Sequence record: AP019521.1 | Source of the DNA: Escherichia phage KIT01 | Length of the DNA stretch: 64,000 nucleotides | Direction: 5' to 3' (one strand) | Shown here: positions 1 through 64,000 of the stretch, piece after piece | Position numbering within the stretch: position 1 is the stretch's first letter | How the letters are laid out: each line of letters starts with the position of its first letter | The notes under the pieces: model-generated | What the model was told of the DNA's origin: nothing | The model's input: only the letters and a program-made list of their open reading frames with translations | Database searches by the model: none | Position numbers and translations under genes: made by a program

Positions 1-22
1 ATGGTAATAGTAACACGATTTT

Positions 23-352
23 CTAGAGTTGTACATCACTTCTGCAATATTCTAAAAATAATTTATCATTGTCTACAGTATCCCAACGACGCCAAGATGG
101 ATTCCAGACCAGAGCGTTGTCACCACAATCATTGAGCTTAAAATGGTCGTAGTACATAGCTATATGTCTAGTTTCGTCACCAGAGAACCCTAGTATAGGC
201 TCACCGTGGGTGTGATACATATGATGGTGCATTGAGAGGTCGCATTTGTAAAACATCTCACGTTTACCACGAACGAACAAGAAAGCTTGCCCATTCATAT
301 AGAATTCTTTATCTGTTTTCAAAAGATATTTGAATACTGAATCTTTGTGCAT
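23..352 (-). CDS. hypothetical His-rich small protein (start moved to internal ATG with AGGAGG RBS)
   Basis: ORF 23..367; internal Met at 352 preceded by taggaggactt; His cluster SMHHHMYHTHGE. Confidence 0.4.
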   Translation of the reverse strand: MHKDSVFKYLLKTDKEFYMNGQAFLFVRGKREMFYKCDLSMHHHMYHTHGEPILGFSGDETRHIAMYYDHFKLNDCGDNALVWNPSWRRWDTVDNDKLFLEYCRSDVQL

Positions 353-382
353 AAGTCCTCCTACCACATCCGTGTGGTTAAA

Positions 383-610
383 TTATTTTCCTAACGAAAC
401 ACGAGTAGGTTTTTTACCAAAATAGTCTTCATAAGAACCATCTAAACGTCCCGCTTTAGACCGACAATATGAATCGTACTTTTTATAATAAGTCATCTCA
501 GTATTATAACGTGGGTGTCTATCAGCCATAATAATACTTAGTGGCCAACCTTTGGCATAATCGCGAAGACCATTTATTTTACGAATGTATCGTTTTTTCA
601 ATTTTAGCAT
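383..610 (-). CDS. hypothetical small basic protein
   Basis: 75-aa ORF in compact minus-strand early gene run, overlaps stop of upstream gene. Confidence 0.3.
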   Translation of the reverse strand: MLKLKKRYIRKINGLRDYAKGWPLSIIMADRHPRYNTEMTYYKKYDSYCRSKAGRLDGSYEDYFGKKPTRVSLGK

Positions 611-828
611 GAGCTTGGGTACCAGATTTTACCATCGGCCTGAGCAACGAAGGTGCGACCAGCTTCTTCACCATAACAAGAGCTATTCAGCCAATCTTCG
701 AGACGAACTTCACCGTCATAATCGTCTAGCTCAACACCAAAATCCTGAGCAGAAGCCATATCTTTTACTTTCTTATACAGTGCGGCCAGTTCAAGTGCCG
801 CTTTTTCTAATTCATTAATATCAGACAT
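604..828 (-). CDS. small acidic protein, member 1 of tandem paralog family (C-terminal W-x-SSC)
   Basis: 74 aa, ends IWYPSSC; shares motif and junction sequence with next three ORFs. Confidence 0.5.
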   Translation of the reverse strand: MSDINELEKAALELAALYKKVKDMASAQDFGVELDDYDGEVRLEDWLNSSCYGEEAGRTFVAQADGKIWYPSSC

Positions 829-839
829 TTTTTATCACC

Positions 840-1049
840 TTAGCAAGACATAGAGGAGCTAAACCAGAAACCTTCACCTTCAGGAATACCGTAGTCATCA
901 CGGGCCCATTCATAATCATCATATTCCGGACTAGAAGCTGGAATATATTCTTCGCCACCAGCGTGGAAGTGCTGACCTGTTTCGTCAGCCACGGCCTGGC
1001 CTTTACGTACTAATTCGCGGATTTGTTTTTCAATTTCATCAATAGTCAT
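840..1049 (-). CDS. small acidic protein, paralog family member 2
   Basis: 69 aa, ends FWFSSSMSC; conserved 3-prime junction ttagca...gaggag. Confidence 0.5.
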   Translation of the reverse strand: MTIDEIEKQIRELVRKGQAVADETGQHFHAGGEEYIPASSPEYDDYEWARDDYGIPEGEGFWFSSSMSC

Positions 1050-1058
1050 TTTATTTCC

Positions 1059-1340
1059 TTAGCATTCAGAAGAAGAGGACACCCAACCACCATTTTCTAG
1101 GCTGGTAGTGTAATCATGCTGGTTTACAATAGCGTACTGAGCTTCACCGTATTCTTCCCAGTGGGCAAGGTCGGCTTTCAGGGCGCCAGGAGAATAATAG
1201 TCACCGCCCATACCGCGAGCAGGGTATATATTAAAATGAGTCTCATATTTGTTTGCAATTTCCTCGGCACGACGAATAGCTTTATGGATATCATTTACTG
1301 CATCAGCCAGTTCTTTATTTTTACGGTAATCATTCATCAT
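1059..1340 (-). CDS. small acidic protein, paralog family member 3
   Basis: 93 aa, ends GGWVSSSSEC; KYETHF and DYYSPG motifs shared with member 4. Confidence 0.5.
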   Translation of the reverse strand: MMNDYRKNKELADAVNDIHKAIRRAEEIANKYETHFNIYPARGMGGDYYSPGALKADLAHWEEYGEAQYAIVNQHDYTTSLENGGWVSSSSEC

Positions 1341-1349
1341 AGCGTTTCC

Positions 1350-1640
1350 TTAGCACAATGCCGAAGAGGAGACCCAAGCACCAACGGTAACGACACCGTT
1401 TTCAACTTCACCACCGTTGTTTTCAATTTCATCTTTAAACCACTGGGAGCATTCGTAACCGACAGGATAATATGTACGACCCGAACCATAATCACCAGTG
1501 CCGAATTCAATACCATACTTATCGGCAATAGCTTCACATTCATGTTCGATGGTATTCACTTTATTCAGAAGAGCATAGATAGCCTTTTCTGCAGATTTCT
1601 CGTCGTTGTGTTCCGGGATTTCGATTTCAATTTTATTCAT
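1350..1640 (-). CDS. small acidic protein, paralog family member 4
   Basis: 96 aa, ends GAWVSSSALC; KYGIEF and YYPVGYE motifs. Confidence 0.5.
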   Translation of the reverse strand: MNKIEIEIPEHNDEKSAEKAIYALLNKVNTIEHECEAIADKYGIEFGTGDYGSGRTYYPVGYECSQWFKDEIENNGGEVENGVVTVGAWVSSSALC

Positions 1641-1987
1641 GATTTACATTCCTTAATAAAGGTTTCAAGGTCATTACGTTTAGTTTGTTTTACATACTCA
1701 TTATAATTAGCCATCTCTAAAGCATATCTCTTTTTGCTTGGCTTGTTTATCCTATTGGTGTTGATAATATCCAAGACAAGAGGGATAAAGTATCCTATTA
1801 AAGCTGGAACCCAAATCCAGGCAGGGTTCAATTCAAATAGATTTTGTGTCGTATCATTAACGACTCCGCCAGCAATTAGTCCAACAAGCCCGGCAATCAT
1901 ACCAGTGACAAGTCCAGCGAATAAAGAAATAGCGATATCATAATCTGCTAATGCGTAACCAGGGTCGGTTTTACTAGGCTTATACAT
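1637..1987 (-). CDS. small membrane protein (two predicted TM helices)
   Basis: ORF 1637..2161 trimmed to internal ATG at 1987 preceded by aagagg; hydrophobic stretches ISLFAGLVTGMIAGLVGLIAGG and WIWVPALIGYFIPLVL. Confidence 0.4.
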   Translation of the reverse strand: MYKPSKTDPGYALADYDIAISLFAGLVTGMIAGLVGLIAGGVVNDTTQNLFELNPAWIWVPALIGYFIPLVLDIINTNRINKPSKKRYALEMANYNEYVKQTKRNDLETFIKECKS

Positions 1988-2516
1988 TACGAACCTCTTT
2001 AGCGTATTCGCGGCATTCAGCAATAAAACGATTAAGCTTCCGTTGCTGTTTTCGAATCTCTGATGTATACTCATTGGCCAAAATAATAAGCTCATCTTTA
2101 TCGTAATTTTTAATATCAGAGTAAGATGGGCGGCGGTCGACCATACCAAAATGGTCACCATTTTCTAACATCAAATAGCATACTAAATGGTAATCATCGT
2201 CGGCATTAGTAAGCTGTTTATAATCGCTTGGTTCATTTAAAGAGTATACTGAATAGCGTAGCCCAGCGAACTCCACTCGTTGAATATCCAGATTTACGTC
2301 AATAATTTCTAAAGCTTCTGCAAAAGAAAGGTCCTCAGCCAAAGCAAAGATAAAAGGTAATTTGGTAGTATGCCCACGGCTACTTGTTCGACTTAAGAAA
2401 TCATTGGAATAACCTAAGTCTTGGCGAATTCTATAAAGAACTGAATTAGTTTCATGTGAAAGACCACTATGTTTAAACCAATCAATATTTGATATCAGGT
2501 CGTCATATAAACTCAT
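1980..2516 (-). CDS. hypothetical protein
   Basis: 178-aa ORF; ggaggagagg RBS region upstream at 2521-2530; terminator-like hairpin just beyond. Confidence 0.45.
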   Translation of the reverse strand: MSLYDDLISNIDWFKHSGLSHETNSVLYRIRQDLGYSNDFLSRTSSRGHTTKLPFIFALAEDLSFAEALEIIDVNLDIQRVEFAGLRYSVYSLNEPSDYKQLTNADDDYHLVCYLMLENGDHFGMVDRRPSYSDIKNYDKDELIILANEYTSEIRKQQRKLNRFIAECREYAKEVRNV

Positions 2517-2539
2517 AATATTCTCCTCTCCTCCAAATA

Positions 2540-2557
2540 GGGAGACCGAAGTCTCCC
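2540..2557 (-). terminator. stable tetraloop hairpin (gggagac-TTCG-gtctccc on the transcribed minus strand)
   Basis: 7-bp GC-rich stem; same hairpin sequence as the gp23 terminator in opposite orientation; weak U-tract. Confidence 0.4.
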
Positions 2558-2564
2558 AGTAACA

Positions 2565-3158
2565 TTACTTAAGTGAATTAATGTAGTCGTCGATATCGGC
2601 AGAAGTCGTATCCATTCCAACTTGCGGGCCTTTAAACGTTTCTACACGCAGTAGGGTGTCTTCAATATCAATCTTAGTCAGTGCAGCGATTTCAACAACA
2701 TCATCGGCAGTAGCAATACCAAGGGCAGCCATATTACGAGTTTCACGGATATACTCGAGCTTAACGGCCAGTTCCTGACGAGAGTCATCAAGTTCCTTAA
2801 CCTTCAGTTTAATTTCATTACGCATTTCGATATAATCATCAGCTTTCTTACGAAGCTGAGTAGCTGTACGACGATAAAGGAGGCCAAGTTTAGCATGTAC
2901 CTGGACATCAGCGCCTTCGGCAATCAGTTTACGAATTTCACGTTCTTTAGAAGCAGCGAGCTGGTCCTTTTCATTAGCCAATGCACGAATACGTTTTTCT
3001 TCATTCACGGACTTAACATGAGCAGTCTGGAGTTCAGTAATTTTATCAATCAGGGTAGAAGCAGCTTTGGTGTATTGGTCTTCGATTGACAGGTTCTGAG
3101 TCATCGCGGTGCCCAGTTTAGAACGAATGAATTCAACGATTTTCTTTAAAGTGTTCAT
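2565..3158 (-). CDS. coiled-coil protein, possibly PspA/IM30-like
   Basis: 197 aa, heptad-rich Lys/Glu/Arg sequence with loose resemblance to PspA N-terminal region; early-type promoter upstream. Confidence 0.4.
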
Positions 3159-3202
3159 AGTATTTCCTTCAGTTGGTTAACGTTTTGTAATCCATGAGGA
3201 CA

Positions 3203-3232
3203 TTATACCCTGTCCTCTGAGGGTTGTAAACA
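3203..3232 (-). promoter_or_regulatory. sigma70 early-type promoter (GTTTAC -35, TATAAT -10)
   Basis: minus strand GTTTACA-N17/18-TATAAT upstream of gene 2565..3158. Confidence 0.5.
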
Positions 3233-3234
3233 TT

Positions 3235-3636
3235 TTATTTCATTTTTGCTAGGCAGATTTCATTGGCTTCCCATTGAGCTTGCTTAATAATAGCTTTGGA
3301 TACAGGAACCCTTTGGCCATAAATTTTTGACGTTGAGAGAACAATATATTTGTTTGCCTCATTATGCCATCCTACTGATTTTTCGCCATGAGTACCTTTA
3401 ACTACAGCAGACACCTCAACAGAGCAGCCATCAGAACTAATCTTGGTGTCTACAATCCATTCATTTCTCTCGGCAGCTTCAATTTCCGATCTCATTTTTT
3501 CTTCATACATGGCTGCCCAATCAGTTTTCGCCAAGTTGAAAGTAAGAGCTTTCTCTAATTCTTTGGCGGCTTTTTGTTGTTCAGGTGTTAATGAATTATA
3601 CAACTCTTGCATTTCTTTATCTTCGATATTCATCAT
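3235..3636 (-). CDS. hypothetical protein
   Basis: 133-aa ORF with GAGGAG RBS and early-type promoter upstream. Confidence 0.45.
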   Translation of the reverse strand: MMNIEDKEMQELYNSLTPEQQKAAKELEKALTFNLAKTDWAAMYEEKMRSEIEAAERNEWIVDTKISSDGCSVEVSAVVKGTHGEKSVGWHNEANKYIVLSTSKIYGQRVPVSKAIIKQAQWEANEICLAKMK

Positions 3637-3659
3637 GCTCTCCTCAAATTATAGGGCTC

Positions 3660-3690
3660 ATAATATCTTAATCATGAGCCCATGTAAACA
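3660..3690 (-). promoter_or_regulatory. sigma70 early-type promoter
   Basis: minus strand GTTTACA ... TATTAT upstream of gene 3235..3636. Confidence 0.45.
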
Positions 3691-3692
3691 TT

Positions 3693-3971
3693 TTATTTCA
3701 TATTATTGAAATAATCTTCTGCATCAAAATCGTTATCATGATAAACTTTGGTAGACGATTTGGCGTAGCCTTCAGCTGAGAACATATTAATCACAACTTT
3801 AATTGTATACCACTGTCCATCTTCATTACCCATTACTGCATAGGTTTCATACACTGGGTGTTCAGGACCGATAACTTTAATATCGTTAACAGTAGCACCA
3901 AATTCTTCAGGAACGCATTTCATAAAGAAATTAAACAATTCACCATAATTATCCATTTTACTCTCCTTCAC
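3693..3971 (-). CDS. hypothetical protein
   Basis: 92-aa ORF; aaggag RBS (plus-strand ctcctt 3963-3968); conserved promoter-leader cassette upstream. Confidence 0.45.
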   Translation of the reverse strand: MKESKMDNYGELFNFFMKCVPEEFGATVNDIKVIGPEHPVYETYAVMGNEDGQWYTIKVVINMFSAEGYAKSSTKVYHDNDFDAEDYFNNMK

Positions 3972-3991
3972 ACTGTTGTTTTGATAGGTCT

Positions 3992-4020
3992 ATAGTATCA
4001 TGTTTAAAGGAGGTGTAAAC
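3992..4020 (-). promoter_or_regulatory. sigma70 early-type promoter with conserved leader TACTATAGACCTATCAAAAC
   Basis: minus strand GTTTACA-N17-TACTAT; cassette repeated at 7280, 7848, 41716. Confidence 0.5.
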
Positions 4021-4049
4021 AACTTTGTGAAATTATTTTTAGTTTAAAC

Positions 4050-4074
4050 CCCCAAAAAGGAGACCGAAGTCTCC
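4050..4074 (-). terminator. intrinsic terminator after IPIII-like gene
   Basis: hairpin ggagac-TTCG-gtctcc followed on minus strand by UUUUUGGGGGUUU. Confidence 0.6.
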
Positions 4075-4079
4075 TTTCA

Positions 4080-4688
4080 TTATTTACGAGTCTTTTCGAA
4101 CTGTGCTGCGTCACCTGCAAGGCGGCCCGCTTGGCGAAGTTTGTTATTGATTTCTTCGCGCATAGGCTGGGTATACTTAAGGCCTTCAACCGTCAGATAG
4201 AGACGATACAGGTCTGGGGTATCCAGGTTGTTAATGTGTTGACCATTACGAAGAGCGTTGAATTCACGAACAAGGTGTTTAGTTTCAGATTCGATTTCAG
4301 AAACTAAAGAAGCCAGTTGGTTATATTTTTTAACTATAGTGCTGGTGTCAAACTTGATTTTAGATTTAGGAGCTTCTTTTACAGGTTCTGGTTTAGGCGT
4401 CGGTTTCGGTGTTGCAACTTTGGGCTGAGCCGCAGGTTTAGCAACAGGAGCTTTAGCAGGTTTAGCAGCGCCACCAGCTACTATATCTTTAAAAGCTTTG
4501 GAAGCTTTGTAATATTCTTTCTGGCTGCTAGTATCAAAACCATACATATCATAGACGTTTTTAAAGAATTCGGTGGTGGTTTTAGTCCCAGAAATTTTAT
4601 CATAAGCTGCTTGCCACATATCTTTAGTCATGCGGATGCCGGCTTCACTCAGAACGCTTTCGTTCAAAAATTCATTGTAAGTTTTCAT
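4080..4688 (-). CDS. internal protein, IPIII-like, with N-terminal capsid targeting sequence
   Basis: 202 aa (T4 IPIII about 193); N-terminus MKTYNEFLNE matches T4 CTS consensus MKTYQEFIAE; Ala/Pro/Lys-rich linker; late promoter TATAAATA upstream. Confidence 0.6.
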   Translation of the reverse strand: MKTYNEFLNESVLSEAGIRMTKDMWQAAYDKISGTKTTTEFFKNVYDMYGFDTSSQKEYYKASKAFKDIVAGGAAKPAKAPVAKPAAQPKVATPKPTPKPEPVKEAPKSKIKFDTSTIVKKYNQLASLVSEIESETKHLVREFNALRNGQHINNLDTPDLYRLYLTVEGLKYTQPMREEINNKLRQAGRLAGDAAQFEKTRK

Positions 4689-4716
4689 TGGTATTTCCTA
4701 AGTTAATTAACTTATC

Positions 4717-4724
4717 TATTTATA
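4717..4724 (-). promoter_or_regulatory. T4-type late promoter TATAAATA
   Basis: exact TATAAATA on minus strand upstream of IPIII-like gene. Confidence 0.6.
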
Positions 4725-4730
4725 CAAAAA

Positions 4731-4752
4731 GCCCAACCTTTCGGAAGGGCCG
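4731..4752 (-). terminator. terminator-like hairpin (cccaacctttcggaagggc family) with U-tract
   Basis: GC stem, followed on minus strand by CUUUUUGUA; repeated at 5353 and 50552. Confidence 0.5.
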
Positions 4753-4756
4753 TGAA

Positions 4757-5311
4757 TCAATTCTTATAGAATCGGAACGGGTTTACGTGGAAGGCTAACA
4801 TAGCCTTAGGGATTTTACGAGACAAAAGACTCTTAAGTTTCCAACCGCAGTATACTCGTAGGTAAAAGGTAATCCCACCAACCTTAAGATATGGAACCGA
4901 AGCAAAGACTCCCCAGGCGTCGTCATTCCACATCCATAGCCACCCATGATGAGCTTTATCAGGAGAACCTGATTCCACATCGGGATTACCACGATAATGG
5001 AATTCTGAGCTACAATCACGGCCGAGTTTATGGTAAGCAAAGTTATAAGCTTTATTTCGCCACAACCAGGCTACTCGTTGAAGGTATATGCCTAAAGGTA
5101 GTTTTCTTATTTTAGCCCAACGTTTAATGTGACCTTTATCACCGTCAATTGGATTATCGTATGTCATCATCCAATCAAAGCCGTACGGCAATTTACCAGT
5201 CTTTTTATTGTGGAAAGGAACTACAAAAGGTGCAAGGATAACAGCCAGAACCATAGAGATAAAATCTAGTGGGACCAACAGAACCCAACTCAAATATTTT
5301 AAAAGTTTCAT
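4757..5311 (-). CDS. hypothetical protein with N-terminal hydrophobic segment
   Basis: 184 aa; late promoter TATAAATA at 5338-5345 and same upstream cassette as the IPIII-like gene. Confidence 0.45.
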   Translation of the reverse strand: MKLLKYLSWVLLVPLDFISMVLAVILAPFVVPFHNKKTGKLPYGFDWMMTYDNPIDGDKGHIKRWAKIRKLPLGIYLQRVAWLWRNKAYNFAYHKLGRDCSSEFHYRGNPDVESGSPDKAHHGWLWMWNDDAWGVFASVPYLKVGGITFYLRVYCGWKLKSLLSRKIPKAMLAFHVNPFRFYKN

Positions 5312-5337
5312 ATTATTTCCTAAGTTAGTTTACTACA

Positions 5338-5345
5338 TATTTATA
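5338..5345 (-). promoter_or_regulatory. T4-type late promoter TATAAATA
   Basis: exact TATAAATA on minus strand upstream of gene 4757..5311. Confidence 0.6.
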
Positions 5346-5352
5346 CAAAAAA

Positions 5353-5374
5353 GGCCCAACCTTTCGGAAGGGCC
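5353..5374 (-). terminator. terminator-like hairpin at the end of the tRNA/RNA transcription unit
   Basis: ggcccaacctttcggaagggcc followed on minus strand by UUUUUUG. Confidence 0.55.
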
Positions 5375-5389
5375 TTTAACCTAGGGTAA

Positions 5390-5750
5390 CCTTGTCGGGG
5401 TTCCACCTGCTAGGCAAGTGTTTGTACGAAACGCCAGGATTCGAACCCGGTTATTAAGTAGTTGACGCTACTCAATATTTTTAAAAGGCCATATCTCGAC
5501 CATATCCGAACGTTCCGTCAAAAACGCTACTCGGCTTACGGCAAAGATATTTCCTCGAATCGATAATTAGGTGCGCCGTTTCTGCTGTGATGTAAGGGGA
5601 CGTTAACAGATCGTAAAGATTTGTTAATGCCAGTCCTTACTCAGGGAACATCAGTCCGACGACTTACCGGTAGCGACCCGGTTTCTTGTTTGTTGCGCCG
5701 GTGAATGCTGGTAATCAGTCTTCATACGACGGCTTGACTATATAATAGTC
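5390..5750 (-). ncRNA. ORF-free region downstream of the tRNAs: candidate stable small RNA(s), comparable in position to T4 species 1/2 RNAs
   Basis: about 360 nt without ORF of 60 aa or more, bounded by tRNA-Arg and a terminator hairpin; contains a tRNA T-arm-like GGTTCGAATCC motif (5434-5450) without a full cloverleaf. Confidence 0.3.
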
Positions 5751-5756
5751 TTCATT

Positions 5757-5831
5757 TGGTATCCCGCCCTGGGATCGAACCAGGACCGCAAACTTAGAAG
5801 GATCGTATGCTATCCATTACACCAGCGGGAC
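5757..5831 (-). tRNA. tRNA-Arg (anticodon UCU), CCA encoded
   Basis: manual cloverleaf: 7-bp acceptor GTCCCGC/GCGGGAT, T-arm CCTGG-TTCGATC-CCAGG, anticodon loop CTTCTAA with U33 and A37; one mismatch in anticodon stem. Confidence 0.7.
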
Positions 5832-5836
5832 GTAGT

Positions 5837-5913
5837 TGGTGACCCAGACCAGATTTGAACTGGTAACCTTTCCCTTATGAGGGGACTGCTGCTAACCATT
5901 GAGCTACAGGGCC
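5837..5913 (-). tRNA. tRNA with CAU anticodon (Ile-lysidine type or Met), CCA encoded
   Basis: manual fold: acceptor GGCCCTG/CTGGGTC (one mismatch), U8, D-arm GCTCAATGGTTAGC, anticodon loop CTCATAA, T-arm ACCAG-TTCAAAT-CTGGT. Confidence 0.6.
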
Positions 5914-5918
5914 TTAAA

Positions 5919-6185
5919 TCAAACTACAAATCCAGCAGGAGCATTATCATCTTTAGCCATGTGCTGAATTGTATGATAAGTCATTTCTTCAGGAGCAACC
6001 AGATAAGCCGCAGCGTTAACTAGTGGAATTATTTTTGGTTTAGCGAATGTGCTATCGGCAATTGCCATAAAGGGCTCGCCATCAGTCTCAACTTCGCCAA
6101 ATTGACATTCATATGAAATAGAACAACGTTTGGTAGTTGTTGTCTTGGTTTCTGGGTCGTAAAAAGCTAATTTTAATACTAACAT
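5919..6185 (-). CDS. hypothetical protein
   Basis: track ORF 5919..6191 begins at GTG; ATG at 6185 with GAGGT RBS preferred. Confidence 0.35.
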   Translation of the reverse strand: MLVLKLAFYDPETKTTTTKRCSISYECQFGEVETDGEPFMAIADSTFAKPKIIPLVNAAAYLVAPEEMTYHTIQHMAKDDNAPAGFVV

Positions 6186-6242
6186 AAACACCTCAAATAA
6201 AATTAAGTAAAGTAAGTTTGATTAATAGACTTTGTCTATTAT

Positions 6243-6268
6243 GAAAGGTTCTTTGAGGGAAGAACCTT
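6243..6268 (-). other. 10-bp perfect inverted repeat hairpin in 5-prime leader
   Basis: aaaggttctt-tgaggg-aagaaccttt; no flanking U-tract. Confidence 0.4.
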
Positions 6269-6297
6269 TGGTAATAGAGGGTATTAATGATAGAGTA

Positions 6298-6324
6298 ATA
6301 ATAACACATTACTCTTAAAGCATA
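6298..6324 (-). promoter_or_regulatory. middle-type promoter candidate (MotA-box-like) upstream of the tRNA-proximal operon
   Basis: minus strand taTGCTTTA-N12-TATTAT; shares aaagcatattact with the rnlB site. Confidence 0.35.
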
Positions 6325-6359
6325 TTACTATTTTTAGGAATAGTCTGGTCAAATTTGAT

Positions 6360-6650
6360 TCATTGTGGCCACATATTAATGTAATCAAGTTTAATAGAAG
6401 CAATCTTCAAAGGATTTTTAAAGATGTCGTATTCGATCAATCCGTTTTCAGTTGCGGTGTAGAAAGTAAAGTTAACAGAATTATAACGGCGACCATTAAC
6501 TTTTAGTTTAACGTCGCTTGAACTACGACCAATATTAACCTGTTGGACATCAAGCACAGCACCTTTGCCAAAGTTGCGAATCAGTAGCTCTGCTGCAACC
6601 TGGTCTGAATTATAGCCATTCTCTGGATTAGTAACCTTAACGTATAGCAT
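6360..6650 (-). CDS. hypothetical protein
   Basis: 96-aa ORF, start abuts stop of upstream gene. Confidence 0.4.
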   Translation of the reverse strand: MLYVKVTNPENGYNSDQVAAELLIRNFGKGAVLDVQQVNIGRSSSDVKLKVNGRRYNSVNFTFYTATENGLIEYDIFKNPLKIASIKLDYINMWPQ

Positions 6651-7058
6651 TTAACCCTCGTCTACAATAGTATGGGTATTAGCATTAACAATCTGCCACC
6701 AGTCACAGTCAAAACGATTAGAACCGTAACGAGGCTTTTTCTCATTTTCGTTAATAATATCACGTAGTTCGTCTTCAGAAAATGCTTTAGCGATTAAATC
6801 GGTATAGCCGCCACGTGGATAATAGTTATCACCTGCGAACAGAAGGAAATTTACTTTACCAGAAGGAACATATGCTTCCTTAGAGTACTTGTTTCCTGCA
6901 TGGTCTACCACTTCAATATAACGATAAGGGATATCGGTACTTTCAACCCATTGCCAAGCTGCAGCAGGGGATTCAAAAGCATCTACACCTAAACGGTTAT
7001 CTTCATCTTTAGACGGATTATTTTCATAATCCGCATATACATAATATTCAACGTTCAT
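6651..7058 (-). CDS. hypothetical protein
   Basis: 135-aa ORF in tightly packed operon. Confidence 0.45.
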   Translation of the reverse strand: MNVEYYVYADYENNPSKDEDNRLGVDAFESPAAAWQWVESTDIPYRYIEVVDHAGNKYSKEAYVPSGKVNFLLFAGDNYYPRGGYTDLIAKAFSEDELRDIINENEKKPRYGSNRFDCDWWQIVNANTHTIVDEG

Positions 7059-7243
7059 TATTCACCTTTAGAGATTTTATCCATAACGAAAGAAATTGAA
7101 CCAATTAAGAATGCCACTACTAAAGAGATTATATTCTCTGAAGTTGAAAGCATATCGAGCATGAATCCTGCAAACATACTAAAGCCAAAAGCAGTAACAG
7201 CGGCCAGTGCAGTAACATTTCTAATTAATTCACAACGTTTCAT
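7058..7243 (-). CDS. small membrane protein
   Basis: ORF 7058..7255 trimmed to ATG at 7243 behind ggagaataaa RBS; hydrophobic core VTALAAVTAFGFSMFAGF. Confidence 0.4.
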   Translation of the reverse strand: MKRCELIRNVTALAAVTAFGFSMFAGFMLDMLSTSENIISLVVAFLIGSISFVMDKISKGE

Positions 7244-7279
7244 TTTATTCTCCAATCACTCATTTGTTTTGATAGGGCT

Positions 7280-7309
7280 ATAGTACCATCACTAAAGCCC
7301 GTTGTAAAC
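7280..7309 (-). promoter_or_regulatory. sigma70 early-type promoter (cassette copy)
   Basis: GTTTACA ... TACTATAGCCCTATCAAAAC upstream of 7058..7243. Confidence 0.5.
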
Positions 7310-7311
7310 AA

Positions 7312-7584
7312 TTATTTTAAATAAATTGCATATTTTTTATAACCAGCCGTCTCGTGACGCAGTCCTTTTTCATTAGCAAAACGTTCAATATTGTTAATTT
7401 GATTCTGGTCGAGTTCTGAAGTATCAAAAACAAAAAAGTTTCGCTTATTGCCTAAAGTTACGTGATTAGTCAAATCGATGTTATAGAGATGATTTATATC
7501 ATCAATCATAGTCTTAACAGATTTGTTAATTTTTACTTCTTCATTAAGAAGAGATTCAGCGATAAATTCTTGGTATGATTTCAT
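7312..7584 (-). CDS. internal-protein-like protein with capsid targeting sequence
   Basis: 90 aa, N-terminus MKSYQEFIAE. Confidence 0.55.
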   Translation of the reverse strand: MKSYQEFIAESLLNEEVKINKSVKTMIDDINHLYNIDLTNHVTLGNKRNFFVFDTSELDQNQINNIERFANEKGLRHETAGYKKYAIYLK

Positions 7585-7585
7585 T

Positions 7586-7810
7586 TTATTCAGCGCCAGC
7601 GGCTTTCAAAAGTTTTTTAAGGTTGGCTATGCCGCCAGCAGAAAACGTGACCTTGCCACCTTTTTCATTGATAGAGCCAGTCAATTTAGCAAGCTTATCA
7701 CTAGGGACTTTTTTAAAATCAGCCAGTGTGCCATCAAAGGTTTTTGTAACAATTGGCAGTTCATCTTCATGTCTTTTAGCTTCGGTGATAAATTCTTGAT
7801 AAGTTTTCAT
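7586..7810 (-). CDS. internal-protein-like protein with capsid targeting sequence (IPI-position)
   Basis: ORF 7586..7822 trimmed to ATG at 7810 behind ggagaataaa; N-terminus MKTYQEFITE; lies next to 57B as ipI is recalled to in T4. Confidence 0.55.
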   Translation of the reverse strand: MKTYQEFITEAKRHEDELPIVTKTFDGTLADFKKVPSDKLAKLTGSINEKGGKVTFSAGGIANLKKLLKAAGAE

Positions 7811-7847
7811 TTTATTCTCCATTTCACTCTGTTGTTTTGATAGGTCT

Positions 7848-7876
7848 ATAGTATCATGCCTATAGACCTTGTAAAC
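7848..7876 (-). promoter_or_regulatory. sigma70 early-type promoter (cassette copy)
   Basis: GTTTACA ... TACTATAGACCTATCAAAAC upstream of IP-like gene 7586..7810. Confidence 0.5.
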
Positions 7877-7888
7877 ACCTTTTTTAAA

Positions 7889-8581
<693 letters not shown>

Positions 8582-8589
<8 letters not shown>

Positions 8590-9343
8590 TTTTATTTCCT
8601 AATAATTTATCAATAGTGGTGTATAGTTCAGAAAGAGTGCCGTTATTTTCAACAACAACGTCACCAGGTAAAATTGGTAGACCCGCTTCAGTGATGTGCG
8701 AGTCTTGTACTTGACCGGTTTCAGCGCGAACTACATGAATAATCGTAGCACCCATCGCTCTGAGCGAATCAATTTCGTGTGTTTGACGAACATCAGGTAC
8801 GACATAGTATTTCGCATCAGAGTATATTTTATCAAAATAGTCTAAAGCGAACAACTTAACCCAATACATCTTATCAAATTGGTTAACAATAATATCAGTC
8901 CCAAGGGTCTGCATGAGACGACGTACTGACCAATTGTTATTTTTATTTATTACTTCAAACAGTTGGTCTTTTGTTTCTTCAGACAGATACTGAACTGGGG
9001 TAAGACCATAATGATATGCGGTACGAACGTCCATTCCTGGAATAGGAAGGATATTATTCAGTTTGACAATAGCATTTTCAAAGATATCAATCACATCATA
9101 TGGTTTTAAAGGAAGGATTTCTTCACGGTCGTAACCTATACCTTCAAAACAGTTGAAATCCAGTTTAGGCATATAACTACGGTCGAATACAGGGTCATCA
9201 GAGATGTATTCATAGGCTTCAGCCAGATACTTTTTAATAGGACCTGCGAGCTGAAATTTTACCGAATCCATATTTTCGATTACATAGTTAGCAACGGTAT
9301 CCTTACCGCTACGTTTGATTCCTACAATTGATATTAGTTTCAT
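8582..9343 (-). CDS. 1: gp1 deoxynucleoside monophosphate kinase
   Basis: 253 aa; P-loop-like GIKRSGKDT; T4 gene order 57A-1-3-2-4. Confidence 0.8.
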
Positions 9344-9933
9344 TATTTTCTCATAGATGGATGCATAGACATACGAGCCACACGTTGTTCGGCATACGAA
9401 TCAATTTGTGGACGACCTGTAACTATTGTACCATCTATTTCTACAGCAAACGATTTGAAGTTGAATGTCGCTGTAGCGATAATCGCCGGGTCAGAATCCT
9501 CTTTATAAGAGTACTGGATTTCCGAGAGGTCGGATGGCCAACCACCGTAGTAATGAATGCTCATTACTATTTTCTGTTTGTTGTTATCAAGGATGTGGAG
9601 GGTGATAGCTTCCGGCTGTCCTTTAGGATGCCAGGCTTCTGAATCATGGGTTACGTAGTTGTTTAATGACAACATCCACTTATAAACGTCAAGCCACGAC
9701 TTCAATTCACGGTCTACAAGAAAGTTCACAATCAATGGGTCGAATTCTACCGTAGAACCTGGCAGCTTAGCACGATGTATGCCCTGGGTCGATCCTGGGA
9801 CGTCTGAGACCGGAATATGGATACCCGGTAGTGTTACATCTTGTACGTTCAATTTGAATGCCTGCGTCATTCCTGCGTCACTAACCTCTAAGATAAAGTT
9901 AGTAGTGTTAGTTTGGTTAAATAAACCGTTCAT
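9343..9933 (-). CDS. 3: gp3 tail completion / sheath stabiliser
   Basis: ORF 9343..10095 trimmed to ATG at 9933 behind agga RBS (196 aa; T4 gp3 176); synteny. Confidence 0.7.
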   Translation of the reverse strand: MNGLFNQTNTTNFILEVSDAGMTQAFKLNVQDVTLPGIHIPVSDVPGSTQGIHRAKLPGSTVEFDPLIVNFLVDRELKSWLDVYKWMLSLNNYVTHDSEAWHPKGQPEAITLHILDNNKQKIVMSIHYYGGWPSDLSEIQYSYKEDSDPAIIATATFNFKSFAVEIDGTIVTGRPQIDSYAEQRVARMSMHPSMRK

Positions 9934-10015
9934 AGGGTTCCTATATTGCTTAAGTCCCAGCCAGTGTATAATGGTCCTAGGTCTGTTCCATTCAATAACT
10001 GGCCGGGATAATAGA

Positions 10016-10852
10016 TTATGAATTCTTCCATACTTTCTGAGCTGAGTAACGCTTACCTTTAGACATGAACTGTTGGAGCGGCAGCATGACCACATTAGCC
10101 CAATCAGATGGTTTTATCTCTACTAAAGGTCCCTTAATATTTCCAGGGATATAAGCCTTAATCATCACGTCGGCTCCGGCGAATCCTTTTACCTTACTCC
10201 AATCGATTTTTAATTTAGTCGAGTTCGTAATGGTAGGCGTACTCGCATATTGCTTCAGCAATTCTTCCAGAAATTGTTGTCGTGCTTTAGGTGGGATATA
10301 GTGTAAGTTCAGCCCGTACATTAAATTATGCTTACCTAACCCAAGATAAATGATTAAAGGATATTTGTCCCAGTACGGTAGGGTATCCTTATGTTTGGCA
10401 TCATAGATATAAGCATAAAGCTTACCAGGAGATGGTTTAGATACCTGGTGTCCACGAATTCCTTTCTTTAATGTTTCTGTAAACCATTTAGCTGATTTAT
10501 TGTTTACAGCAGCGCCTTCGTTAGCAATCTTATCACGAATACTCTTTCTAAAACTATTCACCAAAATTAATTGTCGTTCGGCTTTGGTTAATTTATTGCC
10601 AGGTTTATTCTGAAGTTTTTCAACCTGTACAGCAGTTTTAATTCGACTCGAGTATCGAGACATTGCAGATGTAAAGCTAGAATACTTGATGCCTTTATCT
10701 TCAGCGAATTTCTTAGCCGAGACACCTTTAGCCTTGGCATTGGCATATTCAACGCCTAAAGCTATCCATTGTTGTTCTGAACGAGTAGGCTTAGAACCTT
10801 TTGTAGTTTCAGTAGCCTCGTTTATGTAAGAAAATATACTCATCCTTTCCAT
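10016..10852 (-). CDS. 2: gp2 DNA end protector
   Basis: 278 aa (T4 gp2 274); synteny. Confidence 0.75.
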
Positions 10853-11289
10853 CCTAATTTTTTCAGTGAGTTTTCGGTAATCAATCTGAAATTAATTCCC
10901 ATTTTATCTGCTGTAGCTTTAGCAGCTTTCCATTTATCTTTATTTACACTCCATGTATAATGTTCGTTGATATATCTCTTTTTAGCAGCTGTAGTCATTT
11001 TAGCAGGTGCCGCTGGAGGATGGGTTTCTTTAAAAGGTTTGACTTCGAAAAAGAATTGTTGACCATTATCGAACTTCACCCAGAAGTCCATAAAATACCG
11101 ACGTTTCTTTCCATCAGCGTTACTAAAATATGGAATCACAACCTCTTCCGAGTTCCACTGGACGACATTAGGGTGGTTGTCAAGCCAACGCATAAGCCAT
11201 GCTTCCCAAGAGGAACGATATTGGATTTTCTTCCAGTCACCTTTATATTTTTGTAAGTTTGTAGGTTTAAATTTCCCTGAGTAGGCCAT
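10840..11289 (-). CDS. 4: gp4 head completion protein
   Basis: 149 aa (T4 gp4 150); synteny; minus-strand late promoter upstream. Confidence 0.8.
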
Positions 11290-11299
11290 AGTGCCTCCT

Positions 11300-11322
11300 T
11301 ATAAATATTAATATTATTTATA
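11300..11322. promoter_or_regulatory. divergent late promoters (TATAAATA on plus 11300-11307 for gp53; on minus 11315-11322 for gp4)
   Basis: two exact TATAAATA octamers in the 45-nt divergent intergenic region. Confidence 0.65.
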
Positions 11323-11334
11323 CTCGGAGGCCCT

Positions 11335-11937
11335 ATGCTCTTCTCATTTTTCGATCCTATCGAATACGAATCAAAAACAGTCAAGCCGGATTCGGGCTCA
11401 TTAACCAATACCGATGTACTGAGCGTGCCGATGACTGATATATTTAGAAATTATAAAGAATATTTTGATAAAGTGGCTAAAAATTATACACTAAAGACTT
11501 ATTACATCAACGGGGCCCCTCGTCCAGAAGAATTGGCCAATCAACTTTATGGCAACGTCCAATTATATTGGGTTTTATTGATGTGTAATAATATATACGA
11601 CCCTTATTACGGGTGGATTACAGGTCAAGAAGTTGCATATCAAGCTGCAATCCAAAGATATTCTACCGCAGGCGGTAATCAAGTTCTTTATCATGTTAAT
11701 GAAAAGGGTGAGAAATTCTGGAATCTAGTAAATACTCCGGAAAATCCTTATACTTGGTATGATAAGGGCGATACCGAAAAACGTTATCCTCAATATGAAG
11801 GTCCTTTGGCTGCAGTAGATATTTACGAGGACGCCATTCGTAAAAATGAATATAAGCGCGAAATAAAGATTATAGACCCTAATGACATCGAGTCCTTTGT
11901 TTCGGCATTAATCCGTGAAATGGAAAAGGCACTCTAA
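11335..11937 (+). CDS. 53: gp53 baseplate wedge protein
   Basis: 200 aa (T4 196); late promoter at 11300-11307; precedes gp5. Confidence 0.8.
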   Translation: MLFSFFDPIEYESKTVKPDSGSLTNTDVLSVPMTDIFRNYKEYFDKVAKNYTLKTYYINGAPRPEELANQLYGNVQLYWVLLMCNNIYDPYYGWITGQEVAYQAAIQRYSTAGGNQVLYHVNEKGEKFWNLVNTPENPYTWYDKGDTEKRYPQYEGPLAAVDIYEDAIRKNEYKREIKIIDPNDIESFVSALIREMEKAL

Positions 11938-12572
11938 TGTTTTATTATGTATATAAAATAACCAATAATATTAACGGCAAATTTTATATCGGGGCGCATA
12001 GTACATCAAATATGGATGATGGATATATGGGCTCAGGTAAATTAATTAAACGTGCCATACTAAAATATGGCATTGAAAATTTCAAAAAAGAAATATTAAA
12101 ATTTGTTGATTCCAAACAAGAAATGTATGAACTTGAAAAGGAACTTGTTGTTCTTAATGAAAACTCATACAATTTAAAACCAGGCGGCTCCGGTGGATTT
12201 TTAAAACATGATAACTTTAAAGGTCGAAAACATAGCCAGAAAACTAAAGATATTATGAGTGCAAATAACTCAGGTAAAAATAATCCCATGTATGGAAAAA
12301 AGCGAGACCAGCATGGAGTAAATGCACCAAATTATGGCAAAAAATGTTCAGAAGAGAAAAAGAAGATTCTTTCTGATAAGCTTAAAAAGCATTTTGAAAA
12401 TGAGCAGACAATAACTAAGAACATGGGGTTTATACCAACGTCGGTTGAAACCCGTTATGTGTCTCGACATATTAAAAAGTTAGGATTTGATTTTTACCAA
12501 TTCAATCGAAATATATGTGAGCATAATATTTCCATAGTTAAAAATATTTTAAAACAGAGGAAAGCGCTATGA
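11937..12572 (+). CDS. GIY-YIG homing endonuclease (Seg-like) with NUMOD3-type repeats
   Basis: YVYKITNNINGKFYIGAHS GIY-YIG motif, Y-x-GSG, repeated NPMYGKK/APNYGKK; inserted between 53 and 5, overlaps both by 1-4 nt. Confidence 0.8.
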   Translation: MFYYVYKITNNINGKFYIGAHSTSNMDDGYMGSGKLIKRAILKYGIENFKKEILKFVDSKQEMYELEKELVVLNENSYNLKPGGSGGFLKHDNFKGRKHSQKTKDIMSANNSGKNNPMYGKKRDQHGVNAPNYGKKCSEEKKKILSDKLKKHFENEQTITKNMGFIPTSVETRYVSRHIKKLGFDFYQFNRNICEHNISIVKNILKQRKAL

Positions 12573-14311
12573 TTAACATGTCTGATAATGTCAGTTGGTT
12601 CGTCGGCGTAGTTGAAGACCGTATGGACCCACTCAAACAAGGCCGAGTACGCGTGCGAGTATGGGGTATGCATCCATATGAAAAAGTGCAAGGTCCAGTA
12701 AAAGGCCTTCGTACAGAAGATTTACCATGGATGTCCGTATTAATGCCTACATCTTCTGCCTCTGTTTCAGGTATTCAAACCGCTATGACTGGTATGGTTC
12801 CTGGTACTCAGGTTTATGGGCACTTTCTTGATAAGTGGAAATTAAACGGACTTGTCCTTGGTACATACGGTTCCGCTTCAAGACAGAAGGCTAATCCTAA
12901 TGAAGGTTTTAGCGACCCGACAGGTCAATATCCGCTTTATTTAGGTAATGATGCTGCAGCACTAAACCGAGGCGGTGAAGTTGGATATGACGCCACTTCT
13001 AACGTAATACAAGATGCAAACACCGATGTAGGTATTAATCCTGACGGGTTAGATTTAAGTCAAGTCAAGCCTGACGATAATCCTAATTTCACAATAGAAA
13101 ACATGCTTCACCGTGATGAAGGGCTTAGACTGAAGGTATATTGGGACACCGAAGGTTATCCTACTATAGGTATAGGCCACCTTATTACGCCACAACCTAT
13201 TAGAGATATGAATCGAATAAACAAAATATTATCTAATCAGGTAGGACGAGAAGTTAAAGGTAACCCAGGTGCAATATCAATGGACGAGGCTTCTAAATTA
13301 TTCCAAGAAGACCTTAAAAAAGTCCAAAACGATATAGGTCGGCATAGTGTTGTAGGTCCTGTTTACAATAAAGAAAACCGTTCAAGACAAATGGCTCTTG
13401 AAAACATGGCTTTCCAAATGGGATTAGGTGGCTTGGCTAAATTCCGTGGAATGCTTAGTGCAATGTTAATAGGCGATTATAAAAAGGCATTTGAGGAAGC
13501 TCGTAATTCAGTATGGTTTAACCAAACTAAAGGCCGTGCATCAAGGGTATCAATGATTATCCTCACAGGTAACATGGAATCATATGGTATTATGGCCCCT
13601 AAAGAAAGGTCATTTAAAGGGCGTTCGTATAGAATGATTCAAACCTTTGCCGCACCTGCAAATTCAGACCCTGCCGATCCGTGGACCCCAGAAGATACAA
13701 GGATTTTGTTTAAAGAACCTGATTCTAGTTATAAAGGTGAATACCCATATGTCCAGACCATGCAAACTGAAGGTGGACACGTCCAAGAATTTGATAACAC
13801 CCCAGGGCAAGAACGTTATCGTTTAATCCATCCTACAGGTAGTTATGAAGAAGTTGCTCCTGATGGTCGCAAAACTTCTAAGACGGTAGCCGATGGGTAT
13901 TATATGACCCAAGGCGATTCTAATACTTATGTTGGTGGTAATAATAAAGTCAACATAGGTGGCGATGAAACCTATTATAATATGGCAAACGTCCGCCGTC
14001 AAACTGACGGGTCTGAAAGCATCCATATTCGTGGTAATGAAACCAAAACAGTAGAAGGTGATGGGACCCTTATTGTTAAAGGAAACGTCACAGTTCTTGT
14101 TGAGGGTAATGCTGATATAACTGTTAAAGGCGATGCCAAAACATTAGTTGAAGGCAACCATGACTATACAGTAAATGGAAACGTTAAATGGTCTGTAAAT
14201 GGAAACGTTGATATGACTGTTGCAGGTAATTGGTCTGAAACTATGTCGACTATGAGTTCAATTGCATCCGGTCAATATACTATTGATGGTTCGAGGATTG
14301 ACATTGGCTAA
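12569..14311 (+). CDS. 5: gp5 baseplate hub / cell-puncturing spike with lysozyme domain
   Basis: 580 aa (T4 575); FVGVVED..GRVRVRV OB-fold N-terminus, T4-lysozyme-like YWDTEGYPTIGIGH, C-terminal VxGxxxxxV beta-helix repeats. Confidence 0.95.
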   Translation: MINMSDNVSWFVGVVEDRMDPLKQGRVRVRVWGMHPYEKVQGPVKGLRTEDLPWMSVLMPTSSASVSGIQTAMTGMVPGTQVYGHFLDKWKLNGLVLGTYGSASRQKANPNEGFSDPTGQYPLYLGNDAAALNRGGEVGYDATSNVIQDANTDVGINPDGLDLSQVKPDDNPNFTIENMLHRDEGLRLKVYWDTEGYPTIGIGHLITPQPIRDMNRINKILSNQVGREVKGNPGAISMDEASKLFQEDLKKVQNDIGRHSVVGPVYNKENRSRQMALENMAFQMGLGGLAKFRGMLSAMLIGDYKKAFEEARNSVWFNQTKGRASRVSMIILTGNMESYGIMAPKERSFKGRSYRMIQTFAAPANSDPADPWTPEDTRILFKEPDSSYKGEYPYVQTMQTEGGHVQEFDNTPGQERYRLIHPTGSYEEVAPDGRKTSKTVADGYYMTQGDSNTYVGGNNKVNIGGDETYYNMANVRRQTDGSESIHIRGNETKTVEGDGTLIVKGNVTVLVEGNADITVKGDAKTLVEGNHDYTVNGNVKWSVNGNVDMTVAGNWSETMSTMSSIASGQYTIDGSRIDIG

Positions 14312-14345
14312 TATTTTACCTATGAGCACAGATTTAGGAGACTCC

Positions 14346-14843
14346 ATGGAAGGGGCCTCAATCGATGTTACGTTTACTGCTCAATTAGAAACAAACGAAA
14401 CATTAGTTGAAATAAATATAACAGAATATGAGCCTACAGAAGGCATTATTGTCGATGGAGCTCATTTATATGGAACCTACGAATCGGTATTTGGATTCTC
14501 TGAAGATGCCTTGAAATATCGATTAAACGATGAATTTAAAACAGCCGGTTCATGGAAAGACCTACCGGCCGACAGTAACACTCAATTATACCTCTGGAAA
14601 GCTCCTAGTAATCTTCAGAAGACGTTTTCTTACACAGTCACATTAACCTATGACTTTCAAGAAGAGTCATCAGGAGGTGATACAGGGAACTCAGGCGGTA
14701 GTAACTCTAGAGCTGGCGCAGAAACCGATCCACCTCCGGCTCCTGTAAGAAAAACCCTTACTAAGGTTTATACCAAGGTTATTGTCGGTAATTGGAGCAA
14801 GTGGGCTTCACAATTAAGAGAATACGTATACGCGAGGTCATAA
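14346..14843 (+). CDS. gp5.1-position hypothetical protein
   Basis: ORF 14262..14843 trimmed to ATG at 14346 behind AGGAG; lies between gp5 and gp5.4. Confidence 0.5.
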   Translation: MEGASIDVTFTAQLETNETLVEINITEYEPTEGIIVDGAHLYGTYESVFGFSEDALKYRLNDEFKTAGSWKDLPADSNTQLYLWKAPSNLQKTFSYTVTLTYDFQEESSGGDTGNSGGSNSRAGAETDPPPAPVRKTLTKVYTKVIVGNWSKWASQLREYVYARS

Positions 14844-15137
14844 ATGTCAGGCTTAAGTTATAACCAATGTGTAACGGCAGGTCATGAAGCATGGCCTCCT
14901 ACAGTAATAAACGCCACCCAAGGTAAAGTATTTACGGGTGGTATTCCTGTATTAGTAGATGGTGACCCTATTACAGAACATACAGAAATTAAAAAACCAT
15001 ATGAAACCCATGGTGGGGTAACCCAACCTAGAACATCAAAGGTATATGTTACAGGCAAAAAGGCTGTCCAGATGGCAGACCCTATTTCGTGCGGAGATAC
15101 AGTCGCACAAGCCTCATCTAAAGTATTCATAAAATAG
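14844..15137 (+). CDS. 5.4: gp5.4 PAAR-repeat spike tip protein
   Basis: 97 aa, same length as T4 gp5.4; position immediately before gp6. Confidence 0.75.
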
Positions 15138-15145
15138 GAATTAAA

Positions 15146-17104
15146 ATGGCTACTCCTACGAATTACCAATTAACAAGAACCGTTAACGCTATCCCAAAAG
15201 TATTTGTGGGAGCTACGTTTGAAGAGATTAAAAAGAATATTATCGATTGGCTTTCTAGCCAGGATGAATTTAAGGATTATGATTTCGTAGGTTCGCGAAT
15301 GAATATCCTGATTGACATGTTAGCTTACAATACCCTTTATATGCAGCAGTTTGCTAATACTGCGGTATATGAATCTTTCATCGGCACTGCTAACTTGCGT
15401 TCCTCCGTCGTCCAGGCTGCACAGGATAACGGCTATTTGCCAAGTTCTAAATCAGCAGCCAAAACAAGTATCATGTTGACCTGTACTCAAGCCCTGAATG
15501 AAAAGAATATTCGTATCCCACGTGGTACTAAATTCTTGGCCTATGCCCGTGATACTTCAGCGGACCCGTATGCTTTTGTTACCACGGAAAACGTTATTGC
15601 CGTACGTGATGTCAATAACCAATATCTTCCTATTGTATCTTTAGCACAGGGCCGTATTATTCGTACCGAACTTAAGTATGACCCTAAAACCCCTATTCTT
15701 ATTCGTGACCCGGATATCGATAGACAAGAAGTTAAACTTTATGTCGATGGAGCAGAATGGACTAACTGGACTAATAAATCCATGGTTCACGCTGGTAGCA
15801 CATCTACCATTTATTATATGCGCGAAACCGTAGATGGTAATACCGAATTCTTCTTTGGTGAAGGTGTTGCTGAAAAATCAGTTGCGGGTGGTGTATTAGA
15901 AGCCAATTATATCGGTGGTTTAAAACCTGTTAAAGATGCCACTATTGTTATAGAATATCTTCGTACTGATGGCGAAGTTGCTAACGGGGCGGTGGACTTT
16001 AGTTATGCGGATTCTTTGGCATATATTACGGTTGAAAAAATTACAGAAAACTACGATGAAAACCCGGATTATGTAGGTGCTGACGGTGGTGGTGACCCAG
16101 AAGATATTGAACGTATTCGTGAACTTGCCGTAGTTAAACGTGAAGCCCAGATGCGTGCTGTAACCGGTACAGATTACGATACATTCGTTTCAGAGCGATT
16201 TGGTTCTATTGTACAAGCAGTACAAACCTTTACAGACCCAAATAAACCAGGTTATGCCTTTGTTACCATTAAACCTAAATCAGGATTATATTTAACTGCG
16301 GTTCAACGCGAAGATATCCAAAATTATCTTTCAGAATTTAACTTGGCTCCTATTACTCCTTCGGTTATTTCTCCTGACTACTTGTTCTTGAAGCATAAAA
16401 TTAAGGTTTCATATGCACTGAACAAATTACAGGAATCCGAACAATGGCTAACGGCTCAAATCCTTTCCCAAATAGACCGTTATTATATTAACGAAGTTGA
16501 AATATTCAACCACGGATTTGCCAAGTCTAAAATGTTGACTTATATTGATAATGCGGACCACAGTATCCTTGGCTCTTCGGCTACGGTAACAATGGTTCGC
16601 GAGGTATTAAACTTCTTCAAAACACCTGAAGCAGGTATTAAATACTATAATCAATACACCAACCGTTCTGTAACTTCTAGTGAATTTGAGTTCGTCCCAA
16701 CAAACGTATCGGATGTTGTTAAATCTTACAACGTGCGTATTGTTGCTACAGATAAAGACGAACGAGGCGATGGTAAAATGGTTATAGGTCCTTTCCGACC
16801 TGGCGATGTAATTGAAAACCAATACATCCAACCTTATACCGGAGATGACTTTGATAAAATGGTAGCGCCTGCAGACCAATCAGTCTACTATGTTATTGGC
16901 GAAATTGATTATTACTCAGACTTTATTTTCTGGGATATCGCCGCAATAGGCCTTACTTCCGACCGTTTTGAAGTCCAGTCTATTGAACTTTATGCAGGGC
17001 CAGACCAAGACAACATCTTTACCAAAGACGGTTCTTTAATCGTATTTGAAGATGACCTTCGTCCTCAGTACACAACTATAGAGTTGGAACCAATTACAAT
17101 ATAA
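15146..17104 (+). CDS. 6: gp6 baseplate wedge protein
   Basis: 652 aa (T4 660); synteny. Confidence 0.9.
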   Translation: MATPTNYQLTRTVNAIPKVFVGATFEEIKKNIIDWLSSQDEFKDYDFVGSRMNILIDMLAYNTLYMQQFANTAVYESFIGTANLRSSVVQAAQDNGYLPSSKSAAKTSIMLTCTQALNEKNIRIPRGTKFLAYARDTSADPYAFVTTENVIAVRDVNNQYLPIVSLAQGRIIRTELKYDPKTPILIRDPDIDRQEVKLYVDGAEWTNWTNKSMVHAGSTSTIYYMRETVDGNTEFFFGEGVAEKSVAGGVLEANYIGGLKPVKDATIVIEYLRTDGEVANGAVDFSYADSLAYITVEKITENYDENPDYVGADGGGDPEDIERIRELAVVKREAQMRAVTGTDYDTFVSERFGSIVQAVQTFTDPNKPGYAFVTIKPKSGLYLTAVQREDIQNYLSEFNLAPITPSVISPDYLFLKHKIKVSYALNKLQESEQWLTAQILSQIDRYYINEVEIFNHGFAKSKMLTYIDNADHSILGSSATVTMVREVLNFFKTPEAGIKYYNQYTNRSVTSSEFEFVPTNVSDVVKSYNVRIVATDKDERGDGKMVIGPFRPGDVIENQYIQPYTGDDFDKMVAPADQSVYYVIGEIDYYSDFIFWDIAAIGLTSDRFEVQSIELYAGPDQDNIFTKDGSLIVFEDDLRPQYTTIELEPITI

Positions 17105-17131
17105 GCCTCTTCGGAGGTTTAAGGAGATTTA

Positions 17132-20100
17132 ATGTCTGTACAAGCGCCTTATGTTACTAGTCTGAGAATTGATAAACTCTCGGCTAACCATGTGAGCATT
17201 CTTTGGGATGACGTAGGCGCCAACTTCTATTATTTCGTAGAACTGGCCCAAACGAAGGATGCGGGTGTAGAAATTCCCGACGATAGATTATTTTGGAGAA
17301 ATTTAGGTTACACCCCTAATAACGAATGGTTTGAAGAGGCATTCATTTCTCCTAATTCATTTTATAAAATGCGAGTTGCGGTGGCCGCCCAGGGGTTTGA
17401 GCAGTCTGAATGGGTTTACACTGAAGAATTTGAAACTTTCTCTACCAACGCATATACATTTGAGCATATGCGCGAATTCGCTTTGTCTAGTAAATTTATT
17501 GAAGAAAAATTCACAAAAAATAATCAGAATTATGTGAACTTTAATACTGATGCCATTATGGCTTCCTTAATGACGGAAGATTTCAACTTTACACCAGCGT
17601 ATTCGCATTTGTCATCTATATCAAATTATGTTTTAAAAGCCGACCGATTCCATGAAATCCAAGGAAGCATTCAAGCAGTTTGTAAAGACCCTAAACGTTC
17701 TATTTTAATGGAACTTGGTGGCGTACTTTACCTTTTAGAAAGATTCCAAAGCACTGCTAAGGTTTCTAATGATAAAGGACAGAACTGGCATTATATCCGT
17801 TTGTTTAATGACCGGGTAGGTAACCCTGTTTCACGTACGGTACATTACCAAACTGAAACGACTACTTATGTTCTAGGTTACGACCAAATATTTTACGGAC
17901 GTAAATCAAGTGATATTCGTTGGTCTGCTGATGATGTTAGATTTAGTTCCCAAGATGTAACTTTTGCTAAAATAGGTAGTGATATCGACCTTCCATTTGA
18001 AATCGAGATATTTGGTTCATACGCAAAGCTTCCTTTACCTATTTCTACTATCGCTGAGGCCATGTGCGCATCTGACGATTTCATTTATGTTGCAGGTAGA
18101 GACCGAGTTTATAAAGCAAAAACATCCGAGGCCCCTATAGACACTGACCCTAGTTCTCCGACTTATGGAGAGAAGATATTTGAAAGCGGATATTCGACTA
18201 TCACAGGGAACCCTAAAGCCGTTTGTTATAAATTAGATTCTATCCAAGGCCATACGTTTGCTTTAATTACAGGCGAAGTTAAAGAAGAAAAAATGGACCC
18301 TACAGTCGAATCTAATGTGGTCGATTCTGAATCCAAAGGTGTTTATTGGTTAGACACTTCAACCGATACATGGACCCGTGTATTTGGAAACACCGAAGAA
18401 GAACGTCGTCGTATAGAGCATGGATATACCAGCATGTCCACCGACGGAGAGGAATTATTTTTCAGTTCAAGCAACTTTAGATATGAAGTAGAGGTTGATT
18501 CTGAACTTCCTTTGGAATATCCTGAAATTGTCACTTCAGCCGTTAAATATGTTAAAGATGAACAATGGATTCATGATAAGCATTATTTGATGATGAGTTT
18601 TAGGTCTAACTCTAAATCTGATTTCAAAGAATTTAAACCTGGTCGTATGGCTTATTATGCCGAACCATTCTTTAGTTGGTCTCGACGTGATGGAACCCGT
18701 TCATGGATTACTACTAGCGACCACGCGATGGTTGTTTATAACGATGCTTTATACCAGAAAATTATCGACCTGAACAGTGGTTCTTCACCTGAACGTATTG
18801 TTCATGAGATTTGGAATAAAGGTTTTTGTAAAGTCACGTCTCCTAATATAGAATTTAATGGCTTTAAGAAATATTCTTCCGGAATGATGATTCACAAATC
18901 TACAGGTGAATTGGTTGGATATTTTGAATTTGACTATCGCGTGCGTGATGAAGTCCGTGTTATTTGGAAGCCTAAAGAAGTTATGTTTACGGCTGAATTG
19001 CAAAACCAAGAACATGAAATACCGTGGAAGCCCAAAGAAGAAGTTGGTGAGCAAGACCCGGACCTCCAACCTTTACTGGTTAAAATGATTCCAGATAGTT
19101 ATTTGCTTCAAGATACCAATTTTGAAAAATTCTGCGAATACTATCTCCAATTTATTAGTGATGGCTCAGGTACACACTATAATAATTTGTTGAATCTTAT
19201 TCGTAACCAATACCCACGTGAAGAAGATTCATGGGAATATTTGTGGTCGGAAATCTATAAGCGTAATATCTATTTGTCGAAAGAAAAACGCGATGAAGTT
19301 GTTCGTTTTTTCCAGGCGCGCCAAACTGATTTTTGGTCTACAAAAGGTACTGAAGCTTCATATAAATTCCTGTTTAAATTGCTTTACAACGAAGATGTCG
19401 AAATTGATATCGAGTCCAAGAACTCTATCGAATATGATATCATCGTAGAATCCGATAATATCAGTGAAGATATCGTAGGCCAAACGATTTATACTCCTAC
19501 GGGTCGTAGTAATGTTACTTATATAGAACGAAATTACAAAGATGGTAAACTGCAATGGCGTTTAACCATTCATAATCTTTTAGGTCGTTTTATAGTCGGA
19601 CAGGAAATTAAATCTGAACGTACTTCGTTCAAGGGTATGATTGTTCAGGGCGTACGCGGTAAAGAGCTTTTGAGTAACAATATCGACTATATCAACCGTA
19701 ACCGTTCTTATTATGTGATGACCATTAAGTCTAATCTCCCTACCTCTCGTTATCGCAACGATGTTTTGAGATTTGTCCATCCGGTAGGTTTCGGCTTTGT
19801 AGGTATAACTTTGCTTTCTATGTTTGTTAACGTAGGTTTAACGCTAAAACATACAGAAACTATTATTAATATCCTTAAGAACTATAAATGGGACTCAGGT
19901 TTGCCATCTGAATGGTATGATAGAGTTGCTGTAATAGGTTTTGATGGTAATATAGAACGAGACCCTAGAACAGGACTTCCGGTTTATAACGTAGGACCTA
20001 AAGCAGGAGAACCGTTTGATATTCCTGCTGATTATGATGCAGAAAATGATTTCTCTGTATTCCAAGGTCAATTACCACACGAACGTATTAAAAAGCATAG

Positions 20101-20227
20101 TCCATTGTTTGACCAAAGTGCTGTGACCTTTGCCAATTGGCGTGCACTGGTTGATAAGCGTCTTAAAGACGATATTGGAAATCCTAGAGACCCTAAAGTT
20201 CCAACTCAGGTAAAAATTAATGATTAA
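17132..20227 (+). CDS. 7: gp7 baseplate wedge initiator
   Basis: 1031 aa (T4 1032); synteny. Confidence 0.9.
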   Translation: MSVQAPYVTSLRIDKLSANHVSILWDDVGANFYYFVELAQTKDAGVEIPDDRLFWRNLGYTPNNEWFEEAFISPNSFYKMRVAVAAQGFEQSEWVYTEEFETFSTNAYTFEHMREFALSSKFIEEKFTKNNQNYVNFNTDAIMASLMTEDFNFTPAYSHLSSISNYVLKADRFHEIQGSIQAVCKDPKRSILMELGGVLYLLERFQSTAKVSNDKGQNWHYIRLFNDRVGNPVSRTVHYQTETTTYVLGYDQIFYGRKSSDIRWSADDVRFSSQDVTFAKIGSDIDLPFEIEIFGSYAKLPLPISTIAEAMCASDDFIYVAGRDRVYKAKTSEAPIDTDPSSPTYGEKIFESGYSTITGNPKAVCYKLDSIQGHTFALITGEVKEEKMDPTVESNVVDSESKGVYWLDTSTDTWTRVFGNTEEERRRIEHGYTSMSTDGEELFFSSSNFRYEVEVDSELPLEYPEIVTSAVKYVKDEQWIHDKHYLMMSFRSNSKSDFKEFKPGRMAYYAEPFFSWSRRDGTRSWITTSDHAMVVYNDALYQKIIDLNSGSSPERIVHEIWNKGFCKVTSPNIEFNGFKKYSSGMMIHKSTGELVGYFEFDYRVRDEVRVIWKPKEVMFTAELQNQEHEIPWKPKEEVGEQDPDLQPLLVKMIPDSYLLQDTNFEKFCEYYLQFISDGSGTHYNNLLNLIRNQYPREEDSWEYLWSEIYKRNIYLSKEKRDEVVRFFQARQTDFWSTKGTEASYKFLFKLLYNEDVEIDIESKNSIEYDIIVESDNISEDIVGQTIYTPTGRSNVTYIERNYKDGKLQWRLTIHNLLGRFIVGQEIKSERTSFKGMIVQGVRGKELLSNNIDYINRNRSYYVMTIKSNLPTSRYRNDVLRFVHPVGFGFVGITLLSMFVNVGLTLKHTETIINILKNYKWDSGLPSEWYDRVAVIGFDGNIERDPRTGLPVYNVGPKAGEPFDIPADYDAENDFSVFQGQLPHERIKKHSPLFDQSAVTFANWRALVDKRLKDDIGNPRDPKVPTQVKIND

Positions 20228-21224
20228 TTCTACAGTAGTTTATCGTTCTATTGTTACTTCAAAATTTAGAACGGAAAAAATGTACAACTTTTACAGAACA
20301 ATAGGTGATGGTGAAGACCAGAACACTATGTATGTATCTTTCGGAAGGGCCCGACCATGGGCCGATAACGAAAACGACCCAGGTTTTGCCCCGCCATATC
20401 CTGTAGATGATTCTGAGGGCGTAGAAGACGTCTGGACCAACATGATGGGATGCGTTAAGGTTTATAAGAGCATGTTGGATTGTGTTGTTCCTCGCAAAGA
20501 CTGGGGCGATACCTCTTATCCTAATCCGTTTACTTTCCAGATTGGTGAAATTGTAGTGGCGAACAGCCAGCCGCAAAACCGTACTGATGTCGGTGCCGGG
20601 TGGATGGTTTATCGTTGTGTAGATATCCCAGAATCAGGTACATGTTCTATTTTGTCCCTTGATAATAAAACTGAGTGTATTAAACTTGGTGGTAAATGGA
20701 CCTCAAATGTACAGTCGGTTAAAGCCCCTGCAGGACAAGGCGATACGGAAGGTATGGTTGATACAGGTGATGGATATCTCTGGGAATATTTGTATGAGAT
20801 TCCACCTGATGTAAGTATAAACCGTTGCACTAATGAGTATATTGTGGTTCCATGGCCGGAAGAAATTGCCGAAGACCCGGAACGTTGGGGATACGAGAAT
20901 AACCTTACTTGGCAGCAAGACGATTATGGATTGATTTATCGTATTAAAGGCAATACCATTCGTTTTAAAGCATTCTTAGATTCAGTTTACTTCCCTGAAT
21001 TTAGTCTGCCTGGTAACAAAGGGTTTAGACAGCTTTCGATAATTTCTAACCCGTTAGAAGCTAAAGCTCACCCGTCCGATCCGATCATTAAAGCCGAAAA
21101 AGAGTACTATGATGTTATAGACCTCTCCCGCCATTCAGGTGAAATGATTTATATGGAAAACCGTCCTCCGGTTATTCGTTCCATGGACCAAACAGAAGAA
21201 ATTAACATTATCTTCGAATTCTAA
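20220..21224 (+). CDS. 8: gp8 baseplate wedge protein
   Basis: 334 aa (T4 334); synteny; terminator hairpin after stop. Confidence 0.9.
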   Translation: MINSTVVYRSIVTSKFRTEKMYNFYRTIGDGEDQNTMYVSFGRARPWADNENDPGFAPPYPVDDSEGVEDVWTNMMGCVKVYKSMLDCVVPRKDWGDTSYPNPFTFQIGEIVVANSQPQNRTDVGAGWMVYRCVDIPESGTCSILSLDNKTECIKLGGKWTSNVQSVKAPAGQGDTEGMVDTGDGYLWEYLYEIPPDVSINRCTNEYIVVPWPEEIAEDPERWGYENNLTWQQDDYGLIYRIKGNTIRFKAFLDSVYFPEFSLPGNKGFRQLSIISNPLEAKAHPSDPIIKAEKEYYDVIDLSRHSGEMIYMENRPPVIRSMDQTEEINIIFEF

Positions 21225-21227
21225 TAA

Positions 21228-21251
21228 GGGCCGCAAGGCCCTTTCGGGTTT
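21228..21251 (+). terminator. intrinsic terminator after gp8
   Basis: gggcc-GCAA-ggccc then tttcgggttt. Confidence 0.55.
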
Positions 21252-21285
21252 AATAAATACAGTATATCAATAATGAGGCATACCT

Positions 21286-22146
21286 ATGATTAAGCAAACT
21301 GGTAAAGAACTAATTGACGTCGGTGAAATTGGTAATGCCAGCACCGGCGACATTCTTTATGATGGTGGTGTTAAACTGAACACTGACTTAAACAACATCT
21401 ATAATACTTTCGGCGACCAACGCAAAACTGCTTTAACTGGCGAATTAACCGGTCAGAAATTACACGCTACAGGTTATTATCAAAAATTTGGTGATATGGA
21501 CCAAGCAAGCTCAGTAGATTTAGGCTCCTTGGTAGATATCGATGCTTCTACCGGTTCTATCGTGTTAACCACTGTAAAAGGTGCGGTCGGTGAAGGTATT
21601 GAAATAATTAACTCTAATGGAAGTATTTCAGCTACCAACTATCTTGAAATCCGTATATTAGATACTTTCGCGAGCCATTCATCTTCGTCTTTGCGTATTG
21701 TGACACCTTATACACGAGTTCTTTTATGGTGTGTATCAGATACAAACGGCATTGCAGTATGGGATTATTCAATTGAAAGTATGTTTGGTGATAAACGAAT
21801 TCCATTAAATAAGACATATAATATATCTTCTGTCGCTCGTGATATTCCGGTGGTTTATTCCGGCCAGTATTCATTGGTCAAACTTTTAGTTACGGCAGTG
21901 AATGCCAACGAAACCATTTACAAAGCTTCAGAATACCTTGTGTTTATCGACAACCAAGCTAGAAAGATTTATTCCACCGAATACGCCGTTATTAAACGTG
22001 GACAAACTTCAGATGATGACGAAATTTATTCCCTAGATTTTAAATTCGATACATCAAACTATATTATCGCGACCGCTTCTTCTGTCAATCCTATGAGGCT
22101 TGCAATTAAGGTCGTAGAAACCCAAACTATTGGAGTTCCAGTATAA
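21286..22146 (+). CDS. 9: gp9 baseplate wedge, long tail fibre socket
   Basis: 286 aa (T4 288); synteny. Confidence 0.9.
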   Translation: MIKQTGKELIDVGEIGNASTGDILYDGGVKLNTDLNNIYNTFGDQRKTALTGELTGQKLHATGYYQKFGDMDQASSVDLGSLVDIDASTGSIVLTTVKGAVGEGIEIINSNGSISATNYLEIRILDTFASHSSSSLRIVTPYTRVLLWCVSDTNGIAVWDYSIESMFGDKRIPLNKTYNISSVARDIPVVYSGQYSLVKLLVTAVNANETIYKASEYLVFIDNQARKIYSTEYAVIKRGQTSDDDEIYSLDFKFDTSNYIIATASSVNPMRLAIKVVETQTIGVPV

Positions 22147-23957
22147 TGAAACAAGACTTAAAAGTAGGTTCCGCTGTTGATGACGGGTCCGGTGATTACC
22201 TGCGTGCAGGTGGTCTTAAAATTAATAACAACTTCAATGAGCTTTATTACCAATTAGGTGATGGCAACAACCCACATGCAGCAGGTGCTTGGAAACAGCA
22301 TTCTACTGCAGATGGTGCTTTGTTGAACGCTGTAATGGGTCATAGCTATACCCTTAATACTCAAGGTGGGCGTATTAACGTTCAGCTTCCTAAAGGCTCC
22401 CCTGAAGAATATAACTTTGTTATCCGTGTACGTGACGTGTATTCTTCATGGCAAGCTAACCCGGTAACCCTAATCCCTGCCACAGGTGATACCATTAAGG
22501 GTTCAGCTACTCAAGTAGAAATTGCTCGCAACTTCTCTGACCTTGAATTAGTTTATTGTGCCCCAGGACGTTGGGAATACGTTGAAAATAAGCAAGTAAA
22601 CCGTATTCCAAATAACGACCTCGCTACCGTAGCCACCAAGCAATTTATTGCCACCGAAGGTCAAACAGATTTTTTAGACATTTTCCCAGGGCTTTCTTAT
22701 AACGTGGCGAGTTTAAGCGTTTCACAACGTGGTAACAATTTGTTCTACGGTGTTGATGATATTTTTGACGCTGCTACCGCAGAGTTCGGTTCTCCGGGTG
22801 CTCAACCGGGCGAATTGGTAGCTTTGAATGGTAAGGACATCCGTTTAAAATATCCTTGTGAAGCAGGTGATACTGTTATTATCAAATCATATAATGACGG
22901 ACTTGCCCAATGGCGTAGTTCTTATAACCGCCGTGATATAACAATCCAAAGTTCAGAATTGACTAAAAACGTTTCTGTTCCTGGTTCTTCTTTCGTCGGA
23001 GATTTGAATACTTCGCATGTTATATCAGCCGCTGATTTGAATATTTCTGTTAACAGCCCTATCAACCCAAATGCTTGTCAAGTCATGCTTAATAGCACAT
23101 TACTTCATCAAGCTGGTACAGCTGGACTTCCTTCGTTTTATTGTGAAGGTGCCGATGGTCGTACTGCTACCGAGTGTTTTAATGCTGGCGGCCAATGGAC
23201 CCAATCTAAATCAGACTATATTTTTAATTTGACTCCTGAAGACAAGATTGAATCCATCGAATTTGGACGTAACTTTGAACATGGTGATATTCTTACAGTA
23301 ATTTGGTACAATAATGATATCGGTACCACCATGGAAATTGATGAGATTTTAGATTATACCAACAACATCTATATTTCTAAAGGTCCATCGATTGATATAA
23401 CAGGGCAGGTTCGTATTACTGATGTAGATAATCCTTTTGCACCTAACGTTGAACCTGTTGCCGCGTCCAATATTACAATAGATACAGCAGCAACGTTTTT
23501 TGATTTGGTTTATCCAATAGGAACCATCTATGAGAATACGGTGAACCCTAATAACCCTAAAACATATATGGGCTTTGGTTCATGGAAGCGTTTATCTGAT
23601 GTGTTCTTGGTAGGTTGGTCTCCTGACGCTAGTTCTTTGTTTAATGCAAATAACAACGATCTGGATTCTGCTGGTATTCCGCAGTCAACTGCCGGTGGTA
23701 CTGGTGGCGCTCATGTGGCTAATTTGAAATATGAGAATATCCCTGAACTTAACACCGATGATAAAGTCCTTATTGCTGATAACGATGGCCCTATTTTTGT
23801 AGGTGGATGTTTAGTTGACCCTGATTCACAAGGACCAGCTTATACAAAATATCGTGAAGATAAAGCCAGTATTAATAAGGCTCAAGGAACCACTCCTATC
23901 CCGGTTAATACTCTACCACCATACTTAACTGTTCATCGCTGGATGAGGATTGCATAA
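22146..23957 (+). CDS. 10: gp10 baseplate wedge / tail pin
   Basis: 603 aa (T4 602). Confidence 0.9.
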   Translation: MKQDLKVGSAVDDGSGDYLRAGGLKINNNFNELYYQLGDGNNPHAAGAWKQHSTADGALLNAVMGHSYTLNTQGGRINVQLPKGSPEEYNFVIRVRDVYSSWQANPVTLIPATGDTIKGSATQVEIARNFSDLELVYCAPGRWEYVENKQVNRIPNNDLATVATKQFIATEGQTDFLDIFPGLSYNVASLSVSQRGNNLFYGVDDIFDAATAEFGSPGAQPGELVALNGKDIRLKYPCEAGDTVIIKSYNDGLAQWRSSYNRRDITIQSSELTKNVSVPGSSFVGDLNTSHVISAADLNISVNSPINPNACQVMLNSTLLHQAGTAGLPSFYCEGADGRTATECFNAGGQWTQSKSDYIFNLTPEDKIESIEFGRNFEHGDILTVIWYNNDIGTTMEIDEILDYTNNIYISKGPSIDITGQVRITDVDNPFAPNVEPVAASNITIDTAATFFDLVYPIGTIYENTVNPNNPKTYMGFGSWKRLSDVFLVGWSPDASSLFNANNNDLDSAGIPQSTAGGTGGAHVANLKYENIPELNTDDKVLIADNDGPIFVGGCLVDPDSQGPAYTKYREDKASINKAQGTTPIPVNTLPPYLTVHRWMRIA

Positions 23958-24622
23958 TGACTTTAACTGAAATGAAAAGCGGGTTAAAATCCCGCTTAGC
24001 CGATTATTTGGAATTATCTTACACTAGTGACAAGCCTACTGCTGTCGCTGACCAACGTCCTATTGGTGGTCCTTCTGCAAACCAAACCCAGAAGGGTGTT
24101 TATTTTCCTACGGTCCAAAGTGCAATAGATGATATTGCATTTAGAACAGAGCTTCCTGTGAACTCTGTTATTATTACCACAGAAAACAGAGCACCTGGAT
24201 TTATCCAGCAATCTGATAAAATTACATTTACCGGTTCTATTTCTTCAGGCGGTGAACTTGGCGACCCGGTTATTATTAAAGTGTTCGGACTTCCTGTAGA
24301 GGTCTTAGTTGGCGATTCATCTGTATTGGTTGCATCTAAAGTAAATGATGTGTTTTTAGACGCTATTGCTAATAGCTATATTTTGGCCGAAACTGCTATT
24401 GATGCCTTAGACCAATCTACCTTGAATATTAAATACAATGACTATCAGAATCATATTTTTTCACCATATAAACAATCGGGTTGTACAATTTCCCATACTA
24501 TAGTCCAACAGCCAAGGGCTGGATACGGTAAGTGGGAATACTTAGGTAACTCTACCCAATCGTTAGCAGGTGGTACAGTTAACGGCACGATTCCTTTATA
24601 TTACTATAAGAGATTATATTAA
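23957..24622 (+). CDS. 11: gp11 baseplate wedge / tail pin
   Basis: 221 aa (T4 219). Confidence 0.9.
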   Translation: MTLTEMKSGLKSRLADYLELSYTSDKPTAVADQRPIGGPSANQTQKGVYFPTVQSAIDDIAFRTELPVNSVIITTENRAPGFIQQSDKITFTGSISSGGELGDPVIIKVFGLPVEVLVGDSSVLVASKVNDVFLDAIANSYILAETAIDALDQSTLNIKYNDYQNHIFSPYKQSGCTISHTIVQQPRAGYGKWEYLGNSTQSLAGGTVNGTIPLYYYKRLY

Positions 24623-26148
24623 TGTCAACAAACACACTAAAACACATTAGTGATAAATCGGAATTCAAATCATTCGACCCTACTGGGTCGAATTTCCCGC
24701 CTGATATTACTAATGTTCAAGAAGCATTGGCAACTATTTCATTAATCGGCGTCACAGGTAATGTTCCTTCAGCCACAGAAACGTCCCAAGGCATTATTCG
24801 TCTTGCCACTACACAAGAAGTAATGGATGGATTGGATGCTTATAGTGCAGTGACACCAGCAACTTTAAAAGCTCGTTTAGATATTCCTACTCAGGCAACA
24901 GAAACTTATGTAGGTATCACCCGTTATGCTACTAACGCTGAAGCCATAGCAGGCACAGAGCCCCAGGCAGCAATCGTAGCAACTTCTTTGAAAGCGGTAA
25001 TGGATTATACATTTGAGAACCGTTTATCAACAGAGAACGCTACAGGCGTTATCAAGATTTCAACTACACCTGCTGCATTAGCTGGTACCGATGATACCAC
25101 AGCAATGACCCCACTTAAAGTATCTCAGGCAATTGGTGCAGCGACGGCCGCGTTACCGGTTTATTCTACAGCAACGACTACAAATGAAGGTTTAGTTCGT
25201 TTAGCGACCAATGCCGAGGTTGGTAATGGAAATCTTTCTGTAGGTATCGCTATTTCTCCGGCAGGATTAGCCACATTAACTTCCACCGAAGCCAGAAGTG
25301 GTATTATTAAACTCGCTGGTTGGGATATGGTATCTAATGGTACCGACCATACCGCCGCAGTTACACCGGCTTCTTTGTTAGCTCGTACAGGTAATACTGG
25401 ACGTATTGGGTTGGTTCGTTTATCTACTACTGTAGGCCAAGGCGATGGTAATACGGCACTGGCTTATAATGCTAACGTTATTTCTACTTCAGGCGGCGAA
25501 ATATGGGGTACTTTAAACGTTAATGGCGCATTACGTCGTAATGGTGTTGATGTTGTTACCCATGACCAATTATCAGATAGCGTTCCGGTAGGTACTATTT
25601 GCATGTGGGGTGGCCATGAAGGTAATATACCTGGTAAATGGCGTGCTTGTGTAGGTGGGACTTACACTGGTGGTGCATATTTAAATGCCGTTGGTGGGCG
25701 TTGGGGATGGTGGGGTGCTATTCCAGATTTCCGTGGATTATATCCTCGCGGCGCTAATATGGTTGGTGGATATTCTGAAGGTGAAGTTAACCCACATATT
25801 GCCGGTAACCGAGGACAAGACGGTAAAGGTAAGGCCCGTTTAGGCAACGGTGTTGGTTCGTTCCCGCAATCTTCCGTTCAAGCCCAAGCATTACGTTATC
25901 ATAAACATGCTGGTGGTTTTGGTGAACATGATAACTATGGCGCTTTTGGTAACACCGCTAACTCCGGATATGTTGGTACTCGTAAAGGACTTGACTGGGA
26001 TAACCGTAGTTATTATACCAACGAAGGTTTTGAGACCACCGATCCTTGGAACCGTGATGGACATACCACATTGAATAGTGAAGGTCTTATTGCCAACGAA
26101 ACACGTCCATGGACAATGTCCGTTCTTTTTATTATTAAAGTAGAATAA
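24622..26148 (+). CDS. 12: gp12 short tail fibre
   Basis: 508 aa (T4 527); repetitive Thr/Ala-rich shaft. Confidence 0.9.
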   Translation: MSTNTLKHISDKSEFKSFDPTGSNFPPDITNVQEALATISLIGVTGNVPSATETSQGIIRLATTQEVMDGLDAYSAVTPATLKARLDIPTQATETYVGITRYATNAEAIAGTEPQAAIVATSLKAVMDYTFENRLSTENATGVIKISTTPAALAGTDDTTAMTPLKVSQAIGAATAALPVYSTATTTNEGLVRLATNAEVGNGNLSVGIAISPAGLATLTSTEARSGIIKLAGWDMVSNGTDHTAAVTPASLLARTGNTGRIGLVRLSTTVGQGDGNTALAYNANVISTSGGEIWGTLNVNGALRRNGVDVVTHDQLSDSVPVGTICMWGGHEGNIPGKWRACVGGTYTGGAYLNAVGGRWGWWGAIPDFRGLYPRGANMVGGYSEGEVNPHIAGNRGQDGKGKARLGNGVGSFPQSSVQAQALRYHKHAGGFGEHDNYGAFGNTANSGYVGTRKGLDWDNRSYYTNEGFETTDPWNRDGHTTLNSEGLIANETRPWTMSVLFIIKVE

Positions 26149-26157
26149 GGGTAAAAA

Positions 26158-27747
26158 ATGATTAACAAATTGGAACTTAGTGAGTTACCATTTGTTGACG
26201 GCGTACCTGATGCTCCTCAAAAGCGTATCCAATGGATACGCGAGGGTGATTGTATGTCTGCAGCAAAAACAAAATACGGCAATGAAGGTAATTTGAACGC
26301 TGCTGCTTTAGGAGTTCAGAAAAACGTTGAAGCTCTTGATGCGAATGATTTGAAAACCGCAGATAAAGTTAACGAACTGGTAGAAAACGTTAATAATATC
26401 AATGATGCCTTAGAAATGGCTACGGATATTTCCGTCATCCAACAAATTGAGAAAAACCGTGTTGATATCGTAGAGCTTAAGAGAGTAGAAGGCGAAACCA
26501 CTACTGGGCTAAACAATTTAACCATAAATTTAGACCACCTAAAAGAAGACGTTGGTTACCATGACCCTTTACAAGATGGCCCATATTTAACTGTACGTGA
26601 AAATATTGTTCTTCTTAAAACCGAAATAGGTCATTATGAAAACCAGGATATAAATGGCAATCCATTGCCTCCTGGTGAAACCAGCGAAGCCACCGGTATG
26701 AAACGTCGCATCATTGATAATACCACTCAATTGGTCGACCATCGTCTTCGCATTGATACCCTTGAAAGGAATTATGAAGATTCTGACGTCGGGCAACTAG
26801 GTATTAAATTAAATGAAATTCGTGCTGAACTTGGGCCTCATTCTGATACTGTAGGTAAACAACCGGCTTATACCCGAATTTCTGTATTAGAAACGGCTGC
26901 AATTAATTTTAATACATCTATTGACGAAATTAAGGCTGATATTGATTTCTCTGGTATGCCTATAAAGGACCGAGTAACTACTTTAGAAAGCAAAACTCTT
27001 ACCCTAGAAAATTCAGTCAACGTTGATTTAAGCCCTCGTGTAACATCAATTGAAACCCAAATAGGTTCTGAATCAACTCCTACTTCTATTAATGGACGTT
27101 TAAGCGGTCTTCGTACTGATGTAAATGACCTTAAAACCATAGTGGGTGTTAGTTCAAGTGATGGCTTACGTTTCCAAGTTACTGATATCAACCGCCGTTT
27201 AGGTAGTGAAGTATCTCCGGCAGCTGGGACCATTAATAAGCGTTTAAATGACGTTATTATCCAAGCAAACCAATCTACTTCATCTATCCAGGATATTCAA
27301 GTAGAAATTGGAAATAACCAATCCGGTATTAAGGGTACTTTACTTAAACTCACCAATAAGGTTGATGGGACAAACCCTAACGGTGCTACTGTAGAAGAAC
27401 GTGGTCTTATTAACGCGGTTACTTCTTTAGAAACCCAGATGTTAGGTAAGTTGAATGATGCCCCTTCCGATGGTAAGCTTTATGCTCGTCGTAATGCTAC
27501 ATGGACCGAAGTTCCTAACGTTTCTACTGAAATAGGGACCGTTAAAGCTGATTTAGTTGTTACCGATGGTAATGTGGCAGCTTTAACTTCTAGAGTTACT
27601 GCAGCAGAAGATAAAATCACTGCATTAGAAACTGAACTTGCTAAACGTCCACCGGTGGCTCCAGTTGCTGATGGACTTCCGTATGTTCTTGTTGATAATG
27701 CATGGGTGTTATTGTCAGATTTTGTGACTTTAAACCCAGCACCATAA
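26158..27747 (+). CDS. wac: fibritin (whisker) Wac
   Basis: 529 aa; long coiled-coil segments; C-terminal foldon-like GLPYVLVDNAWVLLSDFV. Confidence 0.9.
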   Translation: MINKLELSELPFVDGVPDAPQKRIQWIREGDCMSAAKTKYGNEGNLNAAALGVQKNVEALDANDLKTADKVNELVENVNNINDALEMATDISVIQQIEKNRVDIVELKRVEGETTTGLNNLTINLDHLKEDVGYHDPLQDGPYLTVRENIVLLKTEIGHYENQDINGNPLPPGETSEATGMKRRIIDNTTQLVDHRLRIDTLERNYEDSDVGQLGIKLNEIRAELGPHSDTVGKQPAYTRISVLETAAINFNTSIDEIKADIDFSGMPIKDRVTTLESKTLTLENSVNVDLSPRVTSIETQIGSESTPTSINGRLSGLRTDVNDLKTIVGVSSSDGLRFQVTDINRRLGSEVSPAAGTINKRLNDVIIQANQSTSSIQDIQVEIGNNQSGIKGTLLKLTNKVDGTNPNGATVEERGLINAVTSLETQMLGKLNDAPSDGKLYARRNATWTEVPNVSTEIGTVKADLVVTDGNVAALTSRVTAAEDKITALETELAKRPPVAPVADGLPYVLVDNAWVLLSDFVTLNPAP

Positions 27748-27752
27748 TAAAA

Positions 27753-27770
27753 GGGCTTCGGCCCTTTTTT
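27753..27770 (+). terminator. intrinsic terminator after wac
   Basis: gggc-TTCG-gccc followed by TTTTTT. Confidence 0.7.
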
Positions 27771-27772
27771 GC

Positions 27773-27780
27773 TATAAATA
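27773..27780 (+). promoter_or_regulatory. late promoter TATAAATA upstream of gp13
   Basis: exact octamer about 22 nt before ATG. Confidence 0.65.
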
Positions 27781-27801
27781 CGGTTATTAGAGGAATAAAC
27801 C

Positions 27802-28737
27802 ATGGCAAGTGAATCATATAACCCTAAGCAACTCAAGGACGCAATCCTGCGCCGCCTGGGTGCACCGATTACGAATATTGAAGTAACTACAGACCAAGTA
27901 TACGATTGCATCCAGCGCGCCCTGGAGCTCTACGGTGAGTATCATTATAACGGCTATAACAAAGGTTATCAGGCTTTTTATATAGGTCATGATGACGAAG
28001 AAAAATTCCGTAACGGCGTATTTGACCTTAAAGGCCGTAATATATTTGCGGTAACACAAATTTTAAGAACTAATGTAGGTTCTTTAACATCTATGGATGG
28101 CCAAGCGACTTATCCATGGTTTACTGATTTTGTATTAGGCCTAGCTGGTATTAATGGTGGTCTTGGAACTTCTTGTAACAGCTTTGGGCCTAATGCCTTC
28201 GGTGCCGACCTTGGGTATTTTACACAATTAATGCAATATCGTTCTATGATGCAAGACCTTTTGGTTCCATTGCCTGATTATTGGTATAACGATGCCACCG
28301 AACAATTGAAGGTAATGGGTAACTTTGTTAAAGGCGATTTTATTGTAATTGAAGTTTATACTCGCTCTTTTAATGGGGTTGATTCTATGGTAGGAAATAC
28401 CGCAGGATATGGATATGCCTCTGGTGGGTGCGACGAAAATGAATGGAGCCCTGGAGCTATTTGGGATAACCCGGCTCGTCGTATTTCAGGTATGAGGGCA
28501 GGTGAAGACCTTGGTTTGCAAGATGGTTCATATAATAACCGCTGGGTCAAAGATTATGCCACGGCATTGGTTAAAGAAGTCAATGGTAATATTTTGGCCA
28601 AACACCAAGGCATGCAACTTGCAGGTGGAACCACCGTAGATGGTATTCGATTGATTGAAGAAGCTCGTTTAGAAAAAGAACGTCTTCGCGAAGAATTAGA
28701 TTTACTCGACCCACCAACACCTATTTTAATTGGATAA
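27802..28737 (+). CDS. 13: gp13 neck protein
   Basis: 311 aa (T4 309); late promoter at 27773. Confidence 0.9.
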
Positions 28738-28739
28738 TT

Positions 28740-29513
28740 ATGGCTACTTTCGATTCGAGTTTATTTGCCAAGCTGGAAAATAACACTGGTTATGCTAACA
28801 CGAACGAAACTGAAATAATGAATCCGTTCGTCAACTTCTACAAGCACGAGAATACCCAAACATTGGCTGATGCTTTAGTTGCTGAGTCTATTCAAATGCG
28901 TGGTATTGAGCTTTATTATATACCACGTGAATACGTTAATCCAGACCAGCTATTTGGCGAAGACCTTCAGAACAAATTTACTAAAGCCTGGAAATTTGCA
29001 GGTTATTTGGATTCCTTTGAAGGTTATTCCGGTGACAATACTTATTTCAGTAAGTTCGGTATGATGGTTAATGATGAAGTAACAATCACAATTAACCCTA
29101 ACCTTTTTAAACATCAATGCAATGGCACTGAACCTGTTTCAGGTGATTTGATTTATTTCCCAATGGACAACAGCCTATTCGAAATTAACTGGGTACAACC
29201 TTACGACCCGTTCTATCAAGTAGGAGCTAACGTCCAGCGTCGCATCACCGCTACCAAGTTCATTTACAATGGTGAAGAGCTTCGTCCTGAATTACAGAGA
29301 AATGAAGGTATTAATATTCCTGAGTTTAGTGAGCTTGATTTAATGCCTGTTAAGAATATCGACGGATTGGCTGATATCTCCGACATTCAATATGAAGAGG
29401 TCAATGAGATTAATGCTGAAGCGGCTGAATTCGTACATCCATATGTTGTAATTAATGGGCGAGGAGAGGATGCTCCTCCTACAGCATTTGATGATGCTTT
29501 TTTAGATGATTAA
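28740..29513 (+). CDS. 14: gp14 neck protein
   Basis: 257 aa (T4 256). Confidence 0.9.
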
Positions 29514-29522
29514 ATAACTTCT

Positions 29523-30110
29523 ATGATAGAAGAAAAAGTAGGATTATGGCTTGGGGATTTGACAGATGAATATCTGGCGGTGGTCTCCAAGCCACCTAAA
29601 ACAGAATACACCGAAAAACATCATATTCTCCCTAGGTCTTTATTTCCAGAATACGAAAACACGCCGGAAAATATAGTTTCTATAGATGTTTTAGACCATC
29701 TAGAAGCGCATGCAATCTTAGCAAAAACAAAAGACCCTAAAATGATTTTAGCCTTTTGGATTATGTTTAGTAGTTCTGAACGTAGAAATTTAAATTTATC
29801 TGAAGAAGAATTAAAAATAAAATACGAAGAAGCCCGTATAGAAATGAAGAGGGTTAAATCAGCCTGGGGCAAAACTCGTATAGGTGAATTGAATCCATTT
29901 TTTGGTAAACACCACGGAGAGTATGCCAAAAAGAGAGCCAGTGAAACCCACAAAGGCAAAAAGCTTTCAGCAGAACATACCATATCCTTTGGACAAGCCC
30001 AAACAGGTGTACCAAAGAGAAAAGTAGAGTGTCCACATTGCCACAAGATGATAGGATACCATCTTATAAATCGTTGGCATAATGATAATTGTAAAATGAG
30101 AGGTGAGTAA
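29523..30110 (+). CDS. HNH homing endonuclease (Mob-like) with C-terminal zinc-finger-like CPHCHK
   Basis: EKHHILPRS..N..HLEAH HNH motif; inserted between gp14 and gp15; stop overlaps gp15 start. Confidence 0.7.
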   Translation: MIEEKVGLWLGDLTDEYLAVVSKPPKTEYTEKHHILPRSLFPEYENTPENIVSIDVLDHLEAHAILAKTKDPKMILAFWIMFSSSERRNLNLSEEELKIKYEEARIEMKRVKSAWGKTRIGELNPFFGKHHGEYAKKRASETHKGKKLSAEHTISFGQAQTGVPKRKVECPHCHKMIGYHLINRWHNDNCKMRGE

Positions 30111-30972
30111 TGTTCGGTCACTTTTATAATAGTTCGCTACGTCGCTATATTGTTTTGATGGGTGATTTATTTTCCCATGTTCAAGTAGCACGTCAAAGAG
30201 AAGATACAGGGCTTAAATTTATTAAGGTTCCTATTACGTATGCTTCTAAAGAAAGATTTATGGCAAATTTAGGTAAATGGACGGCAGTACAGAATATTCC
30301 AAACCCTAATATGTCTCCTAAAGAACGAGCTGAACAAAAGGCTAAAGTGGAAACAGTTCTTCCACGTATGAACCTTCAAATGGTTGATATGCTTTATAAC
30401 TCACAATACAAAACGGCTCTTCAGAACAGAACACAAATTCAATTTGAGAACGGTGACCCGAGAAAACGAGTTAGCCAATATTCTCCTACTCCAGTAAAAA
30501 TGATTTTCGAACTGGGTATTTACACTAGAACCCAAGATGATATGTTCCAAATTGTGGAACAGATTATGCCTTATTTCCAACCTCACTTTAATACAACAAT
30601 CACTGAACTCTATACAAACGAGATTAAATTTGACCGTGATATTCGTATTGTGTTCCAGTCTATTGCAATGGACGAACAATTAGAAGGTGATACCACTTCA
30701 CGTCGTCGCTTAGAATGGTCTATGATGTTTGAGGTTAACGGATGGTTATATCCTCCTGTGAAGGAAATGGAAGGCGAAATTAAAACCATTTATCTTGATT
30801 TCTTTGCTAACTCAAAGGAACTCGCTCCCGAAGGTAATTTTGAATCGGTTGATAGCGAAGTGGTTCCTAGAGGTGTAGAAGAAAAAGAATGGGATGGAAG
30901 TTCCGTTCAAACATATTCACAAGATATTCCAGTGCCTGTCGAGCCAGCGCCTCCAGCACCAAGGAGAAACCC

Positions 30973-30976
<4 letters not shown>
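30110..30976 (+). CDS. 15: gp15 tail sheath stabiliser / tail completion
   Basis: 288 aa (T4 272). Confidence 0.9.
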
Positions 30977-33286
<2,310 letters not shown>

Positions 33287-33315
33287 ACAATAAAGCATAA
33301 CCAAGAGGATTCAAA

Positions 33316-35298
33316 ATGGCTTTATTATCACCGGGCATTGAGCTCAAAGAAACGTCCGTACAGAGTACTGTCGTTCGTAACGCAACGGGTCGTGCAGCGC
33401 TGGTTGGTAAATTCCAGTGGGGCCCTGCTTTCCAGGTAACTCAGATTACTAATGAAGTTGAACTGGTCGACTTATTTGGAGGTCCTAATAACGAAGTTGC
33501 CGATTACTTCATGTCGGGTATGAACTTCCTCCAGTATGGTAACGACCTTCGTACTGTTCGTGTTGTTAACCGTGAATTCGCTAAAAACGCATCTCCGGTA
33601 GCAGGTAACGTCCAAACCACTATTACTACTGCAGGTTCTAACTATGCCGTAGGCGATAAAATTAATATCAAGCACAACCAAACTGTTGTTGAATCCGAAG
33701 GTCGTGTAACTTCAGTAGACACGGATGGTAAAATTCTATCAGTGTTTATTCCTACTGGCAAGATTATTTCTTATGCTCGTTCTCTTAACCAATATCCAGA
33801 CCTTGGGCCTGCATGGACTGCTGAAGTTACTTCAGCTTCTTCGGGTGTGTCCGGTACCATTACGGTCGGTAAAATCGTAACTGATTCCGGTATTCTATTG
33901 ACTGAAGCAGAGAACAGTGAAGAAGCTATTACCTCTCTGGAATTCCAAGCATCTCTTAAACAGTTTGGTATGCCTGGTGTAGTCGCTCTTTATCCTGGTG
34001 AAATTGGTAGTACTCTGGAAGTTGAAATTGTTTCTAAAGCGGCTTATGATGCGGGTTCTAATAAAATGTTGGATATTTATCCAAATGGCGGTACTCGTGC
34101 TTCTGTAGCTAAAGCGGTATTCAACTACGGTCCCCAGTCCGATAACCAGTATGCTATTATTGTTCGTCGTGATGGCGCAATCGTAGAATCCGTCGTACTT
34201 TCTACCAAAGAAGGCGAAAAAGACGTTTATGGTAATAACATTTATCTGGACGATTACTTTGCAAAAGGCACTTCTAATTACATCTATGCCACCTCGTTAA
34301 ACTGGCCTAAAGGCTTCAGTGGTATCATTAATCTGATGGGTGGTGTATCTGCTAACGACCAGGTTACTGCAGGTGATTTGATGCAGGGTTGGGATTTGTT
34401 TGCCGACCGTGAAGCATTACATATCAACCTTCTTATTGCAGGTGCTGTTGCCGGTGAAGGTGATGAAGTTGCTTCTACCGTCCAGAAACACGTTGTTAGT
34501 ATTGCTGATGAACGTCAGGATTGCTTGGCATTTATTTCTCCTCCTAAAGGCCTGTTGGTTAACGTTCCATTGACTCGTGCAGTAGATAATCTTATCGACT
34601 GGCGTACCGGTGCAGGTACTTTCGATACCAACAACATGAACATTAGCACCACTTATGCGGCAATTGACGGTAACTATAAATATCAGTATGACAAATATAA
34701 TGACGTAAACCGTTGGGTGCCTCTGGCCGCTGATATGGCTGGTTTGTGTGCGCGTACAGATGATGTTTCTCAGCCTTGGATGTCTCCGGCCGGTTATAAC
34801 CGTGGTCAGATTCTTAACGTTCTGAAATTGGCAATTGAACCTCGTCAAGCTCAACGTGACCGCATGTACCAAGAAGCTATTAACCCGGTTGTTGGTTTTG
34901 CTGGTGGCGATGGTTTCGTATTGTTTGGTGATAAGACTGCAACTAAAGTTCCATCTCCGATGGACCACATTAACGTTCGCCGTCTGTTCAACATGCTTAA
35001 GAAAAATATCGGTGATGCCTCTAAATATAAACTGTTTGAATTGAACGACAACTTCACTCGTTCAAGCTTCCGTATGGAAGTTTCTCAGTACTTAGATGGT
35101 ATTAAGGCACTTGGTGGGATTTATGAAGGACGTGTGGTTTGTGATACTACGGTGAACACCCCTGTGGTTATCGACCGTAACGAGTTTATTGCTAATATAT
35201 ACGTAAAACCTGCGAGATCGATAAACTACATCACGTTGAACTTCGTTGCAACGAGCACTGGTGCTGATTTTGATGAATTGATTGGACCTTTAGTATAA
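33316..35298 (+). CDS. 18: gp18 contractile tail sheath
   Basis: 660 aa (T4 659); late promoter 33279-33286. Confidence 0.95.
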   Translation: MALLSPGIELKETSVQSTVVRNATGRAALVGKFQWGPAFQVTQITNEVELVDLFGGPNNEVADYFMSGMNFLQYGNDLRTVRVVNREFAKNASPVAGNVQTTITTAGSNYAVGDKINIKHNQTVVESEGRVTSVDTDGKILSVFIPTGKIISYARSLNQYPDLGPAWTAEVTSASSGVSGTITVGKIVTDSGILLTEAENSEEAITSLEFQASLKQFGMPGVVALYPGEIGSTLEVEIVSKAAYDAGSNKMLDIYPNGGTRASVAKAVFNYGPQSDNQYAIIVRRDGAIVESVVLSTKEGEKDVYGNNIYLDDYFAKGTSNYIYATSLNWPKGFSGIINLMGGVSANDQVTAGDLMQGWDLFADREALHINLLIAGAVAGEGDEVASTVQKHVVSIADERQDCLAFISPPKGLLVNVPLTRAVDNLIDWRTGAGTFDTNNMNISTTYAAIDGNYKYQYDKYNDVNRWVPLAADMAGLCARTDDVSQPWMSPAGYNRGQILNVLKLAIEPRQAQRDRMYQEAINPVVGFAGGDGFVLFGDKTATKVPSPMDHINVRRLFNMLKKNIGDASKYKLFELNDNFTRSSFRMEVSQYLDGIKALGGIYEGRVVCDTTVNTPVVIDRNEFIANIYVKPARSINYITLNFVATSTGADFDELIGPLV

Positions 35299-35423
35299 TC
35301 TATTATCCCAGGCTGTAATATAAAGAACCTAAAACCATTATACCATGAGTTTGGTTACAGCGTACATCACGTAGAATTGCGCCTGGGATTGATTATTCTT
35401 TAGGAATATGATTTATCAACTGT

Positions 35424-35431
35424 TATAAATA
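35424..35431 (+). promoter_or_regulatory. late promoter TATAAATA upstream of gp19
   Basis: exact octamer in the 185-nt gp18-gp19 spacer. Confidence 0.6.
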
Positions 35432-35483
35432 AATTAATCAGAACGTTCCTGGTGTGTCCAGGAACTGACTTATGAGGCATCCC

Positions 35484-35975
35484 ATGGAGTTGACAGATAT
35501 CACTCGTGCATTTGAGTCAGGTGACTTTGCACGCCCTAACCTTTTCGAAGTGGAAATTCCATTTCTTGGTAAAAACTTTAGCTTTAAATGTAAAGCAGCA
35601 CCTATGCCAGCAGGCATTGTAGAAAAAGTACCGGTTGGCTACATGAACCGTAAAATTAACGTAGCTGGTGACCGTACGTTTGATGATTGGACCATTACCA
35701 TTTATAACGATGATGCACATGACACTCGTCAAGCAATTGTTGATTGGCAGAATCTCTGTCATGGTATGACCAATGAAATTACCGGTGCAGCACCTGCAGA
35801 ATATAAGAAACAAGCAGTAGTTCGCCAGTTCCATCGTGACGGCAAGACTGTGACCAAAGAAGTTACAATTTACGGCTTATGGCCTACTAACGTTGGTGAA
35901 GTCCAGATGGATTGGGACAGTAACAACGAAGTTGAAACGTTTGAAAGTACGTTCGCTATCGATTGGTGGGAATGA
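35484..35975 (+). CDS. 19: gp19 tail tube
   Basis: ORF 35472..35975 trimmed to second ATG, giving 163 aa (T4 163); DITRAFESGDFARPNLFEVEI matches recalled T4 gp19 N-terminus. Confidence 0.9.
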   Translation: MELTDITRAFESGDFARPNLFEVEIPFLGKNFSFKCKAAPMPAGIVEKVPVGYMNRKINVAGDRTFDDWTITIYNDDAHDTRQAIVDWQNLCHGMTNEITGAAPAEYKKQAVVRQFHRDGKTVTKEVTIYGLWPTNVGEVQMDWDSNNEVETFESTFAIDWWE

Positions 35976-35976
35976 G

Positions 35977-35984
35977 TATAAATA
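35977..35984 (+). promoter_or_regulatory. late promoter TATAAATA upstream of gp20
   Basis: exact octamer. Confidence 0.65.
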
Positions 35985-36032
35985 GAATTATCAAGGAGCT
36001 TCGGCTCCTTATCCCATTCATCGGAGACTCTA

Positions 36033-37607
36033 ATGGCAAACTTTAATACAATATTAAGTTTTCTTAAGCCATGGGCTAATGAAGACGAAAAAGAATATAA
36101 ACAACAAATTAATAACAATTTAGAGTCTGTCACCGCACCTAAGCTTGATGATGGCGCTCGCGAAATTGAGACACAAGAGCAAAATATCCCTTATAATGCT
36201 CTTATGCAACAGATGTTTGGTAGTAATGAGCCTGAAGTTAAAAATACCAGGGAACTTATTGATACCTACCGTAATTTAATGAATAACTACGAAGTCGACA
36301 ACGCTGTACAGGAAATTGTGTCTGACGCTATTGTCTATGAGGATGATAAAGAAGTAGTTGCATTGAATTTAGACGGGACAGAATTTAGTCAAGCAATTAA
36401 AGATAAAATCTTGGCTGAATTCAGTGAAGTTTTAAACCTTTTAAATTTCCAACGTAAAGGCACTGACCATTTCCAACGCTGGTATGTAGACTCAAGAATT
36501 TTCTTTCATAAAATTATAAACCCTAAAAAAATGAAAGATGGCGTACAAGAGCTTCGTCGCTTAGACCCACGCCAAGTCCAATATATTCGTGAAATCGTTA
36601 CACGTATGGAAGATGGTGTTAAAGTTGTAGACGGATATCGCGAGTTTTTCGTTTATGACACAGGTCATGAAAGTTATTGCGCTGATGGACGCATTTATTC
36701 AGCCGGGACTAAAGTTAAAATTCCTCGTGCTGCTGTGGTTTATGCACATTCTGGATTATTGGATTGTTGTGGTAAAAACATCATTGGCTATTTGCAACGT
36801 GCTATTAAGCCTGCAAACCAGCTTAAATTGATGGAAGACGCAATGGTCATCTACCGTATTACACGTGCTCCTGACCGTCGTGTGTTTTATATCGATACAG
36901 GTAATATGCCTTCACGTAAGGCTGCAGCACAAATGCAACATATCATGAACACGATGAAAAACCGTGTGGTGTATGATGCTTCGACAGGTAAAATTAAAAA
37001 CCAACAACACAATATGTCCATGACTGAAGACTATTGGTTGCAACGTCGTGACGGTAAAGCGGTAACAGAAGTTGATACAATGCCAGGTGCTACTGGTATG
37101 AGTGATATGGATGACGTTCTTTATTTCCGCACAGCACTTTACCGTGCACTGCGTATTCCAGAATCACGTATCCCTAGTGAATCTAATTCAGGAGTTATGT
37201 TTGATGCCGGTACAGCAATCACTCGTGATGAGTTGAAATTTGCTAAATGGATTCGTCAGTTACAAAACAAATTTGAAGAAATTTTCCTAGACCCGTTAAA
37301 AACAAACCTCATTCTTAAAAAGATTATTACAGAAGATGAGTGGGAAAAGGAAATAAATAATATTAAAGTTACGTTTAACCGTGATAGCTATTTCAGTGAA
37401 ATGAAAGATGCTGAAATCATGGAACGCAGAATCAATATGCTAACGATGGCTGAACCATTTATTGGTAAGTACATTTCACATCAAACGGCTATGAAAGATT
37501 TCCTCCAAATGACTGACGAAGAAATTAATCAAGAAGCTAAGCAAATTGAAGAAGAGTCTAAAGAGGCTCGTTTCCAAAACCCAGATGAAGAAGAAGAGGA
37601 TTTCTAA
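36033..37607 (+). CDS. 20: gp20 portal vertex protein
   Basis: 524 aa (T4 524). Confidence 0.95.
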
Positions 37608-37870
37608 TGGAAGATTTAATCGAAGCTATTAAATCAAACGACCTCGTAGCAGTTCGTAAAGCAGCAGGCCCGCTTATCGAATCTCGAGTAGCCGCTTTGA
37701 TTGAAGCCCGTAAAGCAGAAATTGCTCGCTCCGTTATGATTGAAGGCGAAGAAGCCGACGAAGATGACGAAGACGACAAAAAATCCGATAAAGCAGATAA
37801 GAAAGACAAAAAAGAATCTGACGATGCGGATGAAGGTGATGACAAAGACGAAGACGAGGACGACGAATAA
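37607..37870 (+). CDS. 67: gp67 prohead core protein
   Basis: 87 aa, strongly acidic Asp/Glu/Lys C-terminus; position. Confidence 0.8.
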
Positions 37871-38298
37871 TGTTCCTTATCCCTGATGATTACGAATTAA
37901 CTCTAGAAAGCGTAGAGGCTAAAATTCCAGAAGCACAGGGACGTTTTGCTGCTCTTTCTGAAGCGCTCGAGAAAAGCGATATAAATAATCTTGTAGAGAA
38001 CATGATTGCTGAAGGCGATATCGAATGTGCTATCGCTCTTGGTTCTTTAAATGAATCAATGGCTCTTAACGAATTTATCGTTAAACACGTTTCCTCTAAA
38101 GGTGTGCTTACTCGTACTAAAGATATTAAAACCCGTCAACGTAACGCATTCCAAACGACAGGTTTATCTAAAGCAAAACGCCGTCAGATTGCTCGCAAAG
38201 CATCTAAAACCAAACGTGCTAATCCATCTACTCAAGTGCGTGCTGAACGTAAGCGTAAGAAAGCCCGTTCTAAACGTAAAGCTTTTGGACTTAACTAA
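37870..38298 (+). CDS. 68: gp68 prohead core protein
   Basis: 142 aa (T4 141); basic C-terminus. Confidence 0.8.
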
Positions 38299-38933
38299 TG
38301 AAACCTGAATTGCTCATCGAACATTGGGGACAACCAGGTGAAATTATCGATGGGGTTCCTATGTTGGAATCTCATGATGGAAAAAATTCTGGGCTTGCTC
38401 CCGGCCTTTATATAGAAGGCATTTTCATGCAAGCAGAGGTAGTTAACCGTAATAAACGCCTTTACCCAAAACCTATTTTGGAAAAAGCCGTTGCCGATTA
38501 TATGGCTGAACAGGTTGCTACTAAACAAGCTTTAGGAGAATTAAACCACCCACCTCGTGCTAACGTCGACCCTATGCAAGCTGCTATCATTATTGAAGAT
38601 ATGTGGTGGAAAGGTAATGATGTTTATGGACGTGCACGTATCATCGAAGGTGACCATGGCCCGGGTGATAAACTAGCCGCAAATATCCGAGCTGGCTGGG
38701 TTCCTGGTGTTAGTTCTCGCGGTCTTGGTTCTTTAACTGAAACCAATAAAGGATATAAGCGTGTAAACGAAGGTTATAAATTAACCGTCGGTGTTGATGC
38801 AGTATGGGGACCATCTGCTCCTGATGCTTATGTAACTCCAAAGCAAATTACAGAATCACAAACGGTAGAAACCGATACCAGTGCCGATGACGCCTTTATG
38901 GCTCTCGCAGAGGCCATGAAAAAAGCGTTATAA
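38298..38933 (+). CDS. 21: gp21 prohead core protease
   Basis: 211 aa (T4 212); position. Confidence 0.9.
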   Translation: MKPELLIEHWGQPGEIIDGVPMLESHDGKNSGLAPGLYIEGIFMQAEVVNRNKRLYPKPILEKAVADYMAEQVATKQALGELNHPPRANVDPMQAAIIIEDMWWKGNDVYGRARIIEGDHGPGDKLAANIRAGWVPGVSSRGLGSLTETNKGYKRVNEGYKLTVGVDAVWGPSAPDAYVTPKQITESQTVETDTSADDAFMALAEAMKKAL

Positions 38934-38936
38934 ATA
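38929..38936 (+). promoter_or_regulatory. late promoter TATAAATA upstream of gp22
   Basis: exact octamer. Confidence 0.65.
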
Positions 38937-38963
38937 TTATTATCTAAACAACAGGACTACAAA

Positions 38964-39779
38964 ATGCTTAAAGAACAACTGATCGCCGAAGCACAGAATA
39001 TTGATGCTTCCGTTGCTCTTGACAGTATTTTCGAATCAGTTAATATTTCTCCGGAAGCAAAAGAAACTTTCGGCACTGTATTCGAAGCTACCGTCAAGCA
39101 ACACGCCGTGAAACTGGCTGAATCTCACATCGCTAAAATCGCTGAAAAAGCGGAAGAAGAAGTAGAGAAAAATAAAGAAGAAGCTGAAGAAAAAGCCGAT
39201 AAGAAAATCCAAGAAGCTGCCGGTCGTTTCCTTGACCACGTTGCTAAAGAATGGATGGCTGAAAACCAGCTGGCTGTTGATAAAGGTATTAAAGCCGAAC
39301 TGTTCGAATCCATGTTGATGGGTATGAAAGAACTGTTTGTTGAACACAATGTGGTTGTTCCAGAAGAAGCAGTAGATGTTGTTGCTGAAATGGAAGAAGA
39401 GCTCCAAGAGCAGAAAGATGAAACCGCTCGTCTGTTCGAAGAAGTTGGTATGCGCGATGCGTATATTAATTACGTGCAGCGTGAAGTTGCTGTTACGGAA
39501 GCAACTAAAGACCTGACTGAATCTCAAAAAGAAAAAGTTAGTTCTCTGGTAGAAGGCATGGATTATTCCGATGCATTCGGTAAAAAAATTGGCGCTATTG
39601 TTGAAATGGTTAAAGGTCAATCTGACGTTGAAAACCCAATCACCGAAGCCGCTATAAATAAAAATGTAGACGATGCTGCGGCACTGAATTACATTTCAGA
39701 AGCAGTTGAAGAAAAAGGCGCTAAGCCTACCCTGTCCTTCGCGGACCTGTCTGCAATCGCAGCATCACGAATTTCTTAA
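38964..39779 (+). CDS. 22: gp22 prohead core scaffold
   Basis: 271 aa (T4 269); acidic coiled-coil. Confidence 0.9.
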   Translation: MLKEQLIAEAQNIDASVALDSIFESVNISPEAKETFGTVFEATVKQHAVKLAESHIAKIAEKAEEEVEKNKEEAEEKADKKIQEAAGRFLDHVAKEWMAENQLAVDKGIKAELFESMLMGMKELFVEHNVVVPEEAVDVVAEMEEELQEQKDETARLFEEVGMRDAYINYVQREVAVTEATKDLTESQKEKVSSLVEGMDYSDAFGKKIGAIVEMVKGQSDVENPITEAAINKNVDDAAALNYISEAVEEKGAKPTLSFADLSAIAASRIS

Positions 39780-39800
39780 TTTAATAAGGTTATACAACAC

Positions 39801-41360
39801 ATGAAAAAGAATGCATTAGTTCAAAAATGGTCCGCTCTGCTGGAAAACGAAGCCCTTCCTGAAATCGTGGGTGCTTCTAAACAAGCTATCATCGCTAAAA
39901 TTTTCGAAAACCAGGAGCAAGACATCCTGACTGCTCCGGAATACCGTGATGAAAAAATCTCTGAAGCATTTGGTTCTTTCCTGACCGAAGCTGAAATCGG
40001 TGGTGACCACGGTTATGATGCTACCAATATCGCAGCTGGCCAGACTTCTGGTGCTGTAACTCAGATTGGGCCGGCAGTAATGGGTATGGTTCGTCGTGCT
40101 ATTCCTCATCTGATTGCTTTTGATATTTGTGGTGTTCAGCCTCTGAATAACCCTACCGGCCAGGTATTTGCCCTTCGTGCAGTTTATGGTAAAGACCCTA
40201 TCGCTGCTGGCGCTAAAGAAGCTTTCCATCCGATGTATTCTCCGGACTCTATGTTCTCTGGTCAGGGTGCTGCTGAATCTTTCGAAGCACTGGCTGCAAG
40301 CAAAGTTCTGGAAGTTGGTAAAATTTATTCTCACTTCTTCGAAGCTACCGGTGCTGCACACTTCCAGGCTGTTGAAGCCGTAACCGTTGATGCTGCTGCT
40401 ACTGATGCCGCTAAACTGGATGTTGCTGTTACCGCTTTGATTGAAGCTGGTAAGTTGGCTGAATTGGCTGAAGGTATGGCTACTTCTATCGCTGAACTTC
40501 AGGAAGGCTTTAACGGTTCTACCGATAACCCGTGGAACGAAATGGGCTTCCGCATCGACAAACAAGTTATCGAAGCTAAATCCCGTCAGCTGAAAGCAAG
40601 CTACTCTATCGAACTGGCACAGGACCTTCGTGCAGTACACGGTATGGATGCAGATGCTGAACTGTCCGGTATCCTTGCTACCGAAATTATGCTCGAAATC
40701 AACCGTGAAGTTATCGATTGGATTAACTACTCTGCACAGGTTGGTAAATCTGGCCAGACTCAGACCGTTGGTTCTAAAGCTGGTGTGTTTGACTTCCAGG
40801 ACCCGATTGATATCCGTGGTGCTCGTTGGGCCGGTGAGAGCTTTAAAGCCCTTCTGTTCCAGATTGATAAAGAAGCAGCCGAAATCGCTCGTCAGACCGG
40901 TCGTGGTGCTGGTAACTTCATCATCGCTTCCCGTAACGTAGTTAACGTACTGGCTGCAGTTGATACTTCTGTAAGTTATGCAGCTCAAGGTCTGGGTCAA
41001 GGTTTCAACGTTGACACAACCAAAGCAGTATTTGCCGGTGTTCTTGGTGGTAAATATCGCGTTTACATCGACCAGTATGCACGTTCCGATTACTTCACCA
41101 TCGGTTATAAAGGCGCTAACGAAATGGACGCAGGTATCTACTACGCTCCGTACGTTGCACTGACCCCGCTGCGTGGTTCCGATCCGAAGAACTTCCAACC
41201 GGTAATGGGCTTCAAAACTCGTTACGGTATCGGTATCAACCCGTTCGCTGACCCGTCTGCACAGGCTCCTACCAAACGTATTCAGAGCGGTATGCCTGAC
41301 ATCGTTAACAGCCTTGGTCTGAATGGTTACTTCCGTCGCGTATATGTTAAAGGTATCTAA
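39801..41360 (+). CDS. 23: gp23 major capsid protein
   Basis: 519 aa; long stretches identical to recalled T4 gp23 (e.g. SKQAIIAKIFENQE, YAPYVALTPLRGSDPKNFQPVMGFKTRYGIGINPF, FRRVYVKGI). Confidence 0.98.
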   Translation: MKKNALVQKWSALLENEALPEIVGASKQAIIAKIFENQEQDILTAPEYRDEKISEAFGSFLTEAEIGGDHGYDATNIAAGQTSGAVTQIGPAVMGMVRRAIPHLIAFDICGVQPLNNPTGQVFALRAVYGKDPIAAGAKEAFHPMYSPDSMFSGQGAAESFEALAASKVLEVGKIYSHFFEATGAAHFQAVEAVTVDAAATDAAKLDVAVTALIEAGKLAELAEGMATSIAELQEGFNGSTDNPWNEMGFRIDKQVIEAKSRQLKASYSIELAQDLRAVHGMDADAELSGILATEIMLEINREVIDWINYSAQVGKSGQTQTVGSKAGVFDFQDPIDIRGARWAGESFKALLFQIDKEAAEIARQTGRGAGNFIIASRNVVNVLAAVDTSVSYAAQGLGQGFNVDTTKAVFAGVLGGKYRVYIDQYARSDYFTIGYKGANEMDAGIYYAPYVALTPLRGSDPKNFQPVMGFKTRYGIGINPFADPSAQAPTKRIQSGMPDIVNSLGLNGYFRRVYVKGI

Positions 41361-41376
41361 GATATAACCTTATTAT

Positions 41377-41400
41377 GGGAGACTTCGGTCTCCCATTCTT
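41377..41400 (+). terminator. intrinsic terminator after gp23
   Basis: gggagac-TTCG-gtctccc followed by attcttgttt. Confidence 0.6.
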
Positions 41401-41409
41401 GTTTCTGTA

Positions 41410-41676
41410 CTATGCAATCTTAACTCGGCGGTTGATGATATCACGGAAGTCAATACGATTTTCTTGGATTTTCAGCCAGTTACCAGATTTGTCTTTGGTA
41501 TGGGTAGAGTATTCACCGTTCCACCAGAAGTCAGTTTCATAAGCCAGAGCTTCGTATTTCTTAACCAATGCATTAACTGCATTACCGTTAGGATTGGTAC
41601 CGAATTTTTCTACCAGAGCTTTGATGTCTTTGTCAAGGTTAGAAAGCGTGGTACGGATAAAGTTTAATTTGTTCAT
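41410..41676 (-). CDS. hypothetical protein between genes 23 and 24
   Basis: ORF 41410..41691 trimmed to ATG at 41676 behind GAGGAG; early-type promoter upstream. Confidence 0.45.
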   Translation of the reverse strand: MNKLNFIRTTLSNLDKDIKALVEKFGTNPNGNAVNALVKKYEALAYETDFWWNGEYSTHTKDKSGNWLKIQENRIDFRDIINRRVKIA

Positions 41677-41715
41677 TTTTAATCTCCTCATGTTTTGATA
41701 GGTCTATAGTAACAC

Positions 41716-41745
41716 GACGCTTTTTGTGTGTAAACCACTTTTATA
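41716..41745 (-). promoter_or_regulatory. sigma70 early-type promoter (cassette copy)
   Basis: GTTTACA ... TACTATAGACCTATCAAAAC upstream of 41410..41676. Confidence 0.5.
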
Positions 41746-41751
41746 AATAAA

Positions 41752-41759
41752 ATTATATT
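41752..41759 (+). promoter_or_regulatory. late promoter TATAAATA upstream of gp24
   Basis: exact octamer. Confidence 0.65.
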
Positions 41760-41778
41760 CTCAATAAGGAAAATAGCA

Positions 41779-43059
41779 ATGGCTAAAATTAACGACCTTT
41801 TAAAAGAGTCGACCATTACTTCGAGTTCTTCGATTGGTCGTCCAAATTTAGTAGCTTTAACCAGAGCTACGACCAAACTTGTTTATACCGACCTTGTAGC
41901 TCAGCAGCGTACTAACCAACCTTTGGCTGCTCTATATGGTATCAAATATCTTACAGAAAAAGACGAATTATCTTTCCAGACGGGTGCTACTTATTCCGGC
42001 GCAGTATCCGCTAAAGACCGTGCCACTATCCCAGTTTTCACTGCAGGCGCTGTTTATGCTAAAGATGATTTGTTCCAATTTGAAAACGTAGTTTATAAAG
42101 CTTTGGTAGCAAGCCCATTTGCCGGTGCTACTGGTGATGAATACGAACAACTTCAAGAAGCTATTGTTAAGTTGACTATCCGTATTATGTCCGAAGCCGC
42201 ACTGACTGAGCGTTTTGAAGGTCCTCAAGAAGTAGATATCTCTGAAGCCAGATTCATCGTTAATAAATGGAACGCCCCGGTTAAATCACGTAAGTTGAAG
42301 AGTACTGTTACCGTAGAACTGGCTCAAGACCTCGAAGCAAATGGTTTCGATGCCCCTAATTTCTTGGAAGACCTCCTGGCTACTGAAATGGCTGATGAAA
42401 TCAACAAAGATATTCTTCAGTCCCTGGTTACGGTTTCCAAGCGTTATAAAGTTGAAGGTTTGTGTGATGATGGCTTAATTGACCTGAGTTATGCTAACTC
42501 ACCGGAAGCTTCTCGCAAGCTTTATGAATTGGTGTGTGAAATGGTTTCTCATATCCAGCGCGCAACCTCTTATACGGCAACTTATGTAGTAGCGAGTACT
42601 CGTGTAGCTGCTGTTCTGGCTGGTTCCGGATGGTTGAGACATACCCCACAGAACGACAAATATCTTTCTGCAAGTGCATACGGATTCCTGGAAAATGGTT
42701 TGCCTCTGTATTGTGATACCAACACGCCGATTGATTATGTTACTGTAGGTGTTAAAGAGGAATTTGGTGGGAAGGAAGCGGTAGGTTCTCTGTTCTATGC
42801 ACCGTATACCGAAGGCCTTGATTTGGCTGACCCTGAACATGTGGGTACATTTAAAGTGGTCGTTGACCCTGAAAGCCTGCAACCATCTATTGCATTAATG
42901 GTTCGTTATGCACTGGCTGCCAACCCTTATACGGTTACTGCTGATGATAAACAAGCCCGTATTATTGATGCGACTAATATGGATTTGATGGCGGGACGTT
43001 CTGATATGTCCGTATTGCTTGGTGTGAAACTTCCTAAAGTTTTGACTGAATTAAACTAA
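41779..43059 (+). CDS. 24: gp24 head vertex protein
   Basis: 426 aa (T4 427); gp23-like fold motifs; late promoter 41752-41759. Confidence 0.95.
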   Translation: MAKINDLLKESTITSSSSIGRPNLVALTRATTKLVYTDLVAQQRTNQPLAALYGIKYLTEKDELSFQTGATYSGAVSAKDRATIPVFTAGAVYAKDDLFQFENVVYKALVASPFAGATGDEYEQLQEAIVKLTIRIMSEAALTERFEGPQEVDISEARFIVNKWNAPVKSRKLKSTVTVELAQDLEANGFDAPNFLEDLLATEMADEINKDILQSLVTVSKRYKVEGLCDDGLIDLSYANSPEASRKLYELVCEMVSHIQRATSYTATYVVASTRVAAVLAGSGWLRHTPQNDKYLSASAYGFLENGLPLYCDTNTPIDYVTVGVKEEFGGKEAVGSLFYAPYTEGLDLADPEHVGTFKVVVDPESLQPSIALMVRYALAANPYTVTADDKQARIIDATNMDLMAGRSDMSVLLGVKLPKVLTELN

Positions 43060-43060
43060 C

Positions 43061-43087
43061 AAAAAAGGGACCTTACGGTCCCTTTAT
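43061..43087. terminator. bidirectional terminator between convergent gp24 and rnlB
   Basis: aaaaaa-gggacc-TTAC-ggtccc-ttt, A-tract and T-tract on either side. Confidence 0.7.
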
Positions 43088-43090
43088 CAT

Positions 43091-44098
43091 TTATTTGGAT
43101 ACTAATTCAATCCATACGGCTCGTAAGGTATCTTTTACGCACTCAACAAGCTGCTTTTTAACTTCAACAGGATTTTCTGCGTCGGTTAATTCTAATTCTT
43201 CACGGGCAGCTTCTTCAAGGATATCCTGGACTGTCAAGCCCATTACCTTTCCAAAATCCTTCGGCGATACTTCACCAATCTTACTGATGACATTGTTAAT
43301 GCGGTTAACAGTCACATAATCAGTGAATTGCCACATCAAATCCATATCATCTTGGGATAAAACCACTGCAACTTTAATAGGCTTATCAGACTTTTTCTTC
43401 TCGCTGAATTTAGAGTTCTTACATTTAATCGCTACACGATTTCCATTAGGAAGCCAGGTAGGAACATCAGGTTTCAGTACAAAGCCTTCAGCCGTGAATA
43501 CTTTACCTTCTACCTTAGGAATAAAGTCTGTCGAGTTTGCAATAGTTAAGCCAGCGTTATCCACTGCAAAATTATAATCGGGAACAACCGAATCAAAATC
43601 ATTAGGAAGTTTAATAAGGTCTTCAAAGCTACCAGTGGCCAGACATGGAGCTACCTTAAACTTATGAATAATACAGAAGGCTTCCATCAATGTATCGGTT
43701 AGAACAGATTCAGTACCGTCTTCCTTAGTAACTCGGATATCAAACACATAAAAGTCTTTATCACCGTAGTCCACATTCTTCTGAATACCTGTCCCAGCGA
43801 ATTCGCCATAAATCTGGTACGACTGGTAATTAATCGATTCAATTAGTTGTTGAACGGATTTAATAGAATCAGCATAGTTCTTAAGTACAATTTCATAACC
43901 ATAGAAATCTTCAGCAGGGAGAATTGGGCCAGTGCGCTTGGCGCATGTGACTGCGTCACGTTCTATGATTAAACTAAAGTTGGTTCCATGAATCTTCTCA
44001 CGTGCTACCCATTCACCGCCAGTCAAACCATTAGTACGGAGTTTTTCGATAAACTTATTGTTGTAGTGGTTTTCGAGACTGCTATATTTCTTGAACAT
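43091..44098 (-). CDS. rnlB: RNA ligase 2
   Basis: 335 aa; [54 protein letters not shown] nearly identical to recalled T4 Rnl2. Confidence 0.95.
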
Positions 44099-44185
44099 AA
44101 ATCACCATAATAAATATAATTAAATAGAAGAGCTAGTAATCTTCTGTCACCAAGCCAAATGGTTTAACGGAAGGACCTAGACCCA

Positions 44186-44213
44186 TTATAACACATCTAA
44201 ATTTAAAGCATAT
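44186..44213 (-). promoter_or_regulatory. middle-type promoter candidate (MotA-box-like TGCTTTA plus extended -10 TGTTATAAT) upstream of rnlB
   Basis: minus strand aaTGCTTTA-N13-TATAAT, about 90 nt before rnlB ATG. Confidence 0.4.
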
Positions 44214-44434
44214 TACTTTGAACTAGAACGCGCTTTGCGCCGAACCTTGTTGTTCAATCTTTTACGATAAACAACCTTTTCTTTCGATTTAAACTTGGCC
44301 TTGGCTTGTTCCACATCAACCCATGCTTTGGCCATGTCCTTAGCGGTACCACCTAATTTTTTAGCAATTTCTATAAAATTCAGTCCAGATTCGTGTAAAA
44401 AATGTACTTTAACCTTATCCATAACAATTCTCAT
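44213..44434 (-). CDS. small basic protein, possible helix-turn-helix
   Basis: 73 aa; GLNFIEIAKKLGGTAKDMAKAW then Lys/Arg-rich tail; early-type promoter upstream; no clear RBS. Confidence 0.35.
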   Translation of the reverse strand: MRIVMDKVKVHFLHESGLNFIEIAKKLGGTAKDMAKAWVDVEQAKAKFKSKEKVVYRKRLNNKVRRKARSSSK

Positions 44435-44491
44435 ATTAAGTGCGTAAATCTATACTACCATGAGAATTTTAACTTGTAAACAGGAAATTTT

Positions 44492-46054
44492 ATGGCACAA
44501 ACTACCGGTGAAAAAGAAGGCGTATTTTACGGTTATTCTCTTTATGATTTGAATAAAGAAAAACTAATAACCTTTGACGAATTACTTACAGGTATTAAAG
44601 GCGACGCTGGGGAAAATGGTGATATCGGTCCTCAAGGTCCTATTGGTTTACCTGGCCCGCAAGGTATCCAAGGTGAAGTTGGGCCTAAAGGTCCTAAAGG
44701 CGATATCGGTCTTCAGGGTATAGCAGGGCCTGCTGGTCCTCAAGGTCCACAAGGTGAACGAGGAATACAGGGCTTAACAGGACCACAAGGCCAAATAGGT
44801 ATTGCAGGGCCACAAGGCGTCAAAGGTGATACCGGTCCTCAAGGTCCTGTCGGCCCACAAGGTCCAGCAGGTGTACAAGGCGTACAAGGCGTCAAAGGTG
44901 ATACAGGTCCAGCAGGCCCTGCAGGTTTAACTTGGAAAGGAACTTGGGACTCAGCTACGGAGTATTCAATAAATGAAGCCGTAGGATATGGAGGTTCTTT
45001 GTATTTTGCTACAGAAACCGTGCCTGTCGGCGAAATCCCATCTTTAGCCTCCGACTATTGGGAAGTTTTGGCTACCGAAGGTCCAGAAGGTCCTCAAGGA
45101 CCACAAGGCATTCAGGGACCTATGGGTCCTCAGGGTATTCAAGGTCCTTTGGGTCCTGTAGGCCCGCAAGGTATCCAAGGACCAAGAGGCTTACAAGGAC
45201 CTGAAGGCGAAATAGGACCTCGTGGTTTGCAGGGGTTAAAAGGTGAAACAGGTGCTCAAGGACCGCAGGGCATTCAAGGGCTTAAAGGCGAGCCAGGGGC
45301 CCAGGGACCTGATGGTATTGGTTTAACTGGGCCTCAAGGACCAATTGGCCTTACAGGTCCAGCGGGCCCTCAGGGTATAAGAGGAGCCATAGGACCTAAA
45401 GGTGATACAGGTTTAACTGGTGCCCAAGGCGAGCAAGGTGCCCCAGGTGTTAAAGGTGATACCGGTCCTCAAGGATTACAAGGGGTTAAGGGAGATAAAG
45501 GGGATAAAGGAGATACTGGTGCCCAAGGATTACAAGGGGTTAAAGGAGATAAAGGAGACAAAGGAGATACCGCGCCTCATAATAAAGTATACTATTTAGG
45601 ACAAACCCCATGGTTCCACAACTCGTATGCTAAACATCAACTTCCAGGAACCAATGATTGGCGGATTACTGTAACAGGTACAACCAACTTTGAATCCTAT
45701 TCATCAGGTAACGTTAGAATAGGATTTTTTAATAATACTTCTGCATCCAGATCATGCACGTTTACATTGATTTCTTATGATGCTAACGGCTCACAGAAAA
45801 ATACAAAATACAATACTGTGCATAATGTTATGGTTCAAAGTTCTTATTATAAATTCTGGGGTGATAATGCCGATTCATTTATTATAGGCGGCACTTCTAA
45901 TATATGTGAAGGGTTTTTTACTGATAATGCCACCAATAAAACCTATCATATAAAATTTATAGGATTGGTCAAAGCCACAGCTACGGTACCAGGCAAATAT
46001 GTTCTTGAAGTTGAAGAGATTATTTCTGGTGGCGAACCTGTAAAATATTATTAA
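44492..46054 (+). CDS. collagen-like (Gly-X-Y repeat) protein with C-terminal globular domain
   Basis: 520 aa; two collagenous segments, each about 40 G-X-Y triplets ([13 protein letters not shown]..., [13 protein letters not shown]...), separated by a non-collagenous segment; about 160-aa Gly-free C-terminal domain. Confidence 0.85.
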
Positions 46055-46064
46055 TGGAGGTTGA

Positions 46065-46928
46065 ATGGAACCGGTACAAGCTATATTAGAGCCTGGCGTA
46101 ATAGATGTAGAATATGGTAATACTTATTCAGCAACAGTAACTCTAACTCCTATAGAAAATATCCCAGATGGTTCCGTGATAAGATATGATTGGGTTGTTA
46201 ATAACAAGTTTGTTGGTACGGGTGAAGCTACTCGTACCACCCAACCATCTCAGACCGGAAATTATGTGTTATCATGTAGAGTATTCATTACCCCGCCTAA
46301 TGAAAATACTGTAATGATAACAACTAATAAATCATATGGGTATGTATATAAAAATTCTGATACAAGTCCAGTAGATGCAGAAATATTATACGATAATAAA
46401 ATATACCAAATAGGGAGCAAAGTTAGATTATTAGCTACGGCTAATAACCCCGATACTAACTATGTTAAAGGTATTATATGGAAGGATGCTGACGGGAATA
46501 TAATAGGTATAGGGCGGGAATATATCCATACAATGCAATCTGAATATGATATAGTTCGTGCTAAAGTCACAATGGATTCGCCTACTAGAGATGAATTCAG
46601 TAAGAACTTTACCATACATTTATATGCTATAAATGTTCAAGAAGGAACTTGTATAAGATACATTCATCCTTTAGACCATCGGGATGCTGGATTTATCTGG
46701 TGCGGATGGTGGGTTATGGATGAAGTTCAACGAGCAGTAAAACTTGGATTGGATTGGAAAAATCCTGAAGGAACTGAGTTAAATTATAAATGTGATTTAG
46801 AAACACTGTCATTATTGCTCAAAACATATCCTGAAGCTGAAGTTCAGGAATCAAGGCACGGGCATATAATAACCAGACCGCAAATTGAGTCCGGTGAAAT
46901 ATATGAAAAGCCATATGAAGTAAAATAA
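46065..46928 (+). CDS. Hoc-like protein (paralog): Ig-like N-terminal region plus Hoc-type capsid-binding C-terminal domain
   Basis: 287 aa; C-terminus YIHPL..FIWCGWWVMDEVQ..DWK..YPEAEVQESRHGHII matches Hoc C-terminus YVHPL..YIWCGWWVMDEIQ..DWK..YPEVDVQESRNGYIV in the same window. Confidence 0.8.
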   Translation: MEPVQAILEPGVIDVEYGNTYSATVTLTPIENIPDGSVIRYDWVVNNKFVGTGEATRTTQPSQTGNYVLSCRVFITPPNENTVMITTNKSYGYVYKNSDTSPVDAEILYDNKIYQIGSKVRLLATANNPDTNYVKGIIWKDADGNIIGIGREYIHTMQSEYDIVRAKVTMDSPTRDEFSKNFTIHLYAINVQEGTCIRYIHPLDHRDAGFIWCGWWVMDEVQRAVKLGLDWKNPEGTELNYKCDLETLSLLLKTYPEAEVQESRHGHIITRPQIESGEIYEKPYEVK

Positions 46929-46954
46929 AAAAGGGACCTTACGGTCCCTTTTAT
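46926..46954. terminator. bidirectional terminator between convergent Hoc-like gene and hoc (identical hairpin to 43061-43087)
   Basis: aaaaaa-gggacc-TTAC-ggtccc-tttt. Confidence 0.7.
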
Positions 46955-48085
46955 TTATGGATAGAAATAAATTATTCCTGCCTCCAATGAGGTTTTGTGT
47001 ACGATATATCCATTACGAGATTCTTGTACATCAACCTCTGGATAGTCGGTAATCATTTTTTGAAGTGTATATCGGTGCAAATAATACGGGCTATCCGGGT
47101 CATCGGTTTTCCAGTCTTTGCCTTCAAGAGTCATTTTCTGGATTTCATCCATAACCCACCATCCACACCAGATATAAGCTGAATTGCGAACTGGCAATGG
47201 ATGTACATAAGGTAATTCACCATCTGGAACTGGTGCGACTTTAGCCGTGACTGTCACATTACCGGTTTTGGTAACGGTCGCAGGGTTATAATCAGTCGCC
47301 GAAACCACAACAGAAACTTCAATAACCTGTGAACCTTCAGTGTTTGTATCGATTGCTAGAGTATCTGTGGTACCAGCAATACCAATGCCATCTTTCTTCC
47401 AAGAATAAGCAAAAGTGGCACCACTAGGCGCACCTGCTACGGTAGCTTTAAAAGAAGCCGGAGTTCCTTCAGGTACATTAATAGAGGCTGGCGTTAAATT
47501 AACAGAAACCCCAGACATTGTTTTCTTAACAAAAGAAACCGTTATGCCTTTAGCAGCAGTTGCTGAACCGTATTCCGGAGAGGTAACAGTAACTTCACAA
47601 TTCAAGGTATAATTTGCTTCGGCTGCTTCAGTTAGTGTAATAGTTTTAGAGGTTTGGCCTGAAATTACGGTGGTATTTCGTTTCCAAACATAATTAATTG
47701 TTGCATCAGCAGGAGCACCGGTTACATTAGCCGTAACAACTTGGGATTGGCCGACTTCTTTAGAAACGGAAGTAGGGTCCAAAGCCAAAGAGATATCCAT
47801 AGTTTTATTAGATACGGTAACTTCAAAGGTGTCTTCGGCTGTCTCAAGAGGGCCCGCATCGCCAGGGTCAGAAGTTACTACTACTTTTATAACTTTCTTA
47901 CCCGCAGGAGCAGCACCCGTATATCTCAAAACATTAGTGGTTTCTGGGTTAGCAGCTCCATCAACGGTCCATACATATGCAATGGTTCCCCCTGTTACAA
48001 CTGGGTCGGTTGCGGTAGCAGTGTAATTAGCGCTTTCGCCTATTTTCATAGACGCTGCGCCGGCTATACTTACAGTAAAGGCCAT
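46955..48085 (-). CDS. hoc: Hoc highly immunogenic outer capsid protein
   Basis: 376 aa (T4 376); Ig-like repeats; C-terminal GNVTVTAKVAP..GELPYVHPLP..IWCGWWVMDEIQKMT.EGKDWKTDDPDS matches recalled T4 Hoc. Confidence 0.95.
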   Translation of the reverse strand: MAFTVSIAGAASMKIGESANYTATATDPVVTGGTIAYVWTVDGAANPETTNVLRYTGAAPAGKKVIKVVVTSDPGDAGPLETAEDTFEVTVSNKTMDISLALDPTSVSKEVGQSQVVTANVTGAPADATINYVWKRNTTVISGQTSKTITLTEAAEANYTLNCEVTVTSPEYGSATAAKGITVSFVKKTMSGVSVNLTPASINVPEGTPASFKATVAGAPSGATFAYSWKKDGIGIAGTTDTLAIDTNTEGSQVIEVSVVVSATDYNPATVTKTGNVTVTAKVAPVPDGELPYVHPLPVRNSAYIWCGWWVMDEIQKMTLEGKDWKTDDPDSPYYLHRYTLQKMITDYPEVDVQESRNGYIVHKTSLEAGIIYFYP

Positions 48086-48094
48086 AGTTTACCC

Positions 48095-48772
48095 TTATTT
48101 TAAAGTGACAAAAGATGAATTACGCGTTTCACGTACTAATACTGAGCCATTACGATTGATGTAATAAATCAGACTGAATAATGTTTGGTGGGCTGAAGGA
48201 TGTTGGAAATCTTTAGGACGTTCTTTCCAATCAGGGGTTTCAGAAATCCATTGATAAATCCACCAAGGAACAGTACAGTAACCTGGGTTTTTACCAATAA
48301 GCAAAAGATTGGGACTAAAGTTTTCAGGGAGTTCAAATTTAGGTTTTTCTGATTCTTTAACCAAGGTTATAGCTTGATTGAATTTCTCTTCGACAAACGG
48401 GACATCCTCTTCAATAATCTCTACCTTAGGAAGTTCGGCTACCTCAACGACTTCAACAACTGCCTCAGGAGCATCGAACAACAGGGTGGCTTCTTCTTTA
48501 GCCGGTTCAGCACCATCAACAAATTCGTTAGCACCATTGAGTTCGTCGGCAGCATCAATCAAATCAGAAATAGACAAACCTTCGGTTTCCGGAAGTGGTT
48601 CGTCAGCCAAGGCTTTAAGACCTTCAGTGATATTGATAATCAAATTATCAACCGAACGGGTTTTCTTAAGTTTTAAACCGAACTGTTCACCGTATTCGAT
48701 TAACTTAGCTTTAGCTTCTTTTTTATCTTCGAGTGCACGAAGCTCTTCAATATATTGATGGTCCATAATCAT
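48095..48772 (-). CDS. inh: Inh-like protein (inhibitor of prohead protease), by position and size
   Basis: 225 aa (T4 Inh 226); immediately upstream of hoc on the same strand; minus-strand late promoter at 48801-48808. Confidence 0.55.
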   Translation of the reverse strand: MIMDHQYIEELRALEDKKEAKAKLIEYGEQFGLKLKKTRSVDNLIINITEGLKALADEPLPETEGLSISDLIDAADELNGANEFVDGAEPAKEEATLLFDAPEAVVEVVEVAELPKVEIIEEDVPFVEEKFNQAITLVKESEKPKFELPENFSPNLLLIGKNPGYCTVPWWIYQWISETPDWKERPKDFQHPSAHQTLFSLIYYINRNGSVLVRETRNSSFVTLK

Positions 48773-48786
48773 TCTCTTTTCTAGTG

Positions 48787-48808
48787 TATAAATATAACTA
48801 TATTTATA
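48787..48808. promoter_or_regulatory. divergent late promoters (plus 48787-48794 for uvsW; minus 48801-48808 for inh/hoc)
   Basis: two exact TATAAATA octamers back to back. Confidence 0.6.
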
Positions 48809-48822
48809 ACTGAGAATTACTT

Positions 48823-50319
48823 ATGCAAATTCAAGTACATTTTGATAATTTTAGTCATGTTCGTGTTGAATGCGATGAATCTACATTCTACGAACTCAGA
48901 GACTATTTTAGCTTTGAAGCTGATGGATATAAATTCAACCCTAAATTTCGTTATGGGCAATGGGATGGACGTATTCGTCTTCTAGATTATAACCGTAAAC
49001 TGCCTTATGGACTCGTCCCTCAAATTAAAAAGTTCGCTGAACAATTTGAATACTCTCTGTGGATTGACCCACGTATTCTTGAACAGGAAGATATTTCTCG
49101 TGAAGATTTTGACTCATGGGTGGCTTCTCAAGAAATTTATTCAGGGTCTACCAAGATTGAGCCGCATTGGTATCAGAATGAAGCCGTATACAACGGCCTG
49201 ACAAAACGTCGCGCAATTCTGAATTTACCTACATCCGCAGGTAAATCATTAATCCAGGCACTCCTGAGTCGATATTACGTTGAGAACTATGAAGGTAAAA
49301 TCCTCATCTTAGTTCCTACTACTGCACTTGTCGACCAGATGATTAATGACTTCATCGATTATCGTTTGTTCCCTAAAGCCGCAATGCTTGGTATTCGTTC
49401 AGGTACCGCTCGTGATTCTGATGCAATGATTTACGTTTCGACTTATCAAACTGCTATTAAGCAACCTAAAGAATGGTTTGCTCAGTTTGGTATGTTTATG
49501 AACGACGAATGCCACTTGGCTACAGGTAAATCTATTTCTACCATCATCGAAGGCCTAACCAACTGTATGTTTAAATTCGGTTTGTCTGGTTCTTTAAAAG
49601 ATGGTAAAGCTAATTTAATGCAATATATGGGTTTGTTTGGTGATGTGTTTAAGCCAGTATCCACCTCCCAGTTAATGGAAGAAGGACAGGTTACAGACCT
49701 TAAAATCAACAGTATTTTCCTTCGATACCCGGACGAATTCACCGTTAAAATGAAAGGTAAAGATTACCAATCAGAAATTAAAGTCATTACTAAGGCTACT
49801 CGTCGTAATAAATGGGTTGCTAATTTAGCTGTTAAACTCGCTAAGAAAGAAGAGAACGTATTCCTGATGTTTAAAAACATTGAACACGGTAAAACTCTTT
49901 TTGAAATGGTTAAAGAGCAACATAAAGAAGTTTATTACGTATCAGGTGAAGTTAATACCGAAACGCGTAATGCTCTGAAAGTAATGGCGGAAAATGGTAA
50001 GGGTATTATTGTTGTGGCAAGTTATGGTGTGTTCTCTACTGGTATTTCCGTTAAGAACCTTCACCACGTTGTATTTGCCCATCCAGTAAAATCTAAAATC
50101 ATTGTACTCCAGACAATTGGTCGTGTACTCCGTAAACATGCCTCTAAATCAACAGCACAGGTGTGGGATATCATCGACGACATGGGTGTTAAGCCTAAAT
50201 CAGCTACGGCTAAAAAGAAATATGTTCATTTGAACTACGCCCTCAAACACGCTTTAGAACGTATTCAACGTTATGCTGATGAGAAATTTAATTACGTAAT
50301 GAAACAGGTGGATTTATGA
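48823..50319 (+). CDS. uvsW: UvsW helicase
   Basis: 498 aa; DECH box FMNDECHLATGKS, helicase motifs LPTSAGKS and QTIGRVLR. Confidence 0.9.
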   Translation: MQIQVHFDNFSHVRVECDESTFYELRDYFSFEADGYKFNPKFRYGQWDGRIRLLDYNRKLPYGLVPQIKKFAEQFEYSLWIDPRILEQEDISREDFDSWVASQEIYSGSTKIEPHWYQNEAVYNGLTKRRAILNLPTSAGKSLIQALLSRYYVENYEGKILILVPTTALVDQMINDFIDYRLFPKAAMLGIRSGTARDSDAMIYVSTYQTAIKQPKEWFAQFGMFMNDECHLATGKSISTIIEGLTNCMFKFGLSGSLKDGKANLMQYMGLFGDVFKPVSTSQLMEEGQVTDLKINSIFLRYPDEFTVKMKGKDYQSEIKVITKATRRNKWVANLAVKLAKKEENVFLMFKNIEHGKTLFEMVKEQHKEVYYVSGEVNTETRNALKVMAENGKGIIVVASYGVFSTGISVKNLHHVVFAHPVKSKIIVLQTIGRVLRKHASKSTAQVWDIIDDMGVKPKSATAKKKYVHLNYALKHALERIQRYADEKFNYVMKQVDL

Positions 50320-50543
50320 AAACCTTTAAAGAAGTTATTCAGGAAGCATCTATTGAAAGCTTCATGGCTAAAATTGGTTCTTGTCAGACTATGGATGGTC
50401 TGAAGGAATTGGAAAAGTATTACAAAACTCGTAGTAAGGAAGCCGAACTTCGTGATTCGGACGATATTAGCGTGCGTGATGCATTGGCTGGTAAGAGAGC
50501 TGAATTGGAGTCGATGGACGACGAGGAAGAGGAAGATTTCTAA
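50316..50543 (+). CDS. uvsW.1: UvsW.1 small acidic protein
   Basis: 75 aa (T4 UvsW.1 76); overlaps uvsW stop by 4 nt. Confidence 0.7.
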   Translation: MKTFKEVIQEASIESFMAKIGSCQTMDGLKELEKYYKTRSKEAELRDSDDISVRDALAGKRAELESMDDEEEEDF

Positions 50544-50544
50544 A

Positions 50545-50573
50545 CAAAAAAGGCCCAACCTTTCGGAAGGGCC
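50545..50573 (-). terminator. terminator-like hairpin between uvsW.1 and the minus-strand small genes
   Basis: ggcccaacctttcggaagggcc preceded on plus strand by acaaaaaa (U-tract on minus strand). Confidence 0.5.
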
Positions 50574-50602
50574 AATAACCATAAATGGCTATACACACTA
50601 GA

Positions 50603-50770
50603 CTAAAGTAGTAATTGGGTTTCGTTCAGCTGTTCTTCAGTGTTTTCCGTAACTGGCAAGCTTTGAACGTAATTATAGCATGAGCCCGGATGAACCGGAC
50701 CTTTTTCTGTTTCAACAACCAATGCAGCATCGATTGGAGTTTTACAGACAACGCAAATCTTATCTGACAT
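50603..50770 (-). CDS. small Cys-containing protein (CVVC ... SC), 55 aa, absent from ORF track
   Basis: manual translation MSDKICVVCKTPIDAALVVETEKGPVHPGSCYNYVQSLPVTENTEEQLNETQLLL; AAGGAG RBS 6 nt upstream of ATG. Confidence 0.45.
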   Translation of the reverse strand: MSDKICVVCKTPIDAALVVETEKGPVHPGSCYNYVQSLPVTENTEEQLNETQLLL

Positions 50771-50893
50771 GATTGTCTCCTTAGTTTAACTTACATACCT
50801 ATTTATTACTTGCTAAAGCAGCATTAATGAATTCTTGGAGAAGTTTCATCTTATCGGCATCTACTTTAATGGGTTTGGTATTTTTAGTACGTC

Positions 50894-51325
50894 TCATTTT
50901 TCACCTGCTTCAAATTTCCTGAGCTCCAACATATTCTTTAACGAGAACCCTCTAGCTTTGACTGCATCAAGTGCTGAACTACAAAAGTCCTGTAATAAAG
51001 CCCAATACTGAATTGATGTATCGATTTTAATTACACTAGAATCCGCAGCCATAACGGTCTTTAATTCAGACTTCTCATATTGGTCCATACAAACCTCATC
51101 ACCAGGCTCTCCACGTCCCGTGTAGAAATCTAATCGCTTCTTAAGTGAGGTCTTTTTCTGGATTTCTAATCTCATTATTTCTTTCTTGCAATTCGTATAC
51201 AGCCTTAGCCATTTGCTGTGCAGCAAAACGTTGTTCTGTACTTCATATTGTAAACGAGTTCCATCAATCTTTAAATCCTCGTCTAATGCATCTTGAAACG
51301 ACTCCAACTTGTACTCAATTTCCAT
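50894..51325 (-). CDS. uvsY: UvsY recombination mediator
   Basis: 143 aa; KLQYE..NNV.L.SKWL, LDFYTGRG, FCS.ALDA.K.RGF match recalled T4 UvsY. Confidence 0.9.
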   Translation of the reverse strand: MEIEYKLESFQDALDEDLKIDGTRLQYEVQNNVLLHSKWLRLYTNCKKEIMRLEIQKKTSLKKRLDFYTGRGEPGDEVCMDQYEKSELKTVMAADSSVIKIDTSIQYWALLQDFCSSALDAVKARGFSLKNMLELRKFEAGEK

Positions 51326-51908
51326 TGTATTTCCTCATAAAAGTAATAACCATACCATCATACCACACTTCCGGATATTTGTGTTCTATTGCTATAGTTC
51401 TAAACCTTCTAGCTTTAGGCATTCCAGATTCTACCCATAATGAATACAGTTCATCCTCTTTATCCCAAGGTATATTTTTACTTCGTCTGTTTGGCCTTGG
51501 TACATCTTTAGCCCAATGGACCTGATGCTTGAATTTTTCCTTCATTGTTTTAGATTGCCGTTCTCTACCTATCTTAGTAGAAGGATTTTTCTTTCCTAAC
51601 ATAGGATGAACTTCCATTAATTGCCCGCCGACACCGCCTTTAGCTATATTAACACAATTACTAAATTTAATTTTGGCTTCGCCAACTAAGAGTTCTTCAA
51701 ACTCAGCATTCAATTCTAGGGTAGGTTGAACGGACAGAATATGTTTTACAAATCTAGTATTTGGGTTTTTCTTGGCAGATTTTATAAAAATACCAGACCC
51801 TAAATAACTATTATTTAGAGAAGTGCTGGTGTGCTTACCAAAATAGACCCAGTAATTATTATCTGTAAATATTTCTGTCATATAACAATAATGTATTTTA
51901 TCTCTCAT
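51315..51908 (-). CDS. putative GIY-YIG-type homing endonuclease (Seg-like, degenerate)
   Basis: ORF 51315..51941 trimmed to ATG at 51908; YCY..(8)..YWVYFGKHTSTS..YLGSG parallels GIY..YIGAHSTS..YMGSG of the endonuclease at 11937. Confidence 0.5.
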   Translation of the reverse strand: MRDKIHYCYMTEIFTDNNYWVYFGKHTSTSLNNSYLGSGIFIKSAKKNPNTRFVKHILSVQPTLELNAEFEELLVGEAKIKFSNCVNIAKGGVGGQLMEVHPMLGKKNPSTKIGRERQSKTMKEKFKHQVHWAKDVPRPNRRSKNIPWDKEDELYSLWVESGMPKARRFRTIAIEHKYPEVWYDGMVITFMRKYNGN

Positions 51909-51966
51909 CGCATGTTTCCTGTGTAATAACCATAGGACCATTATACACTATTCATTTGAACAGCAA

Positions 51967-52356
51967 TTAACCACTCTGTGAGAGCTGGATTCTAATTTGC
52001 TCTAATGTATCAGGGTCATCAACTATACTAAACTGAACCGTTACTATAATCGAGTTATCATCGTACACGGGTGTCACACCTACAGCTAGAGCAGAAATTC
52101 TAGGTTCGAAGTTCCGCACGGCGGAAACTATATTACGCTTAATGGTATCCGTGATTAATGGGGTGATATTCTCAAACAATTGGTTACTGATGTCACAACC
52201 AAATTCCGGCATAAAAGGGCGTGAACCTTTGCGAGTAGTAATAATGCCTAACAAACTATTTTTTACTGCACGAGCACCTGTAGCTTTAGCGACGTCTCTA
52301 TTCCAAGACGTCCTCATTTCAGGGTCTAAATCTGAATACATTTTATTGATATTCAT
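51967..52356 (-). CDS. 25: gp25 baseplate wedge (gpW-like)
   Basis: 129 aa (T4 132). Confidence 0.9.
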   Translation of the reverse strand: MNINKMYSDLDPEMRTSWNRDVAKATGARAVKNSLLGIITTRKGSRPFMPEFGCDISNQLFENITPLITDTIKRNIVSAVRNFEPRISALAVGVTPVYDDNSIIVTVQFSIVDDPDTLEQIRIQLSQSG

Positions 52357-52979
52357 TACATCACCTTAAAGAACTCTTTAAGTCCCTCAATAACGTGGAC
52401 GGTATGTTCACCACATTCACAAGAAATAGGTATGGCCAAAATAGGCTTAGGGGTAACTAGTGCATCATAAACTTCTTTTATATCTTTTTCTGTTATCACA
52501 GAATAAAGGTCATCAAGTTCCGCATCGCTTAAATCGGAAAGAAGAAGCTTTTCGCCTGCAGAAGTTAAAATATAATCGATACACCCTGCGACCATCATAG
52601 CTCTATTTTTATCTTCAAAGAGTTTAGGGTATCTGAAAACAATTTTAAAGTTGCCAAAGTCTTTAATAACATCCGGCTCTTTGCCCAATGTTGCGCGAGT
52701 TAGTGTCATAGGGACAACCTGTGAGCGACCACAACTACAACTCCACTCACGTTCTATATTCACTTCAGCTAATGAATGGGCCCACAGGTTTATCACCAGG
52801 AGCTCAGATTCTTGCTTGTTTAAATCACGAGCATCTGTACAATTCGAAATGAGTTCATTGATAAAGGACTCTATTCTGCCTTCTAATTTAGCTTGGAGCA
52901 AGTCCTTATACTCTCTGAGGGTAAATGCTCTGCATTTTATGGTTTTGTTTTTAATTTTTACGTCAAAAGTATAATTCAT
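52356..52979 (-). CDS. 26: gp26 baseplate hub subunit
   Basis: 207 aa (T4 208); divergent from gp51. Confidence 0.85.
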   Translation of the reverse strand: MNYTFDVKIKNKTIKCRAFTLREYKDLLQAKLEGRIESFINELISNCTDARDLNKQESELLVINLWAHSLAEVNIEREWSCSCGRSQVVPMTLTRATLGKEPDVIKDFGNFKIVFRYPKLFEDKNRAMMVAGCIDYILTSAGEKLLLSDLSDAELDDLYSVITEKDIKEVYDALVTPKPILAIPISCECGEHTVHVIEGLKEFFKVM

Positions 52980-52997
52980 TGTCTTCTCCTTTAAGCT

Positions 52998-53009
52998 TAT
53001 TTATAAATA
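52998..53009. promoter_or_regulatory. overlapping divergent late promoters (minus 52998-53005 for gp26; plus 53002-53009 for gp51)
   Basis: palindromic-like tatttataaata gives TATAAATA on both strands. Confidence 0.6.
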
Positions 53010-53029
53010 CATCAATAAGAGGACACCCT

Positions 53030-53782
53030 ATGGCTAATATAGTACGTTGTGAAATGCCTGATGGAATCCACCGATTTAAACCTTTTACAGTAGCTGATTA
53101 TCGTGATTTTATTTTGATTCGAAATGACATGAATAATAAATCGCCTGAAGAGCAAAAACAAATTTTAGATGAGTTACTGGAAGAATACTTCGGTGAATAT
53201 CCTATGTCATGGCGCCCGTATATGTTCATTGAACTTTACACGTCATCACTCGGCAAGACCAAAATTCCTATCCGATACACTTGTAGTAAGTGTGAAAAGG
53301 ATAGACAAGTTTTATTCAATTTGAAACAGACCAAGTTAGATAATCCCACAATTGAAGTGGCCGGCTTGAAGCTAACATTCAAATTTCCGGAAATAGAATA
53401 TCAAGACAAATCCGAATTGATTCTGAACACCCTCCAAACCGTGGAAGATGAAAACGGAAAATATAATTGGTCGGACCTTTCTGAAGAGGACCAATTAGCC
53501 GTAATAGATGCTATAGACTTATCCACTTTAGAGGATATAGTCAAACAAACTAGCCCTATTAATTTTGAACTAAAATATGGATGCTGTAATCGTAGAACAA
53601 TTACGTATACCGATATTTTAGAGGTGTTTAAGCTTATAGTCAACCCGGATGAGATATTTTTATTTTACCAAATAAACCATTTATTGGTAAAGAACAATTA
53701 TTCATTAGAAAGCATTATGCAGATGATTCCAATCGAACGCGGTATTGCTTTGTCTTTGGTTGAAAAGGACCTTAAGAAATGA
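53030..53782 (+). CDS. 51: gp51 baseplate hub assembly catalyst
   Basis: ORF 52979..53782 trimmed to ATG at 53030 behind aagagga, giving 250 aa (T4 249); late promoter 53002-53009. Confidence 0.85.
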
Positions 53783-54948
53783 GTTCAAAAACTATGCAAC
53801 GTGAAGGCTTTCCTAATATTAGTATACGCCTTTACGAAGATTATGACGCCTGGTTAGAGCATCGTTTTGTTGAACTAGGCGCGACATTTACTACTCTAAC
53901 AATGCGAGATGGACTTTACGGTAGTAATGAAGGATTGCTCCAGTTTTATGATGCAAAGAACCTTCATACTAAAATGGACGGCGAACAGATTATCCAAATT
54001 TCTGTTAAAAACGCTAACTCTGAGCGTACCCAGTCAAGAATTTATGGAAGCAAACACTTTGCTGTAGGAGTGGATTCGAAGGGCGACAATATCATAACAA
54101 TACAACTCGCCCCAATCCACTTTTTAGAGAATCTTAAATTTAGTCGTATGTTCTTCCCTAGTGTTCAAGAAACATTAACTGAAATGATTGGTGTTATTTA
54201 TCAAGACCGTCCACTTCTTGCTCCTCCTTTGAACGGGATAAACGTTTACGTTCCTAATGTTCCTTGGTGTGATTCAATGGACCGATATATGGAATTTGTA
54301 CGTGAAGTAGGTATGGCTGTTGAATCTGATAAATTTGTATTTGTCTGGGAAGATATAGATGGTATTTCTATCATGGACTACGAATTTATGGTTAATCAAG
54401 AACCAATTAATTTTGTGGTAGGTGAGCCTCGTTTAATAGGCCAATACGTCCAAGATATGGACACACCTATCGCATTTGATTTTGAATGGTTAACTAAAGC
54501 CAACCAGCATTCCAGAAAGCCATATGAAAACGCTACTGTATACGCCCACTCTTTCTTAGACAAAAACGCCACACGAATTACTTTTGGCGATGGGCAAAAC
54601 AGTATATTGGTTTCTCGCTCTGGTGGATATTCCGATTATACCTACCGAAACGGATTTGAAGAAGCTGATAGATTAGTTACTATGGCCCAGTATGATGGAT
54701 ACGCCCATTGTAAGGTATACGGTAACTTTGAACTAACTCCAGGCGATAAGATTAATTTCTATGACCCTAAAAACCAATTCCAATACGATTTTTATGTAGA
54801 CGAAGTTATTCATGAAGTGAGTAACAATACATCAATTACAAACCTTTATATGTTTACTAATGGTAAGCCTATTAAGATTGAAGAACCACCGAAGGTTAAA
54901 AATGAACTTAAAACTGATACTCCCGATCAAGAAAATAACGCTGGGTGA
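53779..54948 (+). CDS. 27: gp27 baseplate hub subunit
   Basis: 389 aa (T4 391). Confidence 0.9.
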
Positions 54949-55429
54949 CAAAGAGATTTCCATTCCTAAATTGGGTCTTAAACACCAGAAATTGGTTAAA
55001 GATGAAAAGGACCCTTACAAGGCCCTCCATATGACAATGGATTCCATTTGTAAAGGATTAACTGCAGCAGAAACAGATTTTGCTGCTTTGCACCTTTTAG
55101 AATTCAATGGAAGATTAAAAAGTAAAGTAACCAAAGACGGGTTCACATATAATTTAAACGACCTTTATATTTGCCAGCGGCTTGAATTCCAATTCCAAGG
55201 TAAAACGTTTAAATTTAAATCACATGAACCATTTCAAACATTTGGGCCTGTTGATAGTGTATTACAATCCCTTTACCTTGGTGATGATGTACCAGATTTT
55301 CTGGATATGCCTGCCTTTGTTGCTACATGGGCCGACGATATAACTTCTACTGTAGCTATCCCTGGCCCTAATGGTCCTATCAAAGGATTGCTTAAAATCA
55401 TGGATATCTTAAATGAAGAACGAATCTAA
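54902..55429 (+). CDS. 28: gp28 baseplate hub distal subunit
   Basis: ORF 54860..55429 trimmed to Met giving 175 aa (T4 177); overlaps gp27 end by 47 nt in another frame. Confidence 0.75.
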
Positions 55430-57149
55430 TCAGAATAGTTTTCGTCGCAATAAACTGATTGAAGAAATGGCCCCTCAGCGTCGTGCTGAGGCGCTAGCCC
55501 AAACTCAGAACGACGAATTAGGAAATATATCAGATGTTTTATCTGATTCCCAGGCGGCGTCTGAATTGCTCTCTGAAGTGGTTGAGACAAAGTCCAATCA
55601 GATTATTAGTTCTGTGGACCGAGTAGATAAAAGCGTCCAAGATGTTGTTGCCGGAACCGAATTAACGGCCGAAGCTATATCAGAACAAACCCAACAATCT
55701 AAAGCTCTTTCGGATGCATTAAACGAAAAGATTAATAAGCTTTCTAATATGTTGGAGGCTAAATTTTCTGGTATTTCTATTCCGCCGGAAGGGAGTTCGT
55801 TAAAGGTTATTGAAGACTCTATTCCGGAAGAACCTAAGGCTGAAACTCCTAAAGTTCCTGCTGTTATTGAAGATATTCTTCCGCCTGAAGATAATAAACC
55901 TGACGCTGAATTTATGCCTGAACCTCCTAAAAATTCAGATGAAGGTAAAGAAGGTGATAAGACTTCTCTTTCTGATAAAATTGAAGCCCTTACTAAAATA
56001 ACTGAAAAGGGATTTAAAGCTTCTATAGGCGTCGCTGATAGAATTTCAGGCATGCTTTTTAAGTATACTATTACCGCTGCTGCTGAAGCTGCTAAACTCG
56101 CCGCAGGTTTAGTCCTTTTAATATTTGGTATAGATGCCATTCGTGTATACTTCCAATATTTCATGGACCAATTTGAGTCAGGGTGGAAAGAATTTAACGA
56201 TAAGTTTAAAGAGTGGGGACCATTACTTGAAGGGCTAATGACATGGGCCAAGAATGCCGAAGCCATGTTTAGTGAAGGGAACTGGTTAGGTCTGGCTGAA
56301 GCTATTATTCGCGGTATGGTTAATCTTACTAAAAATATGGCACAACTTTTAATGCTTGGTATTTCTAAGTTGATTTCTGCTATTTTAAGCAAAATACCTG
56401 GTATGGGTGAGTTGGCCGAAAACGTAGAGGCTTCCGCCTTAATGTCGTATCAACAAAATACCGGAGCCACTTTAGATGACGAAGACCAAACTAAAGTAGC
56501 CAAATACCATGATAGACGTTCTGCTGAGGCTTTAGAAACTGCCGAGAAAATGAATAAGAAGTATAAGGATAAACCCGAGCTTATAAACCAGGCAGAGAAA
56601 TACGGTAATCTTACTAAAGAACAAGCCGACCAATTACGCGCAGGTGGAATTGACACAAGCTTCCGTGACCTCCCTGAAGAAGAACGTTTAGAGTATTTCA
56701 AGAAACGTGATAAGGCCCAAGCTGATATTATTCGTTTGACTCAAACTGCTGATAATATAATGAAGCCTGATTCTAAAGATATCGAAAATGCTAAAGCATT
56801 TAAAGCTGATATCGAGAAACAATTAGCCGACCCTATTATGGCTAAAGGCGGAGCACCGAAGGACCTTAATATCCAACAATTACTTGATAAGATGAATAAA
56901 TCTTTAGAGAAATTTAATGAAGCTGAAAAGCCTAAACCTGCTTCTGTAGCGGAATCTCCTGAAAATACCCAGGTTAAAAAGGTTGATGAGCAAATGAGAG
57001 CAAAGGAAAATGCTAAATATAGTCAGCAAGCTCCAACTCAAATAAATCAGCAAACGAATATCAAGAAAACGAGTAAGACTAGTTATAATTTACCTCCACA
57101 GTCCTCTACTCCGGCTCCTGGTATGCGTCAAGCTACTAAAGTTAATTAG
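55413..57149 (+). CDS. 29: gp29 baseplate hub / tail length determinator
   Basis: 578 aa (T4 590); coiled-coil rich. Confidence 0.9.
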   Translation: MKNESNQNSFRRNKLIEEMAPQRRAEALAQTQNDELGNISDVLSDSQAASELLSEVVETKSNQIISSVDRVDKSVQDVVAGTELTAEAISEQTQQSKALSDALNEKINKLSNMLEAKFSGISIPPEGSSLKVIEDSIPEEPKAETPKVPAVIEDILPPEDNKPDAEFMPEPPKNSDEGKEGDKTSLSDKIEALTKITEKGFKASIGVADRISGMLFKYTITAAAEAAKLAAGLVLLIFGIDAIRVYFQYFMDQFESGWKEFNDKFKEWGPLLEGLMTWAKNAEAMFSEGNWLGLAEAIIRGMVNLTKNMAQLLMLGISKLISAILSKIPGMGELAENVEASALMSYQQNTGATLDDEDQTKVAKYHDRRSAEALETAEKMNKKYKDKPELINQAEKYGNLTKEQADQLRAGGIDTSFRDLPEEERLEYFKKRDKAQADIIRLTQTADNIMKPDSKDIENAKAFKADIEKQLADPIMAKGGAPKDLNIQQLLDKMNKSLEKFNEAEKPKPASVAESPENTQVKKVDEQMRAKENAKYSQQAPTQINQQTNIKKTSKTSYNLPPQSSTPAPGMRQATKVN

Positions 57150-57157
57150 GATTAATA

Positions 57158-58246
57158 ATGAAAGTAAAAGAACTTGACTTTGATGTAGCCTCCTTGTTTA
57201 AAGGAGGTTCAAAGACCTCCGCAGGTCAATCTAAAACACAAGCAATAAAAACCACGGTAACCGCTCAGTACCCAGCTGAGCGTGCTTCAGGTAATGATAC
57301 CTCAACCGATATGGTATTAAACGACCTCTATAAAAATGGATTGCTTTTTACTGCATATAATTTTAGTTCTCGTGTATCTCCGGATTTGCGTAACGACCGT
57401 TCGAGTCAAATGACTAAAAAGTTCTCAAGTGCAGCCAGCAAATTAACAGGCAATAGTGGAACATATAGTGCTGTTAAAAACTTATTTGGTGGAAATACTA
57501 AGGGCGTTAAATTTGATACCCAAGCCTTAGCCAATATTCTTTTACCTCGTTCTAAATCTGATGTGGATTCCGTGTCACATAAATTTAACGATGTAGGCGA
57601 ATCATTGATTACTAAAGGTGGTGGTACTGCTACAGGTATTTTGAGTAACGTTGCAAGTACTGCGGTATTTGGTGCATTGGAATCTGTGACTAATGGTGTA
57701 ATGGCTGATTCAGGTGAGCAGATATACACCACCGCTCGTAGTATGTACGCAGGGCCGGATAACCGTACTAAGGTATTTACCTGGGAAATGACTCCACGAA
57801 ACGCCCAAGACCTTATCCAGATTATTAAAATATATGAAATCTTTAATTACTATTCTTATGGCGAAACAGGCAATTCAGCCTTCGCAGGTGAATTAAAAGA
57901 TAAGATTGATACTTGGTACCGTTCTACATTTAAAAAAGAAGCTATTGACAAGTTTGATGGTAAGCTATTAGGGGAAAGTATTACAAGCTTCCTTTCTAAT
58001 GTTATTGTGGTAAGTAACCCGACCATTTGGTATATCCGAAACTTTGGCGATAGCAGTTCATATGATGGTCGTGAAGATATTTTTGGTCCATGCCAAATCC
58101 AGAGTATACGATTTGATAAAACCCCTGATGGCCATTTTAACGGATTAGCTATTGCTCCTAACTTACCATCTACATTTAGTTTAGAAGTTACTTTCCGTGA
58201 AATTATTACTCTTAACCGTGGCTCACTTTATACGGAAGGATTCTAA
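57158..58246 (+). CDS. 48: gp48 baseplate tail tube cap
   Basis: 362 aa (T4 364). Confidence 0.9.
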   Translation: MKVKELDFDVASLFKGGSKTSAGQSKTQAIKTTVTAQYPAERASGNDTSTDMVLNDLYKNGLLFTAYNFSSRVSPDLRNDRSSQMTKKFSSAASKLTGNSGTYSAVKNLFGGNTKGVKFDTQALANILLPRSKSDVDSVSHKFNDVGESLITKGGGTATGILSNVASTAVFGALESVTNGVMADSGEQIYTTARSMYAGPDNRTKVFTWEMTPRNAQDLIQIIKIYEIFNYYSYGETGNSAFAGELKDKIDTWYRSTFKKEAIDKFDGKLLGESITSFLSNVIVVSNPTIWYIRNFGDSSSYDGREDIFGPCQIQSIRFDKTPDGHFNGLAIAPNLPSTFSLEVTFREIITLNRGSLYTEGF

Positions 58247-59199
58247 TGTATACTTTACAAGAATTTCAGAACCAGGCAATTAATATTGACCTACAGAGGA
58301 ATAACCTGTTTAGTGTAGTATTTGCTACGGTTCCTTCTTCTAAATCCCAGGCGCTCCTCGACCAGTTCGGTGGAGCTTTATTTAACAATATCCCATTGAA
58401 TACCGATTTGTTTGGTATTACACAAGGAGAGTTGACCCAAGGTGTTACGACATTAGTGACAGCGGGCACTCAGAAGTTGATTCGTAAGTCAGGCATAAGT
58501 AAATATCTGATTGGAGCTATGTCATCCAGGGTTGTGCAGAGCTTACTAGGAGAGTTTGAAGTAGGTACATATCTGATGGATTTTTTCAATATGGCCTATC
58601 CTACGGCAGGTCTTTTAGTCCACGCCGTTAAAATCCCGGATAATACTTTGAACTATGAAATGGATTTGAACCACAACTCGCCTAACATCAAAATTACCGG
58701 AAGAGAATATTCTCCATTGGTATTAAGCTTCCGTATGGATTCTGAAGCTGCTAACTACCGTGCTTTTAATGATTGGGTCAATAGTGTCCAAGACCCTATT
58801 ACACAATTAAGAGCATTGCCTGAGGATGTTGAAGCCGACATTCAAGTCAACCTTCATTCTCGTAATGGATTACCCCATACAGTAGTAATGCTTAATGGTT
58901 GTGTTCCTGTTGGTGTTTCGTCACCAGAATTATCTTATGACGGTGATAACCAAATTGCTTCGTTTGATGTTACATTTGCTTATAGAAGTGTACAGACGGG
59001 TGCAGTTGGCAAACAAGCTGCTTATGAATGGTTGGAAGATAAAGTCCTTAAAGGCGTGGCAGGGATAAGTGAGAGCAATTCGCTGAGTTCTTCAGTAGCT
59101 AAATTAAGCCGACTTTCAGGAGCTTCTAGTGGATTAACAGGATTAGTTAATACATTTGGTGGGCGTGCTATTAATAATGGAATATCGAGGTTGTTATAA
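58246..59199 (+). CDS. 54: gp54 baseplate tail tube initiator
   Basis: 317 aa (T4 320). Confidence 0.9.
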   Translation: MYTLQEFQNQAINIDLQRNNLFSVVFATVPSSKSQALLDQFGGALFNNIPLNTDLFGITQGELTQGVTTLVTAGTQKLIRKSGISKYLIGAMSSRVVQSLLGEFEVGTYLMDFFNMAYPTAGLLVHAVKIPDNTLNYEMDLNHNSPNIKITGREYSPLVLSFRMDSEAANYRAFNDWVNSVQDPITQLRALPEDVEADIQVNLHSRNGLPHTVVMLNGCVPVGVSSPELSYDGDNQIASFDVTFAYRSVQTGAVGKQAAYEWLEDKVLKGVAGISESNSLSSSVAKLSRLSGASSGLTGLVNTFGGRAINNGISRLL

Positions 59200-59204
59200 C
59201 AAAA

Positions 59205-59228
59205 AAGGAGAGCATATGCTCTCCTTTA
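59205..59228. terminator. bidirectional terminator between gp54 and the alt-side operon
   Basis: perfect palindrome ggagagca-ta-tgctctcc flanked by A-tract and tttagg. Confidence 0.6.
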
Positions 59229-59233
59229 GGGGT

Positions 59234-59524
59234 TTATTTACGGAACGAAATGAAACCTGCTGTGGTCATTAGTGGTTGCTTTTTAACAAAGACCGTGATA
59301 GAAATAGGAGCTTCAGATTCAAGCTGACCGGTTACTACACCATTAAAGATATTTTCAGTTTGTTCTGGATGAGAAAAATTCTCAACAGGTCGGATATCAA
59401 ACTGTTTGTCTTCACCGAAAACTCGACGTAATTCATTACCTACTGCACTGTCAAACTCTTCGGAAGCAGGGATAACGTTTTCAACCACCAGTTCTTGACC
59501 ATTAAAACGGAATGCAGATTTCAT
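59234..59524 (-). CDS. hypothetical protein downstream of alt
   Basis: 96-aa ORF; early-type promoter at about 59535-59575. Confidence 0.4.
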   Translation of the reverse strand: MKSAFRFNGQELVVENVIPASEEFDSAVGNELRRVFGEDKQFDIRPVENFSHPEQTENIFNGVVTGQLESEAPISITVFVKKQPLMTTAGFISFRK

Positions 59525-59581
59525 AATGTTCTCCTCATGTTTGTGTAAGGTAATAGTACCACATCCTTGTGGTGTTGTAAA

Positions 59582-61705
59582 CTACATTTTGAATTTATTT
59601 GATAAAGAAGAGATATCCAAAGACGCGGCAAGGATTTCCATAGCTTCGTTGCTTTCAGAAACGGATTCATTAACCAAGAATTGACTGAATCCATCCATCA
59701 GGCGAACTTCACCAGTTTCCATCAAATGGTCACCATCGTAAACAGATTCGCTGAGCTCTGAAGGAGGCGTTACGGTAGCTTCCATAAGGTATTTGTGAGA
59801 TACTCTATCATTCATGGCAAAAGCCGCTACTTTATCAACCTTCAACAATAATCCACGCGGAAGGATAATTTCTGCTTCTTCGGCATATTCTGTAAGGTCA
59901 CCAGGAGCGATAACTTTAACTGCTTCAGCACCTCGAATAACCATACCAATTTCAGCAATTCTATCCGCAGGACCTTCAGGTGCAATTGGATTACCGAACT
60001 CGTCTTCTTCCCATTCTACCTCTTCGTCATCGACTTCACCCACATCAGATGAACTACCACTAGCCAATTTAAACAACTCATCAGCAGAGGATAAAGAACC
60101 TTCACCACCAACAAAAACGGCTTGGTTGTCGAGGGCCATATAATTTTTACCAAATTCACCAAAGATGTTAGGCTTTAATGAGGCTGACACAAAGTTCTTA
60201 AAGTAAAATGTTTTGTTATCGATATTATGGCGCAGAATTTTGTATGGCAAATCCTGACCACGATACAAAATAGTACCCTTAGGAAGTTTAATACCCTTAG
60301 TAAATGCTGAGTCTAAATCCTTAATCAATTTAATAGCCGTTGTATTGTTTTCGGATTCAGGTTTACCTAAAAGGAATAAGTTCATAGGAGCATATTCAGC
60401 CGCGCAATATTCAATAATAGCATTGCTTTCGTCTTTGGTTAGGTCCTTAGGTTTAATGAGCTCGCCTGAATAAGCATATGCATCACTAATAGAATCGTTA
60501 ACCAGTTTATAAACGGCTTCCATAGCGAAAGCAATTCGAGATGCTTTCTCTGAAGGGGAACCCTTAAAACGGGTACTCAGGTTATTAACAATTTTCTTAA
60601 TAATATCCAGACTATTGGTTGTATTGATTTGCGAAAGGCCACTTAAAAGTCTATCGACTTCTGTATTAAAAAATGCCATATTATTAGAGTAAATTTCAAA
60701 CCCTTGTTTATCTCTATTAGCATAATTTAGTTTAAATTTACTATCAGTCATTAAAGCGTGTGTGAGAGCAATAGTGTATCTAAAGTTGGCAAGGTCCTCG
60801 CTCTTAGATTTAAACTGAGAAGCCTGGCGCATTTTAGTAATAGCACCTTTTTTAAAGTTCTGACTAATCTGTTCAATACCTTCGTTCTCAGGGCCTTCAG
60901 CCGTGTGAACCGGTACAGAAGCTTCAAACTCGTTATAAACCTGCAATTCTTTAGGGGACAAAGTTTCAGGCTCAGCAGTAGAATACTGCGCGGCCGCTGC
61001 CATACGACGCGAAATCTTAGTACGAGTAATAACAGCCTTATCAGTACGTTTCTCTTCAACTTGTGCAATAGATGCCGCTACGGCTTCGACCTTACTTACG
61101 GCCTGGCCAGTTTTCTTAGAAACATACACTTCGCCAACTTTAGACTCAACTTTAGTATAAAGATCGGCATTAATTTCAGGCATACCCTTGATATCTTCAA
61201 TATTAGCACCACGACGTACTAAAAGAACGTAGGTATGTTTTCCGCTGAATTGGAACATGTCGTCAACAACTTTAAACTTACCACCGGTACGAGCCATAGC
61301 CAAACGAGCTAATACGCGCTGGACGGTAGGACCTTTACCTTTCATTTTCTTAGTAGGGAAACGGAACAAAACCGCGTCCATTTTAAGTTTGTTTACTTGT
61401 TCGTATATGGTATCGAAAATGGTGTTCAGTGTACCGAGTGGATCGGTACCCAAACCACCCTTGAGTTCTGCCGGAGCGCCTTTAGCAGATAAACTCATTA
61501 AGATAACATGGACGTACTTATCACCATTTTTAACCATCTTAATAGCGTCGCCTTCAGACGCATAAGATACCATACGTGCTACTAAATTGTCATTACCAGG
61601 AGCATGTACCGCAAAAATCTGCGGTACGCCTGAGCCAGGTTTAAGATTTGTTACTGGGTAATTTTTTTTATCGCTTTTATCAAAAACTTCGTTTAAATTT
61701 TCCAT
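59582..61705 (-). CDS. alt: Alt-like ADP-ribosyltransferase, paralog 1
   Basis: 707 aa (T4 Alt 682); N-terminus and ...YTKVESKVGEVYVSKKTG... match recalled T4 Alt; ART motifs LYRGQ, FVSASL, EEAEIILPRG; C-terminal DGDHLMETGE. Confidence 0.9.
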   Translation of the reverse strand: MENLNEVFDKSDKKNYPVTNLKPGSGVPQIFAVHAPGNDNLVARMVSYASEGDAIKMVKNGDKYVHVILMSLSAKGAPAELKGGLGTDPLGTLNTIFDTIYEQVNKLKMDAVLFRFPTKKMKGKGPTVQRVLARLAMARTGGKFKVVDDMFQFSGKHTYVLLVRRGANIEDIKGMPEINADLYTKVESKVGEVYVSKKTGQAVSKVEAVAASIAQVEEKRTDKAVITRTKISRRMAAAAQYSTAEPETLSPKELQVYNEFEASVPVHTAEGPENEGIEQISQNFKKGAITKMRQASQFKSKSEDLANFRYTIALTHALMTDSKFKLNYANRDKQGFEIYSNNMAFFNTEVDRLLSGLSQINTTNSLDIIKKIVNNLSTRFKGSPSEKASRIAFAMEAVYKLVNDSISDAYAYSGELIKPKDLTKDESNAIIEYCAAEYAPMNLFLLGKPESENNTTAIKLIKDLDSAFTKGIKLPKGTILYRGQDLPYKILRHNIDNKTFYFKNFVSASLKPNIFGEFGKNYMALDNQAVFVGGEGSLSSADELFKLASGSSSDVGEVDDEEVEWEEDEFGNPIAPEGPADRIAEIGMVIRGAEAVKVIAPGDLTEYAEEAEIILPRGLLLKVDKVAAFAMNDRVSHKYLMEATVTPPSELSESVYDGDHLMETGEVRLMDGFSQFLVNESVSESNEAMEILAASLDISSLSNKFKM

Positions 61706-61708
61706 TAT

Positions 61709-63754
61709 TTACCCTTGGGTGAATTTTTCTGGGGTTTCGTCAAAATTAATACATGAAGCTAAAATAGGCATTATATCCACCTTGGTCGATTTGACGAATG
61801 AATCAAAAGACACAGGGTTGTCGGTCTCTGTTTCTACGCCTTGGTAAACAACCAATTCGCCGGTTTCCATCAATGCATCACCATCATAGATAACCGCATT
61901 TTCTGCTAGTTGGTCTGTGGTCTGGATGTCAGCTTCCAATAATTTGGTGTTGTAGTTTCCTTTATATGAGGCATCTGTAATTTTAGTAATCTTAACAGTA
62001 GTTCCACGTGGAAGAATAACCTCTTGTTCTGTTGGAGAACCTGACAATTCACCGGGCACAATTACGTTAATAGAGTCTGCACCGGAAATTTTCCAACCGA
62101 TGTTCATCATTGTATTTTCGGAACTCGTCAGCATACTTGGAAGAACAATTTCATTATCGCCTTGGAAAGATGTCCCAGCACGATAGTCCTGATGAACTGC
62201 GGCCATTGCGACGTTTGATACCCAGCCGCCAAAGATAATCGGCTTAAGGGACGTTGATACATAGTTCCTGAAATAAAACAATTTTGAGTGTTTGATTTTA
62301 TCAAAAGTGTTAACATTTAAATATTGACCACGCCAAAGTGTAATATCAGGTGGCAATTTATGGCCAATTTCAAATGCCGCATCCATATCATTAATTACTT
62401 CAATTACACGATAACTATCAATAAATTCTGCATCCTCTTCATAATAATTACCCAACAAATAATTATTAACATCGGTATAATATTGGCCGCAATAAGAAGA
62501 AATAGCCTCACGCTGCTCATACTCAAATCGATTATCGCTATAACTGGCTGTAAAATGCATAACACTTTCTGACGCTTCATTAGCAAAGTCGCTAACAGCA
62601 GCACTTATACGTTGAGCATACTCTTGTTCCCAAAGCTCTGCCGCATATTCTGCCGCATCCATATTAGGAGGAGCCTCATTCATTTTTCTTTCGATAAATG
62701 CAGCTTTGCGAAGGTTAAGAACCTCTGCACATGATTCGGCAAAAATCTGCATCTGCTTCATACTGCCGACAGGAGCACGTTTAAGTTCACGATGCATACG
62801 GTTAAAAATTGGGTCGGAGTCTTCGACTCGAATTTCTTCTTTCCAAACACCGTTTGCTCGCATAGCCATATCTGCCGCGCGCATACGCTCCATAGTATTC
62901 GTTTCAGAAGGTTGAATAAAAATTTCTAGTTCTTCATAATCATCGATAAGTTCTGCTGTTGCTGGGGCGCTAAATTTTGATGCCTCTGCATCAATCTCAT
63001 CCCAACCTTCCGGAACTTCATCTCGAGGAGAATACTGGGCTGCGGCTACAGCACGCCTAGAAATCTTGGTAGTAGTAATAACAGCCTTATCCGTACGTTT
63101 TTCTTCGACTGCAGCTATACTAGCAGATAGTGCTTCTATTTTGGTTACTGATTGGCCTGTTTTCTTGGATACATAAACCTCACCAACTTTAGACTCAACC
63201 TTAGTGTAAAGGTCTGCATCAATTTCAGGCATACCTTTTATGTCCTCAATATTAGCTTGTTTACGAACCAGTAAAACGTATGTATGTTTGCCTGTAAATT
63301 GATACAAATCATCGACAACTTTAAACTTGCCGCCAGTACGAGCCATCGCCAAACGTGCCAATACACGTTGAACAGTAGGACCTTTACCTTTCATTTTCTT
63401 GGTAGGGAACCGGAAAAGAACTGCATCCATACGAAGAGCTTTAACTTGTTCGTATACAGTATCAAAAATGGTATTCAGCGTACCAAGTGGGTCAGAACCT
63501 AACCCGCCTTTCAACTCGGCTGGGGTACCCTTAGCAGACAAACTCATCAAAATAACATGAACATATTTATCGCCCGGCTTAACCATTTTAATAGCGTCTC
63601 CTTGAGACGCATAAGATACCATACGAGCAACCAGGTTATCGTTACCTGGTGCTTGGATAGAGAAAATCTGTGGAATACCGGAACCCGGTTTAAGATTTAC
63701 TACTGGATAGTTTTTAGCGGAATCACTATCAAAAACCTCGTTTAAATTTTCCAT
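61709..63754 (-). CDS. Alt-like ADP-ribosyltransferase, paralog 2
   Basis: 681 aa; N-terminal about 230 aa near-identical to paralog 1, divergent centre; ART motifs LWRGQ, YVSTSL, EQEVILPRG. Confidence 0.9.
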   Translation of the reverse strand: MENLNEVFDSDSAKNYPVVNLKPGSGIPQIFSIQAPGNDNLVARMVSYASQGDAIKMVKPGDKYVHVILMSLSAKGTPAELKGGLGSDPLGTLNTIFDTVYEQVKALRMDAVLFRFPTKKMKGKGPTVQRVLARLAMARTGGKFKVVDDLYQFTGKHTYVLLVRKQANIEDIKGMPEIDADLYTKVESKVGEVYVSKKTGQSVTKIEALSASIAAVEEKRTDKAVITTTKISRRAVAAAQYSPRDEVPEGWDEIDAEASKFSAPATAELIDDYEELEIFIQPSETNTMERMRAADMAMRANGVWKEEIRVEDSDPIFNRMHRELKRAPVGSMKQMQIFAESCAEVLNLRKAAFIERKMNEAPPNMDAAEYAAELWEQEYAQRISAAVSDFANEASESVMHFTASYSDNRFEYEQREAISSYCGQYYTDVNNYLLGNYYEEDAEFIDSYRVIEVINDMDAAFEIGHKLPPDITLWRGQYLNVNTFDKIKHSKLFYFRNYVSTSLKPIIFGGWVSNVAMAAVHQDYRAGTSFQGDNEIVLPSMLTSSENTMMNIGWKISGADSINVIVPGELSGSPTEQEVILPRGTTVKITKITDASYKGNYNTKLLEADIQTTDQLAENAVIYDGDALMETGELVVYQGVETETDNPVSFDSFVKSTKVDIMPILASCINFDETPEKFTQG

Positions 63755-63757
63755 TAT

Positions 63758-64000
63758 TTACCCTTGGATGAATTTTTCTGGGATGTCATAGAGGTCTATG
63801 CATGAAGCCAAAAGAGACAGTACATCAAACCGTGTAGATTTAACAAATGAATCAAAAGATACGGGGCTTTCGGAAGTATCGAAATCATCTTGATATACGA
63901 CCAACTCACCGGTTTCCATTAGTACGTCACCATCATATACCACAGATTCTTGAAGCTCATCTGATGTCATAACTTCAGCTTGAATAAATTTATTGTTAGA
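63758..64000 (-). CDS. Alt-like ADP-ribosyltransferase, paralog 3 (C-terminal part only; truncated by window edge)
   Basis: C-terminus VVYDGDVLMETGELVVYQ...LASCIDLYDIPEKFIQG matches the Alt C-terminal packaging region; frame stays open to the window end. Confidence 0.8.
   Translation of the reverse strand, partial: SNNKFIQAEVMTSDELQESVVYDGDVLMETGELVVYQDDFDTSESPVSFDSFVKSTRFDVLSLLASCIDLYDIPEKFIQG

Follow-up and report, generated by a model that had tools for sequence, protein, structure and literature searches.

Hoc of the T-even phages is a dispensable monomer that sits at the centre of gp23* hexamers. The protein serves as a model platform for phage display and underlies the "phage adherence to mucus" idea, and its natural function is debated. 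A second kind of head decoration is exemplified by gp12 of phage SPP1, a small protein with a short collagen motif. This protein is a trimeric, collagen-like and dispensable decoration of hexamer centres, with a function that is not known (PMC5292684, PMC7602432). Collagen helices also occur in the side tail fibres of EHEC prophages, of which EPclB and EPclC form experimentally stable trimers (PMC3368898). Here, we describe a locus of Escherichia phage KIT01 at which a collagen-stalk fibre gene and a second hoc gene lie side by side.

The window analysed is a 64,000-nucleotide stretch of KIT01 (AP019521.1). It contains two real plus-strand genes, ORF1 and ORF2, separated by 10 nt. The earlier note had proposed a 520-aa frame followed ten bases later by one of 287 aa; coordinates, collagen match and Hoc homology all agree with this. 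We are highly confident of the identity of the cassette's parts, which are as follows.

44452-44497, no strand assigned: left-hand cassette boundary, the block TTTTAACTTGTAAACAGGAr..ATG, with the mosaic breakpoint at 44489-44497
44492-46054, plus strand: collagen-stalk fibre gene (ORF1), 520 aa; member of PHROG 5073 (E=7e-118), Pfam Collagen PF01391 (E=4e-43)
44492-44596, plus strand: N-terminal 35-aa motif domain, class I, putative attachment end, from alignments with relatives
44591-44932, plus strand: collagen segment 1, 38 unbroken Gly-X-Y triplets, ~33 nm
44927-45085, plus strand: CBM5/12-like knuckle (aa 146-198) between the collagen segments, from profile matches
45080-45571, plus strand: collagen segment 2, 27 + 27 triplets with a single G-I-G break at aa 277-279, ~46 nm
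45572-46051, plus strand: C-terminal knob (aa 361-520), rare "type C", beta-sandwich predicted from an AF2 model
46056-46060, plus strand: Shine-Dalgarno GGAGG for hoc2, read from the sequence, inside the 10-nt gap behind the ORF1 stop codon
46065-46928, plus strand: hoc2 (ORF2), Hoc paralogue, class I, 287 aa, from matches to T4 Hoc (5vf3_Z) and PHROG 1149
46065-46646, plus strand: two putative Ig-like domains in Hoc2, D1 (about aa 1-97) and D2 (about aa 98-194), from the T4 Hoc and class I alignments
46647-46925, plus strand: capsid-binding domain of Hoc2 (IWCGWWVMDE ... QESRHG), from homology to the resident Hoc
46924-46952, both strands: bidirectional terminator hairpin common to hoc2 (plus) and hoc (minus); right-hand cassette boundary, with IME08-like identity back from 46921
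46955-48085, minus strand: canonical hoc, the resident copy, 376 aa, IME08-like, from the ORF list and DNA comparison

The two hoc genes are thus convergent, with the hairpin between them. A near-copy of the hairpin (27/28 identical) is present at 43058-43085.

ORF1 encodes a long collagen stalk. Its Gly-X-Y runs cover aa 34-147 (38 triplets), 197-277 (27) and 280-360 (27), for a total of 92 triplets and a length of ~79 nm, while the longest run in 2000 composition-preserving shuffles was 9 triplets. Pro occupies position X in 38% of triplets, and position Y holds Gln in 37% of cases, Lys in 16%; long uninterrupted (Gly-X-Y)n runs with Pro-rich X identify a collagen triple-helix repeat. Of the two segments of about 40 triplets each described previously, the first stands at 38, whereas the second has 54 and is interrupted once. 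The region between them is non-collagenous, as had been stated, but itself resembles a CBM5/12 domain. The C-terminal domain had been called Gly-free, which was mistaken: 14 of its 160 aa are Gly, and only the triplet periodicity is lacking. From the EPclA/B experiments (PMC3368898), we infer by analogy that ORF1 forms homotrimers.

The order of parts in ORF1 (N-domain, Col, small non-collagen repeat, Col and C-terminal trimerising or binding domain) is also that of EPclB/EPclC and lambda Stf. Unlike these, ORF1 has a CBM5/12-like knuckle and occupies the head locus of a T4-like phage. Assignment to the lambdoid Stf/EPcl family was rejected, as Pfam scans at E<=10, run on the entire protein and on its non-collagen domains one by one, returned none of PfN (PF08400), Pf2 (PF03406) and PfC (PF06820). 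With SPP1 gp12, compared by description from the literature, the likeness is a functional analogy, and KIT01 differs in the length of its stalk and in the genetically coupled Hoc paralogue.

The knuckle looks like a CBM5/12 domain. A profile of knuckle homologues (n=10) matches 1ED7, the chitin-binding domain of chitinase A1 (E=4.9e-4), and all ten members match Pfam CBM_5_12 (PF02839; best E 2.9e-6). The KIT01 copy scores E 0.03 and 14.8 bits against this family, under the gathering score of 26.2.

The knob is rare. No match to it was found in Pfam, PHROG or PDB sequence searches, and its coding region, the 3' end of ORF1, has no DNA match in relatives. Word-indexed searches with the single sequence or a 3-sequence profile also found no homologue. 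An exhaustive HMMER scan of 1.84 billion representatives yielded only two true homologues, P0001 (40% identity) and P0002 (32%); four further matches were discarded as repeat-protein artefacts. AF2 modelling from the single sequence reached a pLDDT of 35, and the 3-sequence alignment was used instead, which gave an all-beta model (pLDDT 77, pTM 0.76). The knob is thus a predicted beta-sandwich. A Foldseek search of the model against BFVD matched the C-terminal ends of collagen-like fibres from other phages, JS10 among them. No jelly-roll match to C1q/TNF-superfamily structures was obtained, and a C1q/TNF-like head, which the earlier note had suggested looking for, was rejected along with a BclA-like one.

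ORF2 is, from its sequence, a genuine Hoc paralogue with an intact predicted capsid-binding domain. Its C-terminal 93 aa share 45% identity over 85 aa with the canonical Hoc of KIT01 (E=2e-24), and phmmer matches it to T4 Hoc (5vf3_Z, E=2.5e-24; aa 30-283 against 121-376, through to the C-terminus). Both matches bear out the earlier claim of a second Hoc. PHROG 1149 ("Hoc-like head decoration") covers aa 5-280 (E=1e-54). Across 11 Hoc and Hoc2 sequences, W17, W21, V22, D24, W36 and E-S-R-x-G are invariant, so that the homologous C-terminal domain that defines the Hoc family is present.

Hoc2 shares with T4 Hoc (PDB 5VF3 chain Z, 8T1X) the C-terminal capsid-binding domain and the hoc/inh neighbourhood, and a tandem Ig-like architecture is predicted for it too. 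Where T4 Hoc has three Ig domains, Hoc2 would have two: its aa 30-190 align to domains 2-3 of the T4 protein, with no Pfam Ig family reaching threshold. Hoc2 also differs from T4 Hoc in that it follows a fibre gene in relatives (in IME08, a 5' fibre remnant). It differs from the resident Hoc in strand, in sequence (~45% identity in the binding domain) and in belonging to one of two Hoc2 classes. In Kosakonia phage 305, a plus-strand Hoc2 is the sole Hoc of the genome; a protein of this type could therefore serve as the capsid Hoc. The Hoc2 of Erwinia phage Cronus consists of D1 and the capsid-binding domain alone. Between class II Hoc2 proteins of enterobacterial and Aeromonas phages, identity is 41% in the distal domain D1, 39.5% in the capsid-binding domain and 26% in D2.

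The fibre and Hoc2 genes form a recurrent pair among Straboviridae. We defined the family operationally as a fibre gene with the N-terminal motif G..G.(F/Y).G..L..(I/L).F..(I/L)L followed immediately by a same-strand Hoc paralogue, a definition that includes KIT01. Deposited sequences of ~24 Straboviridae carry such a pair. The arrangement was confirmed from annotation in 11 phages (Dhaka-, Gapriver-, Kanagawa-, Gelderland-, Roskilde- and Ishigurovirus, and unclassified Straboviridae) and from coordinates in 5 more. Whole-cassette homologues include VR25/VR26 gp244/gp243, VR7 ORF196/197, JS10 0176/0177, CLB_P2, CGG4-1 gp212/gp211, Kosakonia 305 gp246/gp245, Cronus gp244/gp243 and Aeromonas phage 65 p147/hoc-2. 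In gene order, strand and tight spacing they match KIT01, as they do in the Hoc paralogue and in a fibre with the N-terminal motif and a collagen stalk that bears the CBM-like knuckle; the KIT01 knob is found in none of these phages. The two genes run in one direction and lie -11 to +29 nt apart (127 nt in VR7), with some ATGA overlaps, and they occur in at least four contexts: the 24.3/hoc locus, directly after g24 (Cronus), by tk (phage 65) and by NAMPT (Phynn). Since the pair is co-directional and tight and moves as a unit, the proposal of a single decoration/fibre module gains support, of a comparative kind.

Several pairs carry public annotations: "collagen triple helix repeat" and "similar to T4 Hoc" for VR7 ORF196/197, "tail fiber-like" and "hoc" for JS10, and "similar to collagen-like proteins" and "hoc-2, second copy of the hoc gene" for Aeromonas phage 65. 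The collagen-like protein was thus not new to this locus, although the earlier note knew of no such description. Its alternative of an ordinary tail fibre gene common at the locus is right as to commonness; the "tail fiber protein" label is an automatic annotation. Our literature searches found no paper on the pair and no functional characterisation of the whole-cassette homologues.

The KIT01 window is a mosaic. In the flanks, which reach 44497 on the left and begin again at 46921 on the right, identity with IME08 is 92-95%, and the interior of the cassette is VR26-like at 74-84%, except for the unmatched 3' end of ORF1. Over aa 1-326, ORF1 shares 76% identity with its VR26 counterpart, and Hoc2 matches the VR25/26 Hoc2 at 93%. 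On DNA comparison, the window therefore combines an IME08-like backbone, a VR26-like cassette and a rare knob, and the pair is an exchanged cassette and not a unique insertion. The earlier idea of an acquired module is supported in this sense. IME08 itself keeps Hoc2, beside a 5' remnant of the fibre gene.

The cassette is modular. The class I N-terminal motif, G..G.(F/Y).G..L.(D/E)....K.(I/L).F..(I/L)L, is 97% identical between KIT01 and VR26/VR7 and 56% identical in Kosakonia 305. It aligns to the first ~35 aa of class II N-domains, and no other protein of the window has a copy. The two classes of N-terminal domain pair with the two classes of Hoc2, while C-terminal knobs are shuffled across classes. 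Stalks range from 0 triplets (Phynn gene 37) to the 92 of KIT01, and the N-domain, knob and Hoc2 pairing persist. The N-domain is the same in VR7 and VR26, but the Ig parts of their Hoc2 proteins share just 32% identity, which argues against tight co-evolution.

TATAAATA does not occur on the plus strand between 41749 and 48787, and the 150 nt before ORF1 contain no NATAAATA, in agreement with the earlier remark that no late promoter precedes the pair. In VR7/VR26 and Kosakonia 305, NATAAATA motifs lie 30-41 nt upstream. KIT01 has a weak sigma-70-like site, TTCTCA-17-TATACT (44428-44456), of a kind not enriched over shuffles (20 observed, 15.2 +/- 4 expected). A TATAAATA-like plus-strand motif by the start of rnlB was ruled out as a cassette-specific late promoter because JS98, which has no cassette, has the identical sequence. 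Nor did we adopt as cassette promoter the left boundary block, which is kept in KIT01, VR26, JS10 and IME08. Its minus strand carries a sigma-70/T4-early-like TTTACA-17-TAGTAT (44480-44452), a candidate promoter of gene 24.3, and the block reads as a recombination breakpoint.

Relatives of the fibre occur in Vequintavirinae. CR3 gp11, A5-4_226 and P0001 have the class I N-terminal motif at 55-60% identity. CR3 gp11 and A5-4_226 share with KIT01 the collagen-knuckle-collagen layout and interchangeable knob types, and the knob of P0001 is of the KIT01 type. In contrast to KIT01, the gene has the major capsid protein gene on one side and neck and sheath genes on the other, with no adjoining Hoc paralogue found. 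We detected no Hoc-like ORF in the surrounding ~18 kb (CR3) and ~11.5 kb (A5-4), and HMMs of Hoc2 D1, full Hoc2 and the capsid-binding domain had no match in the Vequintavirinae sequences L005, L006 and L008. An hhalign comparison against CR3 gp12, made in the same search for a Hoc-like partner, gave a probability of 0.3%. Products of genes neighbouring the homologue in this block were detected by MS/MS in CB7 virions (PMC7344957).

The pair is best read as a mobile accessory cassette of two genes in Straboviridae, "fibre + Hoc paralogue", and we propose that it may encode a capsid-displayed adhesin. ORF1 would fold as a homotrimeric fibre of ~80-90 nm, running from the 35-aa N-terminal motif through the 38-triplet helix, the CBM5/12-like knuckle and the 54-triplet helix to the variable beta-sandwich knob. 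Given its intact capsid-binding domain and two putative Ig-like domains, Hoc2 would be expected at gp23 hexamer centres, where it would share or contest sites with the resident Hoc, and would supply the capsid anchor. The N-terminal motif of the fibre might be docked by the conserved distal Ig domain of Hoc2 or by the adjacent capsid surface. The exchangeable knob, and perhaps the CBM-like knuckle too, may bind a variable glycan or surface ligand of the host or habitat.

That Hoc2 anchors the fibre on the capsid, or is displayed there with it, we put at a little under an even chance. In its favour are the retention of the Hoc2 capsid-binding domain, the lone Hoc2 of Kosakonia 305, the tight pairing of the genes across four contexts, the match between N-domain and Hoc2 classes, the conservation of D1, the freedom of stalk length and the precedent of SPP1 gp12. 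The Vequintavirinae motif with no Hoc-like ORF found in the DNA around it, the IME08 Hoc2 that lacks a full fibre, the VR7/VR26 divergence and the missing upstream late promoter count against it, and a trimer docked on a Hoc monomer would not match it in symmetry. A Rosetta-stone search for a fusion of collagen to the Hoc capsid-binding domain returned 19 short fragments alone and was uninformative.

It is rather unlikely that the two proteins act independently, with Hoc2 as an alternative head decoration and the collagen protein as a side, neck or tail fibre that is attached by its N-terminal motif to some part of the tail or neck and aids adsorption, like lambda Stf or the EHEC prophage fibres. 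Their joint travel would then mean only that each is an accessory adhesin of a hyperplastic region. Tail fibre is the label given to PHROG 5073 and related families, but such labels are transferred annotations and not experiments; similarly, the layout parallels that of EPclB/EPclC (PMC3368898), but the Pfam domains that define those fibres are absent. Knob swapping is typical of receptor-binding proteins, and IME08 shows that Hoc2 can occur with no adjacent fibre gene. The Vequintavirinae point both ways, as the motif is present there with no Hoc found nearby, but in a head-neck block and not in the tail-fibre cluster. Moreover, co-location fails to explain the kept order, the ATGA overlaps and the joint relocation to four contexts.

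Like SPP1 gp12 and phi29 gp8.5, the fibre might itself bind to the capsid, either at hexamer centres or at quasi-threefold sites. It would then not need Hoc2, which would merely co-decorate. Trimeric collagen-like or coiled-coil head fibres are a precedent (PMC7602432, PMC5292684), and both the constancy of the N-terminal motif while Hoc2 Ig domains diverge and the head-module position in Vequintavirinae would suit such binding. However, T-even phages and Vequintavirinae differ greatly in their major capsid proteins, yet the motif is conserved, and the constant presence of a Hoc paralogue downstream of the fibre gene is left unexplained; we regard this reading as improbable. Equally doubtful is a fibre outside the virion, made early, secreted or released at lysis, or a decaying passenger gene. 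The window's promoter signals would fit this, but the frame is unbroken over 520 codons and holds 92 perfect triplets, and intact homologues exist in ~24 phages. The Cronus pair follows directly on head genes 23 and 24, in their orientation, NATAAATA motifs precede the gene in the relatives named above, and products of neighbouring genes in the Vequintavirinae block were detected in virions; all of these count against such a reading.

A conserved Hoc paralogue that constantly travels with a long swappable-knob fibre suggests that some T4-like phages use the Hoc site to mount head adhesin fibres. More tentatively still, the anchoring reading may extend to a general one, in which the Hoc paralogue is a dedicated adaptor that mounts collagen-stalked (in Phynn, stalk-less) trimeric adhesins on some T4-like heads. 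The anchor (the Hoc capsid-binding domain), the docking domain (D1 of Hoc2 together with the N-terminal motif of the fibre) and the knobs would then be modular, and the motif would have been re-used by Vequintavirinae on another anchor. If true, this would be a head-fibre system new for Straboviridae. If the fibre is instead a tail or neck fibre, many database labels are right and the finding is routine. Were capsid anchoring confirmed, Hoc diversification would gain a function open to testing, T-even virions would have a second organelle for binding host or habitat, and T4 capsids could display trimeric ligands on a natural scaffold.

The window carries a plus-strand gene pair set in an otherwise T4-like block. 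The first gene (ORF1) encodes a fibre with a collagen stalk, and the second (ORF2, or hoc2) a paralogue of the resident canonical Hoc; together they form the cassette.

Gene order at the cassette locus
39801-41360, g23
41779-43059, g24
43091-44098, minus, rnlB
44213-44434, minus, DUF2774/24.3 gene
44492-46054, plus, ORF1 (fibre, 520 aa)
46065-46928, plus, ORF2 (hoc2)
46955-48085, minus, hoc
48095-48772, minus, inh
48823-50319, plus, uvsW

The g23-g24 intergenic region also contains a 93-aa ORF (41410-41691, minus strand). The earlier note read the parts of the cassette correctly and the finding is real; the pair stands with two corrections, to the length of the second collagen segment and to the glycine content of the C-terminal domain of ORF1.

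ORF2 begins 10 nt after the ORF1 stop codon, behind a GGAGG. The proposal that it encodes a second Hoc is borne out by capsid-binding-domain homology: its C-terminal 93 aa are 45% identical to the opposite-strand canonical Hoc (E=2e-24). Database comparisons matched T4 Hoc in the PDB (E=2.5e-24) and the PHROG 'Hoc-like head decoration' (E=1e-54). Judged by sequence homology, ORF2 can be counted in the Hoc family on the strength of the capsid-binding domain that defines this family.

ORF1 carries collagen repeats and belongs to the phage fibre family PHROG 5073. Its match to Pfam Collagen has E=4e-43, and its 92 Gly-X-Y triplets fall into stretches of 38, 27 and 27; same-composition shuffles yielded no run longer than 9 triplets. 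The two long collagen segments first described are present, but the second comprises 54 triplets with one G-I-G break rather than about 40; the C-terminal domain is indeed about 160 aa long, but is not Gly-free (14 Gly in 160 aa). Comparison with homologues set the boundaries of five modules: an N-terminal motif (35 aa), collagen segment 1, a CBM5/12-like knuckle (50 aa), collagen segment 2 and a knob (160 aa). The N-terminal motif is 97% identical to that of VR26/VR7, 56% to that of Kosakonia 305 and 55-60% to those of the Vequintavirinae proteins CR3 gp11 and A5-4_226. A 10-member knuckle profile matches the chitin-binding domain of chitinase A1 (1ED7, E=4.9e-4), and all 10 members match Pfam CBM_5_12 with scores near or under threshold. 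At the standard collagen rise of 0.286 nm per residue, the 276 helical residues give a predicted length of about 79 nm. Pfam detected none of PfN, Pf2 and PfC of the lambda Stf/EPcl fibres in ORF1, which places it outside that family, although the Col-knuckle-Col-knob layout is analogous to that of EPcl, the EHEC prophage collagen-like side tail fibres (PMC3368898).

The pair recurs in other phages. A fibre gene directly precedes a Hoc paralogue on the same strand in all 11 phages examined: VR26, JS10, Kosakonia 305, CGG4-1, VR7, CLB_P2, ABTNLsp5, Aeromonas phage 65 (4-nt overlap), Erwinia Cronus (directly after g24), GomatiRiver_11 (4-nt overlap) and Pantoea Phynn (11-nt overlap). Coordinates indicate the same arrangement in VR25, VR5, ESCO10, AS4 and AhFM11. 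Hoc2 falls into two classes. Class I, queried with the Ig part of the window Hoc2, gave 11 records from six phages (VR25, VR26, VR7, VR5, ESCO10 and Kosakonia 305); class II, defined from JS10, gave 24 records from about 18 phages. The suggestion that a collagen-like gene was undescribed at this locus therefore fails, since the pair is annotated in public records from two subfamilies; in Aeromonas phage 65 the labels read 'similar to collagen-like proteins' and 'hoc-2, second copy of the hoc gene'. No paper discussing the pair was found in the literature searched.

No related cassette matches the knob at either the DNA or the protein level, and Pfam, PHROG and PDB gave no sequence match to it. 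Only two genuine homologues were found among 1.84 billion representatives: P0001, a Vequintavirinae-type fibre (40% knob identity), and P0002 (32%), with an N-terminus of another kind. P0002 (352 aa) has a ~110-aa N-terminal region unlike that of ORF1, one collagen segment and the rare knob type. A word-indexed protein search with the knob, even as a profile including both homologues, gave no matches, and a query with the capsid-binding domain of Hoc brought up 19 short fragments only; in neither case is a negative proof of absence. Deposited, annotated records of this cassette already exist for about two dozen phages; the copy in the window adds a new member whose knob is rare and whose mosaic is new.

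That the module was acquired, as the earlier note suggested, is supported by its mosaic structure. On both sides the DNA resembles IME08 (92% identity up to 44497; 95% from 46921), and inside it resembles VR26 (74% over 44489-45483; 84.5% over 46056-47210); knob-coding 45484-46055 matched nothing in this DNA comparison. The left breakpoint lies inside the conserved block TTTTAACTTGTAAACAGGAr..ATG. Upstream of gene 24.3, the minus strand of this block (44452-44480) carries a promoter-like site, TTTACA-17-TAGTAT, with TG before it; T4 early promoters have GTTTAC as their -35 consensus. This site falls within the block conserved in cassette-bearing phages, and the fibre-gene RBS overlaps its upstream region. 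The claim that no late promoter is recognisable upstream holds, with no TATAAATA on the plus strand from 41749 to 48787. The inh-uvsW gap has an exact divergent pair of this late-promoter motif (48787-48794, plus; 48801-48808, minus).

The right breakpoint is the bidirectional terminator hairpin separating hoc2 from hoc. This hairpin, AAAAAAGGGACCTTACGGTCCCTTT, occurs as two 28-nt copies (27/28 identical; 43058-43085, between g24 and rnlB, and 46924-46951) in direct orientation, 3866 bp apart, with rnlB, 24.3, the fibre gene and hoc2 between them. Relocation of the cassette could run through this repeat, given that the first copy in IME08 has a fibre-like gene beside it, after g24. JS98 is without the cassette. 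Beside the IME08 Hoc2 only a 5' fibre-gene remnant persists, encoding MPDNPLYGHDGRG...; the short leader ORF there (about 2892-2965 of locus L003) encodes MPDNPLYGHDGRGVSLELTSESTF, a piece of a class II fibre N-domain, and is thus a deletion scar. The VR26 leader ORF (about 2423-2485 of locus L001) encodes MPDILERKDLLYNRHYLNKY, followed by a AATAAATA motif, as in VR7. All three leaders share their start, the conserved ATG, with the window fibre gene.

Several comparisons, taken together, favour a joint function located on the capsid, with Hoc2 as the anchor. Fibre N-terminal domains form two classes, a 35-aa form and a ~80-aa form with GHDGRG, which share the first ~35-aa motif in alignment; each pairs with one Hoc2 class, while knobs of the different types are exchanged between classes. 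Class II Hoc2 sequences of enterobacterial and Aeromonas phages are 41% identical in the distal Ig-like domain D1, as conserved as the capsid-binding domain (39.5%), against 26% in D2, and Cronus Hoc2 consists only of D1 and the capsid-binding domain. Phynn gene 37 (2283-3002 of its locus, 239 aa) is devoid of collagen, with the N-domain joined straight to a knob, yet its overlap with the Hoc2 gene persists, which makes the stalk a variable spacer. At 4934-6147 of its locus, Kosakonia 305 has a plus-strand Hoc2 that is the only Hoc in that genome, and the ~360-bp gap before inh, the expected canonical hoc site, holds no capsid-binding-domain remnant.

Other evidence argues against Hoc2 as the anchor. 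In Vequintavirinae the fibre N-terminal motif is also in use with no Hoc in the vicinity, in a gene of the head-neck block, whose adjacent gene products in phage CB7 are virion proteins (PMC7344957). VR7 and VR26 have identical N-domains but Hoc2 Ig parts only 32% identical, IME08 keeps Hoc2 alone, and NATAAATA motifs 30-41 nt upstream are limited to VR7, VR26 and Kosakonia 305. An independent tail or neck fibre is unlikely, and a fibre that binds the capsid directly, or has a non-virion role, is less probable still. In the Vequintavirinae phage CR3, the gene for gp7 (6387-7001 of its locus) has the major capsid gene on one side and the gene for gp8, a large collagen-containing protein, on the other; the C-terminus of gp7 weakly matches phrog_1051, the family of T4 Inh (E=6e-6), recalling the T-even inh-hoc neighbourhood.

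We put forward, tentatively, a Hoc2-anchored capsid fibre as quite possible. The closest functional precedent, by functional analogy only, is SPP1 gp12, a collagen-like protein on the capsid (PMC5292684, PMC7602432). Hoc2 would be the anchor, and fibre and Hoc2 would act jointly on the capsid.

Follow-up and report, generated by a model that had tools for sequence, protein, structure and literature searches.

The alt locus of T-even phages and its three-copy form

The Alt protein of bacteriophage T4 (gpAlt, NP_049811) is the classic case of an enzyme that a phage stores in its head and injects for host takeover. Approximately 40 copies are carried in the head and enter the cell together with the DNA (PMC9958956, PMC9026906), and according to the T4 literature the protein ADP-ribosylates Arg265 of the RNA polymerase alpha subunit as well as other host proteins. 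The prohead protease gp21 cuts T4 Alt at ITE-6 and LTE-619, releasing a C-terminal propeptide of 63 residues whose role is named as an explicit open question (PMC5694885). The capsid-targeting sequence (CTS) of the literature is instead the short N-terminal propeptide, which directs incorporation into the core (T4 IPI-III and Alt). T4 has one intact alt gene and a decayed 5' duplicate (alt.-1/alt.-2), and tandem Alt paralogues in two copies are present at the same locus in other T-even phages (JS98 altA/altB, wV7/RB32, dhabil, Bp7 and 44RR). Duplication of alt was reported in papers of 2006 and 2014 (PMC1524935, PMC4177764), and Acinetobacter phage ZZ1 has three Alt-like genes and a stand-alone N-domain gene (PMC4177764).

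The stretch of 64,000 nucleotides from Escherichia phage KIT01 analyzed here (the window) is 97.8% identical at the nucleotide level to Escherichia phage QL01 (Dhakavirus). Three alt-type genes, all on the minus strand, occupy positions 59582 to 64000, the window end: P1 (59582..61705, 707 aa), P2 (61709..63754, 681 aa) and the final 80 codons of P3 (63758..64000), whose reading frame is open from 64000 to the stop codon at 63758-63760. These are the two complete Alt-type genes and the third one cut by the window edge that an earlier note on this DNA had described, and the open reading frames are as it stated. P1 is the orthologue of JS98 altA (96% aa identity), P3 is by position the orthologue of both T4 alt and JS98 altB, and P2 is found in QL01-type phages but is missing from JS98. 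In QL01 all three genes recur in identical order as gp198-gp200 (707, 681 and 694 aa), each given in RefSeq as "Alt-like RNA polymerase ADP-ribosyltransferase"; the protein of 694 aa is the full counterpart of P3, and we infer the rest of P3 from QL01 only. The trio is shared by QL01, MX01, C6, AnYang, UGJNEcP3/4 and fDHCT2 at 94.5-97.8% nucleotide identity, with only point differences from QL01, e.g. in the P1 N-terminus (...FDKSDKKN here, ...FDSDSAKN in QL01). The three-copy cluster is already annotated and published, and adds little by itself.

The setting is that of T4 alt. On one side of the alt genes the window holds genes 29, 48, 54 and alt.-3, and the order 54, alt.-3, alt is the T4 order; on the other side alt.1 and gene 30 (DNA ligase) lie beyond the window edge and are seen in the QL01, JS98 and T4 records. 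The alt.-3 homologue (59234..59524, minus strand; 96 aa, DUF5498) closes what appears to be the alt transcription unit, and a terminator-like hairpin (59204..59227, minus strand) lies between it and gene 54 on the plus strand. The intergenic gaps P3/P2 and P2/P1 are both 3 nt, and the P3-to-P2 junction (63730..63790, minus strand; ..CCAGAAAAATTCATCCAAGGGTAAATAATGGAAAATTTAAACGAG..) is nearly identical to the P2-to-P1 junction (61680..61740, minus strand), which is the second copy of a duplicated junction. At the alt junctions an AAGGG Shine-Dalgarno-like stretch sits within the last codons of the upstream gene. No TATAAATA was found on the minus strand within 59000-64000; upstream of P3 in QL01 a hairpin is followed by CATAAATA, and the first base of the QL01 late promoter in this upstream region, beyond the window, departs from the consensus. 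Together these features suggest that P1 to P3 would be co-transcribed late.

Our main reading, to which as a whole we assign a probability of about 0.8, is that a QL01-type Dhakavirus has its alt locus here, with three tightly spaced, apparently co-transcribed genes for Alt-family mono-ADP-ribosyltransferases (ARTs), presumably of the arginine type, as suggested by the E-x-E motif and by T4 Alt. The conserved Alt frame would consist of an N-terminal propeptide of 6-7 residues, an N-domain of about 235 residues and, at the C-terminus, an acidic propeptide 54-63 residues long, and the variable payload of a helical central region plus the ART domain.

Catalytic residues, domain organization and predicted processing

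P1 and P2 match each other in BLASTP with 532 bits (E = 0), and both give full-length matches to PHROG 802, "Alt-like RNA polymerase ADP-ribosyltransferase" (2e-248 and 6e-255), and matches to Pfam PF03496, ADPrib_exo_Tox (2.6e-17 and 8.6e-21), which together with the T4 alt position uphold their earlier description as Alt-type ARTs. The Alt N-terminal domain model PF26846 (Tevenvirinae_ADPRT) is precomputed on 116/116 homologues, including 95% and 99% identical cluster representatives; a phmmer search with P2 residues 1-242 found only 68 representatives, and the domain was N-terminal in every one. By translation the catalytic residues are R482 (60260-60262), S507-A-S509 (60179-60187) and E610-A-E612 (59870-59878) in P1, and R475 (62330-62332), S500-T-S502 (62249-62257) and E576-Q-E578 (62021-62029) in P2, all on the minus strand. 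The R / S-x-S / E-x-E signature claimed for both complete copies is thus verified, and the loss of catalytic residues that the earlier note had proposed to look for is absent from P1 and P2, which keep every one. Among 77 homologues the R column is conserved in 76, and the S column and both E columns in all 77; for P3 the corresponding residues are seen only in the QL01 orthologue. The ART domains of P1 and P2 gave high-confidence models that match the C3/VIP2/Vis-like mono-ART fold. All three copies are Alt-family ARTs, P3 by way of its QL01 orthologue, and in P1 and P2 the catalytic residues are intact. The C3/VIP2/iota/Vis toxins (PF03496) are secreted R-S-E mono-ADP-ribosylating toxins without the N-domain and the propeptides, whereas the Alt enzymes are virion-packaged phage proteins having both.

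P1 begins with a predicted N-terminal propeptide, MENLNE (61688..61705), that ends at a gp21-type L-x-E site, LNE-6, with ITE-6 of T4 as the precedent (PMC5694885); MENLNE followed by VFD is a putative CTS-like motif of the kind found in the T4 CTS proteins (IPI-III and Alt). It is followed by the conserved N-domain (aa 7-240, 60986..61687) with an LKGGLG loop at 61448-61465, a variable helical central region (aa 241-420, 60446..60985) unrelated in sequence to the P2 centre, the ART domain (aa 421-653, 59747..60445) ending at the predicted gp21 site LSE-653, and a predicted C-terminal propeptide of 54 aa (pI 4.1; 59582..59746 including the stop codon), all on the minus strand. An acidic insertion specific to P1 (aa 517-580, 59966..60157, minus strand; 64 residues with 17 D/E versus 2 K/R, predicted to be disordered) separates the S-x-S strand from the core strand that follows; the other copies are without it. 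In P2, likewise on the minus strand, the N-propeptide (63737-63754) and an altA-type N-domain (aa 7-235) together span 63050..63754, with LKGGLG at 63497-63514; then come a Gaprivervirus (VR25)-type cassette of centre and ART domain (aa 236-640, 61835..63049), within which the predicted gp21 site LAE-618 lies at 61901-61909, and a predicted C-terminal propeptide of 63 aa (61709..61900 including the stop codon) whose distal half is of P3/altB type. P3 has an LQE site at 63947-63955 and a 62-aa C-propeptide at 63758-63946. The mature pI values are 6.3, 5.2 and 8.8.

The likeness to T4 Alt covers the locus, the four-part architecture, the catalytic residues and L/I-x-E sites at both aligned positions of the published gp21 cuts, but identity is only 35-41% overall and near zero in the P1 centre, and P1 differs further by its acidic insertion and its extreme C-terminus. 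Here there are three intact genes, the completeness of P3 being taken from QL01, against the single intact copy of T4. An L-x-E rule reproduced the published T4 Alt values exactly (ITE-6, LTE-619, 63 residues removed, 68.2 kDa) and, applied here, gave LNE-6/LSE-653 for P1, LNE-6/LAE-618 for P2 and LQE for P3. At the N-site, 74 of the 77 homologues carry L or I at position 4 and 74 carry E at position 6; at the C-site the counts are 74 for L or I and 75 for E. Motifs of the L-x-E type are found at the equivalent positions of every copy and of about 96% of the 77 homologues, the cleavage itself being a prediction.

These sites bear on the tail that the earlier note had assigned to capsid packaging in all three copies. 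The motif YDGDxLMETGE is indeed present in 3/3 copies, but 'ASCI...EKF.QG' is found in P2 and P3 only, while P1 ends in ...AASLDISSLSNKFKM. The packaging label calls for amendment: by alignment the tail corresponds to the piece cut off T4 Alt by gp21 at LTE-619, and the CTS of the literature is at the other end of the protein. By homology with T4 Alt the three proteins would be synthesized late and become part of the prohead core, gp21 would trim them at both ends to mature chains of about 68-71 kDa, and the trimmed proteins would be injected with the DNA to ADP-ribosylate host proteins using NAD+, the three payloads plausibly acting on different substrates.

Divergence of the copies and mosaic ancestry of P2

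Residues 1-240 of P1 and P2 are about 86-88% identical (76-92% per 40-column block), in agreement with the roughly 230 near-identical residues noted earlier; that all three copies carry this region could be confirmed for P1 and P2, while that of P3 lies outside the window and is expected from QL01. The central domains, which the earlier note had called strongly different and had proposed to align pairwise, are 0-28% identical over alignment columns 241-440 (roughly residues 240-425), and the ART domains of the copies only 33-44%. It is tempting to explain the N-terminal near-identity by a recent gene conversion event, or by duplication in the very recent past, rather than by functional constraint, as about 88% amino acid identity over 240 residues beside unalignable centres resembles a conversion tract and as recent exchange has occurred elsewhere (JS98 altA codons 1-40 against P2, dS 0.04). 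The P1/P2 N-domains are however only 72-82% identical at the nucleotide level, and their synonymous sites are saturated (overall dS 1.86, with dN 0.11; dS from 1.1 to infinity in every 40-codon block), which argues against recent conversion. We therefore reject it for the pair in the window and consider it the least probable of all the readings weighed here; judged by its substitution pattern, the near-identity reflects an old, strongly constrained frame.

The divergent centres are not a matter of divergence after duplication only. Seen in 40-column blocks, P2 resembles P1 over its N-terminal approximately 240 columns (76-92% identity, against 28-55% with VR25), but VR25 over columns 241-680 (about aa 238-615; 61-95% identity, against 0-52% with P1); for the last approximately 26 residues P3 is nearest (58% aa, 73% nt). 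Against Gaprivervirus (VR25/TH41) the P2 centre and ART domain show dS of about 0.9-1.0 and dN/dS of 0.13-0.17, while VR25 has a single alt gene with a different N-domain and a distal C-propeptide that is 44% identical. From these alignments P2 is a mosaic of an altA-type N-domain, a VR25-type centre and ART cassette and an altB-type end. Other joints of this kind are found in JS98, where altA is a P2-5'/P1-3' hybrid (codons 1-40 P2-like, similarity decaying over codons 41-80 with dS 0.37, the rest P1-like) and where altB differs from QL01 P3 in the centre (dN 0.74) but hardly in the N-domain (dN 0.018) or the C-propeptide (dN 0.014). In our main reading the array arose through tandem duplication and is reshaped via homologous recombination in the conserved frame, with TKISRR and YDGDxLMETGEL, which flank the payload, serving as crossover points.

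Against orthologues dN/dS is 0.03-0.2 in every domain (0.03-0.17 for P1 and P2), and the strong divergence of centres and ART loops under purifying selection fits diversified specificity. Different host targets are plausible in view of the mature pI values, the insertion that follows S-x-S, and the divergence of the centre and of the loop preceding E-x-E. That all three Alts instead modify Arg265 of RNA polymerase alpha as in T4, the copies being kept for dose or against host variation and counter-measures, would agree with the common catalytic architecture and frame, with T4 coping with one copy and a decayed remnant, and with a copy number that varies in close relatives (2 in JS98, 3 in QL01). 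We regard it as improbable: mere dosage would not keep sequences so different, with unalignable centres, ART domains each under purifying selection and an acidic insertion unique to P1, and for T4 Alt itself many modified proteins have been reported (Depping 2005, cited in PMC5512222). It is far less probable again that one or more copies are enzymes no longer and have become structural internal head proteins or core-space decoys. The distant N-domain relatives P0167, P0170 and P0171, with degenerate or undetectable ART motifs, and the stand-alone N-domain gene of ZZ1 (PMC4177764) lend this some colour, but P1 and P2 combine complete catalytic residues and confidently modelled ART domains with the low dN/dS values given above.

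The N-domain and the possible diversification of injected enzymes

The N-domain has the highest mean column conservation in the family (0.74, versus 0.62-0.64 for the ART domain) and a dN/dS of about 0.06 between the paralogues, at saturated synonymous sites. Its modelled fold bears a modest likeness to that of GNAT proteins, not confirmed by sequence: a Pfam search of the N-domain gave no GNAT match at E <= 10, hhalign against six Pfam-validated GNATs gave a probability of 0.09% (E = 0.58), and neither a GNAT sequence relationship nor motif A (Q/R-x-x-G-x-G/A) was found in it. The LKGGLG loop, between strand 64-72 and helix 89-107, is near-invariant (G-L-G in 75-76/77), and a non-significant alignment pairs it with Q-R-Q-G-L-G of RimI; this likeness to motif A is suggestive only. 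A bolder reading, which we consider doubtful, makes Alt a two-part delivery device, in which a GNAT-derived N-domain keeping a CoA-type glycine loop (LKGGLG) either would bring a further activity into the host, enzymatic or cofactor-binding, or would itself be the true module for head incorporation. The centre and ART domain would then form an interchangeable effector cassette that moves from one phage genus to another by way of the TKISRR and YDGDxLMETGEL linkers. If this were true, the alt locus would be a diversity-generating site for injected effectors.

Within our main reading, what is added to the known cluster is that both gp21 motifs are kept in all paralogues, that the frame is old and under strong constraint, and that the centre bearing the enzyme is exchanged between phage genera. 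The uncharacterised N-domain is the part most worth experimental study. Arrays of diverged Alts suggest that the complement of host-modifying enzymes injected by T-even phages is variable, and the processing motifs, the frame and the cassette swap combine into a concrete and testable model of the way in which an effector set of this kind may diversify.

The alt array and its probable transcription unit

The earlier note had described three tandem Alt-type ADP-ribosyltransferase (ART) paralogues at the end of the window, and the cluster is real. On the minus strand lie two complete genes, P1 (59582-61705, 707 aa) and P2 (61709-63754, 681 aa), and a third, P3, which is cut by the window edge so that 80 aa of its open frame are visible between position 64000 and the stop codon at 63758-63760. 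The P1/P2 alignment scores 532 bits, PF03496 matches each of the two proteins, and PHROG 802 (Alt-like ART) covers both from end to end (2e-248 and 6e-255, respectively); NCBIfam assigned neither to any family. Translation confirmed that the R / S-x-S / E-x-E catalytic signature is intact in P1 (R482, S507-A-S509, E610-A-E612) and in P2 (R475, S500-T-S502, E576-Q-E578), and no catalytic loss was seen. In the family alignment of 77 members the R is found in 76, and the first S and both E residues in all 77. Judged from their sequences, the genes of the cluster are intact Alt-family ARTs.

The array itself is already known. In a megablast search with positions 59000-64000 the Dhakavirus QL01 matched 100% of the query at 97.8% identity, followed by C6, UGJNEcP3/4, fDHCT2, MX01 and AnYang (94.5-97.6%), and the RefSeq records of QL01-type phages already carry three genes annotated as “Alt-like RNA polymerase ADP-ribosyltransferase” of 707, 681 and 694 aa. 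In JS98, the genus's type phage, there are two alt genes (altA and altB). T4 has one alt together with alt.-1 and alt.-2, annotated as a duplicated 5' alt remnant; two full copies are annotated in Tequatroviruses of the wV7/RB32 type and in dhabil. Tandem alt duplications have been published for 44RR, RB49 and T4 alt.-1/-2 (PMC1524935) and for JS98, Bp7, Ac42 and ZZ1, in the last of which one of the three Alt-like genes is divided into separate N-domain and ART genes (PMC4177764). In the searchable literature we did not find descriptions of the mosaic architecture, of the retention of the two protease sites by all paralogues, or of the age of the N-domain duplication.

The alt genes are spaced by 3 nt, and each upstream gene contains an AAGGG stretch in its final codons. 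The T4-type late promoter core (TATAAATA) is absent from the minus strand of 59000-64000, and intragenic matches to sigma-70-like promoters and terminators were at chance level; upstream of P3 in QL01 there is a hairpin, and then CATAAATA. Downstream of P1 lies an alt.-3 homologue (59234-59524, minus strand, 96 aa, Pfam DUF5498, PHROG 1739). Between it and the converging gene 54 a hairpin at 59204-59227, with a 10-bp stem and then a T-run, looks like a bidirectional terminator; upstream of it, genes 29, 48 and 54 are on the plus strand. A single late transcript would cover P3-P2-P1-alt.-3 and stop at this hairpin, with the alt.-3 homologue apparently as the last gene of the unit. In T4, Alt.-3 with C-terminal extensions leads to phage escape from the CmdTAC defence system (PMC11618068).

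Elsewhere in the window, a 520-aa ORF on the plus strand (44492-46054) is built mostly from two long blocks of collagen-like Gly-X-Y repeats and ends in a globular part of about 130 residues; inside it, Tandem Repeats Finder placed an array at 45451-45579. An adjacent tRNA pair, Arg(TCT) and Met(CAT), was found at 5757-5913 on the minus strand by both ARAGORN and Rfam.

Mosaic architecture of P2 and probable exchange of central cassettes

As the earlier note had stated, P1 and P2 are nearly identical at their N-termini (residues 1-240, about 86-88%) and diverge strongly in the centre (0-28% in alignment columns 241-440, approximately residues 240-425); their ART domains are 33-44% identical. 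Identities were computed per 40-column block. Up to TKISRR (about aa 235) P2 is of the altA type, with 76-92% identity to P1 and 28-55% to alt of the Gaprivervirus VR25. Between TKISRR and YDGDxLMETGELVVY (about aa 640) the sequence is of the VR25 alt type (61-95% identity, dS about 0.9-1.0, dN/dS 0.13-0.17), and its identity is 0-52% to P1 and 8-58% to P3. The last ~26 residues are nearest to P3 (58% aa, 73% nt). By sequence comparison P2 is thus a mosaic gene with an altA-type start, a VR25-type centre and ART domain, and a P3-like end.

The junction from P3 to P2 recurs almost unchanged from P2 to P1. This duplication fits an unequal crossover of altB with altA, with the centre replaced at the same time or later. 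A simple crossover of this kind as the whole origin of P2 would account for the termini and the junction, but not for the VR25-type centre. A comparable case is P3 of QL01 (L001 10759-12843) and altB of JS98 (L002 8710-10797), which are close in the N-domain (dN 0.018) and in the acidic C-terminal propeptide (dN 0.014). The two genes have unrelated centres (dN 0.74) and diverged ART domains (dN 0.30), which looks like another replacement of the cassette. In JS98 altA (L002 6583-8709) codons 1-40 are P2-like (dS 0.04, with dS to P1 saturated), the similarity to P2 decays over codons 41-80 (dS 0.37), and the remainder is P1-like. From these values JS98 altA is a recombinant of P2-type and P1-type genes, and a crossover inside the N-domain connects the two-copy and three-copy states. 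This exchange postdates the general divergence between JS98 and the phage of the window (dS about 0.5-0.9).

Predicted propeptides and gp21 sites

The prohead protease gp21 cuts T4 Alt at ITE-6 and LTE-619, as shown by mass spectrometry, removing 6 and 63 residues to give a mature chain of 68.2 kDa, and the role of both propeptides was left open by the authors (PMC5694885; PMC9026906). Taking the first L/I-x-E within ten N-terminal residues and the last L/I-x-E ahead of YDGD returns exactly the published T4 figures. The same motif rule predicts LNE-6 and LSE-653 in P1 (C-propeptide 54 aa, mature chain 71.2 kDa), LNE-6 and LAE-618 in P2 (63 aa, 68.3 kDa), and LNE-7 and LQE-632 in QL01 P3 (62 aa, 69.5 kDa), the LQE site of P3 being inside the window at 63947-63955. 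Among 77 homologues, 74 have L or I and 74 have E at the predicted N-site; at the C-site the counts are 74 (L or I) and 75 (E). All C-propeptides are acidic (pI about 4.1).

The C-terminal part had been taken for a capsid-packaging tail. Since the predicted sites match the cleavage of T4 Alt, it is instead the homologue of the propeptide that gp21 removes; the capsid-targeting sequence in the literature is N-terminal (PMC9026906), and a packaging role for the C-terminal propeptide is hypothetical. Two small corrections apply to the observation, which is otherwise confirmed: the ASCI...EKF.QG end is absent from P1, which finishes ...AASLDISSLSNKFKM, and the N-terminal region is seen in P1 and P2, that of P3 being outside the window. 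The interpretation put on it is partly supported.

The conserved N-domain and its variable partners

The AlphaFold2 models of P1 and P2 (mean pLDDT 76 and 81) each comprise an alpha/beta N-domain (~residues 15-240), a purely helical centre, an ART domain and a low-confidence C-terminal tail. A strongly acidic insertion within the ART domain (aa 517-580; 59966-60157, minus strand; ..DVGEVDDEEVEWEEDEFGNPI..) is restricted to P1/altA and is predicted to be disordered. At a cut-off of E <= 0.01 the P2 sequence has no match in the PDB, and hence no Alt structure can be reached by sequence.

It is clear that recent gene conversion does not explain the likeness of the P1 and P2 N-domains, as dS is 1.86 and saturated in every block. 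With dN at 0.11 (dN/dS about 0.06), the duplication is old and the protein sequence has been held by selection. Family-wide, mean column conservation is highest in the N-domain (0.74; ART domain 0.62-0.64, centre 0.33). In Pfam the domain is PF26846 (Tevenvirinae_ADPRT), for which our literature search found no paper. Of 1.84 billion representative proteins, phmmer with P2 residues 1-242 as query matched only 68, nearly all of them 600-712 aa long and carrying the domain right at the N-terminus.

A resemblance of the N-domain model to the GNAT acyltransferase fold is a weakly supported lead, not a result. Pfam at E <= 10 returned nothing relevant, and no GNAT, for the isolated N-domains of P2, T4, QL01 P3 and VR25, and hhalign of the N-domain profile against six Pfam-validated GNATs was not significant (probability 0.09%), so the idea stays at the level of the fold, where an RNase E subdomain scores as well. 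Fusions of the N-domain to a non-ART payload were sought among distant homologues, with no clear case: Pfam and PHROGs detected no ART in P0168, P0167, P0170 and P0171, and degenerate ART-like motifs were seen by eye in P0168, P0167 and P0171. P0168 (metagenome contig L007 552-3980, 1142 aa) has the Alt N-domain at residues 14-211; the motifs, possibly in two copies, lie in the roughly 930 residues after it.

All paralogues are under purifying selection when compared with their orthologues (dN/dS 0.03-0.2), and the altA-type N-domain (82-92% identical) is joined to at least five different centre/ART combinations. By homology with T4 Alt, the paralogues are very likely packaged and injected, and from their sequences it is plausible that they have different host targets.
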